Positions 1 to 64,000 of a stretch of 64,000 nt of DNA are shown piece after piece; positions within the stretch are counted from its first letter, which is position 1; each line of letters opens with the position of its first letter. The notes beneath the pieces are model-generated. The model saw only the letters and a program-made list of their open reading frames with translations, searched no databases and was not told the origin of the DNA. The stretch comes from Deltaproteobacteria bacterium (lineage in GTDB: Bacteria > Myxococcota > Kuafuiibacteriia > Kuafuiibacteriales > Kuafuiibacteriaceae): positions 1 to 64,000 of the forward strand of contig JAVJQW010000033.1 in the NCBI GenBank assembly GCA_040218735.1. Direction: 5' to 3'. A program made the position numbers and the translations under genes.

Positions 1-287
1 TGCAGCTCGCCGGTCGCGATCATCTGGAAGACCTCGGGCACCCGCCGCGCCGCGCGCACCACGGCGACGCGCCGGCACGCCTGGTCCTCGGTCAGCCCGA
101 GCCCCTCGACACAGAACCGAAACAGCGAGCTGAAGCCCCGCTCCACGTAGAGCTTGCGCCGCTCGATCTCCGCCATGAACCGGAGCGCCTGCACACCGCT
201 ATTCAGCTCCGCTCGAAGCGCTTCGCGAAGTCCGCTCAGCAGATCGTTCCGGGTCATGCCAGACAGGTTGCAAGCGTTCGGGCTCAT
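1..287 (-). CDS. HNH endonuclease family protein, N-terminal part (runs off window edge); paralog of 43710..44702
   Basis: Not in the ORF track. Manual translation from ATG at 287 gives MSPNACNLSGMTRNDLLSGLREALRAELNSGVQALRFMAEIERRKLYVERGFSSLFRFCVEGLGLTEDQACRRVAVVRAARRVPEVFQMIATGEL, about 73/95 identical to the start of the 43710 ORF. Confidence 0.9.
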   Translation of the reverse strand, partial: MSPNACNLSGMTRNDLLSGLREALRAELNSGVQALRFMAEIERRKLYVERGFSSLFRFCVEGLGLTEDQACRRVAVVRAARRVPEVFQMIATGEL

Positions 288-470
288 GCATCGAAGGTAT
301 CATCGAGCCCTCGACACGCGATTCGGCACGGATCGACCAGCACGGCCCGCGAATCGCGAGGACGCGCAAGACTGCCCGTCAGCGCCCGAAGACGGGGCCA
401 AGCTCGAAAACTTCGAAACGGACTGCGTTCGTCGAGCAGATGGCCCGGACAGGGCCTTTGATTCCGTCAA
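288..470 (-). repeat. Conserved 183-nt upstream block of HNH element, copy 1 (candidate ncRNA or element end)
   Basis: Reverse complement aligns without gaps to 43527..43709 (122/183 by hand). Both begin TTGACGGA exactly 183 nt before the ATG. Confidence 0.85.
294..302 (-). promoter_or_regulatory. Extended -10 promoter (TGaTACCTT), leaderless HNH mRNA
   Basis: TGnTAnnnT lies 6 nt before the ATG, in the same position as TGaTACGAT in copy 2. No Shine-Dalgarno. Confidence 0.6.
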
Positions 471-807
471 CCCCCAAGAGAGAAAAGGAAGCCTCCCCCG
501 CAACTCAACTTGCGCGACCGGTCTTGTGAAACGCGTCGAAGGCGGCGTGGGGCACTCGCCTGCGAGGCCGCGAAGATCCATCTGGGGATGGCCGCGCCGT
601 GAGCGCTACATGGGGAGCATGGCGAATGCCGCCGACCATCGAGCGGAGCCAACCGCCGTCCTCCTGCTTACATGGAGCGCGGACCGCGCGGTCCGGCGGG
701 GCACTCCAGCGTCGGGCGATAGTTCCAAGGTGAGTCGGGCGCGTCATGCCCCGCCTACGGCGTTCCGCGCCGGCCAGATCCGCTAAGTCAACGGCATTGC
801 GGTTAGC

Positions 808-1662
808 TCAGAACCTCACCCCGGTCTCCAGCGCGAGGTACGGCGACACGACCCCCCGGCGCAGCGGCTCCACCGCATCGAAGAACTCCGGGAGCTCCAC
901 CGCCAGCGTGCCGCCCTGAATCCAGGCGCCGGCGGCGAGCCGCAGGTCCACGCGGGACAGCGCGAACCCGACCCACCCGGTCGCTCGCCCCGCGAGCTGC
1001 CAGTCCGTCGTCTGCTCGGGGGGACCGCGCCCGCCCGGAAAGATCGCGACGGCCTCCACGCGGTCGTGCGCGACACCGATCCCGCCCGCGAGCCCGACCT
1101 GGAGCTCGCCGAGCCGAAAGAGCCCTACGTCGACCTCCGCGATGAGCGACAGCGTGTGCGGATCGGCTTCGATCGACTCGGACGCGACGCCGCAACACCA
1201 CCGCCGCCACCCGGCGCGCGCGCCGATCCGGATCCCGCCGAGGTCGAAGGACATCGCGACGGACACCCCGGGCATCGGCGTGAACGGGCTGCCCCAAGAC
1301 ACGCCTTCCAGCGCAGCGGAAGCGCGGAGTCGCTTCGGCGCCGGGGGCTCGGGAGGCTCAGGGGGCGGTGTCCACCGATCCATCGCATCGACGAGCAGCA
1401 GCGCAGCGACCCGTGTCGCGGCGTCCCGATCCGTCGCGTCGATCGTGCGGCGCTCGAGGACCGAGGTGCCCTCGACGATCTCGAGCCGCCAGCTCGCCCC
1501 CTCGGGCAGCACCACGAGCGCGAGATCTGCGCCTTCGTCTCGCCACGCGACCTCGCCGACCTCACGCGCTACGCGCGACCGAATCGCCTCCGTCGTAGAC
1601 GAGGTCGCGACGACCGAGACCGTGGGGGACGCGGCGATCAGGCTCAGGAGGACGCCCCACAT
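808..1662 (-). CDS. Exported hypothetical protein with probable C-terminal beta-barrel
   Basis: Signal-like start MWGVLLSLIAA with GGAGG upstream, Pro-rich linker, alternating beta strands, terminal Phe (LETGVRF). Start trimmed from the ORF track. Confidence 0.7.
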   Translation of the reverse strand: MWGVLLSLIAASPTVSVVATSSTTEAIRSRVAREVGEVAWRDEGADLALVVLPEGASWRLEIVEGTSVLERRTIDATDRDAATRVAALLLVDAMDRWTPPPEPPEPPAPKRLRASAALEGVSWGSPFTPMPGVSVAMSFDLGGIRIGARAGWRRWCCGVASESIEADPHTLSLIAEVDVGLFRLGELQVGLAGGIGVAHDRVEAVAIFPGGRGPPEQTTDWQLAGRATGWVGFALSRVDLRLAAGAWIQGGTLAVELPEFFDAVEPLRRGVVSPYLALETGVRF

Positions 1663-1760
1663 CGACAGCCTCCGACATACCACGCACCGGATCCGTGCCG
1701 GTATTCCTCGACAAAGAGAAAGGGCCCCAGCGACCGCGGTCACCGGAGCCCTTCAAGGGC

Positions 1761-1879
1761 GCTTGCCGCCCGTTAACGCCGTAAGTCCGCAAGCGCCGGC
1801 CGTAGGCCGAAGCGCGCAGCGAGCGTAGCGAGCGAAGCGGCGCAGGGCGGCTTGCCGCCCGCTAACGCCGTAAGACCGC
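1761..1879. repeat. REP-like element: two 30-bp direct repeats around a GCGAGCG(T/A)AGCG core
   Basis: GCTTGCCGCCCGTTAACGCCGTAAGTCCGC (1761-1790) vs GCTTGCCGCCCGCTAACGCCGTAAGACCGC (1850-1879), 28/30 identical, just downstream of nrdJ. Confidence 0.75.
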
Positions 1880-1882
1880 CTC

Positions 1883-4684
1883 TCAGCCGCAGCCGGTCGA
1901 GGCGCCGCACTGCGGGCAGGCGTAGCACTTGCCGGCGCGCACGGTGATCGAGCCGCACTCGCTGCAGGGCGGGGCGTCCGACTGGGTCGCGAAGACCTCG
2001 CGCTCCTTCTCCTTCATCGGCAGCGCCATCTGCGAAGCGTCGATCGCCTTCGCGACCGCCTTCTCCTGCGCGGCCGAGAGGGTGGAGTCGACGAGGCCGC
2101 CGTCCTCCTTCACGAACTTCAGGCCGAGCCACCGGAAGATGTAATCCACGATCGACTTCGCGATCGGGATGTCCGGGTTGCCCGTGAAGCCCGACGGCTC
2201 GAACCGCATGTGCGAGAAGCGGTTCACCAGCACGCGCGGCGGCACGCCGTACTGCAGCGCGAGGCTGATTGACGTCGCGATCGTGTCCATCAGGCCCGAG
2301 ATCGTCGAGCCCTCCTTGGACATCGTGATGAAGAGCTCACCCGGCGCGCCGTCCTCGTAGAGGCCGACCGTGATGTAACCCTCGTGCCCGCCGACGGTGA
2401 ACTTGTGCGTGAGGGCCGCGCGCTCCGTGGGGAGCGGCTTCCGCGCCACGCGGACCTCGACGATCTTCTCTCGCACTTCCGTCTTCGCCGACTTGCCGTC
2501 GCCCGACTGCGCGTCCTTGTTCGTCGCGAGCGGCTGGCTGCGCTTGCTGCCGTCGCGGTAGACCGCGACCGCCTTCAGGCCGAGGCGCCACGACTGCACG
2601 TACATGTCGTAGATGTCCTCGGCGGACGCGCTCTCCGGCACGTTGACCGTCTTGGAGATCGCACCCGAGAGGAACGGCTGCGCCGCCGCCATCATGCGGA
2701 TGTGGCCCATCGGCTGAATCGAGCGCGTCCCCTTCTGCGCCTTGAACGCGCAGTCGAAGACCGGGAGGTGCTCGTCCTTCAGGTGCGGCGCACCCTCGAT
2801 CGTCTCCTCCTTCTCGACGTACTCCAGGATCTCCGTCGCCTCACGGTTGTCGTACCCGAGCTTTTCGAGCGCGAGCGGCACCGTTCGGTTGACGATCTTG
2901 AGCATGCCGCCGCCGACGAGGCGCTTGTACTTGATGAGCGCGATGTCCGGCTCGATGCCGGTGGTGTCGCAGTCCATCATGAATGCGATCGTGCCGGTCG
3001 GCGCGAGCACCGTGACCTGCGCGTTGCGGAAGCCGTGCTCCGAGCCGATCTGGATCGCGTCGTCCCAACCGCGGCGCGCCAGCGCGAGCAGATCCGCCGG
3101 GATCGTCTCCTCGTTGAGCGCGTACGCGTGGTCGCGGTGCATGTTCATCACGCCGAGGAAGGGCTCCTCGTTCTTCTTGTAGCCAGCGAACGCGCCACGG
3201 GCCTTCGCGATGTTCGCGCTGGTCGCGTACGAGTAACCGCACATCGCCGAAGTGATCGCACCGGCGTAGGCGCGACCGACGTCCGAGTCGTACGGCAGGC
3301 CGCGCGCCATCAGCAGCGCGCCGAGGTTCGCGTAACCGAGGCCGAGCGGACGGTAGTCGTGGCTGTTCTGCGCGATCGCCGCCGTCGGGTAGCTCGAGTT
3401 GTCGACGAGGATCTCCTGCGCGAGCGTCGCGATCTCGACCGCGTGACGGAGCTTGTCCGTGTCGAGCTCGCCGTCCTCACGACGGAACTTCATCAGGTTG
3501 AGCGACCCGAGGTTGCACGCCGAGTCGTCCAGGAACATGTACTCGGAGCACGGGTTCGACGCGTTGATCGGCGCCGTGTTCTTGCACGTGTGCCAAAGGT
3601 TGATGATCGAGTCGAACTGGATGCCGGGGTCGCCGCACAGGTGCGTCGCCTCGGACGCCTTCATGAGCAGGTCCTTCGCCGAGACCTTCTCCATCACCTC
3701 GCCGTCGCGCACCGCGCGCAGGCCCCATTCGCGCTCCTCGACGGCCGCGCGCATGAAGTCGTCCGACGCGCGGATCGAGTGGTTCGCGTTCTGGAAGAAG
3801 ACCGACGCGTACGCCTCACCGGTGAAGGTGCCGTCGTAGCCCTGCTCGATCAGGGCCCACGCCTTCTTCTCTTCCTTCATCTTGCAGACGATGAACTCCT
3901 CGATGTCGGGGTGGTCGCAGTCGAGGATCACCATCTTCGCCGCGCGGCGCGTCTTGCCGCCCGACTTGATCACGCCCGCGAAGGCGTCGAAGCCGCGCAT
4001 GAAGCTGACCGGGCCGGAGGCCGTGCCGCCGCCGGTGAGCTTCTCCTTGCTGGAGCGGATCGCCGAGAGGTTCGATCCCGCGCCCGAGCCGCCCTTGAAG
4101 AGGCGCGCCTCGGTCTTCGCGAGCTCGAGGATCGACTCCATCGTGTCGTCGACGGAGTTGATGAAACACGCCGAGCACTGCGGGTGGTTCTCGACGCCGA
4201 CGTTGAACCAGACGGGCGAGTTGAACGCGTACATCTGGTGCAGGAGCATGAACGTGAGCTCGGCGCGGAAGGTCTCCGCGTCCGCGTCCGAGTCGAAGTA
4301 ACCGTCCGCCTTACCCCATGTGTAGATCGTCTCGGCGACGCGGTTGATGAGGCCCTTCACCGAGGTCTCGCGGTCCGGCGTGCCCAGGTGGCCGCGGAAG
4401 TACTTCGACGCGACGACGTTGATCGCGAGCTGGCTCCACGCGACGGGCGCCTCGATGTTCTTCTGCTCGAAGACCGTCGTTCCGGTGCCGTCCCCGATCG
4501 AGGCTTCGGCGAGGGTCCACTCCGTGGTGGCCCAAACGTCCTGGGCGGGGTTCGTGAACACCCGATCCAGCCGTATCCCGACCCGCGGACGCTGCGCCTC
4601 GATGGCGCTGTCCCGGGTGAGATGCTTCACGGTGCCCCCCGCCTTGTGAACGCTGCGGACGTTGGTGCTCTCCCCTACCTGCAT
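1883..4684 (-). CDS. nrdJ: Class II (B12-dependent) ribonucleotide reductase with C-terminal TSCPD and Zn-ribbon region
   Basis: FNSPVWFN, CSACFI, catalytic NPCSEY, APTGTI, AISKTVN, YRDGSK, terminal CSECG...CPQCG...GCG. Confidence 0.97.
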   Translation of the reverse strand: MQVGESTNVRSVHKAGGTVKHLTRDSAIEAQRPRVGIRLDRVFTNPAQDVWATTEWTLAEASIGDGTGTTVFEQKNIEAPVAWSQLAINVVASKYFRGHLGTPDRETSVKGLINRVAETIYTWGKADGYFDSDADAETFRAELTFMLLHQMYAFNSPVWFNVGVENHPQCSACFINSVDDTMESILELAKTEARLFKGGSGAGSNLSAIRSSKEKLTGGGTASGPVSFMRGFDAFAGVIKSGGKTRRAAKMVILDCDHPDIEEFIVCKMKEEKKAWALIEQGYDGTFTGEAYASVFFQNANHSIRASDDFMRAAVEEREWGLRAVRDGEVMEKVSAKDLLMKASEATHLCGDPGIQFDSIINLWHTCKNTAPINASNPCSEYMFLDDSACNLGSLNLMKFRREDGELDTDKLRHAVEIATLAQEILVDNSSYPTAAIAQNSHDYRPLGLGYANLGALLMARGLPYDSDVGRAYAGAITSAMCGYSYATSANIAKARGAFAGYKKNEEPFLGVMNMHRDHAYALNEETIPADLLALARRGWDDAIQIGSEHGFRNAQVTVLAPTGTIAFMMDCDTTGIEPDIALIKYKRLVGGGMLKIVNRTVPLALEKLGYDNREATEILEYVEKEETIEGAPHLKDEHLPVFDCAFKAQKGTRSIQPMGHIRMMAAAQPFLSGAISKTVNVPESASAEDIYDMYVQSWRLGLKAVAVYRDGSKRSQPLATNKDAQSGDGKSAKTEVREKIVEVRVARKPLPTERAALTHKFTVGGHEGYITVGLYEDGAPGELFITMSKEGSTISGLMDTIATSISLALQYGVPPRVLVNRFSHMRFEPSGFTGNPDIPIAKSIVDYIFRWLGLKFVKEDGGLVDSTLSAAQEKAVAKAIDASQMALPMKEKEREVFATQSDAPPCSECGSITVRAGKCYACPQCGASTGCG

Positions 4685-4786
4685 TTCGGCCCCTCTTCTT
4701 TGACGAAAACGTTACTTGAACGTCGTTCGATTGCTTCTTTGCCCCGGATTGGATTGGCCGGCGGACGACGTCGGCCAAGGAGCCGC

Positions 4787-4815
4787 AACGTAGAGATGGG
4801 CCCTGACCATGTCAA
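4787..4815 (-). promoter_or_regulatory. sigma70 promoter of nrdJ
   Basis: Minus strand TTGACA (4815-4810), 17-nt spacer, TACGTT (4792-4787). Confidence 0.8.
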
Positions 4816-4857
4816 TATGTAGTAGCCGCATCGGGAGACACCCACTGTAGGTTGGGG
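4810..4857. promoter_or_regulatory. Tandem NrdR boxes
   Basis: Minus strand CTACTACATATTGACA (4810-4825) matches the CwAyATaTwG core and overlaps the -35. A weaker CCCCAACCTACAGTGG (4842-4857) lies 32 bp away, the usual NrdR spacing. Confidence 0.7.
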
Positions 4858-4858
4858 A

Positions 4859-4910
4859 TGTGGACGGGGGTGTGAATAGGTGTGATCGATCTGTGGTCGA
4901 TCGTGCGTAA
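4859..4910. promoter_or_regulatory. Phased array of DnaA-box-like 9-mers
   Basis: TGTGGACGG, TGTGAATAG, TGTGATCGA, TGTGGTCGA and CGTGCGTAA at 10-12 bp spacing. Consensus is TGTGnAwAA; the best match has one mismatch. Confidence 0.45.
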
Positions 4911-5119
4911 CCCGCCGCAGCGTCAGGTGCATCGGTGCCGCAGGATCACTGGCACCCCGTTCGCGTGGGCTGTGGAGCGCGGCGAACGTGATCTGCGGGT
5001 CGACGAAATCAGCGTCCGTCGTGGTCGGATCCGATCGCACATGATCCGACCTCGCGGATCGTTCGCGCGATCCGCTCGTCGATGATCCCGATCCGTTTCT
5101 AGGAAGACGACGCGCGTCG

Positions 5120-5485
5120 TCAGTCGCCGGTCGCGGCCCGCGCGCGCTCGAGGCCGTGCTCGTACGCCGCCTCCAACCAGTGCGCGACGCGCGTGAGATC
5201 CTCGGCGCGCTCGAACCGCACCTTCACGGCTTCGTTCTCCATGAACGGGTGCGCACGCCCGATCCCGGAGGATCGCGCTTCTTCGAGCTTTTCGTCCGTG
5301 AGCCACAGATCCAGGTTCATGTGGTCGCGTCGGATCTCGAGCTGCATGAACGGCACGTCGAGGACCGAGTGGACTTCGAGCCCATCCTTGGTCTCCATGG
5401 CCACTCCGTCGAGCCCATCCAAACGGTTTCGGAGGGCCTTGAGGAGGGGCACCAACTCCAGGTCGAGGGAGGTGCGAAGCGCCAT
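5120..5485 (-). CDS. Hypothetical protein (DUF5655/YjbR-like small alpha/beta protein)
   Basis: 121 aa, normal codon usage, C-terminal WLEAAYE helix. Confidence 0.7.
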   Translation of the reverse strand: MALRTSLDLELVPLLKALRNRLDGLDGVAMETKDGLEVHSVLDVPFMQLEIRRDHMNLDLWLTDEKLEEARSSGIGRAHPFMENEAVKVRFERAEDLTRVAHWLEAAYEHGLERARAATGD

Positions 5486-5496
5486 GCCGCCGAGAT

Positions 5497-6126
5497 TTAT
5501 CCCTCAAGGGTGAATCGGTTGTCCACCACGTAACGGCTCCGCATGCGCGATCCCTCGGCGCCGCCGTCCAGATCCACGTTCGTCTCGCGCAGGACCTCGA
5601 CCTTTTGCTCGCCGTTGCGCAAGCCCCCGAGGGGGAGCTCGGCCGAGAAGGGATCGTCCGACAGCTCGAGCTTTTCGCCGTCCTTCACGTCGATCTCCAC
5701 GCGATCCGCGGCGTCGTCCGCCTCCCACTCCACGAGGAGTGTGTCGAAATCGCGCCGCGCCACGATCGCGTTGTTCTGCGGCCGCGTGATCACGTGCGGC
5801 GCCGGGCCCTCCAGGGTCGCCTCCAGATCGTCGTCGCCGGACGTGATCTTCACCTTCAGCGTCCGCACGTAGCCCTCGAGCGTCGTGCGGTAGCTCCCCG
5901 CGCTCTTCTGCTCCGCCACGAAGGTCTCCTCCGTGTCGTGGTCCTCGAACGCGACGTTCGCGCCGATCACCGGGTTCCCGCGTGCGAGCAGCTCCACCTC
6001 GATCTTGGTGCTGTTCGGCTCGCCGCTGACCTCGATCGTCGCGAACAGCGTCCCCGAACCGGACCCCGAGTCGGTCGGGCTCCCGTAGGCCGCGAGGAGC
6101 ACGCACAAGGGCGCCAAACGTCTCAT
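5497..6126 (-). CDS. Exported Ig-like beta protein with degenerate lipobox
   Basis: Start MRRLAPLCVLLAAYGSPTD overlaps the upstream stop (ATGA). The N-terminal extension in the ORF track is antisense to other genes. Confidence 0.75.
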   Translation of the reverse strand: MRRLAPLCVLLAAYGSPTDSGSGSGTLFATIEVSGEPNSTKIEVELLARGNPVIGANVAFEDHDTEETFVAEQKSAGSYRTTLEGYVRTLKVKITSGDDDLEATLEGPAPHVITRPQNNAIVARRDFDTLLVEWEADDAADRVEIDVKDGEKLELSDDPFSAELPLGGLRNGEQKVEVLRETNVDLDGGAEGSRMRSRYVVDNRFTLEG

Positions 6127-6674
6127 AGGAAGAAGATCAGCTGCGCCGTCGTCGTGAACAGCGGCGCGTCGTCGCCCTCGAACACGAACATCCAGAACGC
6201 GTCCGCCTCCAACCCGAGGTAGATGTCCCGGGATAATCGTATCTCCGCCCCGCCGGTGATGCCCGGCCCCCAGAACACACTCGAATCGATCGTTTGGTTG
6301 AACAGCAGGTTGAACGAGTTCGTGACCCCCAAGAACGGTCTGAACCGGTCCGTCTTGAAGTAGTAGCGCGCGTCCACCGGGACCAGGTGCAGGAGGACGA
6401 CCGTCCGGTTCGAGTTCCCCTGCTCGCCGCGGAAGGATACCGCCCCCCGCGCCGTGAACCACCAGTGATCGCTCGCCTTGTAGGCCGCGCGCAGGCCCAG
6501 GAGGAAGCCGTGCGAGTCCAGCTCGGACTTCTCGCCGAGGAACATGTATCCGCCCTCGAAGCCGATCTGTCCGTTTTTGTACTGCGCCTCCGCGCTGCCG
6601 GAGTTCAGGCACGTGGCCAGTCCGAGCGCGAAGACGAAGGCGGTGAGCTTCCCGATGATCCGATGCAGACGCAT
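6123..6674 (-). CDS. Small outer-membrane beta-barrel protein
   Basis: Signal peptide ending AEA-Q, amphipathic strands, DARYYFKTDRFRPFLG, aromatic C-terminus. Confidence 0.8.
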   Translation of the reverse strand: MRLHRIIGKLTAFVFALGLATCLNSGSAEAQYKNGQIGFEGGYMFLGEKSELDSHGFLLGLRAAYKASDHWWFTARGAVSFRGEQGNSNRTVVLLHLVPVDARYYFKTDRFRPFLGVTNSFNLLFNQTIDSSVFWGPGITGGAEIRLSRDIYLGLEADAFWMFVFEGDDAPLFTTTAQLIFFL

Positions 6675-6811
6675 GTGGCCCGGGTCGGGAGCTTAGGGGG
6701 CCCTCGGCCCGTTTGTCGATCCGAATGGGGCCGACGTGGCAGACGTCACGGCGCCCTAGGACGACGCCTACTTGGCTCGCGTCGCCGAACGGGCGAGGAT
6801 TCGAAGTCCGA

Positions 6812-7978
6812 ATGGCGATGTCTCGGTGGTCTGATGTCCGACACGCGCTCGTGGTGGTCAGCGCGCTCTTCTTGGTGCGCTGCGCTTCGTGCGTCGGAAA
6901 CGTGGCGCCCCACCCGGAGGCGGTCAAACACCACGACGAAGGCATCCAGTACCTCAACCAGGGGCAGTGTGAACAAGCGGAGGAGAAGTGCCGCCTCGCG
7001 CTCGAGTACGGGCCGAACTTCGAGAACCCACACAACTGCCTCGGCCTCGTCGCGCTGTCCTGCCACGGCGACCTCGAAGAAGCGGCGACCCACTTCAAGA
7101 ACGCGCTCAACGTGAACTCCGACTTCGCGGAGGCCCACAACAACCTCGGCACGGTCTTCTTCCGGAAGGTCCCGCCCGACTACGAGCTCGCGTGTGAGGA
7201 GTTCAAGGCGGGCATCGAGATCGATCCCGGCTACCGCGACGCCCGCGAGAACTACGGCATGTGCCTCATGCGGCGCGGGACGATCGTCGGCGACAAGGGC
7301 GAGGAGGATCACCGCAAGGAGCTGTACAAGGAGGCGCGCAGTCACCTGATCCGTCTGCTGGAGATGGAGCCGAACAACTTCAACGCGCGCCACCACCTCG
7401 GGCTGATGGACCTCGTCACGCAAAAGTACGCGTCGGCGGAGGCGAACTTCAAACGCTGCCTGGAGATCGATCCCGAGAACCCGATCTGCAGCTACAACCT
7501 CGGCAACACGTACCTCGCGACCGCGCGCTGCGGCGAAGCGATTCAGGCGTTCATCGGCGCGCTGCGCGGCGGCGACGAGAGCGAGGTCGCGGTCGGCGCG
7601 CGTCACAACCTCGGCGTCTCGTACGAGATGTGCGCGAAGACCGACGGCGCGATCAAAGAGTTCCTCGATCGCATCAAACGCGACCCCGGCAACCCGACCC
7701 ACCACTACGACCTCGGCAACATCTACGCGGAGAAGGGGCTGCCGGAGCAGGCCGTGAACGAGTGGGCGAACACGGTGAAGCTCGATCCGCTGTACTGCCC
7801 GGCGTACTTCGAGCTGTCGAGCCACTTCAACAAGCTGCTGGACACGGCGCAGACCATTCGCTCGTGCCAGGACTTCGTCGCGTGTGCGACGGAGGTGAAC
7901 AAGAACGAGCCTTCACCCAAGTGGCAGGACCGCGTCGCCACCTGCAAAGAGCTCGTCAAGAAGCTCGAGATGGAATGA
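6812..7978 (+). CDS. Cys-rich TPR lipoprotein (Tgl/PilF-like)
   Basis: Lipoprotein-like signal ending in Cys, repeated TPR motifs (AHNNLG, YNLG, ARHNLG, HYDLG), 16 Cys. Confidence 0.8.
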   Translation: MAMSRWSDVRHALVVVSALFLVRCASCVGNVAPHPEAVKHHDEGIQYLNQGQCEQAEEKCRLALEYGPNFENPHNCLGLVALSCHGDLEEAATHFKNALNVNSDFAEAHNNLGTVFFRKVPPDYELACEEFKAGIEIDPGYRDARENYGMCLMRRGTIVGDKGEEDHRKELYKEARSHLIRLLEMEPNNFNARHHLGLMDLVTQKYASAEANFKRCLEIDPENPICSYNLGNTYLATARCGEAIQAFIGALRGGDESEVAVGARHNLGVSYEMCAKTDGAIKEFLDRIKRDPGNPTHHYDLGNIYAEKGLPEQAVNEWANTVKLDPLYCPAYFELSSHFNKLLDTAQTIRSCQDFVACATEVNKNEPSPKWQDRVATCKELVKKLEME

Positions 7979-9105
7979 GGAGCGCGCGCCCGACCATGAC
8001 GGACACCGCCACTCGGCCGCCGCCGCCCGTCCATCTGTTGGTGATGCTCGAGCTGGAGAACCAGCCGAAGAAGGAGTTCACGTACGACTTCCGTCAGAAC
8101 GTGATCACCATGGGGCGCGATCCGGGGAACGACATCCAGATCCCGCTCACCACGGTCTCGAGGAACCACGCGCGCATCTTCTACGAGATGGGCGACTACT
8201 TCCTCGAGGACCTCGGATCGACGCACGGCTCGCACCACAACGGGCGCAAGATCCCGAACGGCGAGAAGCGCCTCCTGCGCGACGGCGACACGATCCAGGT
8301 GATGTCGTTCCGCATCACCTTCAAGACGACGGCGGGCACCGCGCTCGACCGTCGCCCCGGTGAGAAGACCGAGCAGCTCGCGCGCCGCATGGTGCAGGAG
8401 GTGTTGTCGTCGCTCGGCGGGTCGACCACCGAGCCGCCGTCGCTGCGCGTGATGAACGGCCCGGACGAAGGCAACCGCTACGAGCTCGCGGAGGACGCGG
8501 TCGAGATCACGATCGGCCGCAGTCCGGACTGCGACCTCACACTCAACGACCAGAACGCGAGCCGTCGCCACTGCCTCATCAAGCGCAACTTCCACGGCTT
8601 CACCGCGCAGGACCTCGGCAGCAAGAACGGCGTGCTCGTGAACGGCGATCGCATCGAGGGCGCGCAGCTGATCAAGGACGGCGACGAGCTGCAGATCGGC
8701 GGCGTGAAGCTGACGTTCATCGATCCCCCGTCGCGGCTCATCGATCAGATGGGCGGCCTCGACAACAAGACGATGGATCCGGAGGGCGTCGGCGAGACCG
8801 ACGGCAGCGAGCACGACCTCGACGAACAGGGCGGCGAGGAAGAGGCCTTCGACGATCCCGCCGCCGACCTCCCCGAGTCCGACGAAGCCGACGACCCGGA
8901 TCCGATGCTCGAGTTCTCCGGCGGCGAGCCTTCGCTCGATCTCGGCGAGAGCTTCGAAGCCGACGCGCCGCTCGATCTCGGTGAGCTCCCCGACGACCTC
9001 AAGGACGTCGGCAAGAACAGCGGCGTTTGGGAGGTGCTGATCCTCGTCGCGGGCGCGATCTTCCTCCTCGGCGCGATCGGCCTGATCCTGTTCTTCATGA
9101 TGTGA
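7975..9105 (+). CDS. Double FHA-domain protein with acidic linker and C-terminal TM helix
   Basis: GR...VSRNHA...DLGSTHG and GR...ASRRHC...DLGSKNG FHA motifs. ATGA overlap with the TPR gene; alternative start at 7996. Confidence 0.9.
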   Translation: MRSARPTMTDTATRPPPPVHLLVMLELENQPKKEFTYDFRQNVITMGRDPGNDIQIPLTTVSRNHARIFYEMGDYFLEDLGSTHGSHHNGRKIPNGEKRLLRDGDTIQVMSFRITFKTTAGTALDRRPGEKTEQLARRMVQEVLSSLGGSTTEPPSLRVMNGPDEGNRYELAEDAVEITIGRSPDCDLTLNDQNASRRHCLIKRNFHGFTAQDLGSKNGVLVNGDRIEGAQLIKDGDELQIGGVKLTFIDPPSRLIDQMGGLDNKTMDPEGVGETDGSEHDLDEQGGEEEAFDDPAADLPESDEADDPDPMLEFSGGEPSLDLGESFEADAPLDLGELPDDLKDVGKNSGVWEVLILVAGAIFLLGAIGLILFFMM

Positions 9106-9118
9106 GTCGTCGCGCTCT

Positions 9119-11707
9119 CTAAAAGCGGACGAGCTCCACCTGGCTCATCCCCACCCACGCCTGCCGCAACGCGTACAAACCCACGCGCCCCGCCGGGAAC
9201 GTGCCCGCGGTCGGCGCGACCGCGACGTCGTAGACCACGCTGTCGTCGTCGTCGTCTCGCACCGTGATCTCCATGCGGTCGGGCGCGTAGACGAGCTGGA
9301 CCTCGTAGTTGCCATCGAACCCGAGGCCCGCGCCATTCGAGCGGTCCAGCACCTGATACGCGGGCGACTCGACCTGCGCCCACAGCTGGTCGCGTACGGC
9401 AGTCGCGTCGAACGCGCCGTCGACGCGCGCGAACGTGAAGCCCTCCCGCGCCGTGGCGCCGTCCCAGTCGTCGTCGCCGGGGCCCTTCCAGCTCAGCAGG
9501 TACGCGTCGATCGGCTCGCCCTCGGCCGTCGGTGACGCGAGCCCGAGAAGGAACCCCGCGTACCCCGACGACGCGGAGGTGACGTTGAAGCGCGCCGTCA
9601 GCGCGAACGCGTCGTACGCGGCCGCGCTCACCAAGAGCTCCGGCGCGGTCGCGGTGTCCACGAGGCGGACGCGCGACTCGGACTGGAACCACTCGCCGTC
9701 GCCGATCGGGATCCACGCTTCGAGACCCGCGGGGCGCGACACCGGGACGCGGGGGCCACCAACGAGGTTCGCGTACACATTCGCGTCGGCGCCCGTGCAC
9801 ACGACGTCGAGGATGCAGTCCTCCATCAGCACGCGGTCCGTCACGCCGGCCGCTGCGCAAGCCGCGGTGGCGCCCGCGACGTCCTCGGGGTCGAGCGTCG
9901 TGACGTCGTGGTAGGTCGGCGGGAACGAGCGGTCCGTGAAAGTCGACGTGTCGTCGCCGTCGGCGTACGTGAACAGCGACTCGGAGCCCGAGATGCGCCA
10001 GGAATCTGCGAGGCGATCGTGGATGTCCTCGAAGGACACCGGGTACGGAATCGTCGTGCCGTCGCGCAGGACGATCTCGTCGGTCTCGTCCTCGTTCGCG
10101 GTGCCGATCAACCCACGCACGCGCGCGGTCAGCGCGGGGTCGAGCTCGAAGAACACGTCGATGCCGCGCATCGTCACCTGGCTGCCGTCGGCCCACGCGA
10201 TCGTCACCTCGTCGTCCGCGGTTCGATCCACACGCCCGTCGCCCACCTTGCGGTTGTCGCCGGCCGCGAGCATCACCTCTTCGTCGTCGATCACCACGCG
10301 CAAGTCACCTTGCACGACGTACAGGCTCACGCGGTGGTCACCGACCTGCGTGGCCATCGCCGTGTTCGTCGAGACGCCGCCGCACGCGCGCTCGCGGTAC
10401 GGCTCCATCCTGACTTGCACCACGAAGGGCGCGCCCTCGAAGGCTTCGACCGCGACGAACTCGCCGGCGCCCTGCAGGTCGTAGCGGAGGCCGTCGAAGG
10501 TTTCGATGTGCGGGTCCTGCCGGATCGACGGCGTGTCGCACTCACTCTCGGTCACGGTGACTTCGCAGACGCAGCCCTGTCGGATGTACGAGAGGGTCCT
10601 CTCTTCGACGTCCTCACAGCGCGCGGTGATGTTCTTACGTTCGGTGCACTGGTTGAGCGAAAGGTGGCAGGCCTGCTGACACGCCGTAGGCTCGCAGCCG
10701 AGCCCGCACCCGACGATCCGCTTGTCGACGTTGGTGCAGAGACACTCGAAGGCCTTCGCGGTCGCGTAGGGCGTGGCGGCGAGCGCGGTGCCCACCAGGG
10801 TCAACGACGCCGGAACCGCGGGCGCCGCCAGGACGGCGCCGGTCACCGCGCCCACGATGCCGCCCGCCACGGCGAACCCTTCGAGACAAGCATAACCGTT
10901 GAGCCCGCGCGCGGTGCGACCGACGAGGGATGCGCTCTGCACCCCGTCTTCGTCGATGCAGCGCTCGATGTGGTCCGCCATCACGTCGACCCACGCTCGA
11001 TCCATCAGCGCCCCGATGAGGCGTCGAAGTGTGCCGGAGTCGTTCCAGGCGTCGAAGCCGACCTCGGTGAGCCAAGCTTCGGCCGCGTCATCGCCGCTGG
11101 CCTCGTACGCATACATGGCGGTCGTCTCTCGCGCCGCGCTCGTGAGCACGGGGAGATCGGCGTACAGCTCGAATCCCGTGCTCGGGGCCGTCGCGACGTC
11201 GGCCTGGCGCACCATCACGGTGCGAGGACGGGCGAGCGGATCGTCGCCGTCGAGGGTCACGCGGACGAAGAGCTCGCGGCCTTCGTGCTCGATCTGCAAG
11301 AGGCGTTGCGGCGAAGGGAAGTCGGCGACGTAGTGGGTGACCGCGACGTCGGCGCGTCCTTCGGCGTCCTCGAAGCCCAGGAACACACGTCCGATCTTCT
11401 CTTCGGGCGCCTGGCCCTCGAACGTATGGGTGAACGCACGATCCGTTCGCATCCGCAGGCGTCCGAGGTTCCCGCCCGCGTCGTCTTCGAGGTCGAGCGT
11501 GAGGTCGTCGGGCCCGAGCTCGACGGTGTAGCGGTAGCGCGCGATGCCGGCGTAGGTCGTCACCTCCGGCGAGGCGTCGGCGAAGCCGGTCAACGGGAGC
11601 TCGCAGGTCTCGGGCGGCGGTGTCGTCGAGCCGTCGTCCGACCCTGCCGTGGGGTCACAGGCTGCGACGAGGAGGAAGAGAGGCGCGAGTCGCGCGAAGC
11701 GGTTCAT
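9119..11707 (-). CDS. Large lipoprotein with von Willebrand D domain and thrombospondin-C-like C-terminus
   Basis: Lipobox LVAAC; QDPHIETFDGLRYDLQGAGEF (VWD); GYAGFLLG...YLLSWK and GRVGLYALRQ resemble TSP_C; RBS GAGGGG. Confidence 0.8.
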   Translation of the reverse strand: MNRFARLAPLFLLVAACDPTAGSDDGSTTPPPETCELPLTGFADASPEVTTYAGIARYRYTVELGPDDLTLDLEDDAGGNLGRLRMRTDRAFTHTFEGQAPEEKIGRVFLGFEDAEGRADVAVTHYVADFPSPQRLLQIEHEGRELFVRVTLDGDDPLARPRTVMVRQADVATAPSTGFELYADLPVLTSAARETTAMYAYEASGDDAAEAWLTEVGFDAWNDSGTLRRLIGALMDRAWVDVMADHIERCIDEDGVQSASLVGRTARGLNGYACLEGFAVAGGIVGAVTGAVLAAPAVPASLTLVGTALAATPYATAKAFECLCTNVDKRIVGCGLGCEPTACQQACHLSLNQCTERKNITARCEDVEERTLSYIRQGCVCEVTVTESECDTPSIRQDPHIETFDGLRYDLQGAGEFVAVEAFEGAPFVVQVRMEPYRERACGGVSTNTAMATQVGDHRVSLYVVQGDLRVVIDDEEVMLAAGDNRKVGDGRVDRTADDEVTIAWADGSQVTMRGIDVFFELDPALTARVRGLIGTANEDETDEIVLRDGTTIPYPVSFEDIHDRLADSWRISGSESLFTYADGDDTSTFTDRSFPPTYHDVTTLDPEDVAGATAACAAAGVTDRVLMEDCILDVVCTGADANVYANLVGGPRVPVSRPAGLEAWIPIGDGEWFQSESRVRLVDTATAPELLVSAAAYDAFALTARFNVTSASSGYAGFLLGLASPTAEGEPIDAYLLSWKGPGDDDWDGATAREGFTFARVDGAFDATAVRDQLWAQVESPAYQVLDRSNGAGLGFDGNYEVQLVYAPDRMEITVRDDDDDSVVYDVAVAPTAGTFPAGRVGLYALRQAWVGMSQVELVRF

Positions 11708-11750
11708 ACCCCTCTTCACCGGAACGGTCCGGATCGGGGGCCAAGAAAAA

Positions 11751-14333
11751 TCACCGGGCCGCGATCTTCTCCAGCCAGGCCTTCAGTCGGGTCTTCTCCG
11801 CGTCGTCCTCGGAGCGCTCCAACGCGGCGTCGAGGTACGGGCCGACGTCCGCGAGCGGGCCGGTGCGACGCGTCGCGCGGAGGTCGGCCCACGCGAGCGC
11901 GGCGGCCGCGAACGGCGGTCGTTTCTCCTCCGCGAGCTCCGGGAGCGCGGCGGCGAGCTGGGTGTCGGCCGCCTCGAAGTCCTGCTGGTCGCGGAGCACG
12001 TTCGCGTAGCGGTAGGCGGCGACGCCGCGGAAGAAGTGCAGCTTCGGGTGCCCTTCCAACAGCGCGACGAGCTCGGCGGACAGCGCGGCGGCTTCGTCGA
12101 GGCGCCCCTGCCGGTGGCGGAGCTGCGCGAGGTGCGTCAGCGAGTACGCGCGGCGCGGGCTCTTCGGCGGGTACACCTCGCGGGACAGCGCGAGCGCGCG
12201 GACGAGGTAGGGCTCGGCGTCGTCGAGCGCGTCGGCGTCGCGGAGCACCGCGCCGAGGTTCGACAACGCGCGCTCCACGCGGGGTGTCTTGGCGCCGTAG
12301 TGCGCTTCGATCACCTCGAGCGCACGTTCGAGGTACGCGACCGCGCGCTTCGGATCCGTCGCTTCGAGGCCGAGCGCGAAGTCGTTGAGCGCGTCGGCGA
12401 CCGCGGGGTGGTAGCGGCCGTAGACGTCGACGAGCGCATCGAGCGCCCGTGTCCGCCAGTGCTCTGCGCGGTCCTTGTCGAGCTTCACGAGGATGATCCA
12501 GCAGTCGATTCGCTGGCGCGGCGGCGCCTCGGATCGCTCCAGCGCCGCGACAGCGCGATCACGCCACGCGTCGCGCGGCTCGTCGCGCCGCAACCACGAG
12601 TACATCTCCGCGATGCGGAGCGCCGCGAGGATCGTCTCCGGTGCGGTCTCGCCGAGGTGTTCGCGGCGCGCTTCGTACGCGCGCGCGTAGAGCTTCCGCG
12701 CGTCTTCGTGACGGAAGCGTTCGCTCGTGAGCGTCGCGATCCACACGTCGACATCGGCGCCGAGGATCGGATTCGGCGATTCATCGACCACGCGCCGCGC
12801 TCGCTGCGCGAGGCCTTCCGCCTCTTCGACCTTGCCCTGGCGTCGCCGCACCCGACTCAGCGCGAGGAGCGCCTTCGTCTGGGTCTTCACGCCTTCGCGA
12901 TCCGTGGGCGGTGCCTCCTCGAACGAATCGATCGCGCCCTGGAGGAGAGCGTCCGCCGCGTCGTGGCGGCCGAGCGCGAGCTCCGCGTCCCCGAGCGCCG
13001 TCGCGACGGCCCGATGGACCTCGGGCCAGTCACCCAGGTCGGCCGTGAGGCGCCGCGTACCGTCGTCGACGAGGTCTACCACGGTCACTTCGCCGTGCTC
13101 CGGGTTCGCGGAGGCGAGCAGTGACACCATGAAGTCGGCGATGCGATCCGCGCGCTCCGCCGAGCGCCGACGTGCGGCCTCGCGTCGACGAAGCTCCTCC
13201 GCTTGGCGCTGCAGCGTCATCGTGTACCCGGCGACCGCGATCGCGATCGTCGCGACCAACGCGAGGGGCCAGCGCTGACGGCGCAGTGCCTTGAGCGCAC
13301 GTGCGCTCCACGACGCACCGGGCGCGCGGATCGGACGATCTTCGAGGTGTCGTTGGACGTCGTCCGCGAGCGCTTCCGCGGACGGGTAGCGATCGTTGGG
13401 TTCGACGGCGAGCGCGAGCGCGACGATGGCGTCGAGCTCACCCTGCGCTTCGCGTGCGCCTCGCGCCGAGGGGACCGGCGGCGTCGCGCGGGGCTCGGCG
13501 CGTTCGAATGGACGCGTCCCGGTCAGGAGCTTGAAGAGGACGAGCCCGAGCCCGTAGACGTCCGTGGCCGTCGTTGCCGCGCGCCCCTCCAACTGCTCGG
13601 GCGCGGCCCACGCCGGGGTGAACGCGTCGAAGGTGTGCGTGCCGTCCTCGTCGTCCAGCGCGCGCGCGACGCCGAAGTCGAGGAGCACGGGCGCGGCGTC
13701 CTCGGTGACGAGGATGTTGCTCGGCTTGAGGTCGCGGTGCACGACGAGGCGTTGGTGCGCGTAGTGGACGGCGTTCGCGATCCGCACGAACAGCTCCAGG
13801 CGCCGGCGCAGCGGAGGTCGGGCGCGCTCCAGCCAGACGTCGAGCGGCTCACCTTCGACGAAGGTCATGACGAAGTAGGGGCGACCGTTGTCGAGCACCC
13901 CTCCGTCGACGATGCGCGTGATGGCGGGGTGGTCGAGCGCCGCGAGGAACCTGCGCTCGGCGAGGAAACGGCGTCGCGCGCCGCGGGCGCCGGTGCGCAG
14001 CACCTTGAGCGCGACGCGTTGGTCGTACTGACCGTCGTCGCGCTGGGCCTCGAACACCTCGCCCATGCCGCCGGAGCCGACGGCGCGGACGATGCGCCAG
14101 GCTCCGACGAGCGCACCCTCCACGAGTGAGGGGGCTTCGTCGTCGATCGCGGGGCGGTCCGCGACGCCGTCCTCTTCGGCGGCGTCGATCAGCCGCGACA
14201 AGAGCGCGGCGTCGTCGGGGGACTCGGCGCGGAGCTCGTCGAGCAGCCGAGCGCGTTCGTCGGCGTCGAGGTCGAGCGCGCGGGAGAGGAGGGCATCGAC
14301 GCGGTGCCAGGTGCTGTCGCTCGGTGACGTCAC
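11751..14333 (-). CDS. Ser/Thr protein kinase with TM segment and C-terminal TPRs
   Basis: GSGGMGEV, VALK, HRDLKPSN, DFG, APE. GTG start overlaps the sigma stop. Confidence 0.93.
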   Translation of the reverse strand: MTSPSDSTWHRVDALLSRALDLDADERARLLDELRAESPDDAALLSRLIDAAEEDGVADRPAIDDEAPSLVEGALVGAWRIVRAVGSGGMGEVFEAQRDDGQYDQRVALKVLRTGARGARRRFLAERRFLAALDHPAITRIVDGGVLDNGRPYFVMTFVEGEPLDVWLERARPPLRRRLELFVRIANAVHYAHQRLVVHRDLKPSNILVTEDAAPVLLDFGVARALDDEDGTHTFDAFTPAWAAPEQLEGRAATTATDVYGLGLVLFKLLTGTRPFERAEPRATPPVPSARGAREAQGELDAIVALALAVEPNDRYPSAEALADDVQRHLEDRPIRAPGASWSARALKALRRQRWPLALVATIAIAVAGYTMTLQRQAEELRRREAARRRSAERADRIADFMVSLLASANPEHGEVTVVDLVDDGTRRLTADLGDWPEVHRAVATALGDAELALGRHDAADALLQGAIDSFEEAPPTDREGVKTQTKALLALSRVRRRQGKVEEAEGLAQRARRVVDESPNPILGADVDVWIATLTSERFRHEDARKLYARAYEARREHLGETAPETILAALRIAEMYSWLRRDEPRDAWRDRAVAALERSEAPPRQRIDCWIILVKLDKDRAEHWRTRALDALVDVYGRYHPAVADALNDFALGLEATDPKRAVAYLERALEVIEAHYGAKTPRVERALSNLGAVLRDADALDDAEPYLVRALALSREVYPPKSPRRAYSLTHLAQLRHRQGRLDEAAALSAELVALLEGHPKLHFFRGVAAYRYANVLRDQQDFEAADTQLAAALPELAEEKRPPFAAAALAWADLRATRRTGPLADVGPYLDAALERSEDDAEKTRLKAWLEKIAAR

Positions 14334-14890
14334 GTCGCGAGCTCTGCGGGGTCGTCCAGCGTGACGGCGAGCCACGCGCGTGCGCGTTGCCATCGCCGTT
14401 TGATCGTCCGCGGCGACTGCGCCGTGAGCTCCGCGATCTCCTCGACGGTGAAGCCTGCGAAGAAGCGGTACTCGACGAGCGTCGCGAGGTCGGCGTCGCG
14501 GTCACGCAGGCGGTCGATCGCCGATGCGACGGAGAGGATCGTGTGGGCGTCGTGGTCGGTGGTGACGAGCGCGTCGTCGAGCGGGACGTGGGCGGCGCCA
14601 CCCCCGCGCCGTAGCGCGCGGTGGCGTTCCGCCTGGTTCACGAGGAGCTGTCGGATCGCGCGCGTGGCGACCGCGAAGAAGTGCCCGCGGTTCTCGTAGC
14701 CTCCGCCCGCGACCTTCATCCACGTCTCGTGCACGAGCGCGGTGGTGTCGAGCGGAGCTTCACCGCGCCAGCGTCGACGTTGTTGCCGCGCGAGGGACCG
14801 CAGGTGTTCGTAGACCGCGCGCGCCAGCGCGTCCTCCGCGGCGGAGTCGCCCGAGCGCACGCGTTCCAACAGCGTGGTGATCTCCTCCAA
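14330..14890 (-). CDS. ECF sigma factor, TIGR02999 / ECF43-like
   Basis: EITTLL, DTTALVHE, NRGHFFAVA, RFFAGFTVEEIAE, RTIKRRW...ARAWL. Confidence 0.92.
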   Translation of the reverse strand: MEEITTLLERVRSGDSAAEDALARAVYEHLRSLARQQRRRWRGEAPLDTTALVHETWMKVAGGGYENRGHFFAVATRAIRQLLVNQAERHRALRRGGGAAHVPLDDALVTTDHDAHTILSVASAIDRLRDRDADLATLVEYRFFAGFTVEEIAELTAQSPRTIKRRWQRARAWLAVTLDDPAELAT

Positions 14891-14905
14891 GACACGTGGA
14901 GCGTA

Positions 14906-15568
14906 CTACACACGTTCGGGCGGGGTGGGGCGTCCCTCGGCGTCGACGAGCGCCTCCGCGACGAGCGCGCGTCGCGTGGCGTCACGCGACGCGACGGTGC
15001 GTGCGATGCGGGTGATGCGCGGCCAGCGGTCCGTGTCGAATCGGGCGTAGCGTGCCCAGCTCCAGAACACGAACAGGTAGGGATCCGCGATCGAGAACGC
15101 GCCGGCGACGAACCCCTCGTCGGGCAGGGAAACTTCGATGTGATCCAGCGTCGCCGCGAAGTCACGCCGCCCGATCGCCTGCAACCCCTCCTGCGAGACG
15201 CCGGTCTCCTTCGCGACGCGGTCGGGGCGGATCACCATGCGGTAGGCCGGGTGCGCGAGCGAGGCGAGGCGGGACAGCACCTCGTCGACGCGCGCGGCGG
15301 GGAGCGGTTCGGACGGTTCGAGCGCCGCGTTGGGCGCGGTGCGCGCGAGGTAGCGGAGGATCGCGGTGGTCTCCGTGAGTCGCTGGCCGTCGATTTCCAG
15401 CGTCGGGACGAGCCCGACCGGGTTGATGGCGAGGTAGGCCGGAGCCAGGTGCTCCTCGTAGCCGGTGTGCACGCGCACGAGCTCGTGCGGGTGGCCGATC
15501 TCTTCGAGGACGACGTGGGCGGCGAGGGAGCAGGCCCCCGGGGAGTAGTAGAGCTTCATGCCCGTCAT
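14906..15568 (-). CDS. Glutathione S-transferase (beta-class-like)
   Basis: MKLYYSPGACSLA, INPVGLVPTL, LTETTAILRYL, FSIADPYL. Confidence 0.95.
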   Translation of the reverse strand: MTGMKLYYSPGACSLAAHVVLEEIGHPHELVRVHTGYEEHLAPAYLAINPVGLVPTLEIDGQRLTETTAILRYLARTAPNAALEPSEPLPAARVDEVLSRLASLAHPAYRMVIRPDRVAKETGVSQEGLQAIGRRDFAATLDHIEVSLPDEGFVAGAFSIADPYLFVFWSWARYARFDTDRWPRITRIARTVASRDATRRALVAEALVDAEGRPTPPERV

Positions 15569-15633
15569 GCTGCCGAGTCAGGCTTATGATGAATAACGAT
15601 GAATGCAGATAGTTCGTTCGATATGATGCATCT

Positions 15634-16530
15634 GTGGAGACACCGAGCCTCGAGACCCGTGACCTCCTCCTGATCCGCGCGCTCGCCGACCACGGCGGCG
15701 TCACCCGCGCTGCGAGCGCGCTCCACTTGTCGCAGTCGGCCGTGAGCCATCACCTCGCGCGGCTCGAGGCGAAGCTCGAGCTCACCCTCTTCGATCGCGT
15801 CGGTCGTGGTTTGGAGATGACGCGCCACGGCCATCGACTCCTCGAAGGTGCGGAGGCGATCCTGTCGGAGCTCTCCGCGCTCGAACGCAGACTGAAACCC
15901 GAGGCGCCGACGCGGCTCCGCGTCGCGACACAGTGCCACACGGCGTACGAGTGGTTGGCTCCGGTGTTGCGGAGGTTCGAGGAGCGGCACCCGAGCACCA
16001 CGGTTCGACTCGTCACCGATGCGGCACGAGCGCCGCTCGACGCGCTCGACGAGGGGCGGGTGGACGTCGCCATCGCGCACGCCAAGCCGCGTCGCGCGCA
16101 CCGGGCGCGGTTCCTCGTCGACGATCGTTTCTGCGTCGTGCTCCCGCGCGCGCACGCGCTCTCCGCGAAGAAGTCGCTGAAACCCCAGGACCTCGCCGAC
16201 GAGACTCTCGTCGTGCACGACCTCCCGGTCGAAGAGCTTCGCAAGATCGGCCGTGAGCTGTTCGGCGCTCAGCCCCCTCGACGCCTCACGCGGATCCCCG
16301 TCACCGAAGGGATCCTGGAGCTGGTCGCTAACGCCTATGGCGTGAGCATCATGCCGGGGTGGGCGGCCGGCCGCGCGCGGACCCGCGACGACCTGGTGGT
16401 CCGCCGCCTCGCGTCGACGCACGCGAAGCGGCGGTGGCGGGCCGTGTGGCGCAAGGACGCCGCCGCGAAGGCGACGATCCCCGCGTTCGTCGAGGCCCTC
16501 GTCGCGTGGTTCGAGCCCGACGCGCCGTGA
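15634..16530 (+). CDS. LysR family regulator
   Basis: HTH GVTRAASALHLSQSAVSH and substrate-binding domain; divergent from GST. Confidence 0.95.
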   Translation: METPSLETRDLLLIRALADHGGVTRAASALHLSQSAVSHHLARLEAKLELTLFDRVGRGLEMTRHGHRLLEGAEAILSELSALERRLKPEAPTRLRVATQCHTAYEWLAPVLRRFEERHPSTTVRLVTDAARAPLDALDEGRVDVAIAHAKPRRAHRARFLVDDRFCVVLPRAHALSAKKSLKPQDLADETLVVHDLPVEELRKIGRELFGAQPPRRLTRIPVTEGILELVANAYGVSIMPGWAAGRARTRDDLVVRRLASTHAKRRWRAVWRKDAAAKATIPAFVEALVAWFEPDAP

Positions 16531-16534
16531 GCCT

Positions 16535-17230
16535 TCACGCGAGGTCGAAGACCAGCACCTCGGCGTCCTCCGTCGCGGTCATCGACAACGTCGTCGCCTC
16601 CGTGAACGCGGCGGCGTCCCCGGCGCTCAACGTCTCGTCGCCGAGCCGCACCGCGCCGCGCGCGACGTGCACCCAGGCGTGACGGCCCTCCGCGATCGTG
16701 TGCTCGACGGTGTGGTCCGCGTCGAGGAGCGCGACCGCGAGCGACGCGTCCTGGTGGATCCGAACGCTGCCGTCGCGCCCGTCGGGCGACGCCACGACGC
16801 GGAGCGCGTTCTTCCGCTCCTCGACCGTGAAGTGTTTCTGCTCGTACCCGGGCTCCACTCCGCGCTGGTCCGGCTGGATCCAGATCTGGAGGAAGTGGAC
16901 CTGCTCGGCCGGCGAGTGGTTGTACTCGCTGTGCACGACACCGGTGCCCGCCGACATGCGCTGCACGTCACCGGGCCGGATCACCGATCCGTTGCCCATG
17001 CTGTCCTGGTGCTCGAGCGCGCCGTCGAGGACGTACGAGATGATCTCCATGTCGCGGTGGGGGTGCGGCGGGAAGCCGCCGCCACCGTCGACGCGGTCCT
17101 CGTTGATCACGCGGAGCGCCCTGAAGCCCATGTGCGCCGGGTCGTAGTAGTTCGCGAACGAAAACGTGTGCCGACTCTTCAGCCAACCGTGGTTCGCGAG
17201 GCCTCGTTCTTCGCTCTTTCGAATCTTCAT
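16535..17230 (-). CDS. Pirin family protein (YhhW-like)
   Basis: HGWLKSRHTFSF, HPHRDMEI, MSAGTGVVHSE, FLQIWI. Confidence 0.96.
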   Translation of the reverse strand: MKIRKSEERGLANHGWLKSRHTFSFANYYDPAHMGFRALRVINEDRVDGGGGFPPHPHRDMEIISYVLDGALEHQDSMGNGSVIRPGDVQRMSAGTGVVHSEYNHSPAEQVHFLQIWIQPDQRGVEPGYEQKHFTVEERKNALRVVASPDGRDGSVRIHQDASLAVALLDADHTVEHTIAEGRHAWVHVARGAVRLGDETLSAGDAAAFTEATTLSMTATEDAEVLVFDLA

Positions 17231-17273
17231 GGGCGCAGTATGGTGTCCGTGCATTCGGTCGACAATCAGCCCT

Positions 17274-17305
17274 GGAGAAACGAATTGTTTCTCCTGGTGT
17301 ACAAT
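17274..17305. promoter_or_regulatory. LysR operator-like inverted repeat and -10 box
   Basis: GGAGAAAC-N5-GTTTCTCC (17274-17294) between divergent pirin and LysR genes. TACAAT lies 5 nt before the LysR ATG. Confidence 0.6.
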
Positions 17306-17310
17306 GCCTC

Positions 17311-18195
17311 ATGCTCGACTCGTTGAGGGATCTCGGCCTCTTCGTCGCCCTCGTGGACGCGGGGAGCTTCTCCTCCGCCGCCGACGCGCTGGGGGTCTCC
17401 AAGTCCGCCGTCAGCAAACACCTCGCGCGGCTCGAAGAACGGCTCGAGGCGCGCCTCCTCGAGCGGACGACGCGCTCGATGCGCCTCACCGACGCGGGCA
17501 CCGCCTACTACCAGCGGGCCAAACAGATCGTCGACGCCGCGGCGGAAGCCGAGGCGGAGGTCTGCGAGCGACAGAACACCGCCGTCGGACGGTTGGTGGT
17601 CTCGGCGCCCCGTTCCTACGCCCAGGCGTACCTCGCCCCCACGGTCGCGCGCTTCGTCGCGTCGCACCCGCGCGTGGAGGTGACCTTCGATCTCACGGAC
17701 CGCTACGTCGATCTCGTGGAGGAGGGGTACGACCTCGCGATCCGCATCGGCGAGCTCGCCGACTCGTCCCTCGTCGCGAAGCGCATCTCGACGTCGACGT
17801 ACCGCCTCGCTGCGTCCCCCGCGTACCTCGAAGCAAACGGTCGACCCCGCCGTCCCCGCGATCTCGAACGTCACGCCTGCCTCGTCTATCGGCAGGCGTC
17901 CCGGCTCGACCGTTGGCGGTTCGAGACGAAGCGCGGCCCGGTGACGGTCGCGGTGTCCGGCCGCCTCGAGAGCGACGACGGCGACCTCCTCGCGAAGGCG
18001 GCGATCGACGGCGCGGGCGTCGTCTACCTGCCGGACTTCATCGTGGACCCGTACGTCGACGCGGGGCGCCTCGTGTCGCTCCTTCCGCGCGCGTGCCGGG
18101 CCACGTCGCCGATCTGGGCCGTGTACCCGAGCCGTCGGAGTGTCTCGGAGAAGGTCCGCCTCTTCGTCGACGAGGTGCGGTCTATCTTGGACTAA
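17311..18195 (+). CDS. LysR family regulator (CrgA-like)
   Basis: GSFSSAA...SKSAVSK...LLERTTR and DRYVDLVEEGYDLAIRIG. Confidence 0.96.
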   Translation: MLDSLRDLGLFVALVDAGSFSSAADALGVSKSAVSKHLARLEERLEARLLERTTRSMRLTDAGTAYYQRAKQIVDAAAEAEAEVCERQNTAVGRLVVSAPRSYAQAYLAPTVARFVASHPRVEVTFDLTDRYVDLVEEGYDLAIRIGELADSSLVAKRISTSTYRLAASPAYLEANGRPRRPRDLERHACLVYRQASRLDRWRFETKRGPVTVAVSGRLESDDGDLLAKAAIDGAGVVYLPDFIVDPYVDAGRLVSLLPRACRATSPIWAVYPSRRSVSEKVRLFVDEVRSILD

Positions 18196-18866
18196 CTTCC
18201 GTCGCCGACCGACGTTCGTCGGCCGGTGCGCGGCGCGCCGCGGAGGAACTTTCCGCGCGTGACCTCCTTCGGTTTCGACGCTTCACATCCCATCCTGGGC
18301 ACGACGCAGAGATCGAGGTGCGAGCGGAGCGCGGCGTCGTAGCCGTCGAACGCGATGCGGGTCTGTTGCTGTTCGCGGTCGTACTGGTTGGAGGCGAAGA
18401 GCCCGACGACGATGCCCGCGACGATCGCGCCCAGGCCGACGCCGATCGTCGTGCGGGAGCTGCTCTCGGTGAACGCGGGTGAAAGCGTGGTGACCGCGCC
18501 GCCGGTCATGCACGCCGCCGCCACGCCCCCGAGCACGGAGCCCCAAAGGCGGTGGTTCTTGGCGCGTCGCGCCGCGGTCCACGGCACCGAGCCCTCGTCG
18601 ACCACCGGATCGAGGTCCTCCGGGAAGTCGACCTGGGTCTTGTCCGCGAGGATCAGGATGGGGCGCTCGCTCACCTCCGCCACAATCCGATCCGTCTGGG
18701 ACTCCTGCCAGACGGTGACCTCCGTCTGCCGCACCTTCGGGCGCAGGCGGGCGTAGGCCTCGCGGCGCTCGTCCGTCGAGGGACCCGCCGCGGACTTCAG
18801 CTCGACGTGCTGTCGCCCGGCGCACGCGACGGTGACGAGGAACGGCAGGAGCACCGCGCTGCGCAT
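18192..18866 (-). CDS. Hypothetical lipoprotein with two hydrophobic helices
   Basis: [15 protein letters not shown] lipobox and two Gly-rich hydrophobic segments. Confidence 0.7.
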
Positions 18867-18931
18867 CCATCCGAGGTACCGGGGGACGGCCACGCTGGCA
18901 AGCGCATCGACATCCGCCCCGCGGGTCGTCT

Positions 18932-20968
18932 ATGACTTCGGCCATGGCGACTTTTCACGGCCGGTACGGCACGCACGGTCGGGTTCTCTCGGTTGATCTC
19001 ACGGACGGGTCCCACGAGGAGCTCGCGCTCGACGAAGACGTCTACCGCCAGTTTCTCGGCGGCTACGGCCTCGGCGCCTACCTCATGTGGAAACACTTCC
19101 CGGCCGGCGCGGACGCCGAGTCACCCGAGGCGTGTTTTGCGATCGTGTCCGGGCTCCTCACCGGCGTGAAGACGCCGTTCTCCGGGCGCATCCAGATCGT
19201 CGGCAAGTCCCCGCTCACCGGGACGTGGGCCGACAGCAACTCCGGCGGGAGCGTCGCCATCCAACTTCGTCGCGCCGGGTACGACGCGCTGATCGTGAAG
19301 GGCCGCGCGGCCGAGCCCTCGGTGCTGGTCGTCCAGGACGGCGAGGTCCGCGTCGAGCCGGCGGGTGAGCTGTGGGGCACCGAGATCCCCGAGGCGTTCG
19401 ACACGCTGCGCACGCGCTACGGCAAGAAGAGCGAGGTCGGCGTCTCGGCGATCGGTCCGGCGGGTGAGAAGCGGAGCAAGATCGCGTCGGTGATGAACGA
19501 CCGCTACCACGCGTTCGGTCGACAGGGCTTCGGCGCGATCTACGGGAGCAAGAACCTCAAGGCGATCGTCGTCGGCGGGACGGGCTCGGTGCCGGTCGCG
19601 GACGAGCCGACGTTCCGCGCGCTCTGCGAGGGCGTGAACAAACAGTACAAGCGCGACACCGGCCTCTTCATGCGCATCGCGGTGTGGTTCCTGAAGCCGA
19701 AGAAGTGGCTCGGGTTCTTCTACCGCGCGGCGCGGAAGCTCGGGATGAAGCTCGAGACGCCGCAGGCCGCGTTCCGCCAGCTCTGGGCGGACTACGGTAC
19801 GACGAGCGCCGTGGCGCTCTCCGTCGAGAACGGCGACGCGCCAATCAAGAACTGGAAGGGCGTCGGTCCCACCGACTTCCCGCTCGCGTCGAAGAGCCTG
19901 AAGGTCGACGGCGGCGAGGTGAAGAAGATCATCGAGAAGAAACTCTCGTGCGGCGACTGCCCGGCGCCGTGCAAGGGCATCGTGGGGGTGAAGAAACGCG
20001 GCCTGACCGACGTGCGTCGCCCCGATTATGAGACCCTCGTCGGCTTCGGCGCGAACCTCCTCAACGACGACCTCGAGCTCGTCGCCGCGTGCCACGACGC
20101 GTGCAACCGGTACGGCATGGACGCCGTGTCGTCGTCCGCGACGCTCGCGTGGGTCGCCGAGGCGATGGACGAGGGTGCGCTCACCAAGGACGACCTCGAC
20201 GGCATCGACATGCGCTGGGGCAACGGCGAAGCCGCGCTCGCGCTCACCGAGAAGATCGGGAAGGGCGAGGGCTGCGGCGAGTGGCTGCGTCACGGCTCCG
20301 CCTCCGCGGCGAAACACGTCGGCAAGGGGAGCGAGGCTTACGTGATCGCGGTGCGCGGTCAGGAGCCGGCGTACCACGACCCGCGGTTCTCCTCGTTGAT
20401 GGGTTTGACGTTCGTCTCGGACCCGACGCCCGGCCGACACACCGCGGGTGGCGCGTCGTGGCAGGAGTGCTTCGGCGCGGGCTTCCCGATCCCGGGCGCG
20501 GTGGCGGACGGCGAGACCAAGGTCAGCTGGAACGGCGACGCGGGTAAGGGCGTCGCGCAGGCGCACTTCTCGAACGCGCACCAGGTGATGAACGGCCTCG
20601 GGCTGTGCCTGTTCACCAACCTCACCGGCGGGCTGCCCTGGCTCGATCTCACGAACGCGCTCACGGGCTGGGACCTCACCCCCGAGGAGCTCCTCGCGTG
20701 CGGCGAGCGCATCCAGCACTTGCGGCACTCGTTCAACGTGCGCGAGGGCCTGACGCCGAAGGACTTCGTCGCGCCGCCGCGCATGTTCGGCGCGGGCGAC
20801 GGCAAGCTGTCGAGCGGCCCGCTCAAGGACGTCGTCGTCCCGATCGCCGCGCTCCGCCGTGACTATCACGCGGCGATGAAGTGGAACGACGACTCCGGTC
20901 GGCTCTCGCGCGTCCGCGCAGAACAGCTCGGCATCGACGGGTTGCTCGAGGGCTACCTCGAGGCGTGA
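18932..20968 (+). CDS. Aldehyde:ferredoxin oxidoreductase family (tungstopterin, 4Fe-4S)
   Basis: [45 protein letters not shown]. Start may be 18944. Confidence 0.93.
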
Positions 20969-21285
20969 GCCTCTTCGACAAAGCGCGATCGCTCCTCGGC
21001 GGTGGTCCGAGGATCCGCGTGCACGTCGTCGTGCAGGGGCGGATCGGTGCGGGGTGGCAGAACATCGACGAACACTTCGCGCTCCCGGAGGGCGCGACGC
21101 TCGGCGACCTGATCGACACCGCGGACCGGGGGGGCTTCGACCTCTCCGGCTCCATCGCGAAGAGCCCGCACCTCGCGCACACGCTGATGCTCAACGGTGA
21201 GCGCTGCGCGGTCGCCGAGAACCGCGATCGTGTCCTCGCCGACGGCGATCAGGTGTTCCTGCTCGCACCGATCGCTGGGGGCTGA
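20965..21285 (+). CDS. MoaD/ThiS family sulfur carrier
   Basis: [17 protein letters not shown]-terminal GG; GTGA overlap with AOR. Confidence 0.88.
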
Positions 21286-21524
21286 CCGCGCCCGTGAGCG
21301 CGCCCTGGGTCATCGCAGCACTCGCTGAGGCCTACGGGCGCGCGCCGCACGCTGTGGTGCTGGAGCGACGCATCGTAGAGACGGTGAGGCCCGGAGGAGG
21401 CGCGTCGGCGATCACATCGGGCGGTCGGGCATCCAACGAACGCGTCGTGATCTCCGCGAGTTGAGTCGAGCTTCGGGCCGCGCGCCGCGTTCGCTGGCGC
21501 GCGCCGTGCACTCGTCGTGCGCCC

Positions 21525-23069
21525 ATGATGCGAACGCACTTCGTCACCACCTCGCTTTGTCTGGGCGTCGTCGCCTGCGCGCCGGATCGTGATCCGGGGC
21601 CCGCGATGATGGACCCAGCGAAGGAGATGACGCCGACGGAGCGGGAGCCGCAGCCGACGACCTGGGCGCCGTACGAGGCGCCGGCTCCGATCGCCGCCGC
21701 CGACCAGGACTGGACGCCGCGCATGTCGGAGCCGATCCGCGTTCAGCCGCGTTACCGCCCGATGCACGTCGAGGGGCCTCGGCTGCTCGCGGCGAAGGAG
21801 GCCTATCCGAAGAAGGCGTTTGTCTTCGACGCCGAGTCGAACGTTCGTGTCGACCTCGCCGGACCGCTCACGACACCCGACGTAGAGATCGACGGTGCGT
21901 GGCGCTACCTCGCGGTGCGCGCGACGAGGGACGGGCCGAGCTGGACGCTCTTCTCGCTGACGAACGGATCCACCGTGGCGACGTTCGACAACGCCGCGTA
22001 CCTGCGGTGGACGCAGGACGGCTCCGCGTTGGTCGGGCTGACCATCGATCACGAGCTCGTCGCGTACGAGGCACCGGACTTCGAACGACGGTCACTCGCG
22101 ACTGGCGTCGCGCCGTTCTTCAACGTGACCGAGAAGGGGATCATCGCGGAGAAGGACTACCAGCAGTTCTACCGCTCCGCCGACGAAACCGTCGCGCGGG
22201 ATCTCGACGGCAATGTCGTGCACGTGTCCCCGGACGGCCGGCGGGTCTTGTTGGACCGGAGCATCGTCGACCTCGACACCGGACACACCCACGTCGCGAG
22301 TGACTTCGGTCTCGCCTACTACGACGACGCGCTCACCAAGGCCGCCTACTCCGTCGACGGCAGCCTCTACGCGTGGCGCGAAGGGGAGGCCCCGGAGCTC
22401 GTCGCCGAGGATCACGACGGCGTGGCCGTCGCGCGCGTGGCCGACGATGGTCTGGTGTGGGCCGAGACGCCGGACGGACCGCACACGGTCTATCGCGATC
22501 TGCAGGGCACGCGGACGCAGCTCGCGCGCGGCGTCTTGGATCGCGCGTTCGACGCGAGCGCTTCGCTGCAGCGCGTGGTGTACGCGTCCCGCCTCGAGCG
22601 CACGGAGGTCGTCGACGGGAGCGAGCACATCGTCCTCTACGACTGGGATGGCTACGAGGCCATCGGTGACGAACTGGCGACGCTGGTCCTCTACAACGAC
22701 GAACAGACCGCGTTCTTCGACTTCACTTCGCAGACCGTCATGCCGATCGAGTCCGAGCGGGCTGTCCGAGTTCAGGCCGACGCGGAAGGGTACGTCACGG
22801 GCGTCGTTCGCTACGCGAGCCGATACATCGTCGATGTGTACCGCGGCACGCAGCGCATCGCGTCGCTCGAGAACGTCGACCGCAACAGCGTCGAGGTGCG
22901 CGGTGGGTTCGTGTTCGCACGCGACGGTCAGGACGCTCTGTACGTGCTCGGCGCCGACCACGACGCGCCCGTGAAGATCGCCGACGACGTGTGGTCGGAG
23001 ACGGTCTCGGGGGACTGGGCGTACTACGTGGATCGCGACGACGTGCTCATGGCGCGGAAGCTGCGCTGA
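21525..23069 (+). CDS. Hypothetical lipoprotein, probable beta-propeller
   Basis: Lipobox VVAC and repeated blade-like motifs (WTQDGS, VSPDGRRV). Confidence 0.75.
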   Translation: MMRTHFVTTSLCLGVVACAPDRDPGPAMMDPAKEMTPTEREPQPTTWAPYEAPAPIAAADQDWTPRMSEPIRVQPRYRPMHVEGPRLLAAKEAYPKKAFVFDAESNVRVDLAGPLTTPDVEIDGAWRYLAVRATRDGPSWTLFSLTNGSTVATFDNAAYLRWTQDGSALVGLTIDHELVAYEAPDFERRSLATGVAPFFNVTEKGIIAEKDYQQFYRSADETVARDLDGNVVHVSPDGRRVLLDRSIVDLDTGHTHVASDFGLAYYDDALTKAAYSVDGSLYAWREGEAPELVAEDHDGVAVARVADDGLVWAETPDGPHTVYRDLQGTRTQLARGVLDRAFDASASLQRVVYASRLERTEVVDGSEHIVLYDWDGYEAIGDELATLVLYNDEQTAFFDFTSQTVMPIESERAVRVQADAEGYVTGVVRYASRYIVDVYRGTQRIASLENVDRNSVEVRGGFVFARDGQDALYVLGADHDAPVKIADDVWSETVSGDWAYYVDRDDVLMARKLR

Positions 23070-23124
23070 AGTCGGCGTGGTCACCCCCGCCGCATCCTGG
23101 CGAACGTGGCACGCGCAGTGGCGA

Positions 23125-24315
23125 TCAGATCGCCTTCAACGCCGCGTCGAGATCCTCGAGCAGATCGTGCACGTCTTCGATGCCCGTCGAGTAGCGCACG
23201 AGGCTCTCCGAGATCCCCATCCGGCGGCGCTCCTCGGGCGACGACTCGACGTGGCTCGTCGTCTGCGGCGGACCGACTAGCGTACCGACGGACCCGAGGC
23301 TCGCCGCGAGGTGCGCGAAGCGCAGGCGCGGCAGCACCTTCTTCACCGCTTCGAAGCCCCCGGCGAGCTCGAAGCTTAGCATGCCTCCGAAGCCGCGCAT
23401 CTGTCGTCGCGCGACCTGGTAGTGCTGGTGGGTCTCGAGGCCCGGGTAGTAGACGGCTTCGACTTTGTCGTGCTGGTAGAGGAACTTCGCAACTTCCATT
23501 GCGCTCGCGTTTTGTCGTTCCACGCGCAGGTGCAGGGTCTTGAGCCCGCGCAGCAGCAGGTACGCCGACATCGGGTGCAACGTCGCGCCGGTGATCTCCC
23601 GGTAGTGGAAGATGCGTTGGATCAGCGCCTTTGATCCGCACACGACGCCCCCCATCGCGTCGGAGTGTCCGCCGAGGAACTTCGTCGCGCTGTGCAGGAC
23701 GAGGTCCACGCCGAGCGCGAGCGGGTTCTGGTTGATCGGCGTCGCGAAGGTGTTGTCGACGACCGTGACCGCGCCGACCTTCGCCGCCGCCTTCGCGAGG
23801 CGCTCGATGTCGAGGATCTTGAGCGTCGGGTTCGTCGGGGTCTCGAGGTAGACGACCTTGCAGCCCTTCGCGATCGCCGCCTCCATCGCTTCGTGGTCGC
23901 CGGTCGTCACCAGGTCGACCTCGATCTTCTGCCGCGGACAGAACTCCAGGAAGATCTTGTTGGTGCCGCCGTAGGTGTCCTTGATCGACACCACACGATC
24001 GCCGGGCGCGAGGAGCGTGAACAGGGTGTTGCTCACCGCCGCCATCCCCGTCGAGAAGCTCGTCGCGGCCTCGGCGCCTTCGAGCGCCGCGACCTTCGCC
24101 TCGAACGGCGCGACGGTCGGGTTTGTGTTGCGGCTGTAGATGTGGCCGGGGGTGTCGCCGACCGCGACCGAGAACCAGTCGTCGAGGTCGCGGTACCCGA
24201 ACGTCACGCTGTGGACGACCGGGATCGTCGTCGGCCCCTCCGCCGTGCTCTCCTCACCGGCCCACACGGCCTTCGTTGCGAGTCGTGCGTCCTTTGTGTC
24301 TTCGTGATTCGTCAC
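23125..24315 (-). CDS. Cystathionine gamma-synthase/gamma-lyase family PLP enzyme
   Basis: YSRNTNPT, ETPTNP, VDNTF, HSATKFLGGHSD, ASLG. Confidence 0.94.
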   Translation of the reverse strand: MTNHEDTKDARLATKAVWAGEESTAEGPTTIPVVHSVTFGYRDLDDWFSVAVGDTPGHIYSRNTNPTVAPFEAKVAALEGAEAATSFSTGMAAVSNTLFTLLAPGDRVVSIKDTYGGTNKIFLEFCPRQKIEVDLVTTGDHEAMEAAIAKGCKVVYLETPTNPTLKILDIERLAKAAAKVGAVTVVDNTFATPINQNPLALGVDLVLHSATKFLGGHSDAMGGVVCGSKALIQRIFHYREITGATLHPMSAYLLLRGLKTLHLRVERQNASAMEVAKFLYQHDKVEAVYYPGLETHQHYQVARRQMRGFGGMLSFELAGGFEAVKKVLPRLRFAHLAASLGSVGTLVGPPQTTSHVESSPEERRRMGISESLVRYSTGIEDVHDLLEDLDAALKAI

Positions 24316-24327
24316 TTCGTTGTCTCC

Positions 24328-25290
24328 TCAGGTGTCGATGTCCGTACCCCACCCGCGCTCGACGAGACGCCGGTGGGCCATCCGCGCGATCATCGTGTCC
24401 TGGACGCCGGTCCCGGTGAGATCACAGACGGTGATGTCGTCGGGGCGCATGCGTCCGGGGACCGCGCCCTTGGTGAGCTGGCCAAGCTCCGTCGCGTCGA
24501 CGTCTTGTGCGTTGCGCAGCTCGCCGAGGCGGCGGCTCTGCGCGACGACGTCGACGACCACGCGGTCCGCGCGCCGGAGCACGTCGGCTTCGAGCTCTTG
24601 TTTGTCTTCCGCGTCCGAACCGATCGCCGTGACGTGCACGCCGGGGCGCAGCCACTCGGCGCGGACGAGCGGCGCCTTCGCGGGCGTGGTCGTCACGAGG
24701 ACGTCGCTCTCGGAGCACACCGATTCGATCGACGCGGGCTCCGCGGCGACGTCGTATCGCTCGCGGACCTCGGCCGCGTACGCGGAGGCCTTCGCCGCGT
24801 CGCGCGCGAACACGAGCACGTGTGAGAAGTCGCGGACGAGCCGCAGGGCTGCGAGCTGCAGACGCGCTTGGTTCCCGGCGCCGACGATGCCAACGGTCGT
24901 GACTTGCTCGCGCGCGAGGTGCTTGGCCGCGATGGCGCCGGCGAGCGCGGTGCGGACGTCGGTGAGGTAGCCGTTGTCGAGGAGCACCGCGATCGGCGCG
25001 CCGGTCTCGCTCGACAGCAGCACCATCAGGCCGCCGCCGGAGGGGAGGCCGCGCTGTGGGTTGTCGAAGAAGCCGGTCGACATCTTCACGGCGAAGCTGT
25101 CGAGGCCGCGCACGTAGGCGGACTTCACGTCGAGCTCGCCGTGGTGGTCGGGGACGTCGATGCGGAGGATCGGCGGCTGGGTCACGCGCCCTTCGGCGAG
25201 CGCCGTGAAGCCCGCTTCGATCTCGGCCATCACGTCGAGGTCCGGCTCGACGCAGCTGCGGATCAGGGTCTCGGTCGCGACGCGGATCAT
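24328..25290 (-). CDS. eutC: Ornithine cyclodeaminase family, EutC-like
   Basis: GELDVKSAY, KMSTGFFDNP, LLDNGYLTDVRTA, DLTGTGVQD. Confidence 0.88.
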   Translation of the reverse strand: MIRVATETLIRSCVEPDLDVMAEIEAGFTALAEGRVTQPPILRIDVPDHHGELDVKSAYVRGLDSFAVKMSTGFFDNPQRGLPSGGGLMVLLSSETGAPIAVLLDNGYLTDVRTALAGAIAAKHLAREQVTTVGIVGAGNQARLQLAALRLVRDFSHVLVFARDAAKASAYAAEVRERYDVAAEPASIESVCSESDVLVTTTPAKAPLVRAEWLRPGVHVTAIGSDAEDKQELEADVLRRADRVVVDVVAQSRRLGELRNAQDVDATELGQLTKGAVPGRMRPDDITVCDLTGTGVQDTMIARMAHRRLVERGWGTDIDT

Positions 25291-26237
25291 GCCGTCACCT
25301 GAGACGCCCGGTGTCGCGCGACGATGTGCGCGAGGCGATCGGGGTCGACGTTGCCGCCGCTCGCGACGAGGGCGATACGACGGCCGAGCGGGTACCGCAT
25401 CGCGGCAGCGAGCGTCGCGGCGCCGGCGCCTTCGAGGGTCTGGCCTTCTTCGAGGTACGCCCACGCCATCGCGCGTTCGATTTCGGCTTCTCCGACGACG
25501 ACGTGTTCGTCGACCAGGTCGCGGACCAGCGCAAACGTGTAGCGGTTGGCGAGGCCGACGCCGCCCAGGAGGCTGTCCGCGACGGTGGGCTGTTCGGCGC
25601 GTTCGATCGGGTGCCCGGCGGCGAGGCTGTCCACCATGACCGGGGTCTGCGCCGCGGAGACGCCGACGACGCGGACGTCGGGGCGCGCGGACTTCACCGC
25701 GAGCGCGATGCCGCCGAGCAAGCCGCCGCCGGAGAGCGGCGCGACGACCGTGTCGACCGCGGGCCACCGCTCCAACAGCTCTACGCCGATCGTGCCTTGT
25801 CCGGCGATGACACTGGGGTCGTCGAAGGGGTGGATGAGCTCGAGTCGTTCTTCCGCGGCGATGTGTCGCGCGAACACCTCGGCTTCGTCTTGGCTGTCGC
25901 CGACGACGTGCACTTCAGCGCCGGTCGCTTCGAGCGCCGCGACCTTGTTGGCGGGGACACGGCGCGAGATGCACACCACGGCGCGCACGCCGAGCTCTCG
26001 TGCGACGTGGGCGACGGCGCGGCCGTGGTTTCCGGTGGACACCGTGACGACGCCGCGGGCGTCGGGCGCGAGATCGCGGAGGCGGTTCGCCGCGCCCCGC
26101 ACCTTGAACGCGCCGGTGGGCTGGAGGTTCTCCAGCTTGAGGCGCACCTCGCGCTCCGGGGCGCTCAGGGCGGAGGGCACGAGCGGCGTCGAAGTCACGA
26201 CTTCGCGCGCACGGTCGATGGAGCTCGCGTCGATCAC
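25287..26237 (-). CDS. eutB: Threonine dehydratase family, EutB-like
   Basis: KLENLQPTGAFKVRGA, STGNHG, PLSGGGL, TVADSLLGG; coupled to eutC. Confidence 0.85.
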   Translation of the reverse strand: MIDASSIDRAREVVTSTPLVPSALSAPEREVRLKLENLQPTGAFKVRGAANRLRDLAPDARGVVTVSTGNHGRAVAHVARELGVRAVVCISRRVPANKVAALEATGAEVHVVGDSQDEAEVFARHIAAEERLELIHPFDDPSVIAGQGTIGVELLERWPAVDTVVAPLSGGGLLGGIALAVKSARPDVRVVGVSAAQTPVMVDSLAAGHPIERAEQPTVADSLLGGVGLANRYTFALVRDLVDEHVVVGEAEIERAMAWAYLEEGQTLEGAGAATLAAAMRYPLGRRIALVASGGNVDPDRLAHIVARHRASQVTA

Positions 26238-27658
26238 GCGACCTCCGCGCTCTCGAACGCGGCACCGGTGACCCACCCGACGAGCCGCGACAGTCCGAAC
26301 ACGGCGAAGCTCGCCGCGATGCCGGGAAGGATCTCGAAGACACTCGCGCCGAGTCCGACCTCACGCCAGACGATGACCGTCGTCAGCCCGACCACCATCT
26401 GCAGCAGCGCCGTCTTGCCGCCGACCTCGACGTCGTAGAGGCGCAGCAAGAGGATCGGTCCGAGGCTCGCCGCGAGGCCGGACCACGCGATGAACACCAG
26501 CTCGAGCACACTCGACGGACCCCACAGCGCGATCGCGAGGCACGCGATCGTGATGAACAGCGTGCCGGCCTTGGCGAAGATGTAACCCTTGCCGAGGCGC
26601 GGCGCGATGTCCTGCGTCAGCGCGGCGGAGCAGGAGAGGATGAGCGAGTCCGCGGTCGACATCGTCGAAGCGAAGATGCCCGCGAGGATGATGCCCACGA
26701 GGACCTCGGGGAGGAGCTGTCCGGCGAGCGTCGGCATCGCGAGCTCCGGGTCGAACGCGGCGGTGTCGGGGATGAGCACACGAGCGTAGAGCGCGACGGC
26801 GACCGCGGCGATCGAGAAGGGGATGTAGCCGGCGAAGTAGACGCGGCGGGCGCGGCGGATCTCGGAGGGGTCGCGGATCGCCATGGAGCGGACGAGCACG
26901 TGCGGTGCGCCGACCGCGCCGAAGCCGCCGGCGATCCAGCCGAGGAAGTACAGGCCGAAGCCGAGCGCGAGGTCGTCGGGGACGATGTCGACGAGCGCGG
27001 GGTCCATCGCGGCGAGCTTGCCGTACAACATGGCCGGGCCGCCGACGTCGGCGACCGCGTAGCCGAGCATGAGGATCATCGCGGCGATCATCACGACGGC
27101 CTGGACGGCGTCGGTCCAGATGGAGGCGCGGATGCCACCCGAGAAGCAGTAGACGAGCACGACGATCGCCCCGAGCACCGCGCCGACCGCGTGGTCCCAG
27201 CCGAAGAACACCGTGAGCGCCTTGCTCCCGGCGGAGAGCTGCGCGGCGCCGTACACACTCAGGAAGACGAGCGTGAGCAGGCCGGCGGCTTTGACGAGAC
27301 GATGGTCGGACTTGTTGCCGTCGTGTCCGAGGAGCGCGGGCACGGTGACGGCGCCGACCGCTTCGGAGCGCCGACGCACGCGCTCGTGCACGAAGCGCCA
27401 CACCATGTAGTCGCCGACGGTCCAGCCGAGCGTGAGCCACAGCGCCGACAGTCCGAACATGTACGTGAAGCCGATGAGCCCCATGAACATGTAGCCGGAG
27501 AAGTTCGTGGCCACCGAGGACAGCGCGGTGAGCACCGGGTGCACGCCCCGGCCCGCGACGAGGTAGTCGTCCACCTCCGTCTTCTTCTTCACCACGGCGG
27601 CGGCACCGACGGCGGCGAAGGCGAGGAGGAACAGGCCGAAGCTGATCATCACGGTCAT
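26234..27658 (-). CDS. Sodium:solute symporter (PutP-like)
   Basis: DYLVAGR, SGYMFMGL, SIWTDAVQ, MSTADS; many TM helices. Confidence 0.93.
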   Translation of the reverse strand: MTVMISFGLFLLAFAAVGAAAVVKKKTEVDDYLVAGRGVHPVLTALSSVATNFSGYMFMGLIGFTYMFGLSALWLTLGWTVGDYMVWRFVHERVRRRSEAVGAVTVPALLGHDGNKSDHRLVKAAGLLTLVFLSVYGAAQLSAGSKALTVFFGWDHAVGAVLGAIVVLVYCFSGGIRASIWTDAVQAVVMIAAMILMLGYAVADVGGPAMLYGKLAAMDPALVDIVPDDLALGFGLYFLGWIAGGFGAVGAPHVLVRSMAIRDPSEIRRARRVYFAGYIPFSIAAVAVALYARVLIPDTAAFDPELAMPTLAGQLLPEVLVGIILAGIFASTMSTADSLILSCSAALTQDIAPRLGKGYIFAKAGTLFITIACLAIALWGPSSVLELVFIAWSGLAASLGPILLLRLYDVEVGGKTALLQMVVGLTTVIVWREVGLGASVFEILPGIAASFAVFGLSRLVGWVTGAAFESAEVA

Positions 27659-27701
27659 GGCAGACAGTGGTATCGCCGCTGGGCCGGGGGAGTTGCGTTA
27701 G

Positions 27702-27777
27702 TTGTGTACATCTGGCCGCGATCTGGGGCGAAAAGCCTAACGGGTTTAACTGTAGATCGGTCGATTTCGTATACAAA
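27702..27777. promoter_or_regulatory. Two candidate GntR operators
   Basis: Near-palindromes TTGTGTACAT (27702-27711) and TTCGTATACAAA (27766-27777) in the divergent promoter region. Confidence 0.45.
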
Positions 27778-27806
27778 TGCGGCGGCGCGCCGATAAGACT
27801 GTACCC

Positions 27807-28505
27807 ATGAGCGCCGCCGCCGCCGCTGTCGACCTCCTCTCCGGGAGGGAGCGCCTCGACGCCATCCACCGCGAGGTCCGCCGCCGCATCTGCACGCTGC
27901 AGTACGCCCCCGGCGAAGCGCTCAAGGAGACCGCGCTCGCGGAGGAGTTCGGCGTGAGCCGCACGCCGATGCGTCAAGTCTTGCAGCGGCTGGAGTTCGA
28001 GTGGCTCGTCGAGAGCAAACGCGGTGTCGGCACACTCGTGACGCGCGTGGAGTTCGACGCGCTGCAGGAGGTCTACGAGCTCCGCATGAAGCTCTCGGAG
28101 CTGATCGGCGAGCTGACGCCGCGCGTACCGACGCCCGCGGACGTCGCCGCGATGGAGCGGCTCGAAGCGCGGTGCCGCGCGCTCCGCGACGACCTCGACC
28201 CGCACGCCTTCGCCGCGCTCAACTTGGACTTCCACGAACGTCTGATGTCGCTCGTCGGCAACGCGCCGCTGCGGGAGACGTTGAGTCGCCAGTTCCACCG
28301 CACCGCGCGGATCTGGATGAGCTGGGGCGACGCGATCGACTGGGCAGAAGAGGTCGACCGGTTCGAACGCGAGATCGGCGAGCTCCTCGTCGCGCTCCGC
28401 GTTCAGGACGTGCGGTCCGTCGGTTACGCCCACCGAAACCACATCTCGATGAGCTTGCTGCGCATCCGACGTCACGTCGAACGCAGCCGAACAGGAGAGA
28501 ACTGA
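27807..28505 (+). CDS. GntR family regulator (FCD domain)
   Basis: LAEEFGVSRTPMRQVL and FHERLM...GNAPL. Confidence 0.93.
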   Translation: MSAAAAAVDLLSGRERLDAIHREVRRRICTLQYAPGEALKETALAEEFGVSRTPMRQVLQRLEFEWLVESKRGVGTLVTRVEFDALQEVYELRMKLSELIGELTPRVPTPADVAAMERLEARCRALRDDLDPHAFAALNLDFHERLMSLVGNAPLRETLSRQFHRTARIWMSWGDAIDWAEEVDRFEREIGELLVALRVQDVRSVGYAHRNHISMSLLRIRRHVERSRTGEN

Positions 28506-29662
28506 TGCGAGAGCACGACGGACTGGTCTTCACCATCGACGAATATCGGCGCCGCCTTGGACGCGTGCGCGAGCGGATGGCCAAGGCCGAGCTCGACGCG
28601 TTGCTGGTGACCGGCCCGGAGAACATCACGTACCTCACGAGCTACCAGACGACCGGCTACTACTACATGCAGGCGCTGGTGATCCCGCTCGAGGACGAAC
28701 CGTTCATGGTCACGCGTCTCCTCGAGAACACCAGCGTCACCACGCGCACGTGGATCGAGCACAGCTTCCCGTACACCGACACGGAAGACGCGATGGGCAA
28801 GCTCGTCGTCACGATGAAGGAGAGGAACCTCGGCACGAAGCGCATCGGCTACGATCGCAACGGCTACTTCCTCCGCGCCTTCGAGCAAGACGCCTTGCAC
28901 GACGGCCTCCCCGACGCGACGCTCGTCGACACCTCCGGTCTCGTCGAAGCCGAGCGCGTCATCAAGTCCGACGAGGAGATCGCGTTGCTCCGCCGCGTCG
29001 CGCGGGTCACCGAGGTCGCGATGCAGGCCGGCGTCGACGCGGTCGCGGCGGGCGTCACCGAGAATCACATCGCCGCCGAGATCCACCACGCGATGTTCGA
29101 GGCGGGCGGCGAGTACCCGTCGTGCAGCCCGTTCGTTTGCTCGGGCCCGCGCGGCGGAATCGGTCACGCGACGTGGGAGGGCCGCACGGTCAACGCGCAG
29201 GAGTACGTGTTCCTGGAGCTCGCCGGGTGCATCCAGCGCTACCACACCGCGATGATGCGGACCTGCTACGTCGGCGAGGTCACCGACAACGCACGCCAGG
29301 CGGCGGCGCTGGTGGCGCGCGCGGTGGAGGCGTCGATCGGCGCGATGAAGCCGGGCGTCTCCGCGCAGGAGGTCGACCGCATCAACCGCGAGATCCTCGC
29401 CGACAACCCGTTCGGCGCGACGCAGACCACCCGCTCCGGCTATTCGATCGGCATCGCTTACGCGCCGGACTGGGGCGAGGGCGGCATCCTGAGCCTGAAG
29501 GGCGACGAGCCGCGGCTGCTCGAGCCGAACATGGTCTTCCACCTCATCCCGTGGGTGCAGATCCCCGGCGAGGCGAGCATCGGCCTCTCCGAGACGGTGC
29601 GCGTGACCGAGGACGGCTGTGAGTCGCTCTTCGACTTCGAGCGGGTGTTGTTCAGCAAGTAG
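28505..29662 (+). CDS. M24 family hydrolase, ectoine hydrolase (DoeA/EutD)-like
   Basis: FTIDEYRRRL, ELAGCIQRYH, RSGYSIGIAYAPDWGE. Canonical aminopeptidase P metal ligands are altered as in DoeA. Confidence 0.8.
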   Translation: MREHDGLVFTIDEYRRRLGRVRERMAKAELDALLVTGPENITYLTSYQTTGYYYMQALVIPLEDEPFMVTRLLENTSVTTRTWIEHSFPYTDTEDAMGKLVVTMKERNLGTKRIGYDRNGYFLRAFEQDALHDGLPDATLVDTSGLVEAERVIKSDEEIALLRRVARVTEVAMQAGVDAVAAGVTENHIAAEIHHAMFEAGGEYPSCSPFVCSGPRGGIGHATWEGRTVNAQEYVFLELAGCIQRYHTAMMRTCYVGEVTDNARQAAALVARAVEASIGAMKPGVSAQEVDRINREILADNPFGATQTTRSGYSIGIAYAPDWGEGGILSLKGDEPRLLEPNMVFHLIPWVQIPGEASIGLSETVRVTEDGCESLFDFERVLFSK

Positions 29663-31063
29663 CTACTGGAAGCGGATGCGCTGCACGAGCGACTGCCGCA
29701 GGCGCAGGCTGAACTGGATCAGCTCACCCTCTACCGCGACCACCAGCGGGGACTGCGCGCTCGCGCGCTCGAAGACCAGGTCGTACTCACCCGGGCCACC
29801 TTCGCGCTGGATGAACTCGTCGAGCGCGCCGGCGCGCACGGCGATCACCGCGTTGCCCTGCGAGCCCTCGGTGTCCGTGCAGAACAGCTCGGTGCGGTTG
29901 CCCGTGATGCGCACGATGACGCGCTCGAAGTTGTCGTTACCCGTCGACACGTAGGTCCACGTGAACGTGAGGTCGGCGGTCGCGGGGCGCGTGACGTCGA
30001 TGCGCGCGTTCATCAGCGGCACGGTGTCGTTCGTCGGCGTCAGCTCGAACGGGGAGTGGAAGCCGCGGAAGTTACCTTCCCACACCGGCCAGGAGCCGTC
30101 GGTGAGATCCGAACCCATCGACGTGAGCGTCACGAACTGCTGCGTGACGGTCTCGCCGAGCTGGGAGGCGTTCAGGAGGCGGCCCGGCAGGTTCATGTCG
30201 CGGGAGACGACGTACCGGCCGAGGTCCTCGTCGAACTGCGCGATGAGGTCGTCGCGCATCCCGTCGTAGTCGTCGAGGTCCGTGAGGCGGATGTCGCCGA
30301 TGTCGCGGTCGCGGCGCCCCTGGACCGTCGTCGTCGAGGTGTAGCTGCGAACGATGCACGACTCGATGACCGCGTCCTGATCGATCGGGTCGGCGATGCG
30401 CGGCGGGTTCAGGTCCGAGCGCCAGCTGATGCCGTTGCCCACCCCCCGCACGTCGTACACACGCAGCGAAGTCGACGAAGTGTGCACCGCCGTGCCCGTG
30501 CGCAAGTTGTCTTGCTCGTACACATCCCAGAACCCGGTGACCGTGATCTCCGGGTCTTCGATCGGCCCGTTCACGCCGCCGTCGCGGAGGCGCTTGATCC
30601 CGGGGAACACGTACGTGCTGCCGTCGAGCTCCTCGAAGCCGCCGTCGAGCGGGTAGGGCGGGCGCTGGAACATGTTCGGCGCCTCCACCGGGTCGGGGTA
30701 CTCGACCTCGGGGACGTTTTGGCAGAGGTTCAGCTCGGGGACGCAGGTCTCGAAGTCGTCACACGCGGAGCAGAACCCGTCGATGCAGCTCGGGAGCGCG
30801 CCGCCGCACGCCGAGTCGTTGTCACACTCTTGGACGCGCTCCTGCCCCGCCGAACACGAGCGCACGCACTCGCCGAGGTAACAGAGCTGCCCGGCCGGGC
30901 ACTCGAGCGCGGAGGATGGTTCGTTCGGCTCGGCCGTCGTGCACGGCGCCGCCTTGCAGCCCGGCGCGGACGCGAGCCCCACGACCATCAGGCCGGTCGC
31001 GCTGAACGTCACCGTGGCGGCGATCGTCAGCGTGAGGTTCCGGTTGCGGTCTGGGCTGCTCAT
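29663..31063 (-). CDS. Hypothetical exported Cys-rich protein
   Basis: N-terminal hydrophobic segment, Cys-rich module CPAGQLCYLGEC...CIDGFCSAC, beta-rich C-terminus. Confidence 0.75.
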   Translation of the reverse strand: MSSPDRNRNLTLTIAATVTFSATGLMVVGLASAPGCKAAPCTTAEPNEPSSALECPAGQLCYLGECVRSCSAGQERVQECDNDSACGGALPSCIDGFCSACDDFETCVPELNLCQNVPEVEYPDPVEAPNMFQRPPYPLDGGFEELDGSTYVFPGIKRLRDGGVNGPIEDPEITVTGFWDVYEQDNLRTGTAVHTSSTSLRVYDVRGVGNGISWRSDLNPPRIADPIDQDAVIESCIVRSYTSTTTVQGRRDRDIGDIRLTDLDDYDGMRDDLIAQFDEDLGRYVVSRDMNLPGRLLNASQLGETVTQQFVTLTSMGSDLTDGSWPVWEGNFRGFHSPFELTPTNDTVPLMNARIDVTRPATADLTFTWTYVSTGNDNFERVIVRITGNRTELFCTDTEGSQGNAVIAVRAGALDEFIQREGGPGEYDLVFERASAQSPLVVAVEGELIQFSLRLRQSLVQRIRFQ

Positions 31064-31080
31064 GGGTCGCCTCTCTCGGT

Positions 31081-33069
31081 CTACTGGAAGATCTCGTCGT
31101 CCCGGACCACGCGCGTCGAACTTTCGACGATGTCTTGCAAATCGTACGAGAAACGGAGCTCGGCCCCAACCTGCAGGGTGCTCACATTCCGCACCGACCC
31201 CAGAGGATACCCGAGCCACAGGGCGGGCTCGAGGTAGTCCAGGAACCTCCCGCGCGCCCCGAGGTACGCAAAGAACTCCGTCCGCTGCGGCCCCGCGAAC
31301 AGGCTCACCGCGCGGGCCTCGGCGAAGAAGCCGACGAGATCACCCCACGGCAGGACGCCGAACGAGGCCCCGTAGGAGAGCGTCATGAACGAAGTGCGCT
31401 CCTCCGCGCCCTCCACCGGCGTGTAGTAGTCGAGGTACAGCTCCAGGCCGAACTCGAACATGTCGTACTGCCAGGCCGCGCTGCTCCCGAGCCCGACGGC
31501 CGTCTTCTCCAGGAAGAACGCGTAGGTGTCTGCGAAGTGGGCCTCCCGCGAGAAGTGCTCCGCGATGAAGTCCGTCAGCGGGATCTGGTGCTGCGGAGGG
31601 ACCGGGACCGCCCAACGACCGCGCAGCGTGACCACCGGCGCGCGGCCCTCGACCTTCGGCAAGTACAGCCGCCACTTCGCCGCGAGGAGCGGGTTGCCCA
31701 TCACGAACACGGAGGGCGCACGCGGGAGATCGACGTTCACGTACTCGGTCGGAACGGTGACCTCCAGACCGAAGAAGCGGGTGATGGCGATCTGCCCGTC
31801 GAAGAACATCGCCGACGCGATCGCGGACGCGTTGAGCTGCACCGTCGCGAACGCAAAACGCAGCGCGCCGCCGTGCGCGATGTTCGGATCGTCGAGCGTC
31901 AGGCTGCGGAAGTAGGACGGAATGTACGTGACGCGCCGCCGCGTCCGCGAGCCCAGGATGTCGTCACCTTCGTTCACCACGACGCCGCCCGTCTCCGCGC
32001 CCGTCGCGCCGTCGACCTTGGGTTGGTCACCCGGCGCGGACGCATCCGCCACGACCGGGCCGGTCGGTGGCTTGGTCTTGTCCGGCTCGGGGCGCGGCCG
32101 GCTCGAATCCGGGAGCGACTCGGGGCCCGTGCGATCGCTGCCGGCCTCGTACGTCCCGACCGGCGCCAACGTGCCGTCCCCGCCGACCCGCGCGGGCGGA
32201 GGCGGAGGCTCCACCGGCTCGGTGCGCGTGGGCTCGAGGGTCTCGACCTCCGCCGCCGCCACCGTCTCGCCGCCCCCCGAACCGGGGACGATCGCGACGG
32301 ACGGCAGACCGGAAGGGGACTTGTCGTCGAGCTTCGAAAGATAGGTGCGCGCGAGCGACGCGATCTGCGGGTTCGGGCTCTGCAGCGCCGCGACGAGGTG
32401 CCGGTGCGCCGACCACACCCGCATCCGGTAGCGCGTGAATCGCACCGCGAGCGACGCCGTCTTGGGCGCGACGCGGTCGAGCGGCGGGAGGCGTTTGTTG
32501 TCCTGCGTCGACAGCTTGGACAGGCCCTTCTGGCGGAGCATCCGCGCCGCCTTCTTCATGCGTGGCGCGTAGAACCGGTACCCCCAAAAGTCCGCCGTCA
32601 GCTGCTCGGGCGTGGGGTTGGCCGGCCCGACGTCGAACCAGTGGGTGGTCTTCTCCTGGTGCGCGGTGTTCGCAAACCCGGTGCGCTCGACGAGCGACAG
32701 CGTGACGCGCGCGCGCCCGCCCGACTTCGCGTTGGCCTCCGCGTGCACGACGTAGCGGAACGTGACCTTCTTCTTCGGACCCGCGTCGACGATCTCGAAC
32801 TCGTCCATGCGCTGATGCACGACGATCCCGTCCGGCGCGACGATGCCCGTCACGAAGGCCTCGTAGTCGCGCGCCTTCTTCTTGATGCGGCTCGCGGGGA
32901 CCTCGACGGTCCGTTCGACGATCAGCGTGCCGCCGGCTTCGAGCCTCATCTTGGCCGCGTAGGGCTCGATCGGAGCGAGGCGCTGCTTGATCGCCTCCTT
33001 CTCGGCGTCCGTGAGGGATTTGCCGGCCGCGGCCGCGGGGAGGAGCACCGCGCTCCCGAGTGCGATCAT
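31081..33069 (-). CDS. Hypothetical exported protein with Pro-rich linker and C-terminal beta-barrel
   Basis: Signal MIALGSAVLLPAAAAG; barrel-like strands VMGNPLLAAKWR and QVGAELRFSY. Confidence 0.75.
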   Translation of the reverse strand: MIALGSAVLLPAAAAGKSLTDAEKEAIKQRLAPIEPYAAKMRLEAGGTLIVERTVEVPASRIKKKARDYEAFVTGIVAPDGIVVHQRMDEFEIVDAGPKKKVTFRYVVHAEANAKSGGRARVTLSLVERTGFANTAHQEKTTHWFDVGPANPTPEQLTADFWGYRFYAPRMKKAARMLRQKGLSKLSTQDNKRLPPLDRVAPKTASLAVRFTRYRMRVWSAHRHLVAALQSPNPQIASLARTYLSKLDDKSPSGLPSVAIVPGSGGGETVAAAEVETLEPTRTEPVEPPPPPARVGGDGTLAPVGTYEAGSDRTGPESLPDSSRPRPEPDKTKPPTGPVVADASAPGDQPKVDGATGAETGGVVVNEGDDILGSRTRRRVTYIPSYFRSLTLDDPNIAHGGALRFAFATVQLNASAIASAMFFDGQIAITRFFGLEVTVPTEYVNVDLPRAPSVFVMGNPLLAAKWRLYLPKVEGRAPVVTLRGRWAVPVPPQHQIPLTDFIAEHFSREAHFADTYAFFLEKTAVGLGSSAAWQYDMFEFGLELYLDYYTPVEGAEERTSFMTLSYGASFGVLPWGDLVGFFAEARAVSLFAGPQRTEFFAYLGARGRFLDYLEPALWLGYPLGSVRNVSTLQVGAELRFSYDLQDIVESSTRVVRDDEIFQ

Positions 33070-33193
33070 CGCCCAGAAACGGGGGTGAAAACGCCGGTCG
33101 CGCAAAGTGTCGGGGATGGTAGCAGCGGCCCGAGACGGACCGCAACTCGCCGCGCTTGCCACTGAAACCCCCGGCAGGCATGAGGCGTTCGCG

Positions 33194-34714
33194 ATGAAGC
33201 TGTCGCTCTACACGGACGACCTGCGTGACGCGATGGCGGACGTCGTCGCCGTCGGCGTCTTCTCGGACGAGCCGGATCGGGGTCTCGCCTTCTCTGCGCT
33301 CAACCGCGGACTGGACGGTGCGCTCGAACGCGCCTGCCGTGACGAGTCCTTCAAGGGCAAGGCAGGGCAGACACTGACGTTCAACGTCGCCGGCGGCATC
33401 GCCGCGACGCGCGTGGTCGTCTTCGGGTTCGGGACGCGCAAACAGTATGGGCCCGAGCGTGCGCGCGCGTTCGCCGGTGCCGCCGCGCGGATCGCTTCGA
33501 AGGTCGGCGCCAAGAGCCTCGCCTTGCAGCTCACGGTCCCGGACGACGGCGCGTACGACGTCCTCGCGCTCGTCGGTGCGCTCGCGGAAGGCTCCGTCCT
33601 CGGACCGTACGTCTTCCGCGCGCACAAGACCGTCGACGCGGGCACCGACACCCTCACGGACGTGCGCATCGCATTCGTCGCCGAGGACGTGCAGGGCGTG
33701 AAGGGCACCGCGCTCCGCGGCGCGCTCAAGCGCGGACAGACACTCGCCGAGGCGGCCAACTTCTCCCGTGACCTCGTGAACGCGCCGCCGAACGTGCTCA
33801 CGCCGGTCGAGCTCGCCGATCGTTTGAAGCGAATGGCGAAGACCGCGGGCCTGTCCTGCAAGATCCTCAGCATGCGCGACCTCGATCGCCAGGGGATGCA
33901 CCTGCACCTCGGCGTCGCGCGCGGGAGCACGAACGAGCCGCGCCTGATCCACCTGACGTACACGCCGGAGGCGAAGACGGATCGCTCCGTCGCGCTCGTC
34001 GGCAAGGGCCTCACGTTCGACGCGGGCGGGCTGTCGCTCAAGACCTCGGACGGGATGCTCGAGATGAAGTCGGACATGGGCGGCGCCGCCGCCGTGGCCG
34101 GCGCGATGATGGCGATCGCCGAGCTGAAACCGGAGTGTGTGGTGCACGGGATCGTCGGCGCCGCGGAGAACATGCCCGACGGCAACGCGATCCGCCCGAG
34201 CGACGTGCTCACCTCGAAGCGCGGTCTCACCGTCGAGGTGATCAACACCGACGCCGAAGGGCGCCTCGTCCTCGCCGACGCGATCGCGTACGCGCAGGAC
34301 CAGAAGGTCGAGGAGCTCATCGACGTCGCCACCCTCACCGGCGCGTGCATGGTCGCGCTCGGCAAGCTGACGGCTGGCGCGTTCGTGAACGACGAGCGCA
34401 TGGCGACGCGCCTCGAGCAGGCGTGGAAGAACAGCGGCGAATCGTTCTGGCGGATGCCGCTCGACCCACAGCTCGACGCTCAGCTCGACAGCGACGTCGC
34501 CGATGTGAAGAACCTCGGCGAGCGCTGGGGCGGCGCGATCACCGCCGCGCTGTTCCTGCAACGTTTCGTCGAGCGGCCCTGCGCGTGGGCGCACCTCGAC
34601 ATCGCAGGCCCCGTGCTCTCGGCCGAGGCCGTCGACCACCGCCCGAAGGGCGCGACCGGCTTCGGGGCGCGCACGCTCGCCGAGTACGTGATGATTCCGA
34701 AGAAGAGGACCTGA
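33194..34714 (+). CDS. pepA: Leucyl aminopeptidase (M17)
   Basis: VGKGLTFDAGG, MKSDMGG, NTDAEGRL, ATLTGA, HLDIAG. Confidence 0.97.
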   Translation: MKLSLYTDDLRDAMADVVAVGVFSDEPDRGLAFSALNRGLDGALERACRDESFKGKAGQTLTFNVAGGIAATRVVVFGFGTRKQYGPERARAFAGAAARIASKVGAKSLALQLTVPDDGAYDVLALVGALAEGSVLGPYVFRAHKTVDAGTDTLTDVRIAFVAEDVQGVKGTALRGALKRGQTLAEAANFSRDLVNAPPNVLTPVELADRLKRMAKTAGLSCKILSMRDLDRQGMHLHLGVARGSTNEPRLIHLTYTPEAKTDRSVALVGKGLTFDAGGLSLKTSDGMLEMKSDMGGAAAVAGAMMAIAELKPECVVHGIVGAAENMPDGNAIRPSDVLTSKRGLTVEVINTDAEGRLVLADAIAYAQDQKVEELIDVATLTGACMVALGKLTAGAFVNDERMATRLEQAWKNSGESFWRMPLDPQLDAQLDSDVADVKNLGERWGGAITAALFLQRFVERPCAWAHLDIAGPVLSAEAVDHRPKGATGFGARTLAEYVMIPKKRT

Positions 34715-34723
34715 AGCACCGTT

Positions 34724-36442
34724 TTGTCCGAGCTCGGCCCCCTCCTCACCTTCGCGATTGTCCTCACGATCGGCCTCCTGGGAGGGGAGGCGGCGGCGCG
34801 TGCGCGGATGCCGCGCGTCACCGGGTGGATCCTGACGGGCGTCGTCCTTCGCGCGGTCGAGCTTCCGATACTCGCGCCGGATCGCCTCGCGGCGTTCGGT
34901 CCCTTCTCGCAGCTGGTGCTCGGGTACATCGCGTTCACCGTCGGCTCGCACCTGCACATCCGCAGCCTGATCAACGCCCACAAACGGCTCGTGCTCCTGG
35001 TGCTGACGGAGATGATCGTCACGCCGCTCGTCGTGTTGGCGGCGATGCGTTTCATCGGGGACGTCAGCCTCGAAGAGAGCCTCCTGTTCGCCGCGATCGC
35101 CGTCGCGGGAGCGCCCGGCACCACCGTGATCGTGATCCGCGAAGCGCGCGCGCGGGGGGTCTTCGTGAAGACACTCATCGCCGCCGTCGCGCTCATCGAC
35201 ATGGTCGCGGTGTGTTTCTTCGTGATCGTCGAAGAGGAGCTGAAGGCCGGCCCCGCGAGTTACAGCTTGCTCGTGAACGGGTTGCCCGCGGTGTTGCGGA
35301 CCGTCGCGATCGCCGTCGGCGTGGGGCTCGGTGCGGCCGGGGTCTCGATCGCGATGACCCGTGCGATCGTCGGGCCTCGGTTGCTCGGTGCTTCACTCGT
35401 TGCGTCGATCCTCCTCGCGTGGGGCGTCGCGGAGTGGGCGGGGGTGTCGAGCATCCTCGCGGTCACGTTCCTCGGCGTCGCGCTCGCCAACCTCATCACC
35501 GACAAGGAGCGCGCGGGCGAGGCGTACCTCAACACCTACGGGAGTGTGTTGTTCACCGCGTTCTACACGTTCGCCGGGCTGCGGCTGAACTTCACGCACG
35601 TCCTCCCGCTCGCCGCGTTGATCGCGGTGTTCTTCGTCGGCCGCCTCGTCGCGAAGTGGATGTCGGCGTACCTCGCGATGACACTCGCACAGGCGCCGAA
35701 ACACGTGCGCTACCTCCTCGGCCCGGCGCTCCTCCCGCACGGCGGCGTCGCGGTGGGGCTGATCATCGCGGTGCAGGCGGATCCGAACCTCGCCGCCTAC
35801 GGGGACAACATCCTGACCGTCGGGTTGTCGGCGCTCGCGATCAACCAGCTCATCGGACCGTCGGCGACGCGGTGGGCATTGTTCAAGGCGAACGAGGCCG
35901 GGCTCGATCGACCGCGGCTCCTCGACTTCATCCGCGAGCAGGACATCCTCGTGGGCCTGCGGAACAAGTCACCGAAGGCGGCGCTCGAGCGGTTGTCGCT
36001 GCACCTCTTCAAGACCCACGATCTGAGCGCCGACCGGGAGACCTTCCTGAAGGGGCTCCTCGAGCGGGAGGAGGAGGCTTGGTACCTCGGCGAGGGGCTC
36101 GCGATTCCGCACCAACGCATCGACATGGGTGAGGACATGGCGGGGGTGATCGGCCTGTCGAAGGAGGGCTTCGACTGGGACACGCCGGACGGGAAGAAGG
36201 TCCACGCGATCGTGTTGCTGGCGAGCCCGACGAACCAGCGCGATCGGCACTTGGAAGTCATCGCCGCGTTCGCGCGGATCGTGTCGCGCGAGGCGAGCCT
36301 GCGCGACCAGTTCTATCACGCCAGCTCTGCGGCCCACGCGTACAACATCCTGCACGCGGAGGACGTCGCGGAGTTCAACTACTTCCTCGACGAAGCGCTG
36401 GACGAAGACGACGAGACGACGTCGGCGCGCGAAGCCACCTGA
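34724..36442 (+). CDS. Cation:proton antiporter fused to PTS EIIA domain
   Basis: Multi-TM CPA region followed by GLLERE...GEGLAIPH...WDTPDGKKVH (EIIA with phospho-His). Confidence 0.88.
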   Translation: MSELGPLLTFAIVLTIGLLGGEAAARARMPRVTGWILTGVVLRAVELPILAPDRLAAFGPFSQLVLGYIAFTVGSHLHIRSLINAHKRLVLLVLTEMIVTPLVVLAAMRFIGDVSLEESLLFAAIAVAGAPGTTVIVIREARARGVFVKTLIAAVALIDMVAVCFFVIVEEELKAGPASYSLLVNGLPAVLRTVAIAVGVGLGAAGVSIAMTRAIVGPRLLGASLVASILLAWGVAEWAGVSSILAVTFLGVALANLITDKERAGEAYLNTYGSVLFTAFYTFAGLRLNFTHVLPLAALIAVFFVGRLVAKWMSAYLAMTLAQAPKHVRYLLGPALLPHGGVAVGLIIAVQADPNLAAYGDNILTVGLSALAINQLIGPSATRWALFKANEAGLDRPRLLDFIREQDILVGLRNKSPKAALERLSLHLFKTHDLSADRETFLKGLLEREEEAWYLGEGLAIPHQRIDMGEDMAGVIGLSKEGFDWDTPDGKKVHAIVLLASPTNQRDRHLEVIAAFARIVSREASLRDQFYHASSAAHAYNILHAEDVAEFNYFLDEALDEDDETTSAREAT

Positions 36443-37890
36443 CTCGGCCGGTTCGCGTAGCGGTCCGAGATCGCGGCGAACACCGCGAAGAGGATGATGT
36501 AGCGCGACGTCAGGAGCGTCGCCTGGAGCTGGGACACGGCGATCATCCCCAGCGTTCCCGCCAGGAGCGCGCTCGGGATCCACAGGCGTTCGACCGCGCC
36601 GCGCGCCGCGAAGATCGCGCGGGCCTGGAGCCACAAAATCGCGAGGAGGAGCCACGCCGCGGCGAGGAAACCGAGGGTCCCCGCTTTCACGAGGACGGTG
36701 AGCGGGGCGTTGTCGACGGCGGGTTGGTAGCCCTTCTTCCGGGTGCTACCGGGGCCGCCGAGCTGGTTGGCCCAAGGCACGCGCAGGAGCGCGCCCATGC
36801 CGTGACCGAAGGTGGGCGAAACGGCCGCGTCCTCGAACGCAAAGCGGTAGGAGCGGACGCGGCCCTTGAGCGAGACGTCCTTCTTCGTGGGGTCGGACGA
36901 GAGGGCGGAGAAGCGGCGAGCGACGTCCGAGTCGGCGACCGTCACGGCCGGTCGCGGTCGCGCGGTCTCGATCGCCTGGTAGCCGACCGCCGCGACCACG
37001 ACCGCGGCGACCATTGCCGACACGGGCCGCCACCAGCGGCCACGGTTGCGGCTCGTGAGGACGAGGACACCGGCGGTGAGGAGCGCGACCGCCGGGACCA
37101 GCACGATGAGCGAGCGGGTGATCGAGACCCACGTCGCCCAGATGAGCAGCGGCGCCGGCGCGGCGCGCAGGAAGCGGCTCGCCAGCGAGCGCCCCGCGAT
37201 CGCGTAACCGGTGACGAGGGGCAGCACCGTCACGAACACGAAGTGGTTGTGAAAGTAGATGCGCGCGCTGCCGCGCCAGTGATCGAGGATGACGGAGCGC
37301 GGCCACGTCGTGTCCGGGAGCGTTGACACCACACACGCCGCCACGGCGTAGAGCAGCGACCCCGCGACGATCACGCCGAGCGCAGCGCGGATCCGGCGCT
37401 CCGTCGACAACTCGACCCACGCGACGGGGAGCATCAGCCAGAGCGCGGCGTTGCGCAGGTCGCGGAACAGATCCCAGGTCGCGTGGCCGTTCACGACGCC
37501 GACGAACACCGACAGCGTAATCGCGAAGACGACGGCGAGGATCGGGGGCGCCAGCGACATGTGGCCGCGGAGCCGGTCGAGGCGGAAACGTTCGAGCGCC
37601 CAACGACCGAACCACGCGGCGAGGGAGCCCCAGTAGAGGAGGTCGATCGGGTGCAGCGGCACGCCGAGCTTCTTGCGGAACCACAGGTCGCCGAGGTTCC
37701 CGTGCGGTACGAGCGCGACGACGAACCACAGCAACAGGAGCAGCGCGAAGGGGCGTTTGAGCGCGAGCGTCAATCCCAGCGGGACGATGACGATCGCGGG
37801 CAGCACGGGCGCGCCGAAGCGAACGACCAGGACCGCGCCGACGAGCGCGAGCAACGCGCAGCCGACCGCCATCCACGCCGTTCGCGACAC
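36379..37890 (-). CDS. O-antigen ligase/polymerase family protein
   Basis: Multi-TM; SITRS, SLKGRV, PTFGHGMG, VDNAPL...GTLG. Confidence 0.8.
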   Translation of the reverse strand: MSRTAWMAVGCALLALVGAVLVVRFGAPVLPAIVIVPLGLTLALKRPFALLLLLWFVVALVPHGNLGDLWFRKKLGVPLHPIDLLYWGSLAAWFGRWALERFRLDRLRGHMSLAPPILAVVFAITLSVFVGVVNGHATWDLFRDLRNAALWLMLPVAWVELSTERRIRAALGVIVAGSLLYAVAACVVSTLPDTTWPRSVILDHWRGSARIYFHNHFVFVTVLPLVTGYAIAGRSLASRFLRAAPAPLLIWATWVSITRSLIVLVPAVALLTAGVLVLTSRNRGRWWRPVSAMVAAVVVAAVGYQAIETARPRPAVTVADSDVARRFSALSSDPTKKDVSLKGRVRSYRFAFEDAAVSPTFGHGMGALLRVPWANQLGGPGSTRKKGYQPAVDNAPLTVLVKAGTLGFLAAAWLLLAILWLQARAIFAARGAVERLWIPSALLAGTLGMIAVSQLQATLLTSRYIILFAVFAAISDRYANRPSQVASRADVVSSSSSSASSRK

Positions 37891-37927
37891 GCGCCTCGCG
37901 TTAGCGCGCGCGCGTGGCGTGTGTCCA

Positions 37928-38632
37928 TCACCCGGCGGGGCGTCGCGCGACCAGGCCGATCGAGAGCTGCAGCGGATCGAACAGCGACCAGCGCGACGGA
38001 TCCGCGCCGAACCGCTTCGCGAGCATGTCGAGGCGCGTCAGGCCCCGGAGGTGTCCGAGGTGTTCGCCGTACCAGTCGTCGACGATCTCCAATCCGGCGG
38101 CGGTCATCGCGTGACGCCAGGTGTCGGGCGGCGCGACGGAGATGTGGCCAGGGTTTCGGTCGGGGATGCCGAACACGGGGAGGCGACGGAGCGCGTAGCC
38201 CAGACCGTCGTTCGGGGTGGTCATCATCAGGACGCCACCGGGGGTGAGGAGGCGCTTGGCGTGGTCGATGCCGAGGCGCGGCGACTCGAGGTGTTCGAGC
38301 ACGTCGAACATCGCGATGACGTCGAAGCTTTCGTCCTCGAACGGCCACGGCTCGGCGGCGTTGCCGACGAGGACGGTGTCCTCACCGAGGTGGGTGTTGG
38401 CGCGCGCGGCGAGGGAGCTCTCCAGCTCGAGGCCGCGGACCTGCATCCCGCGTTCGCGCGCGGCGAGGAGGAACGCACCGTAGGCGACGCCGACCTCGAG
38501 GAGGCGGCGCCCCGCGAGGCCTTGGAGCGCGCGCTCGATGCGGTCGAGCCGGCGCCGGTTCTTCTCGTCCTCGTACGCGGTGTTGCGCCCGAAGTACGCG
38601 TCCTCGTCGTGGCTCAGGTGGCGCGTCACCAT
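37928..38632 (-). CDS. Class I SAM-dependent methyltransferase
   Basis: LLEVGVAYG, FDVIAMFDVLEH, LTPGGVL...TPN. Confidence 0.9.
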   Translation of the reverse strand: MVTRHLSHDEDAYFGRNTAYEDEKNRRRLDRIERALQGLAGRRLLEVGVAYGAFLLAARERGMQVRGLELESSLAARANTHLGEDTVLVGNAAEPWPFEDESFDVIAMFDVLEHLESPRLGIDHAKRLLTPGGVLMMTTPNDGLGYALRRLPVFGIPDRNPGHISVAPPDTWRHAMTAAGLEIVDDWYGEHLGHLRGLTRLDMLAKRFGADPSRWSLFDPLQLSIGLVARRPAG

Positions 38633-38738
38633 GGCTCGCGGAAGCTGGCACGGTGAGATCGGGCCTCGCAACGTCGCGTTGACACACGAGGCCCGATTTC
38701 ATTAGCGTCCGCCCGCTCTGAACGATTCCCCGCCGCTC

Positions 38739-39542
38739 TTGGAGCCCCCTGCGCCCACCGATGGGGGGATAGGGTGGCTGGTCGCCGCTGTCTGGCGCCG
38801 CCGCTACCTCGTCGCCCTCGGGTCCCTCTTGTGCGGGATCGCCGCGGGTGGCCTGTCCATGCTGCGACCGAAGACGACGCAGGCCGTCGTCCAGATTCGT
38901 ATGGGGGCGATCGCGCCGATCGGGTTCGTCGAACAGGGCGAGGAGATCGTGCAACGCCTCTCGTCGCTGTCGTCGGCGCTCGACCTCGCTCAGATGAAAC
39001 CCGCGGACGCGGCCACGGCGGCGGGTGTCGACAGGAAGGACCTCCGCGCGGTGCTGGCGCTGAGCGCGACGGTGCATGGCCAGGGGCGGCTCGTTCAGTT
39101 CGTGGTCGAGGCGCCGAACGAGGAGCTCGCGCGCAAGGTCGCGCTGCAGGCGTCGCAGCAGCTCAAAGAGGAGCACGACGCGATCTTCGACACCACGCAC
39201 AAGGAGAACCTCGCGCGCATCCAGCAGCTCGAAGAGATCCTGGAGCGCATGAAGAAGGACGAGGCCGCGGTGGCGCGGAGTCCGGAGGTGGCGCCCGAGG
39301 TCGGTCGGTGGACCGCAGTGGCGCAGCTCGCGAAGGACATCTCGTCGCTCAAGGAGGCGAACCTCCCGCCCAAGGCGTTCCGCACGCGCATCATCGCGGG
39401 TCCGGACGTGAAGCCTTCGCACAAGGGGCCGTCGCGGATCCTGACGGTGTTGTTCGGCCTGTTCACGGGCGCGGTGCTCGCGCTGATCCTGATCGTGGCG
39501 GCCGAGTCGGCGGCGCCGTACCTCGAAGCGAAAGAACGATAG
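38739..39542 (+). CDS. Wzz-like polysaccharide co-polymerase
   Basis: WRRR plus TM, coiled coil, P...P motif plus C-terminal TM. Confidence 0.78.
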   Translation: MEPPAPTDGGIGWLVAAVWRRRYLVALGSLLCGIAAGGLSMLRPKTTQAVVQIRMGAIAPIGFVEQGEEIVQRLSSLSSALDLAQMKPADAATAAGVDRKDLRAVLALSATVHGQGRLVQFVVEAPNEELARKVALQASQQLKEEHDAIFDTTHKENLARIQQLEEILERMKKDEAAVARSPEVAPEVGRWTAVAQLAKDISSLKEANLPPKAFRTRIIAGPDVKPSHKGPSRILTVLFGLFTGAVLALILIVAAESAAPYLEAKER

Positions 39543-39551
39543 GCACTGGCC

Positions 39552-40721
39552 ATGCGCGTCGGGATGATCCTCGACAAGGAGTATCCGCCCGACGTTCGGG
39601 TGCGTCGTGAAGCGCGCGCGCTCGTGGCGGCGGGGCACGAGGTGCTGCTCGTCGCGCGGAACCGCAAGGGGGCCGCGCGGGAGGAGACGATCGACGGCGT
39701 GCGGGTGCTGCGACTTCCTCCGCTCGACTTCGCGGGGCCGCGCGCGGCGCGCTGGATGAGTTTGCCCGTGCCGGTGAACCCGTTCTACCTCGCGGCGATC
39801 ACGCGGCTCGTGCACGAGGAGAACGTCGACGTCCTGCACGTGCACGACCTCCCGTTGGTCGTCGGTGCGGCTGCGATCGCGAAGACACGCGGGGTGCCGG
39901 TCGTGTTCGATCTGCACGAGGACTACCCATCGATGATCGCGGACGAGGTGAGCTCGCGCGCGGGGAAGATCATCTTCCGTCGGCTGCGTGCGTTGCATCA
40001 GCTGGAGCGGGTGAGTTTGGCGGCGGCGGATCACTGCCTGGTGGTGGTCGAGGAGCAGCGGCAGCGTTTGATCGGATTGGGGGTGCCGCCCGACCAGGTG
40101 ACGGTGGTGCCGAACGTCCTGGACCTGTCGGACCTCCCGCCGGCGCCCGAGTACGTGGAGCCGACGGAGGAGGTCGTGTTCCTGTACACGGGCATCTTCG
40201 GGCCGACGCGCGGGCTCTCGCAGCTGCTCGACGCGTTGGCGAAGTGGCCCGCGGAGCCCGCGGTGCGGGTCGTGTTGGTCGGTGACGGCGAGGAGCGCGA
40301 GCCCCTGGAGCGCCAGGCGCGTTCGTTGGGGTTGTCGGACCGCGTGACGTTCGCGGGGTGGCAGCCGCACGACAAGTTGGGTGAGTTCATGGCGGCGGCG
40401 GACGTGGGTTTGATTCCGCACGTGAAGACGCCCCACGTCGAGACGACGATGCCCAACAAGATTTATGAGTTCCTCGCGTATGGGTTGCCGGTGGTGACCT
40501 CCGACGCGGCGCCGCTCGCGCGACTGGTGAACGAAGCGGAGTGTGGGATCTCGGTCGACGTCGAGGACCCGGAGGCGTTTGCGAAGGCGTTGTTCACGAT
40601 GGCCTCCGACACCGACCTTCGGCTGAAGTACAGCGACGCCGGGCGTCGGTACGTCGTGAACCGCCACAACTGGTCGAAGCTCGGCGCGCCCGCGTTGCTC
40701 GGCGCGTACGCTACTCTGTAA
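39552..40721 (+). CDS. Glycosyltransferase family 4
   Basis: DVRVRREA, LHVHDLP, MPNKIYEFLAYGLPVVTSD. Confidence 0.95.
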   Translation: MRVGMILDKEYPPDVRVRREARALVAAGHEVLLVARNRKGAAREETIDGVRVLRLPPLDFAGPRAARWMSLPVPVNPFYLAAITRLVHEENVDVLHVHDLPLVVGAAAIAKTRGVPVVFDLHEDYPSMIADEVSSRAGKIIFRRLRALHQLERVSLAAADHCLVVVEEQRQRLIGLGVPPDQVTVVPNVLDLSDLPPAPEYVEPTEEVVFLYTGIFGPTRGLSQLLDALAKWPAEPAVRVVLVGDGEEREPLERQARSLGLSDRVTFAGWQPHDKLGEFMAAADVGLIPHVKTPHVETTMPNKIYEFLAYGLPVVTSDAAPLARLVNEAECGISVDVEDPEAFAKALFTMASDTDLRLKYSDAGRRYVVNRHNWSKLGAPALLGAYATL

Positions 40722-40724
40722 CTC

Positions 40725-41927
40725 ATGCGAGGTGCGCTGAGCACGAGCGCGGGGGTCGGCGTGGTGATGGTCGCCGCGGCGCTGTCGCAGTTCTTCGCGA
40801 TGATCCTGCTGGGGCGCACGTCTGAGGCTGCGCTCGGACAGGTGTCGCTCGTGCTGTCGACCGCGACGGTGGTCGGGACGTTTGCGTTGGTCGGGCAGTC
40901 CAACGCCTTCGCGCGGATCCTGGCGCGTGGCGATGCGGCCCAGCTTGCGTGGCCGGTGCAGCTGCGACGCGCGCTGCTCGAGTCCGTCGTGCTGTCGGCG
41001 GCGATGGGGTTGGTCGCGTCGTGGGCGCTGTCGATGTCGTGGATGGCGACCGGCGTGGTGGTCGTCGCGGCGGCGGGGCTGGCGGTGTCGGAGCTCGTGG
41101 CGTCGGGCGTGCTGCGGCCGCTGGGGAAGTTCTTCTCCGCGTCGTTGCTCCTGCGGTTCTGGTCGTTGGCGTTGGGGCTCGCGGTGGTCGGGCTGTTCTT
41201 GGCGGAGGGGCTGACCAAGGACTCCTCGCTGTTGGCGTTCGGCGCGGTGGCGGGCGTCGGGGTGGTGCTCGGCCCTCTGGCTTTGATCCGCGCGCCTTCC
41301 GGGGAGGAGCCGCTGCCGTCGACGTGGCGGCGTACGGGCTTCATGTTCTGGTCGATCCAGCTGTGCCTGATCGCGACGCGGCACCTGGATAGGTTGGTGC
41401 TCGGCGGCGTGCTCGGCGAAGAGACGCTCGCGAAGTACCAGGCGGTGCTGACGCTGTTGATGGCGTTCGATCTCGCGTCGACCGCGCTCGGGTTCGTGTT
41501 GTTGCCGAAGCTCGCGCGCACGGCGCGCGTGAACGCGCCGCGGCTGGGGTCGATGGTGGGCGCGGTCGCGGCCGCGGGCGTGGTGGGTTATCTGCTGCTG
41601 GCGGAGCCGGTGCTGCACTGGGCCTACGACGGCCACTTCGACGACTCGGCTTTTTTGATCTCGTGGTTCGTGGCGGCGGGTGTGCTGAAGGTGATCTACG
41701 CGCTGCCCTCGGCGCTCTTGGGCGGCCGCACGAGTGACCGCGCGCTGGCGTGGTTCGCGGGGCTCAACGTTCCGCTGGTGGTGGTGCATGCCACGTTGAC
41801 GGCGTACCTGGCGCACGTCGACGGCGTGCGGGGGGCGGCGATCGCGCTGGTGATCGCGTGGGGGCTGCGGTTGGTGGTGTCGATCGGGTTGGTGTGGCGG
41901 TTCTGGGAACCGGAGCGGGTGAGTTAG
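40725..41927 (+). CDS. Wzx-like oligosaccharide flippase
   Basis: About 12 TM segments, LDRLVLG...LAKY, VLLPKLA; context. Confidence 0.82.
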   Translation: MRGALSTSAGVGVVMVAAALSQFFAMILLGRTSEAALGQVSLVLSTATVVGTFALVGQSNAFARILARGDAAQLAWPVQLRRALLESVVLSAAMGLVASWALSMSWMATGVVVVAAAGLAVSELVASGVLRPLGKFFSASLLLRFWSLALGLAVVGLFLAEGLTKDSSLLAFGAVAGVGVVLGPLALIRAPSGEEPLPSTWRRTGFMFWSIQLCLIATRHLDRLVLGGVLGEETLAKYQAVLTLLMAFDLASTALGFVLLPKLARTARVNAPRLGSMVGAVAAAGVVGYLLLAEPVLHWAYDGHFDDSAFLISWFVAAGVLKVIYALPSALLGGRTSDRALAWFAGLNVPLVVVHATLTAYLAHVDGVRGAAIALVIAWGLRLVVSIGLVWRFWEPERVS

Positions 41928-41937
41928 GGTTCGGTCG

Positions 41938-42534
41938 GTGGCGGACGTCTTTCTGCGTTACGCGCGCGCTGATCTGGAGATCGCGCAGCGGGTACTCGGT
42001 GTTCTGGGATACGCGGCTTCAGGCGGGGGAGTACTTCGACGAGAAGATCGAGGCGGAGCTGGAGGCTTGCGTGTGTGTGGTGGTGCTGTGGAGCGAGCGC
42101 TCGGTGAAGCGGCGGTAGGTTCGGGTCGAAGCGCGGGAGGGGGCGGAGCGGGAGATCCTCGTGCCGGTGTCGGTACACGGGGCGCGCCCGCCGCTGGAGT
42201 TTCCGGGGATCCAGACGCTCGCGATGGACGAGGCCTCGAAGGAGGTGCTCGAGGCGCTGTGGGGCGCGGTGTCGCGGCACGTGGCGCCGTCGTCGGGAGC
42301 CGAGTCGGACGTCGTCGCGAAGCACGGTGGTGAGGTGCTGAACGCGATCGAGGTGCTTCAGGGGCGCTCGAGGGATGACGACATCGAGACGGCGCTTCAG
42401 CTCGCCGGGGGGGAGGCGTTCGGGAGGACGGGCCTCCGCAGCAGCGTTCACGCTTCGTCGAACCCAAGCGGGTCGCGCGGGGGTCGCGGTCTCGGGGCTC
42501 CGCGGGGTGGGCGTTCGATGAGGCGACGGACGGG
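41938..42534 (+). pseudogene. Disrupted TIR domain (N-terminal part of a TIR-FGE fusion)
   Basis: MADVFLRYARAD, frameshift near 41990, GYSVFWDTRLQAGEYFDEKIEAELEACVCVVVLWSERSVKRR, TAG at 42116-42118 where Trp is expected, then VRVEAREG...LVPV; a further frameshift near 42430. Confidence 0.85.
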
Positions 42535-43263
42535 TTGGGACGTAGCGCGGTCGTGCGGATCGGTGACGTCGGGTTTCGGATGCGGTGGATCGAGGCCGGG
42601 ACGTTCCAGATGGGATCTCCGCCGGAGGATCGGGAGGCCTTCGACCGCGAGCGACCGCAGCACGTCGTGAGGCTCTCCGAGGGGTTCTGGATCGCCGAGG
42701 CGCCCTGCGAGCAGCGGCTCTGGGAGGCGGTGATGGGGTCGAATCCCAGCCAGTTCAAGGGGGGGAGCCGGCCCGTCGAGCGGGTCTCGTGGGACGTCGT
42801 GCAGGCCTTCCTCGCCGCGACGCCCGCGGCGCTGGGGCTCCGCCTGCCGACCGAAGCGGAGTGGGAGTACGCTTGCCGCGCGGGTTCGACCGCGCCGCGC
42901 TACGGTGAGCTCGACGCCATCGCTTGGTACCGAAAGAACGCGGGCGCCGGGACCCACGCGGTGAAGGAGAAACAACCCAATGTGTGGGGCCTCTACGATA
43001 CGTTGGGCAACGTCTACGAGTGGTGTGCCGATGGCGCCGATGGCTTGGTGGGTGATCGGTACGCAGCAGGGGTCCGCGCGAATCCGGTCGGCCCGTCGGG
43101 CGAGCGCCCGGGCCGCGTCTTGCGTGGTGGCTCGTGGGACGCCGACGCGGGGTACGTCCGCGCAGCGTGCCGCTTCGCGGCCCTCCGCGACCTTCGCCGT
43201 GGCGTCGTCGGGTTCCGGCTTGCCCGAGGTCGAGCCCAGCCCAGCCCCGGCGGAGCCGGTTAG
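42535..43263 (+). CDS. FGE-sulfatase (SUMF1) domain, probably C-terminal remnant of the TIR fusion
   Basis: FQMGS, ERPQHVV, PVERVSW, RLPTEAEWEYACRAG, GLYDTLGNVYEW, RGGSW, GFRLA. Confidence 0.88.
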   Translation: MGRSAVVRIGDVGFRMRWIEAGTFQMGSPPEDREAFDRERPQHVVRLSEGFWIAEAPCEQRLWEAVMGSNPSQFKGGSRPVERVSWDVVQAFLAATPAALGLRLPTEAEWEYACRAGSTAPRYGELDAIAWYRKNAGAGTHAVKEKQPNVWGLYDTLGNVYEWCADGADGLVGDRYAAGVRANPVGPSGERPGRVLRGGSWDADAGYVRAACRFAALRDLRRGVVGFRLARGRAQPSPGGAG

Positions 43264-43492
43264 CCCCGCGGAGCGGGGCAGGGAGTGCGCGGGACGCGCC
43301 CGTGACGTGTCCTGCTGACGACACCGAAGTCGACTCCCCATGCACGTCGTTCGCGTCGCGTTCTCCGGAAACAGCGCGGAGCACTTCGGCGCCCGCATAT
43401 GCGGGATCGGCGGAGCCCGGGAAGCGCGACACGCCTCGCGGGCCCCACGCACATCGCGGTGCATCCTCCAGAGCCCGGAGACAGCGTTGCTT

Positions 43493-43516
43493 CGCACGTC
43501 CGTCGTGCGCTTTTTT
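43493..43516 (+). terminator. Rho-independent terminator-like hairpin
   Basis: CGCACG-TCCGT-CGTGCG followed by CTTTTTT, just before the conserved 183-nt block. Confidence 0.55.
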
Positions 43517-43526
43517 CATTCGAGTC

Positions 43527-43709
43527 TTGACGGATTCGGAGGCCCTGTCCGGCGATTCTCATCGACGAACGCCGTCGCATCCGAGTTTTTCTGAGTTTGT
43601 CCGGCCTTCGCGCGTTGGCGGGCCGTACGGTGCGTTCTGGTCGATATTGGGTTGTGATCCTCGACGAGCGTCGAATCGGAGCCCGAGTCCTCGATGATAC
43701 GATCGTTGC
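43527..43709 (+). repeat. Conserved 183-nt upstream block of HNH element, copy 2
   Basis: Ungapped match to the reverse complement of 288..470; ends with TGaTACGAT-N6-ATG. Confidence 0.85.
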
Positions 43710-44702
43710 ATGAGTTTGATCGACCGCAAGTTGTCTTGCATGACCCAGGACGATCTCTTGAAAGGCCTTCGAACTGCGCTGCGCGCCGAGCGCGAGAGCG
43801 GCGTTCAGGCCCTCCAATTCATGGCCGAGATCGAGCGCCGTAAACTCTACATTCCGCGAGGCTTCAGCTCCCTGTTTCGGTTCTGCGTCGAGGGCCTCGG
43901 TCTCACCGAGGACCAGGCGTGTCGGCGTGTCGCCGTCGTTCGCGCGGCGGCCCGAGTCCCCGACGTGTTGCCGCTCCTGGCGTCCGGTGAGTTGCACATG
44001 ACTGGCGTCGCCAAGCTCTCGAAGTTCATGACAGACGACAACGCGCACAGCCTCGTCGAGCAGGCGCGCAATAGATCCAAGGCCGAAGTGGAGCTGATGA
44101 TTGCGACCGAGTTCCCGGGCGCGAAGAGTACGGACGACCGCGTCGAAGCCGCGACGGCGGAGACGTTCAATTTCCGCTTCGACGGGAGCGCCGAGGCAAA
44201 GGCGCTTTTGGATCGAGCGAAGGAGCTCACGCCGCCGGGCACGGACATCGGGGAGATCTTCGAGGCCGCGCTCGCGTTGTACGTGGCGAAACTGGAAAGG
44301 CGCAAGAACGGGAGGACGAGCCGCCCGCGTTCCCTCGCTACGAACGACGCGCCGGCGGGCGCCGCATACGTTCCGGCCGCGACCCGGCGCGCAGTCGTGG
44401 AGCGCGATGGTGCACGGTGTACCTACGTCGGCTCCGACGGCCGGCGCTGCAGCGAGCGCTCGAACCTCGAATTCGATCACGTGGGCGGACGGGCGTTGGG
44501 CGGCAAGAGCATCCCCAGCGAGCTGCGATTGCTCTGTCGTTCGCACAACCTTCACGCAGCCCGCGAGGTGTTCGGCCACGAATTCGTCGACCGCAGAATC
44601 CGCGAGCGCCGATCTACCCTGACTGGTCAGGGTAGATATTCCGGACGCGCCGGCGCAGTAGAGTGCGAGCCGTCGGGGGTGCACACCCAGGGGCGGGACT
44701 GA
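43710..44702 (+). CDS. HNH endonuclease family protein (DUF222/REP13E12-like architecture)
   Basis: Helical N-domain LYIPRGFSSLFRFCVEGL; HNH domain RRAVVERDGARCTY...RC...LEFDH...GG...LRLLCRSHN; atypical codon usage. Confidence 0.9.
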   Translation: MSLIDRKLSCMTQDDLLKGLRTALRAERESGVQALQFMAEIERRKLYIPRGFSSLFRFCVEGLGLTEDQACRRVAVVRAAARVPDVLPLLASGELHMTGVAKLSKFMTDDNAHSLVEQARNRSKAEVELMIATEFPGAKSTDDRVEAATAETFNFRFDGSAEAKALLDRAKELTPPGTDIGEIFEAALALYVAKLERRKNGRTSRPRSLATNDAPAGAAYVPAATRRAVVERDGARCTYVGSDGRRCSERSNLEFDHVGGRALGGKSIPSELRLLCRSHNLHAAREVFGHEFVDRRIRERRSTLTGQGRYSGRAGAVECEPSGVHTQGRD

Positions 44703-44781
44703 GGGCGTCGATGCCCGCGTTCGAGCGTCCCCTCCACCTCGGTCATTTAGCTCGGGCGTGCCACAACCTTCGCGCAGCCGC
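44636..44781 (+). pseudogene. Decayed tandem duplicate of the HNH domain
   Basis: TTCCGGACGCG vs TTCCGGCCGCG (44371); GRRC codons in frame right after the stop; CACAACCTTCGCGCAGCC (44762) vs CACAACCTTCACGCAGCC (44544), 17/18. Confidence 0.65.
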
Positions 44782-45208
44782 GACTTGCCGACCGCAGGAT
44801 CCGAAAAGCACCGCTCTGCCGGGCCCGGTCAGGGGCGGACACTCCGGGCGAGCGGTACGCAAACACACACGTTCGTGGAGAGGTACCGCCGGTCGGCCTC
44901 TCGGATTCGTCCATGCCCGGCGTCGGCCTCGGCCACACCGGCTCATCCGGGGGTCCGGAGCGGCGCCGGTGCGCCGTGGCGACTCGTCATCCGCGCCGTA
45001 GCACCGTCGCTCCGCTCATGACGCGGCGCGGGCCAAACCCCTTCCCGTCACCAGCCGGCGAACCACGGGCGAACGCCGAACTAATCCGTTGCGACGGCGC
45101 TGATCCGTACGATCCGACGCACTCGCCGCGTTTCGTACCTGCGGTTCCCCAGCGTCCGCGGCACCGGCCGCCCGCAGGTCCGGCATGGCGTTGGTCCTCG
45201 AGGCCGCA

Positions 45209-46444
45209 TCATGCGCGGCCCGCGGACTCCTGCCCTCGGATCACCCCCAGCGCCACCCAGAACACCAGCCCCACCGTCGCGTGATGCAGCGCGAAGTGTG
45301 TCAGGCCCACGACGAATACCACCACCAGGGTCGACAGCGCCCAGCGCGCGAGGTGCGCGTCGGCTCCTTGCCCTCGCCCCAACGAGCGCGCGTTTCGCAC
45401 GGCGATCCACAGCGCGCCGAAGAACATCATCGAGAAGCCGAACAGCCCCACGATCCCCGTCTCCGCCAACACCTGCAGGAACTGGTTGTGGGGCGACGTG
45501 TGGGTCACACGCGCGAGGTTCGCCGGCATGTGCGGGCCGACGACGCTGCGGTAGACGCCGTGGCCGGCGCCGAAGATCGGGTAGGCCTTCGCGACCTCCA
45601 CGCCCGCGGACATCATCGCCTTGCGGATGCCGGCGTCCTTCGTGAGCGACGACGTCACGCGTTCGCCCTGCGGTGACGCCAGCACCAGCACCACCGTCAC
45701 CACGCCCACCGCGGCGAAGGCCAAGATCGTGCGCAGGCGAACGCGGATCAGACCGAAGGTCACGGCCAACCCGGCGACCAACGCCACGAGCGCCATGCGC
45801 GCGTACGCGAACAGGACGCCAGCGCCGCTGATCACCAACGCGCCGCCGGCCAACAGCCGCCACTTTCGATCCAGCTTCCGATCGATCACCAGCGGCACCA
45901 GCATCACCAGCACCACGGCGCCGACGTGCGCGAGCTTCAGCCGGTTGTAGAACAGCCCGCTCGCGGCGCGAGTGATGCGCGGCCACCCCGGCGTCCAGAT
46001 CTGTCCCGACCGGGGGTTGCTCAACAGGTACGGGTCGAGCGGCAGCTCGCCGACCACGCGCTGCAACAGGCCGTAGGCCGCGTTGATCGTGAACGCCAAA
46101 CCAAACGCCAATGCCACGCGCCCCAACACCCGCGGCGGCGCCTTCGCGATCGTGAAGCCGACCAGCAGGGCGACCGCTTGGATCGGGCGGGTGAGATCCG
46201 TCGAAGACGCCTCACCCTCGAACGACAGGTGCCCCACGCACCCCGCCAACGCCCAGATCAGGATCCCCAGCTCGACGAAGCCCGGTCGGTACCCGCGCAA
46301 TGCCCCCGCCGCGAACGCCACCACGATCGCGACGACACACAGGATCTGCGCCGGTCCCTCGAACAGGGCGAGCATGAACACAAACCCGATCTGCGCCGCG
46401 GGGAGCGCCCGGGCGGCGGTTTCGGACAGACCAGACGAGCGCAC
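45209..46444 (-). CDS. O-antigen ligase family protein
   Basis: RAASGLFYNR, YARMA, PIFGAGHG, PHNQFLQVLAETGIVG. Confidence 0.9.
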   Translation of the reverse strand: MRSSGLSETAARALPAAQIGFVFMLALFEGPAQILCVVAIVVAFAAGALRGYRPGFVELGILIWALAGCVGHLSFEGEASSTDLTRPIQAVALLVGFTIAKAPPRVLGRVALAFGLAFTINAAYGLLQRVVGELPLDPYLLSNPRSGQIWTPGWPRITRAASGLFYNRLKLAHVGAVVLVMLVPLVIDRKLDRKWRLLAGGALVISGAGVLFAYARMALVALVAGLAVTFGLIRVRLRTILAFAAVGVVTVVLVLASPQGERVTSSLTKDAGIRKAMMSAGVEVAKAYPIFGAGHGVYRSVVGPHMPANLARVTHTSPHNQFLQVLAETGIVGLFGFSMMFFGALWIAVRNARSLGRGQGADAHLARWALSTLVVVFVVGLTHFALHHATVGLVFWVALGVIRGQESAGRA

Positions 46445-46589
46445 GGCGAAGACCGCGTGCGCTTTGACGCGAGCGCGCGTTTCACGTCAACACGGTCGAG
46501 GTTTTCGCGATGCGACGTTCTGCAACGCGCAGCCCCTGCACCGGTACGCCCCCGCGTTGGCCCGCCCCGTGCACTCCCGTCCGGGCGCG

Positions 46590-48263
<1,674 letters not shown>

Positions 48264-48432
48264 GACTGGGCGCCGCGAGGGGGCGGCTAAACCCCCGCAA
48301 CTCATACGCGTTCCGAACGGGCCGTCACCTACGTCGTAGAGGGGGGATGCCTCCCGTAACGGGACGGTAACGTCCGGACCCGCGGCGCTTTCGGCGTGCG
48401 ATGGTACGTGGGGTGCATTGGGCGCGAGCGTG

Positions 48433-50589
48433 ATGAAGCGCTCGAAAGCTCTCCCGCTCTCCTTCGGTTTGATGTTTGCCGTCGCGTGCGGCGGCAGTGA
48501 CGGTGCCAAGGGTCCGGCCGGCGATCCTGGCGCGCAGGGCCCCGCCGGCCCCGCGGGTCCGGTCGGCGGTACCGGCGACCCCGGTACGGACGGCACGAAC
48601 GGCAACGACGGCCGCGACACGATCTTCTCAGGCCCCGGCCTCGCGTTCGAGATGATGAACGCGTCCCTGACCGGCACGACCGCCACGGTCGAGTTTACGG
48701 TCGCCGACGGTGACGGAACCCCGCTCGACGTCGACGGTCGTTACACCGAAGGCGCCGTCTCCGTGAGCTTCGTCCTCGCGGCGCTCGAAGAGGACGCCGA
48801 CGGCGAGGGCGTCGCGTACCACGCGTACACGACGCGCGAGCAGACGAGCCCCATCACGATGGAGACCGCCGAACAGGCGTCGACCGACAGCGGCGGCACC
48901 GTCGAAGTACTCTCCATCGAGGAGGGCCGATACCGCTACACGTTCGGGACGCCCGTCAGCGTGATGGACGAAGGGTGGACCCACACGATCGCGGCCTACG
49001 CGACGCGCACGTTCGAGGAGGTTCGCTACGTCGCGAACCACGAGCTGAACTTCCGCCCGGACGGCGCCGCCGTGACGGTCACGCGCGACATCGCCAACGA
49101 CGACGCGTGTGCCTCCTGCCACGACGACCTGTCGGCGCACGGCGGCTCGCGTCGCGACGTGTTGCTCTGCCAGACCTGCCACACGCCGGACACGGTCGAC
49201 CCGGACACCGGCAACACCGTCGACTGGAAGGTCATGATCCACAAGATCCACCGCGGCGCTTCGCTCCCGAGCGTCGAGGCCGGCGGAACCTACGAGATCA
49301 TCGGCTTCAGGCAGTCGTCGCACGACTACTCGGACGTGCACTTCCCGCAGCTCATCGAGCGCTGCGAGGTCTGCCACACCGGTGAAGATGCGGATCGCGC
49401 GCTGACCGCGCCGGCCCGCGACGCCTGCCTCTCCTGCCACGACACCACGTCGTTCGTGGACCCGCCGCCCGCCGGCATGGTCCTGCACGGCGGCGGCGCG
49501 CAGCCGGACGGTGCACCGTGCAACGTCTGCCACGCGCCGACGGGGAGCATCGCGGGCGTCACCGAGAGCCACCTCACCGCGCTCCTCGATCCGGCGAACC
49601 CGAGCGTCGGCCTCGAGCTGATGTCCGTGTCGAACAGTGGCCCCGGGATGACGCCTACCGTACGCTTCCGCGTGACGGTCGACGACATGCCGCGCGACAT
49701 CATCGCGAACCCGCTCGACACGCTGCGCCTGACCTTCACCGGGCCGAACACCGACTTCGCGACGACGTGGCAGGCGACCGTCGCGGGCGGCGGCCTCGCC
49801 GCGGTCGACGCCGCGGACGGTGTCTTCGACTTCACCGTCGGCGCCGCCCAGGCGGTCCCGGTCGGCGCGAGCGGCAGCTACACCGTCGGCATGGAAGGTT
49901 ACCTGCGCCCCGGCTCGGATCGCTTCGCGGCGTTCAGCCCCGTGATGCCGTTCGCGGTGACGGACGCGGCCGCGGTGCCGCGCCGCACCGTCGTCAGCAG
50001 CGACAAGTGCAACGCGTGTCACTACGACCTCGCGCTGCACGGTGGGCAACGCAAGAACCCGGGCGTGTACTGCGCCACGTGCCACAACGCGAACCTGACG
50101 AACGCAGGCCGCTCGCCGAAGCCCGAGGGTGAAGACATCTACGTCAACACCACCGACTTCAAGCGCATGATCCACAAGATCCACGCGGGCGAGAACCTGA
50201 CGCAGCCCTACGCGCTCGGTGGGTTCGGCGGACCGATCGACTTCGGTCACGTTCGCTACCCGGCGACGCTGTCGAACTGCGACGTCTGCCACGTCGACGA
50301 CTCGCACCAGCTGCCGGTCGCGGCGGGGGTGTTGCCGTCCATCGAAGAGGTGCGGACCTGCCTGGAGGCCCCGGGCGCCGACACCAACGACACTTGTGAC
50401 TCCGCGATGTGGGTCGTGACTTCGACCATCGTGCTGCAGCCGGAGACTTCGGCGTGCACGAGCTGTCACGACTCGCCCGCCGCGCTCGCGCACGCCAACA
50501 TCATGACCACCCCGGATGGTCGTGAGAGCTGCGCGACGTGCCACGGGTCGGGCGCTGGCTACGACGTCGACGTCGTGCACGGGAACTGA
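48433..50589 (+). CDS. OmcA/MtrC family decaheme cytochrome lipoprotein with collagen-like stalk
   Basis: Lipobox AVAC, G-X-Y repeats, 10 CxxCH in two groups of five, MIHKIH twice, HGG-x-R motifs. Confidence 0.93.
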   Translation: MKRSKALPLSFGLMFAVACGGSDGAKGPAGDPGAQGPAGPAGPVGGTGDPGTDGTNGNDGRDTIFSGPGLAFEMMNASLTGTTATVEFTVADGDGTPLDVDGRYTEGAVSVSFVLAALEEDADGEGVAYHAYTTREQTSPITMETAEQASTDSGGTVEVLSIEEGRYRYTFGTPVSVMDEGWTHTIAAYATRTFEEVRYVANHELNFRPDGAAVTVTRDIANDDACASCHDDLSAHGGSRRDVLLCQTCHTPDTVDPDTGNTVDWKVMIHKIHRGASLPSVEAGGTYEIIGFRQSSHDYSDVHFPQLIERCEVCHTGEDADRALTAPARDACLSCHDTTSFVDPPPAGMVLHGGGAQPDGAPCNVCHAPTGSIAGVTESHLTALLDPANPSVGLELMSVSNSGPGMTPTVRFRVTVDDMPRDIIANPLDTLRLTFTGPNTDFATTWQATVAGGGLAAVDAADGVFDFTVGAAQAVPVGASGSYTVGMEGYLRPGSDRFAAFSPVMPFAVTDAAAVPRRTVVSSDKCNACHYDLALHGGQRKNPGVYCATCHNANLTNAGRSPKPEGEDIYVNTTDFKRMIHKIHAGENLTQPYALGGFGGPIDFGHVRYPATLSNCDVCHVDDSHQLPVAAGVLPSIEEVRTCLEAPGADTNDTCDSAMWVVTSTIVLQPETSACTSCHDSPAALAHANIMTTPDGRESCATCHGSGAGYDVDVVHGN

Positions 50590-51926
50590 TGCAGAGGTCG
50601 GCGCTCCTCCTCGTCCTGCTCCCGCTCGCCTGCTCCGAAGCGCGCGAGCGGGAGGCTCGGGGGGACTGTGTGAGTTACGTCGAGGACGTCGCGCCGCGTC
50701 TGCGTCAGTACTGCTCGACCTGCCACGCCGAGGATCGCGCCGAAGGCGACTACGTCACCGCCACCTACGGCGCGGTCCTCCAAGGTGGCTCGGATGACGT
50801 CCCCAACGCCATCGCCGGGGACGAGGAATCACGGATCCTCCAAGTGCTCGCCACCGCCGAACGCCACCACCTCGAGGCGACCGCGATCGCTGGGCTGCTG
50901 CGCGAGTGGGTCGTCGAGTGCGAGCTCGCCCACCGCGACTCGTTCGTCCACGAGCCCGGCATCCTCGATCCGGCCAGCGACGCGTTCCATGGCGCGTCCC
51001 TCGCGGGTACCGGCGACGTCTACGCACCGTGCCGCGAATGCCACGGCGATCGACTGCGCGGCGGCGGTACGGAGGTCTCCTGCCGGACGTGTCACCGCCC
51101 GGACGCGACGGACTGCAGCGTCTGCCACCGGCCCGAGAAGGTCGACGCTCCGCACGCGCGCCACGCTGCGTTCGACTGCGAGAGCTGCCACGCGGTCCCC
51201 GAGCGCTACGACGCGCCCGGGCACCTCGACGGCACTGCGGACGTTCGCATCGTCGCCTTTGGGCTGGACGGCGCGTTCGATACGAGCGCGAAGACCTGCG
51301 AAGCCTACTGCCACGGCGAGCAGCGCCCCGCGTGGGGGTCGGGGGAGGACGCCCCGTGCGGCACGTGCCACGGCAACCCGCCGACGTCGCACGCGTTCGA
51401 CGACTGCGCGCGCTGCCACGACACCGCGACGCACGTGAACGGGGCGGTCGAGGTGTTCGAGGACTGCGACGCCTGCCACGTCCCGGCCGAGACCGGCAAA
51501 CACCGCGAGCACCTGTCGCCGCGGCTGCGCCTCACCTCGTCGATGCAGTGCAGCGACTGCCACCTCGTACCCGAGACGGTGACGGCGCCGGGGCACCTCG
51601 ACACGCCGGCTCCGGCGGAGGTGTTCGTCGAGGCGATCCTCGGGGAGAGCCTCGCCGCCGCGCGCGGCGCGAACCCGACCTACGACGGAGCGACGTGCTC
51701 CAACGTCTACTGCCACGGCGACGCGACGCTGTCCTGGGCGCCGTCCACGGAGCACGTGGTGTTCTGCGGGACGTGCCACGGGCTCCCGCCCGAGACGTCG
51801 CCCCACGAATCGTCGATGACGATCCGAACCTGCGTCGACTGCCACGCCAGCAGCGTCGATGGGTTCGGCAACATCATCTTCGTCGACGGAGAAAGTGAGC
51901 ACCTCGACGGTGAAGTCGATCGCTGA
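50589..51926 (+). CDS. Multiheme cytochrome lipoprotein, CxxxxCH/CxxCH (Geobacter-type) family
   Basis: Lipobox PLAC; 11 CxxCH plus CEAYCH and CSNVYCH; TGATG coupling. Confidence 0.9.
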   Translation: MQRSALLLVLLPLACSEAREREARGDCVSYVEDVAPRLRQYCSTCHAEDRAEGDYVTATYGAVLQGGSDDVPNAIAGDEESRILQVLATAERHHLEATAIAGLLREWVVECELAHRDSFVHEPGILDPASDAFHGASLAGTGDVYAPCRECHGDRLRGGGTEVSCRTCHRPDATDCSVCHRPEKVDAPHARHAAFDCESCHAVPERYDAPGHLDGTADVRIVAFGLDGAFDTSAKTCEAYCHGEQRPAWGSGEDAPCGTCHGNPPTSHAFDDCARCHDTATHVNGAVEVFEDCDACHVPAETGKHREHLSPRLRLTSSMQCSDCHLVPETVTAPGHLDTPAPAEVFVEAILGESLAAARGANPTYDGATCSNVYCHGDATLSWAPSTEHVVFCGTCHGLPPETSPHESSMTIRTCVDCHASSVDGFGNIIFVDGESEHLDGEVDR

Positions 51927-52548
51927 TCTCCTCGTCCTCGCGACGATCGTCTTTGCGCTGATCGCCGGAGCGATCATGGTCTGGTACCTGATACGCCAAC
52001 CCGCGCTCACCGCTGCAACCAAACTTGCGTTGCTCGCGGGCATCTTCGTCTTCCCGCTGCTGTCCGCGATGTCCGGCAACGTGTCCGGCTACGAGACCAC
52101 CCAGAAGCGTCACTTCTGCGGTGGGTGCCACGTCATGATCCCGTACACCGATGACGCGGAGAATCCGAACAGCACTTCACTCGCGTCGCTGCACGCGAGG
52201 AACGAGCTGTTCGGTGATCGCAACTGCTACCGCTGTCACGAGGACTACGCGATGTTCGGCGCCGTCACGACGAAGGCGACCGGCCTCGTGCACGCGTATC
52301 ACTACGTGAAGTCGTACTGGTCGATGCCCGCGGAGGACGCGCTCGGCAAGATGCACCTGTACAACCCGTACCCCAACTCCAACTGCATGCACTGTCACTC
52401 GACTCGGCTCCCGGGGTTCGAGGAGCTCGCGGATCACAAGGGCGCGCTCGAGTCGATTCGCGAAGGCAAGGAGAGTTGCGTGAGCTCGGGGTGCCACGGC
52501 CCGGTGCACCCGTTCTCCAAGAAGAAAGAGGAGGAGGCGCAGCCATGA
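51910..52548 (+). CDS. NapC/NirT family tetraheme quinol dehydrogenase-like protein
   Basis: Two N-terminal TM helices; FCGGCHVM, CYRCH, CMHCH, CVSSGCH. Confidence 0.85.
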   Translation: MKSIADLLVLATIVFALIAGAIMVWYLIRQPALTAATKLALLAGIFVFPLLSAMSGNVSGYETTQKRHFCGGCHVMIPYTDDAENPNSTSLASLHARNELFGDRNCYRCHEDYAMFGAVTTKATGLVHAYHYVKSYWSMPAEDALGKMHLYNPYPNSNCMHCHSTRLPGFEELADHKGALESIREGKESCVSSGCHGPVHPFSKKKEEEAQP

Positions 52549-52775
52549 CGGCGCTGTCCTCGCCGTCCGCGCATCGCCGCCTCCGCTACGCGTGCTGGAT
52601 GACCATCGCGGCGCTCGCGATGTTCGTCTGGTCCGTGATCGACCCCGGCGTCATCCCGGTGATGATCGCGATGAGCGTCGGGCAGGTGCTCGGGACGCTC
52701 GCGACGATGCTGTTCCTCTGGGTCGTGCTCTCGGACCTGCGGCGCGCACGGGTGTTGGATCGGGAACGCCGATGA
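52545..52775 (+). CDS. Small two-TM membrane protein
   Basis: 76 aa, GGAGG RBS, ATGA overlaps on both sides. Confidence 0.75.
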   Translation: MTALSSPSAHRRLRYACWMTIAALAMFVWSVIDPGVIPVMIAMSVGQVLGTLATMLFLWVVLSDLRRARVLDRERR

Positions 52776-53890
52776 TCCCGTTGCTCCTCCTCGTCGTCGC
52801 GCAGGCTGCGCCGAGTTATCGGTTGCGCGCCGACGTGCTCGCGGCGAGCCAGGCGCCCTCCGGCGTCATCGCGCTGTCGGGGGAGGCGAAGCAGGCTTCG
52901 TGGGTCTCCGCCGAGGCGCTGCTGTGGGCGGGCGACGAGGAGATCGACGCGCTGATCGCGTCCGTGCGGCTGGTGCACCCCGACGGACTGGGCGAGCTGC
53001 GCGCCGGTCGAATGCTGCTCGCGACGGGGGCGCTTCGGCCCGTGCACTTCGACGGCGCGGCGGGCCTCGTGCGTGCTCCGTGGGGTACGACCGTCGAGGC
53101 GTTCGCGGGGTCGCCGGTGGTGCCGCGTTTTGCGTACCGCGGCGGTGACTGGTTGGTGGGCGGGCGTGTCGTGCAGCGCGTGAGCGGCCTCGGCCACGTC
53201 GGCGTCGCGATCCTGCGACGCACCGACGACGGCGCGCTCGCGGACCAGGAGGTCGGCCTCGACGCGGTGTTCCTACCGGCGGAGAGCGTCGACGTCGCCG
53301 CGCGGGCCGCGTACGACCTCGTGACCTACGGCGTGAGCGAAGCCTCGATCGGCGGCGGCGTGACGCTGTCCCCGGTGCGGGTGAGCGTGCTCGCGCAGCA
53401 CCGTTCGCCGTCCCGGATCCTGCTCGCGACGTCCGTGTTCTCCGTGCTCGGCGACGTGCCTTCCAACGCATTCCTCGTCACGGCCGACTGGCGCGCGGCG
53501 CCGCGCCTCGACGTGTCGCTGACCGCCGGCGCGCGGCACGTGGACGGGTGGGGCGACGAGGTTCGCCTCGCCTCCACGTTACGTCTCGACGACCGCGGGC
53601 ACGGGGCCGTCGGCGTCGTCCTCACGCGCTACGGCGCAGGGGGCGCGAGGTGGATGGGCGCGCGGGTGTTCGTGCGCCAACCGATCGTCGATGCGTTGAT
53701 CGCATCGCTCGAGGCGGAGCTCGCGCGCACGGAAGACGGTGACGTCTGGCCGTGGGCGCTCGGTGCGATCACCTGGCGGTTCCTGCCGCGGTGGGACGCG
53801 GCGCTCGCGGTGGAGAGCAGCGCGTCGCCGACGTACCGCTACGCAGTGCAGGCGATCGGACGGGTGGGGTACCGGTGGAGCGGACCGTGA
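52772..53890 (+). CDS. Probable outer-membrane beta-barrel (porin of a porin-cytochrome complex)
   Basis: Short signal peptide, many amphipathic strands, ELRAGR...FDGA, C-terminal RVGYRW, no heme motif. Confidence 0.72.
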   Translation: MIPLLLLVVAQAAPSYRLRADVLAASQAPSGVIALSGEAKQASWVSAEALLWAGDEEIDALIASVRLVHPDGLGELRAGRMLLATGALRPVHFDGAAGLVRAPWGTTVEAFAGSPVVPRFAYRGGDWLVGGRVVQRVSGLGHVGVAILRRTDDGALADQEVGLDAVFLPAESVDVAARAAYDLVTYGVSEASIGGGVTLSPVRVSVLAQHRSPSRILLATSVFSVLGDVPSNAFLVTADWRAAPRLDVSLTAGARHVDGWGDEVRLASTLRLDDRGHGAVGVVLTRYGAGGARWMGARVFVRQPIVDALIASLEAELARTEDGDVWPWALGAITWRFLPRWDAALAVESSASPTYRYAVQAIGRVGYRWSGP

Positions 53891-54915
53891 AGCGTTTGTT
53901 GGTGTTGTTGGCGCCGGTTGCGTTCGCGGCGTGTGCGACGTTGCTCGGGATCCGTCCGCCGGAGGGCGGGCCCTTCGAGCACCGCGCGCACGTCTTGAAC
54001 GGCATCGCCTGCCTCGACTGCCATACGTCGATCCTCGCCGCGACGTCCTCCTCCGCGGTCGCGCTGCCGACCCGCGATCTGTGCTGGAAGTGCCACGAAG
54101 ATCCGCACGACAAAAAGCCCTGCCTGACCTGCCACGGCGATCGCGACACCGCGCGCCGCACGGAGATGGCGCGTTACTACCTGAGCTTCGATCACTCGAC
54201 GCACACGCCGCGGCTCGACGGGCAGTGCGTCCGTTGCCACGTCGACGTGCGCGAGGAGCGCGCGAGCCTGATGCCGAAGATGGGCGTCTGCCTCTCCTGC
54301 CACGCACACGAAGACGACTTCGAGGTGCGCGACTGCGACCGCTGCCACGTCGCGCTGGAGGCGGAGACGGTGCGCCCCTCGAGCCACGCGGTGCACGCCG
54401 ACGACTTCGTTCGGTCGCACGGTCCGCAGGCGTCTTCGTCCGCCGACCTCTGCCGGACCTGCCACAGCGAACGCGAGTGCGCCTCCTGCCACGGCATCTC
54501 CGTGCCCGCGTTGTCCTGGCGCTTCGAGCTCGACAACCCGCGGCGCGCGGGGCTGCACCGCGCGAACTTCGTCGCTCGCCACGCGACGGAGGCGCGCGTC
54601 GACGCGAGCGCCTGTCTGTCGTGCCACACCCGCGAGACGTGCCAGAGCTGCCACGCGCGCGAGGACGTCGCGACCGGCTCCACGAAAGTGAGCCCCCACC
54701 CGCCGGGGTGGGTCGGCGTGAATTCGAACCGCCACGGGATCGAGGCGCGGCGGGATCCGCTGGCGTGTGCGTCGTGCCACGGCGGCGCGGGCGAGATGTT
54801 GTGCGTCGACTGTCACGCGGTGGGCCGCTTCGGCGGATCGCCCCATCCGCCGGGTTACCGCAGCGCGAAGAACCGCGCGCGCGACGTGCCGTGTCGCTGG
54901 TGCCACGTCCCGTGA
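53887..54915 (+). CDS. 13-heme cytochrome c (c3/c7-like N-terminus), lipoprotein
   Basis: Lipobox FAAC; FEHRAH and FDHSTH; 13 CxxCH. Confidence 0.92.
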   Translation: MKRLLVLLAPVAFAACATLLGIRPPEGGPFEHRAHVLNGIACLDCHTSILAATSSSAVALPTRDLCWKCHEDPHDKKPCLTCHGDRDTARRTEMARYYLSFDHSTHTPRLDGQCVRCHVDVREERASLMPKMGVCLSCHAHEDDFEVRDCDRCHVALEAETVRPSSHAVHADDFVRSHGPQASSSADLCRTCHSERECASCHGISVPALSWRFELDNPRRAGLHRANFVARHATEARVDASACLSCHTRETCQSCHAREDVATGSTKVSPHPPGWVGVNSNRHGIEARRDPLACASCHGGAGEMLCVDCHAVGRFGGSPHPPGYRSAKNRARDVPCRWCHVP

Positions 54916-56273
54916 AGCGTTGGGTCGCCGCGTTGTTGTTCCTCGTCGCGTGTGATGCGCCGACGCGCCCGTCCGTCTACGTCCCGGAGTCGTGGAAGGA
55001 GTACCGCAAGGGCATCGGCCACCTCGTGCACCTCGAGGCGGAGGACATCGCGTGCGCCGACTGCCACCCCGCGGAGGGGAGCGGCTTCGCTTCTCCGGGT
55101 GATCTGATCTGCGAGCGGTGCCACGAGGACGTCCTGGATCGGACGCACGTGTCCGCCGAGGCGCCGAAGAGCAAGTGCCTCGAGTGCCACGGCTTCAAGG
55201 AGGTCACGGAGGTCGCGCCCGACGCCTGCGCGCGGTGCCACGAGGACGCCGAGGTCCACACGGACAAGTGCACTTCGTGCCACCAGCCCCACGGCACCAA
55301 GCCGCGCGCCCGCTGCGAGACGTGCCATGAAGAGGTCAGCTCGGCGCTGCACGTCACCATCCGCGATCCGATCGAACGCTGCGAGGCCTGCCACGAACCG
55401 CACGGTGACGTCCGTTCGTGCGCGAGCTGCCACGAGGACAAGAAGGCGGCGCCCGGTCACGAGGGTTGCTCGGACTGCCACGTCGCGCACGACGAGCCGA
55501 AGACCTGCGCGAGTTGCCACACGAAGCAGTCGGACCTCGGGCACGAGAAGTGCTCGGACTGCCACGACCCGCACCGCGAGTCGAAGCCCCTCGACGCGTG
55601 CGCGACGTGCCACACCGACGTGTTAGTGAACCACGCCGACAAGAACGCGTGCGCCGACTGTCACGCTGGGCACGCGAAACCGACGCTCACCTGCACGAAG
55701 TGCCACGAGAACGCCCCGTCCGACCGCGCGCTGCATGCGAGCAAGACGGATTGCAAGAGCTGCCACCAGCCCCACGGGATGCAACCGCTCGATTGTTCGC
55801 GCTGCCACGCGACGGTGCTCCCGATCGCGCCGCACGAGGACTGCGCGTCCTGCCACGACACCGCGCACGCTCCGAAGAAGGACGACGCGGCGTGCGCGAC
55901 GTGCCACGAGGTCGGCGGCCACGAAAAGTGCGGCGACTGCCACGAGCCTCACACCGGGCGCACTGCGAAGAAGGACTGCGCGTCGTGCCACGACAAGGTC
56001 ACGGCGCACGGCAAGAAGGCTTGCGCGACGTGCCACGATCAACACGCGAAGAACGAGCCGCCGGCGTGTGTCTCTTGCCACGAGGTGCTGCCGGCGCTGC
56101 ACGGCGACCCCGGGCACCGCGACTGCAGTGGGTGCCACGAGGCGCACGGACCGCGCCCGGTGTCGGACCGGCGAACGTGTGGCCGTTGCCACGAAGGTCT
56201 GGAGACACACGAGCCCGCGGCGTCGTCGTGCCGCGGCTGTCACCCGTTCACGACGGCCGCCGTACCACGATGA
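54912..56273 (+). CDS. 25-heme cytochrome c lipoprotein
   Basis: GTG start overlapping the upstream stop, lipobox LVAC, 25 CxxCH in 453 aa. Confidence 0.92.
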   Translation: MKRWVAALLFLVACDAPTRPSVYVPESWKEYRKGIGHLVHLEAEDIACADCHPAEGSGFASPGDLICERCHEDVLDRTHVSAEAPKSKCLECHGFKEVTEVAPDACARCHEDAEVHTDKCTSCHQPHGTKPRARCETCHEEVSSALHVTIRDPIERCEACHEPHGDVRSCASCHEDKKAAPGHEGCSDCHVAHDEPKTCASCHTKQSDLGHEKCSDCHDPHRESKPLDACATCHTDVLVNHADKNACADCHAGHAKPTLTCTKCHENAPSDRALHASKTDCKSCHQPHGMQPLDCSRCHATVLPIAPHEDCASCHDTAHAPKKDDAACATCHEVGGHEKCGDCHEPHTGRTAKKDCASCHDKVTAHGKKACATCHDQHAKNEPPACVSCHEVLPALHGDPGHRDCSGCHEAHGPRPVSDRRTCGRCHEGLETHEPAASSCRGCHPFTTAAVPR

Positions 56274-56928
56274 TGTTGCTGTGGTTGAGCAGTCGGAGGT
56301 CGTGGGTGAGGACCTCGAAGCCGGCGTCGCGGCACATCGGTGGGAAGGAAGCACCGGTCGTCGCGGAGAAGCCGGCGTCCTGCGCGCCGGGGAGCTGGGC
56401 GGCCTGCTTGGTCTTGTCGGAGTACTGGAGGACGGCGATGCCGCCCGGGCGCAGCACCCGGAACGACTCGCGGACGTAGGCTTCGACGACGGGCACCGGG
56501 AGGTGCACGAGGGTGCCGAAGCTGAAGACGAAGTCCACGCTCGCGTCGGCGACGCCGCGCATCTCGTCGCCGCTCGTCAAGTAGAACTCGAAGCGCGGGC
56601 CGAAGCGGTGCTCGAGGTATTCGCAGAACTCGGGGACGATCTCGACGACGATGATCTTGCGGGCGCGCAGGAGGAACTGCGTCCACCGCCCGCCGCCGGA
56701 GCCGATCTCGAGCACGGTGCTGCTCGGGCGGACGTAGGGGCGGATGTAGCGGTCGACGACCCGGCTGAGATCGCCGGGGATCTTACGTCGCCGGGCGTAG
56801 CGCTCGACGAGGTAACGCAGCGTGCCGTGGCGCGGGTCGCCCCACTGCGTGCCGTACAGGAAGGGGTCGTCGGCGGCGAGGTGGGCCCGGATGAGGGCGC
56901 CGTACTGGAGCGCTTCGTCGTGTGCCAC
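56248..56928 (-). CDS. Class I SAM-dependent methyltransferase
   Basis: VLEIGSGGGRWT, SVDFVFSF...VHL, FRVLRPGG. Confidence 0.88.
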   Translation of the reverse strand: MAHDEALQYGALIRAHLAADDPFLYGTQWGDPRHGTLRYLVERYARRRKIPGDLSRVVDRYIRPYVRPSSTVLEIGSGGGRWTQFLLRARKIIVVEIVPEFCEYLEHRFGPRFEFYLTSGDEMRGVADASVDFVFSFGTLVHLPVPVVEAYVRESFRVLRPGGIAVLQYSDKTKQAAQLPGAQDAGFSATTGASFPPMCRDAGFEVLTHDLRLLNHSNIIVVRRPS

Positions 56929-57061
56929 GGGCGAAAACGGGGGTAGCAGCCCCGATTCGGGTGTGTCGAGTGGCGCCGGATGTCGTGATTTCAGAGGGTT
57001 GGCGAGAACGACGAAAAAACATGGAACCGACCGAAACCGCGCGTGGTCCGTTCTAGAGTTG

Positions 57062-57739
57062 ATGGTGCGCGCCATGGCGAACCCCCGGCCCACTGCCCCC
57101 GACGTCCAGCGGCCGCAACAGAAGCTGGAGTTGGCGAAGCCCGCCGAGCCCAACGGAGGTACGACCTCCGGTGTGGAGGACGTCGCCCTCGTGGAGCGCA
57201 TCGCGGGCGGTGATGACGCCGCCTTCGAGCAGCTCGTCGAGCGGTACCAACACCGCATCTTCTCGTTCTGCGCGCGGATGCTGCAGGACCGACAGGAAGC
57301 CGAGGACGTCGCGCAGGACGTCTTCATCACGCTGTACAAGAACGCCGGGGAGTTTCGAGGGGAGTCGCAGTTTTCGACGTGGCTGTTTCGAATCGCCAAG
57401 AACCAGACGCTCAACCGCATCAAGTACCTGGAGCGGCGCGGTCGTTCGAAGAAACGATCCGTCGACGAGCTCGCGGACGACGGACCGGGGGCGCTCGCCG
57501 ACCCGCAGGACGTCCCGGCCGACGACCGCATCGCCGATGCGCAGCGCGCGGCCCTCGTCCAGGAGGCGATCGGGACGCTCGCAGAAGATCACCGTGCAGT
57601 CGTCGTGCTGCGCGACATGGAGGATCTCTCGTACGAAGAGATCTCCGAGATCACCGGCCTGCCCATTGGCACGGTGAAGAGCCGCATTCACCGCGGGCGC
57701 AGCGCGCTCGCGCGTCGGCTCAAGAGGATTTTTGGATGA
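57062..57739 (+). CDS. ECF sigma factor (SigW/RpoE-like)
   Basis: AFEQLVERYQ, EAEDVAQDVF, FSTWLFRIA, LSYEEIS, GTVKSRIHRGR. Start at 57062 or 57074. Confidence 0.95.
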   Translation: MVRAMANPRPTAPDVQRPQQKLELAKPAEPNGGTTSGVEDVALVERIAGGDDAAFEQLVERYQHRIFSFCARMLQDRQEAEDVAQDVFITLYKNAGEFRGESQFSTWLFRIAKNQTLNRIKYLERRGRSKKRSVDELADDGPGALADPQDVPADDRIADAQRAALVQEAIGTLAEDHRAVVVLRDMEDLSYEEISEITGLPIGTVKSRIHRGRSALARRLKRIFG

Positions 57740-58425
57740 ATCTCTTCGAACGAACACGGTTGCTCTTCTCTCCTCACGCACGCGCGGAGCGGTTGATCGA
57801 TGATCACCTCGACGCCGCGCGCGGCGAGGCTTCGCTGCCGCCGTCGGATCAGGCGTGGTTGGAGCAGCACCTCGAGGGTTGTGTGTCCTGTCGCGCCGTT
57901 CGCGACGAGCGCCACGCGCTCCTAGAGGCGATGCGCGCCGCGCCGACCGAGCGTGCGCCTACCGGCTTCGCGGGCCGCGTGCTGATGGCCGCGAAGGCGC
58001 GGGCGGATGTGGAGCCGGAGGTCGTGGTTCCGGAGCGTCGCTTCGGGCTCGGCGGCGTCGCTGCGTTGGCGATGGTCGCGGGACTTTTTGTATTCGCCGC
58101 GATCATCCCCACCGGGAAGGACGGCGGCGGTGGCGTGCAGGTCAGCGGTCACGCGACCGAGCTTCAGGACCGGCCGCACTTCGTCGTGCGCGCGCCGGGG
58201 GTCGGGGCCGCGAAGGTCCGCGCGCAGATCACTTCGATCGTCACGGCGCACGAAGGAACGCTGGAGGCGGCTGGAGACGACGTCCTGGTGCGCATCCCAC
58301 GCGCCGAGTTGATCGGTGCGATGCAGGACCTCGCGCAGCGCGGTCGCTTCAAGGTCAGCAAGGCCGACGCGGGGGAGATCGGCCCCGGCGTCGAGACGAT
58401 CGTCATACGCTTCGAGCTCGACTGA
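57736..58425 (+). CDS. Zinc-finger (ZAS) transmembrane anti-sigma factor
   Basis: HLEGCVSC (HxxxCxxC), one TM helix, ATGA overlap. Confidence 0.88.
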   Translation: MNLFERTRLLFSPHARAERLIDDHLDAARGEASLPPSDQAWLEQHLEGCVSCRAVRDERHALLEAMRAAPTERAPTGFAGRVLMAAKARADVEPEVVVPERRFGLGGVAALAMVAGLFVFAAIIPTGKDGGGGVQVSGHATELQDRPHFVVRAPGVGAAKVRAQITSIVTAHEGTLEAAGDDVLVRIPRAELIGAMQDLAQRGRFKVSKADAGEIGPGVETIVIRFELD

Positions 58426-58513
58426 ATCGGTCGGGCAGCTTCAGCTGACATCGGCGCTCCGCTCTCTCGGATCGCCTATACTGGTTCTGCGGCGTTCGCG
58501 CCGTTCGAGGACC

Positions 58514-60940
58514 ATGAGCACCCGTCGCCTCCCGCCTTCCCACGCGCCGGCCCACGGGCGGCGGCGTCAGGAGGGCGGCACCACGGTGCCCGGTGGTCCG
58601 GGTGCGGCGGACGGGACGGCTCCGGGGCGTCGGGTCGGACAGCAGGGGCGCACCGCCGAGGTCACCAAGGGCCTCGCGGAGACCGACTCTTCCGCAGAGG
58701 ACCGCGCGAAGAAGCGGCGTCGCACCGAGGAGGAGCACCGACTGTTCGTCGCCGAGCGGCGTGAGGTGCACACCCGATCGCGGCGGCGTGTGCTCCGCTC
58801 CGTCGAGACACACCTCGACGATCGGCGCACCGATACCCGCGAGACCGGCGACCGCAAGACCTTCGAGTCGCGGGCGCCCGACCGACCGATGTCGAGGTCC
58901 GACGCCGTGCAGCGCGCGGCGGGCGCGTTCGAGCGGTGCGCCGGGTACATGAGTCGCGGGCTCGCTTCGGAGGCATCGTTCACGTTCCGCTCCGAGGCGA
59001 TGCAAGCGCGCAGCGCGGCGTCGGCGATGGGGCCGCGCACGACGGAGGGTCGGACGCTCGAGGCGATGGCGGCGAACATGGAGCTTCGTGCGGACGCCCT
59101 CCGGGCGATGCCGCCGGGGCACGCGCGGAAGCTCGCGCACTCGATGGATCGACTCGCGTCCGGGACGCAGGCGCGCGCGGAGCGGACGCCGGGCTTCGAC
59201 GGACGGCTGCTCGCGTCCGTGGCGATGGACACCGCCGCGCTCGCGGCGCTGCTGGAGATCGGCGCGGACAACTGCGAGGCGTTCCTGTCGAAGGGGCTCC
59301 TCCGTGCGTTGATGCGCCTGGCCGACAAGGGCGTCGACCTGATGAAGGGTCGGCACGTCCCGCAGCTCGACGGGGCGTCGGATCCGAAGGCGGAGGGTCG
59401 GGATCTGCAGAAACTCGTCGGGCGCGTCGGCCGGGGGATCGAGGACGCGCGGATACCGCTGCACCGACTCGGCGCTCCAACGGTGGACGGACCAGTGCCC
59501 GGCGCGGACCTTCGCGCGCTCGCGGAGCACCCGCTGCTGAAGGATCTGTGGCCGGCGCTCGTCGCGCTGTCGGGTGCGTTGGCCCAGGGGGATCCGCGCA
59601 ACGTTCAGCGCGCGCGCGGCGCGCTGCTGGACGGTCTGCGGCAGCACCCGCAGCTCGGCGTCGCGAAGAACCACCTCGGACTGTCGCTGCCCGCGAACCC
59701 GAAGGGCGTGAGTGATCGCGTCGCGTCCGAGCAGATGCTCCCGACGCTGCTGCTGAACGGGATGCTGAGAGGTCAGGTCGCGAACATCCTCGCGCCCGAC
59801 AACACCAACCCCATGTGGCAGTGGATGAAGAACGCCGCGGCGCCGCCGCCGCAGGGGGTGGATCTCACCGCGAGCGAGCAGATGATTTCGGATCTGTGGA
59901 ACCACGGCACGACGGCGTGGCCCGCGCAGGCGCTCGGCCGGAGCGAACACATGCTGCAAGCGAGCTACGGGTGGCTCCGCACGGCGGGGCAGGTGAGCCA
60001 GTCGATTCAGTCGCTCACCACGAGCGGCGTGCAGGCCCACGTCACCGCGTCCGACAAAAACGCGCTCACGAGCCTCCCGCCGATCGGCGCGCACGAGAAG
60101 GCGGTGCTCGTGGACAAGAACGGCGTCGTGCTCGTGCGTAGCGAGGACGGCCCGCGCTTTCACCAGGGGCACCTCGTCGACGCGTCGGGGGAGCGGCACT
60201 ACTTCGATACGCATCCGCTGCAAGCTGGGTTGCAGCGCGTGGAGTACACGAGCGCGTCGAACGCGACGAACCGGACGAACCGCGTGGAGCTGGAGGTCGC
60301 GGGGGACCGCGCGCAGCTCCTCGAACGCGAGGCGGCGCAGCGGAGTGTCTTCGTCGGCCCCGGCGTGGTGGGCGGTGAGCTCGAAGGTGTCGAGGCGGCC
60401 GAGGACGACGACGCCGCGCCGACCGTGAAACACCGGACTTGGTCGACGCAGGACGGGGAGTACGAGGACATCGCGGCTGTCGCGATCTTCAACGCGACAC
60501 CCACGGCCACGGGCTTCCGCGGGGTGACGACGCGCCACGCTGCGCGGCTCGCGGCGGACGCGATCGATCGCATCAACGCAGGCCTCCCGCGAGACCTGCG
60601 GCAACCCCATCTGTACCTCGAGTCTGCGTCCGACGCTGCGGTGCGACTCGCCGAGCTCGGCCACGATCACAGCGACGTGTTCCAGGAGCACGTTCGTGTG
60701 TCGCTCCTCGGCATCGACTGCAACCCGTCCGCTTCGGCGCTGCTCGTGCTCTTCGCGACCGACGCCGAAGGCGAGGCGCGCGCCGAAGGGATCCTCGACG
60801 AGCTCGACGGCCGTGCCGACGTCGTGGCCGGAGGCACCTGCGCGCCGTACGTGATGGGCGACGATCACCTGCGCGACGAGCGGCTGATGGTGGATGGTGT
60901 GCTGCTCGTGCAGCGGCCGGGCGCGGCGATCATCTCCTAG
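58514..60940 (+). CDS. Large hypothetical protein
   Basis: 808-aa ORF with genome-like codon usage, GAGG RBS and TATACT upstream; no recognisable family. Confidence 0.7.
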   Translation: MSTRRLPPSHAPAHGRRRQEGGTTVPGGPGAADGTAPGRRVGQQGRTAEVTKGLAETDSSAEDRAKKRRRTEEEHRLFVAERREVHTRSRRRVLRSVETHLDDRRTDTRETGDRKTFESRAPDRPMSRSDAVQRAAGAFERCAGYMSRGLASEASFTFRSEAMQARSAASAMGPRTTEGRTLEAMAANMELRADALRAMPPGHARKLAHSMDRLASGTQARAERTPGFDGRLLASVAMDTAALAALLEIGADNCEAFLSKGLLRALMRLADKGVDLMKGRHVPQLDGASDPKAEGRDLQKLVGRVGRGIEDARIPLHRLGAPTVDGPVPGADLRALAEHPLLKDLWPALVALSGALAQGDPRNVQRARGALLDGLRQHPQLGVAKNHLGLSLPANPKGVSDRVASEQMLPTLLLNGMLRGQVANILAPDNTNPMWQWMKNAAAPPPQGVDLTASEQMISDLWNHGTTAWPAQALGRSEHMLQASYGWLRTAGQVSQSIQSLTTSGVQAHVTASDKNALTSLPPIGAHEKAVLVDKNGVVLVRSEDGPRFHQGHLVDASGERHYFDTHPLQAGLQRVEYTSASNATNRTNRVELEVAGDRAQLLEREAAQRSVFVGPGVVGGELEGVEAAEDDDAAPTVKHRTWSTQDGEYEDIAAVAIFNATPTATGFRGVTTRHAARLAADAIDRINAGLPRDLRQPHLYLESASDAAVRLAELGHDHSDVFQEHVRVSLLGIDCNPSASALLVLFATDAEGEARAEGILDELDGRADVVAGGTCAPYVMGDDHLRDERLMVDGVLLVQRPGAAIIS

Positions 60941-60949
60941 GGAGTCACG

Positions 60950-61714
60950 GTGAGCACGAACTGCGCGCGGTACGATCGAATCGGCTTCGGCTACAGTCGT
61001 TTCCGGCGCGAGGACCCGCGACTCGCGGCGCGGATCCACGCGGCGCTCGGTGATGCACGAACCGTGGTGAACGTGGGCGCGGGCGCGGGGTCCTACGAGC
61101 CGAGGGATCGCCACGTGGTGGCGATCGAACCGAGTGACGTCATGGCGGCGCAGCGTCCTCGAGAGTTGCCGCCGGCGATCCGCGCGTTCGCCGCGGACCT
61201 ACCGCTGTACGACGACGGCGTCGACGCCGCGATGTCCGTGCTCAGCCTCCATCACTGGGACGAGGCGCAGGAGTTGGGCGTCCGCGAGCTGAGGCGCGTC
61301 GCAAAGGGCAACGTGGTGATCGTGACCTACGACGTCGAGGTCGGCGCCCAGATGTGGCTCCACGCCGACTACTTCCCGGAGCTCGTCGCGCTCGACCAAG
61401 CGACGTTCCCCGCTCCGAAGAAGATCGCCGAGTGGCTCGGTGGCGCACGCATCGAGACCGTGCTCATCCCGTCGGATTGCTCGGACTGGATGTTGGGCGC
61501 GTGGTGGGCGCACCCCGAGCGCGTCCTCGACGCCGACGCGCGCGCCGCGACGTCCGGCTTCGCGCGCCAGCCGGTGGAGGTCGTGGAGCGAGTGGTGCGC
61601 GATGTCCGCCGAGATCTCGAGGACGGGACGTGGGACGAGCGCCACGGGCACCTCAGATCGCTCGACGCCTACGACGCCGGGCTCAGGATCATCGTCGGCG
61701 AAGCGACGCGCTGA
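60950..61714 (+). CDS. Class I SAM-dependent methyltransferase (type 11)
   Basis: YDRIG, VVNVGAGAGSYE, DAAMSVLSLHHW. Confidence 0.92.
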   Translation: MSTNCARYDRIGFGYSRFRREDPRLAARIHAALGDARTVVNVGAGAGSYEPRDRHVVAIEPSDVMAAQRPRELPPAIRAFAADLPLYDDGVDAAMSVLSLHHWDEAQELGVRELRRVAKGNVVIVTYDVEVGAQMWLHADYFPELVALDQATFPAPKKIAEWLGGARIETVLIPSDCSDWMLGAWWAHPERVLDADARAATSGFARQPVEVVERVVRDVRRDLEDGTWDERHGHLRSLDAYDAGLRIIVGEATR

Positions 61715-61718
61715 AGGC

Positions 61719-63521
61719 TCAGCCGCCGAGCGCGGCGAACACGGCGGCGCCGATCGCGGCGCCGGCACCGAGCCCGAGGACCAGCCCGAGCCAGAAGCCG
61801 TTCGACTTGGCGGGCGGGGCGTGCACGACGGGCACGGGCGTCGCCGGTCGCGGTCTCGTCTCGACGACCGGCGGGGTCTCCGGCTTCGCTTCGGCGATGG
61901 GCTTCGCTTCGGCGACGGGCTCGGCCTCGGTGACGGGCTTCGCTTCGACGACCGGCTTCGCCTCGGCGACCTTGGCCTCGGCGACCGGTTCGGGCTCGCG
62001 TCGATCCTCGACCGGCTGCGGCGCGGGCTCCGGCTTCACCTCGACGGGCGCAGCCTCCGGCTTCGCTTCGACCGGCGCCTCGACCACGACGCCGTCGTCG
62101 GCGCGGAGCTTCGGAGCGCTGCTGGCGTCGGCGGTCGCGGCCTCGGAGGGCTCCGCCTCCGGCTTGGCCGGGAACGTCGGCAGCGCGGCTTTCTCCTTCG
62201 GCGGCGGGAGGCGCGACGGCGGGCCGGCTTCGAACAGCGGCGACGGCTCACGCACCAGCGGGTTGTGACCGTAGGCGGCGTCGGCGCGGCGGAGGATCTC
62301 CGCTTCGCTGTTCGCGTCCCAGAGGAAGTCCGGCAGAGGGGTCTCGGCCGCGAAGGGGTCCATGTCCTCGAGGTCCGACAGCTCCGTCTGGAGGTCCGCC
62401 GGCACCGAGAACAGATCCACGCTCTGCTCGTCGCCGAGGAGGCGGTCGAGCTCGAGGAGCGTTTCGTCGAGGTCCTGCGGGACGACGCCGAGGTCGCCGC
62501 CGCCCATCGTGATCGCCTGCTCGAGCGTCGGATCGATCTCCGGCACGTCCGGGTCGTTCTTGAAGTAGTGGCGGACCTGGTAGCCGAGCGTCGCCGCGGG
62601 CAGCGGACCGCCGCGCTTCGACAGCTCGTTGAGGACGTCCGCCGCCATCGACTCCGCGGTGCGGTAGCGCTCGCCCGGGTCCTTCTTGAGGCAGCGGTCG
62701 AGGATGCGCGCGATGCCGTCGCCGTACTGACGCAGCTCCTCGTGGAAGTTCGGCAGCTCGTTGCGCGCGACGGCGCCGAGCGTCTCCTTCACGCTGGGGC
62801 GCGCGAACAGCGCGCGGCCGGTGAGCAGCTCGTAGAGCACGACGCCGACGCCGTAGATGTCGGCCGTGTTGTTCACGCGTTTGCCGGCGAGCACCTCGGG
62901 CGCGACGTAACGCGGCTTGCCCTTCAGTACGCCCTTGCGCAGACCGCCGTCACGCGAAGTGACGTAGCTGATCCCGAAGTCGGTGATTTTCACCTCGCCG
63001 AAGAACGACACCAGCACGTTGCTCGGCGTCATGTCCTGGTGGACGACACCCAGCGCGCGCCCTTCGTTGTCCTTGAGGCGGTGCACGAACGCGAGCCCGC
63101 GCAGCACCTCGGAGATCGTCGAGAGTGCGAACTGCCCCGACAGCTCTTCGCCGTGCTGCGACGCCGCGCGCACGACCTGGTCGAGGTTGCGCCCGCGGAT
63201 GTACTCCATCGCGAGGTACGGGATGCCGTCGATCACCGGCTGGTCGAACACCTTGACGACGTTCGGGTGCTCCATGCGCGACATCACTTCCTGTTCGACG
63301 TCGAACATCTGGATGTGATCTTCGCGCTCGGCGTCGGCGCGCAGTCGCTTGAGGACGACGAGCTTCTCGAACCCCTTCGTCCCCTTCACTCGGGCCAGGG
63401 CGATCTCACCCATGCCCCCGCGGTTGACGACGCGCAGGACCTCGTATTTTCCGCGCGCTTCGTCGCGTGGGCTCATCAGGGTGTCCATGTCGGCGCCCGA
63501 GTCCTTCTTGTTCCCTATCAT
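61719..63521 (-). CDS. Ser/Thr protein kinase with repeat linker and C-terminal TM
   Basis: RGGMGEI, VVLKR, HQDMTPSN, DFG, KGKPRYVAPE; EAKPV/EAEPV repeats. Confidence 0.93.
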   Translation of the reverse strand: MIGNKKDSGADMDTLMSPRDEARGKYEVLRVVNRGGMGEIALARVKGTKGFEKLVVLKRLRADAEREDHIQMFDVEQEVMSRMEHPNVVKVFDQPVIDGIPYLAMEYIRGRNLDQVVRAASQHGEELSGQFALSTISEVLRGLAFVHRLKDNEGRALGVVHQDMTPSNVLVSFFGEVKITDFGISYVTSRDGGLRKGVLKGKPRYVAPEVLAGKRVNNTADIYGVGVVLYELLTGRALFARPSVKETLGAVARNELPNFHEELRQYGDGIARILDRCLKKDPGERYRTAESMAADVLNELSKRGGPLPAATLGYQVRHYFKNDPDVPEIDPTLEQAITMGGGDLGVVPQDLDETLLELDRLLGDEQSVDLFSVPADLQTELSDLEDMDPFAAETPLPDFLWDANSEAEILRRADAAYGHNPLVREPSPLFEAGPPSRLPPPKEKAALPTFPAKPEAEPSEAATADASSAPKLRADDGVVVEAPVEAKPEAAPVEVKPEPAPQPVEDRREPEPVAEAKVAEAKPVVEAKPVTEAEPVAEAKPIAEAKPETPPVVETRPRPATPVPVVHAPPAKSNGFWLGLVLGLGAGAAIGAAVFAALGG

Positions 63522-63653
63522 GGCGCCGTCACGTATGGCGGAAAAGAACGCCGCGCTCGGGCCGCGCCGCCGTGCTGATTTCGCCTTCTCCGCTTCTCGT
63601 CCCACTGCTGTGTCGCCTCCATCTCCGGAGTTCGGCGCGCGCAGTGAACGGCA

Positions 63654-64000
63654 TCAGTCACCGTCCCAATTCGAGTCGCTCTTCGACAGGCGCCTCGACA
63701 CCCACATCGCAGTATCTGTGGAGAACCCCCGGCGCTCGAGTTTCCGCGCCGCTTTGCGCGGATCCGTTTCGCGCCCCACGTAACAGAGCGCCGCCGCGTG
63801 CTCGTCCCATCCCGCGAACGCTTCCTTCACCGCCGCGCGGACGACGTGCCGATCGAGGCCGCGCTGCTCGAGCTTCTTCTCCGCCCACGCCGGGGTCGTA
63901 TCGGGTCGCCCCGCGATTTCTTTGGCGTGGCGCAACGCGATCGCTTCGTCGTCCTCCATCAGGTGAAGCGATCGGGCCTTCTCGATCGTCTCGTCGATCT
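63654..64000 (-). CDS. recX: RecX regulatory protein (5' end outside window)
   Basis: LMEDDEAIA, KKLEQRGL, KAARKLERRGFS three-helix repeats. Confidence 0.8.
   Translation of the reverse strand, partial: IDETIEKARSLHLMEDDEAIALRHAKEIAGRPDTTPAWAEKKLEQRGLDRHVVRAAVKEAFAGWDEHAAALCYVGRETDPRKAARKLERRGFSTDTAMWVSRRLSKSDSNWDGD

Follow-up and report, generated by a model that had tools for sequence, protein, structure and literature searches.

A repeated HNH gene of a myxobacterium as probable cargo of a transposase-less IS4-type cassette

Two HNH genes and their constrained leader

Two open reading frames for HNH proteins lie in opposite orientation within the window, the 64,000-nucleotide stretch of DNA analysed here (Table 1). 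Their identity, put at about 77% in a preliminary description of this DNA, was recomputed as 73 of 95 amino acids, and the 183 nucleotides preceding each ATG form a gapless alignment, identical at exactly the 122 of 183 positions reported there, random expectation from base composition being 27%. The same description counted just two paralogs, but a check of the genome gave about 30 copies (50 tblastn matches), with 40 of 140 contig ends falling inside the repeated element. The gene unit is thus a repeated one, represented in the window by a typical copy at positions 1-799 and by an old and divergent copy at 43527-44702.

Table 1. Features of the two window copies (positions are those of the window)
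Feature	Position	Strand	Remark
Copy 1 ORF, first 95 codons of the cassette HNH ORF	3..287	minus	truncated by contig start
Copy 1 leader, 183 nt	288..470	minus	
Copy 1, left arm of cassette	471..799	minus	87 nt of the reference missing
Copy 1 21-nt terminal inverted repeat, IS4-subgroup type, CAATGCCGTTGACTTAGCGGA	779..799	minus	exact pattern match
Copy 1 10-bp terminus flank with CTAA core	800..809		presumed left copy of target duplication
Unique non-coding DNA 5' of copy 2	43264..43526		no genome matches, no terminal inverted repeat
Terminator-like hairpin and T-run directly 5' of copy 2 leader	43493..43519	plus	consensus scan
Copy 2 leader, 183 nt, TTGACGGA to last base before ATG	43527..43709	plus	
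Copy 2 ORF, 330 aa, DUF222-like helical N-domain and C-terminal HNH	43710..44702	plus	
Unique non-coding DNA 3' of copy 2	44703..45208		marginal right-arm-like stretch at 45041-45109; otherwise no genome matches

The copy 2 protein scores 13.5 bits on Pfam HNH (PF01844; cut-off 21.4) and is also under the cut-off of HNH_5, while 75 of 100 family members match Pfam HNH at E≤0.01. Across 100 sequences three residues are invariant (C237, C247, H257) and four nearly so (D256, C276, H279, N280). Copy 2 carries Glu where most relatives have the middle Asn. DUF222 (PF02720) is matched at E≤0.01 by eight of 100 relatives (best 4.1e-6) and by the copy 2 protein not at all at E≤10. An AF2 model (pLDDT 82.7) has a helical N-domain, and a Foldseek search of the PDB returned weak McrA/HNH and ParB/SopB matches only (best E 0.041), those to ParB/SopB-like folds not being significant (E>0.3); PADLOC matched no family. 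The earlier statement that the protein is not IscB was borne out, since it reaches 22.5 bits on NCBIfam guided_IscB (cut-off 175) and the match covers residues 225-286, the HNH part, alone.

The ORF is under purifying selection, single-copy variants included. For 380 copy pairs dN was 0.049 and dS 0.237, and the singleton variants comprised 112 nonsynonymous, 124 synonymous and one stop, which with a neutral N:S ratio of 2.99 gives an omega of ∼0.30. No stop interrupts the match in any of the eight copies that cover the protein almost completely (query residues 1 or 7 to 307-330), though the C17 copy has a 1-nt frameshifting deletion in the DNA alignment.

The leader is likewise real and constrained. 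In a blastn search of the genome 23 of 60 HSPs started exactly at 43527, and the family leader profile matches 43527-43708 at E 2.4e-27. Divergence of copy 2 from the family is K 0.47 in the leader as against dS 0.98 in the coding sequence, about half the synonymous rate, which sets aside the neutral co-duplication that the preliminary description had named as the simple alternative. Its proposal that the block travels with the gene was sustained: a same-genus relative of 48% identity has the leader at precisely -183, and distant homologs keep a leader of fixed length, TTGAC lying between -183 and -186 at 12 of 43 loci. A T-rich stretch precedes TTGAC in family leaders and in distant leaders alike; the terminator-like site before copy 2, the one site found against a shuffle mean of 1.3, is weak taken alone.

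The further proposal, that the block is a structured cis-acting RNA, gained no support. The leader MFE z-scores were -0.08 and -0.18, RNAalifold found no consensus pairs in 12 diverse leaders, and in a set of 19 family members variable pairs are mostly disrupted, with compensation infrequent; nor did Rfam, searched with both strands of 43000-45400, give a match at E≤1. The stem previously described as compensatory appears neither in the consensus fold of the family nor in either MFE fold. A small ORF within the leader was also rejected: the TTG frame is open in the copies of this genome but stopped at codons 11-31 in nine of 17 leaders, and variation within the family has no 3-nt periodicity (0.086, 0.099 and 0.099, compared with 0.033, 0.029 and 0.097 for the coding sequence). 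A scan of 43200-45300 for sigma-70 promoters returned no sites. We infer that the leader is the promoter, operator and 5' UTR region of the gene itself rather than a structured RNA.

An IS4-type cassette at about 30 copies

The gene and leader form part of a 1.8-kb element present at ∼30 copies in the genome. With a complete copy of 1795 bp as reference (C33:76228-78022), about 60 genomic places align, individual pieces being 75-93% identical. The element consists of a 418-nt left arm, the 183-nt leader, the HNH ORF and a right arm of ∼200 nt, and it is bounded by imperfect inverted repeats of 21-27 bp. When these repeats were searched for with up to four substitutions, 39 of 40 matches ran on into left-arm or right-arm sequence, and in the consensus of the ∼39 termini positions 2-5 read AATG and positions 14-16 TTA. 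In Table 1 of PMC2266710 the IS4 subgroup has the end signature -AATR--------WTW----, a length of 1400-1650 bp and 10-13-bp direct repeats. Both ends of the cassette carry that signature, and its target duplications, 10-12 bp at nnnCTAGnnn, are within the subgroup range.

The duplications were detected by pairing flanks. Among 360 left-by-right pairs three were identical at 10/10 positions and one at 9/10, and one matched exactly over 12 bp, whereas none of 343 control pairs (left-left and right-right) rose above 8/10; the duplicated pairs take in both copies that are complete on one contig (C29 and C33). The target core reads C/T-T-A-G/A, with 26 C and 9 T, 30 T, 29 A, and 24 G and 10 A, each of 38. 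Terminal inverted repeats and target duplications, which the preliminary description had not seen, are therefore present. The upstream block is not the DNA recognition end; the true ends are IS4-type inverted repeats ∼420 nt further out and ∼200 nt beyond the stop codon. The suggested mobility of the HNH gene proved right. A deletion derivative with a single breakpoint (reference 644 joined to 1465) has at least two different right flanks, consistent with the ends being acted on in trans. Inverted repeats of IS type and a target duplication round passenger DNA, with no transposase, are what defines a mobile insertion cassette, and the element shows all of these.

Copy 1 aligns with the C33 reference in two pieces, 1-280 (83% identity) and 368-888 (89% identity). 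The partner of its presumed target duplication would fall past the contig start. The copy 2 ORF is the most divergent in the genome, and its homology with the family stops at ∼44619-44645. Upstream of it a left-arm profile built from 18 copies found no match at E≤10, and the shorter colinear matches that had been described there were not confirmed. In the seven 50-nt blocks beyond the leader the two window copies agree at 13-20 of 50 positions. Downstream, the right-arm profile gave one marginal match at 45041-45109 (E 4.9e-4, 10.5 bits, the best among 200 shuffles reaching 7.2), ∼276 nt off its expected position. No TIR-like site with up to six mismatches occurs in 43000-45400. Copy 2 thus has only leader and coding sequence in common with the family and, having no detectable ends, may never have occupied an IS4-type shell.

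The same ends on IS4 elements, and the search for a transposase

The cassette has a single ORF, that of the HNH protein, and tblastn of three IS4 transposases against it yielded nothing better than E 0.56; lacking a DDE transposase ORF with the YREK motif, it is a derivative and not an insertion sequence. Against the whole assembly (96.5% complete, 70 contigs) the same three queries gave no match at E≤1e-3, and the transposase from G135 none at E≤0.01. The only PF01609 genes in the assembly are IS701-like and IS5/IS1182-like, each single-copy and without matching ends. A repeat census for an autonomous partner covered 160 regions of ≥400 bp, 106 of them outside the HNH element, with Pfam run on 14 ORFs of the latter. 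It gave IS91-type (3), IS701-like (1) and IS5/IS1182-like (1) transposases and an HC2-like protein, and none had matching ends. A second repeat found at many contig ends, a palindrome of ∼1 kb, was rejected as a transposase since it is non-coding.

The end pattern is also multicopy elsewhere in the Myxococcota. With up to three mismatches it occurs 83 times in G248, 13 in G387, seven in G001 and six in G043, compared with 0-2 per strand in each genome for a reversed-pattern control. In two further genomes repeats of the cassette type bound elements of 1453 bp (G135) and 1434 bp (G166), and in a third (G205) a single repeat adjoins an IS4 transposase ORF. All three have one ORF of 450-457 aa with Nterm_IS4 (E 1e-27 to 1e-28) and DDE_Tnp_1 domains, whose NCBIfam transpos_IS4_1 score is 242-250 bits (cut-off 115), and all three have an nnnCTAGnnn flank beside the repeat. 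The shell is found round other contents as well: an 1823-bp element in G023 holds a RAYT-like ORF and an IS4 transposase remnant (aa 325-447), and G248 has a 190-bp MITE. Ends of this IS4 type in Myxococcota therefore carry varied cargo. The cassette shares its end signature and duplication length with the IS4 subgroup as tabulated in PMC2266710; it differs from the relatives with the same ends, which measure 1434-1453 bp and so lie inside the size range of the subgroup, in its length of 1795 bp and its want of a transposase, and homology with them is confined to the terminal 20-23 bp.

Homologs of the HNH protein occur in five of the 41 related genomes compared; matches are numerous in the present genome (46), in G036 (29) and in G003 (11). 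At 75 of 77 homolog loci in other genomes the cassette repeat is absent, and the two matches have five mismatches and are unpaired, so that such ends do not belong to the HNH family as such. Where HNH families are multicopy in G003, G036 and a Polyangiaceae MAG, no IS4 ends were seen and the boundaries are ragged; the IS4-cassette model does not account for their spread.

How the HNH gene may have become multicopy

A close parallel is MIC231 of the Bacillus cereus group, said to have been described by Chen et al. in 1999 and De Palmenaer et al. in 2004, in which IS4-family inverted repeats reportedly flank passenger DNA without a transposase. The target duplications of such cassettes are said to span about one helix turn, and a cognate transposase is presumed to move them in trans. 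The present cassette likewise has IS4-family repeats round a transposase-less passenger, duplications of about a helix turn and presumed movement in trans. It differs in that its ends are of the IS4 subgroup and those of MIC231 of the IS231 subgroup, in its myxobacterial host, whose assembly yielded no cognate transposase, and in its ∼30 copies of one fixed cargo, the DUF222-like HNH gene with its leader, kept under purifying selection.

We consider it probable that the repeated HNH gene and leader are cargo of a non-autonomous, MIC-like IS4 cassette, presumably moved in trans. The IS4-family ends and target duplications make hitch-hiking, not an RNA partner, the most likely means of spread. 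An IS4-family DDE transposase supplied in trans would have moved the cassette by cut-and-paste, as presumed for MIC231 and MITEs, and this helper may since have been lost or may lie in unassembled sequence. Several observations count against this explanation: searches of the assembly yielded no IS4-family transposase, homology with IS4 elements stops at the termini, copy 2 shows no ends, the multicopy HNH families of other genomes do not fit the model, and purifying selection is unexpected for a mere passenger in dead copies.

A second possibility, which we think quite unlikely, is that an IS4 transposase moves the shell and the HNH unit is kept because it aids persistence or spread of the cassette. 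The nuclease might, for example, cut empty CTAG or donor sites, whereupon repair would copy the cassette back, a role like that of TnpB or IscB for IS200/605 and IS607 but guided by protein. Besides selection on ∼30 cargo copies, singletons included, the intact ORF and constrained leader that copy 2 retains without ends, and the helical N-domain with its faint resemblance to ParB/SopB-like folds, would fit such a role. Against it, selection could also reflect gene conversion or a host-level function, no PADLOC family was matched, and no empty site or polymorphism was found: the C29 insertion is present in 4/4 other metagenome runs checked, whose contigs cover both of its junctions with no joint across the element.

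Very unlikely, in our view, is an autonomous transposon in which the HNH protein recognizes the repeats, cuts the target with a 10-12-nt stagger and moves its own element; it would then represent a transposase of a new class. In its favour, each element has one ORF, under selection and, in the eight near-complete matches, free of stops as described above, no other transposase with matching ends was found in the assembly, and the homologs are patchy and multicopy. However, the ends, the CTAG-centred target and the duplication length are common to IS4 DDE elements in G135, G166, G205 and G043, the same ends bound unrelated cargo and MITEs, and they are absent from nearly all HNH-homolog loci elsewhere. 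We know of no HNH enzyme that acts as a transposase, and none turned up in the papers found on HNH endonucleases in insertion sequences.

Scarcely credible is the RNA-associated nuclease first proposed, in which the upstream block would encode a structured RNA partner of the HNH protein, comparable to the omega RNA (HEARO) of IscB. In its favour, the leader is conserved beyond neutrality and of fixed length across distant homologs. Against it, the fold statistics are null, Rfam has no match, the protein has no RuvC part, and the block, at ∼420 nt from the end of the element, is unable to read a guide from the flank.

Elements of the IS200/605 type are not known to have DDE-type inverted repeats and target duplications. 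The cassette differs from ISC/IscB elements in having both, and it has neither a RuvC domain nor a structured RNA or Rfam match; what it shares with IscB/omega RNA and with the nuclease-only ISC transposons, as a passage of PMC4810608 presents them, is being a multicopy, transposase-less, nuclease-only element with an HNH domain. A likeness to the REP13E12/DUF222-HNH genes of mycobacteria is that these too are multicopy, with a helical N-domain followed by HNH (as outlined in part of PMC10589994). The present copies differ in lying in an identifiable IS4-type shell with duplications, and in the want of a DUF222 match in copy 2. Among the papers found on DUF222-HNH, REP13E12 and HNH in insertion sequences, as distinct from supplements that possibly hold element lists, none was found to report HNH genes in IS4-type cassettes.

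In conclusion, an attractive but unsupported idea of an RNA-associated HNH system gives way to a concrete and testable reading, the IS4 cassette, which provides one worked answer to how DUF222-like HNH genes turn multicopy. An unlikely but broader view is that the DUF222-like HNH gene and its fixed-length leader are a selfish nuclease module that repeatedly settles in transposase-less IS shells and is selected for promoting retention or copying of the cassette. If true, TnpB and IscB would have in such a module a counterpart guided by protein, and multicopy DUF222-HNH genes, long without explanation, would gain a mechanism.

Copies of the cassette and their layout

Searching the whole genome by tblastn for further copies of the HNH gene, of which the window (bases 1-64000 of contig C52) had shown two, we obtained 50 matches (E<=0.001). 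Most have 78-86% identity, and contig ends hold many of them; in this assembly of 11.6 Mb (70 contigs, ∼69% G+C) the element occupies 40 of the 140 contig ends. Blastn of window positions 42901-45400 against the genome gave 60 HSPs, 23 of which begin exactly at 43527 (TTGACGGA) and ∼19 of which stop at 44619, within the annotated ORF of copy 2; the remaining copies resemble one another far more than they do copy 2. A complete copy on contig C33 served as reference, and ∼60 genomic places match it at 75-93% identity per piece. It comprises a left arm, the 183-nt leader directly before the HNH ATG, a DUF222-like HNH ORF and a right arm (see table). Two copies, on contigs C17 and C21, differ in having long arrays of tandemly repeated 9-11 nt units in place of the outermost 250-300 nt of their left arm.

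The resemblance described between the two window loci holds: 73 of the 95 residues common to both ORFs are identical, as are 122 of the 183 nt before each ATG in an ungapped alignment (composition expectation 27%). Beyond the leader, in seven 50-nt blocks further upstream, identity is only 13-20/50 per block. Copy 1 (window 1-799) is a typical cassette member. Copy 2 matches the reference at 77% identity, restricted to leader and CDS, and a TIR search and an arm-profile search detected neither ends nor arms there, though ORF and leader are intact; it represents either a cassette of great age that has since decayed or the gene unit copied on its own. Its neighbours are an FGE-sulfatase-domain gene, with paralogs on contig C69, and a Wzy_C O-antigen-ligase-like gene.

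Features of the cassette, the window copies and other repeats in the assembly
Feature	Location	Strand	Remark
Complete reference copy	C33:76228-78022		1795 bp
Left arm	reference 1-418		
Leader	reference 419-601		
HNH ORF	reference 602 or 632 to ∼1591		
Right arm	ORF end to reference 1795		
Copy 1 ORF, truncated	window 3-287	-	start of contig C52
Copy 2 ORF	window 43710-44702	+	330 aa
FGE-sulfatase-domain gene	window 42535-43263	+	E 1.1e-35
Wzy_C O-antigen-ligase-like gene	window 45209-46444	-	E 2.4e-18
Copies with tandem arrays	C17:146042-147534; C21:192068-193554		
∼85-nt repeat, examples	C57:1630-1745; C14:778-940; C1:140-280		
∼1-kb palindrome, examples	C64:127063-128039 (locus L033); C60:260610-261706; C58:471048-471797		
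IS91-family genes	C9:628100-635100; C42:9400-11700		three genes

Termini, target duplications and the IS4 subgroup

The preliminary description saw no terminal inverted repeats or target duplication, which the cassette family contradicts, having inverted-repeat ends and matching 10-12 bp flanks. The cassette opens with CAATGCCGTTSACTTAGCGGA and closes with an imperfect reverse complement of it; at <=4 substitutions this end has 40 matches in the genome, 39 of which continue into left-arm or right-arm sequence, leaving 1 stray. We identified 25 left and 24 right termini and used 20 and 18, respectively, in the duplication test, excluding those that were offset or degenerate (left, on C18, C21, C35, C39 and C67; right, C14-53384, C17-431563, C21-193554, C39-72222, C46-429 and C57-99703). 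Comparing each left with each right 10-nt flank (360 pairs), we found three pairs identical at 10/10, one at 9/10 and one sharing 12 bp exactly; the best of 343 control pairs (left-left and right-right) reached 8/10. The matching pairs include both copies that are complete within one contig (C29, C33); the others bridge contig ends (C32 with C45, C58 with C53, C6 with C5) and are paired by flank identity alone, the C6/C5 pair being at odds with internal structure, since a deletion derivative is present at one contig end and absent at the other.

The flanks conform to the consensus nnn-(C/T)TA(G/A)-nCn. The assembly also holds an ∼85-nt repeat with CTAG at both borders (56 blastn matches), and cassettes on C4, C14, C32, C5, C46 and C50 are inserted exactly at such a border, which makes this repeat a supplier of preferred targets. 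In four other metagenome runs with close relatives, contigs span both junctions of the C29 copy, and loose ends reveal additional insertion sites with CTAG-type flanks; summed element depth there is ∼50-100 times that of the flank, a depth that is not a copy number.

These ends agree position by position with those listed for the IS4 subgroup in Table 1 of PMC2266710 (-AATR--------WTW----; size 1400-1650 bp), and the duplications agree with the direct repeats of 10-13 bp given there. Scanning 401 Myxococcota genomes at <=3 mismatches, we counted 39 ends in the assembly itself, 83 in G248, 13 in G387, 7 in the same-genus genome G001, 6 in G043 and 5 in G275, against 0-2 per strand for the reversed pattern. 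Ends of identical type enclose elements of 1453 bp in G135 and 1434 bp in G166, and one adjoins an ORF in G205; each of these elements is filled by one ORF of 450-457 aa with Nterm_IS4 and DDE_Tnp_1 domains that reaches 242-250 bits against the NCBIfam model transpos_IS4_1, whose cut-off is 115, and nnnCTAGnnn flanks recur at all three. In G043 this transposase, at 55% identity, adjoins the ends. The likeness of IS4 elements elsewhere to the HNH cassette is limited to the 20-23 bp termini.

The same ends also carry other cargo. An 1823-bp element in G023 (C90:75912-77734; L153:313-2135), whose flanks lack a matching duplication, contains an ORF resembling RAYT (42 bits on REP_Tyr_transpos, under the cut-off of 80) and a remnant of an IS4 transposase C-terminus (aa 325-447). 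In G248, a 4.0-Mb genome of the same phylum, they bound at least one 190-bp MITE (L157:2309-2498); the G135 query found no IS4 transposase in this 91% complete genome despite its 83 ends, which suggests a large population of IS4 derivatives that are non-autonomous. Another IS4-type end in G248 precedes a 632-aa ORF without a Pfam match.

The proposed mobility of the HNH gene is borne out by ∼60 matching places, inverted-repeat ends and target duplications, and the element is best read as a non-autonomous, MIC-like (transposase-less) cassette of the IS4 subgroup whose cargo is the leader together with the DUF222-like HNH gene.

Candidate transposase partners

A deletion derivative in which reference position 644 is fused to 1465 at a single breakpoint was seen beside at least two distinct right flanks (on C5 and C57) and as one left part on C49, as expected if the ends were acted upon in trans. 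Within the assembly, tblastn with three IS4 transposases gave zero matches at E<=1e-3, the G135 transposase gave zero at E<=0.01, and a genome-wide repeat census found no further high-copy coding repeat; at 96.5% completeness and 4.65% contamination, this does not prove that the organism lacks an IS4 transposase. A PF01609 search found two single-copy genes, one IS701-like (DDE_5) and one IS5/IS1182-like (DUF772 plus DDE_Tnp_1_6), which we rejected as partners because the ends of neither match. The only other multi-copy transposase in the census is of the IS91 family (Y2_Tnp, Zn_Tnp_IS91). Many contig ends also carry a non-coding palindrome of ∼1 kb with two inverted ∼400-nt arms (17-18 megablast matches), in which we found no long ORF whose fold was recognisable.

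The leader and the HNH cargo

The reading of the leader as an RNA partner of the nuclease is unsupported by fold, covariation or Rfam signal. MFE z-scores of the leader lie close to zero (-0.08 and -0.18), compensated pairs are nearly absent from the family consensus fold, RNAalifold on 12 diverse leaders gives 0 pairs, and an Rfam search of both strands over window 43000-45400 found no match at E<=1. A small ORF inside it was considered and rejected. Conservation of the block exceeds what neutral co-duplication would leave: between copy 2 and the family, leader K is 0.47, about half the dS of 0.98, whereas the regions outside it cannot be aligned. Over this depth of divergence the leader is therefore under constraint. 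This constraint is moderate, since within the family the leader varies like third codon positions (0.095 vs 0.097) and on a par with the arms (K ∼0.16 vs dS 0.24).

The single homolog in G001 (48% amino acid identity) has the same block, starting TTGACGGA, at exactly -183 (nhmmer E 2.2e-12), and among 43 more distant loci (21-53% identity) TTGAC stands 183-186 nt ahead of the predicted start in 12; a second island, TCGAAA...GCRTGnTA, ∼12-30 nt 5′ of the ATG, is common to many of them. A weak scan placed a terminator-like hairpin and T-run ahead of the block. We infer that the leader comprises the promoter, operator and 5′ UTR region of the HNH gene itself. At two Polyangiaceae MAG loci (L071 and L094) the HNH leader block (GACAGGTTTTTGGCGTCC...) stands twice in tandem 5′ of the gene, and belongs there to two copies of another HNH family.

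The copy 2 protein falls below Pfam gathering level (HNH 13.5 bits, HNH_5 16.1 bits), and among this protein and 99 representatives 75 match HNH, 60 HNH_5, 12 RuvA_C and 8 DUF222 at E<=0.01. Invariant residues are Cys237, Cys247 and His257; the near-invariant ones are Asp256, Cys276, His279 and Asn280. The AF2 model (pLDDT 82.7) has a helical N-domain followed by an HNH fold; Foldseek with this model returned weak McrA and ParB/SopB matches and nothing stronger. The family is very large (16,318 clusters at E<=1e-3; 1,576 at E<=1e-30), patchily distributed and frequently multicopy; of 41 related genomes, 5 have homologs (E<=1e-10). An IS4-type end is absent near 75 of the 77 homolog loci in other genomes, the other two having unpaired matches with 5 mismatches; the shell is therefore lineage-specific and the HNH gene is not.

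Across 380 pairs of cargo ORFs, dN is 0.049 and dS 0.237. Variants present in at least two copies number 59 nonsynonymous and 130 synonymous (ω∼0.15, from a neutral N:S expectation of 2.99), and singletons 112 and 124 with 1 stop (ω∼0.30); four cassette copies carry frameshifting deletions and a few fragments carry stops. The cargo ORF is under purifying selection, unlike a passive passenger, which should drift in immobile copies. Such selection may reflect a cargo that helps the cassette, a role at the level of the host, or gene conversion.
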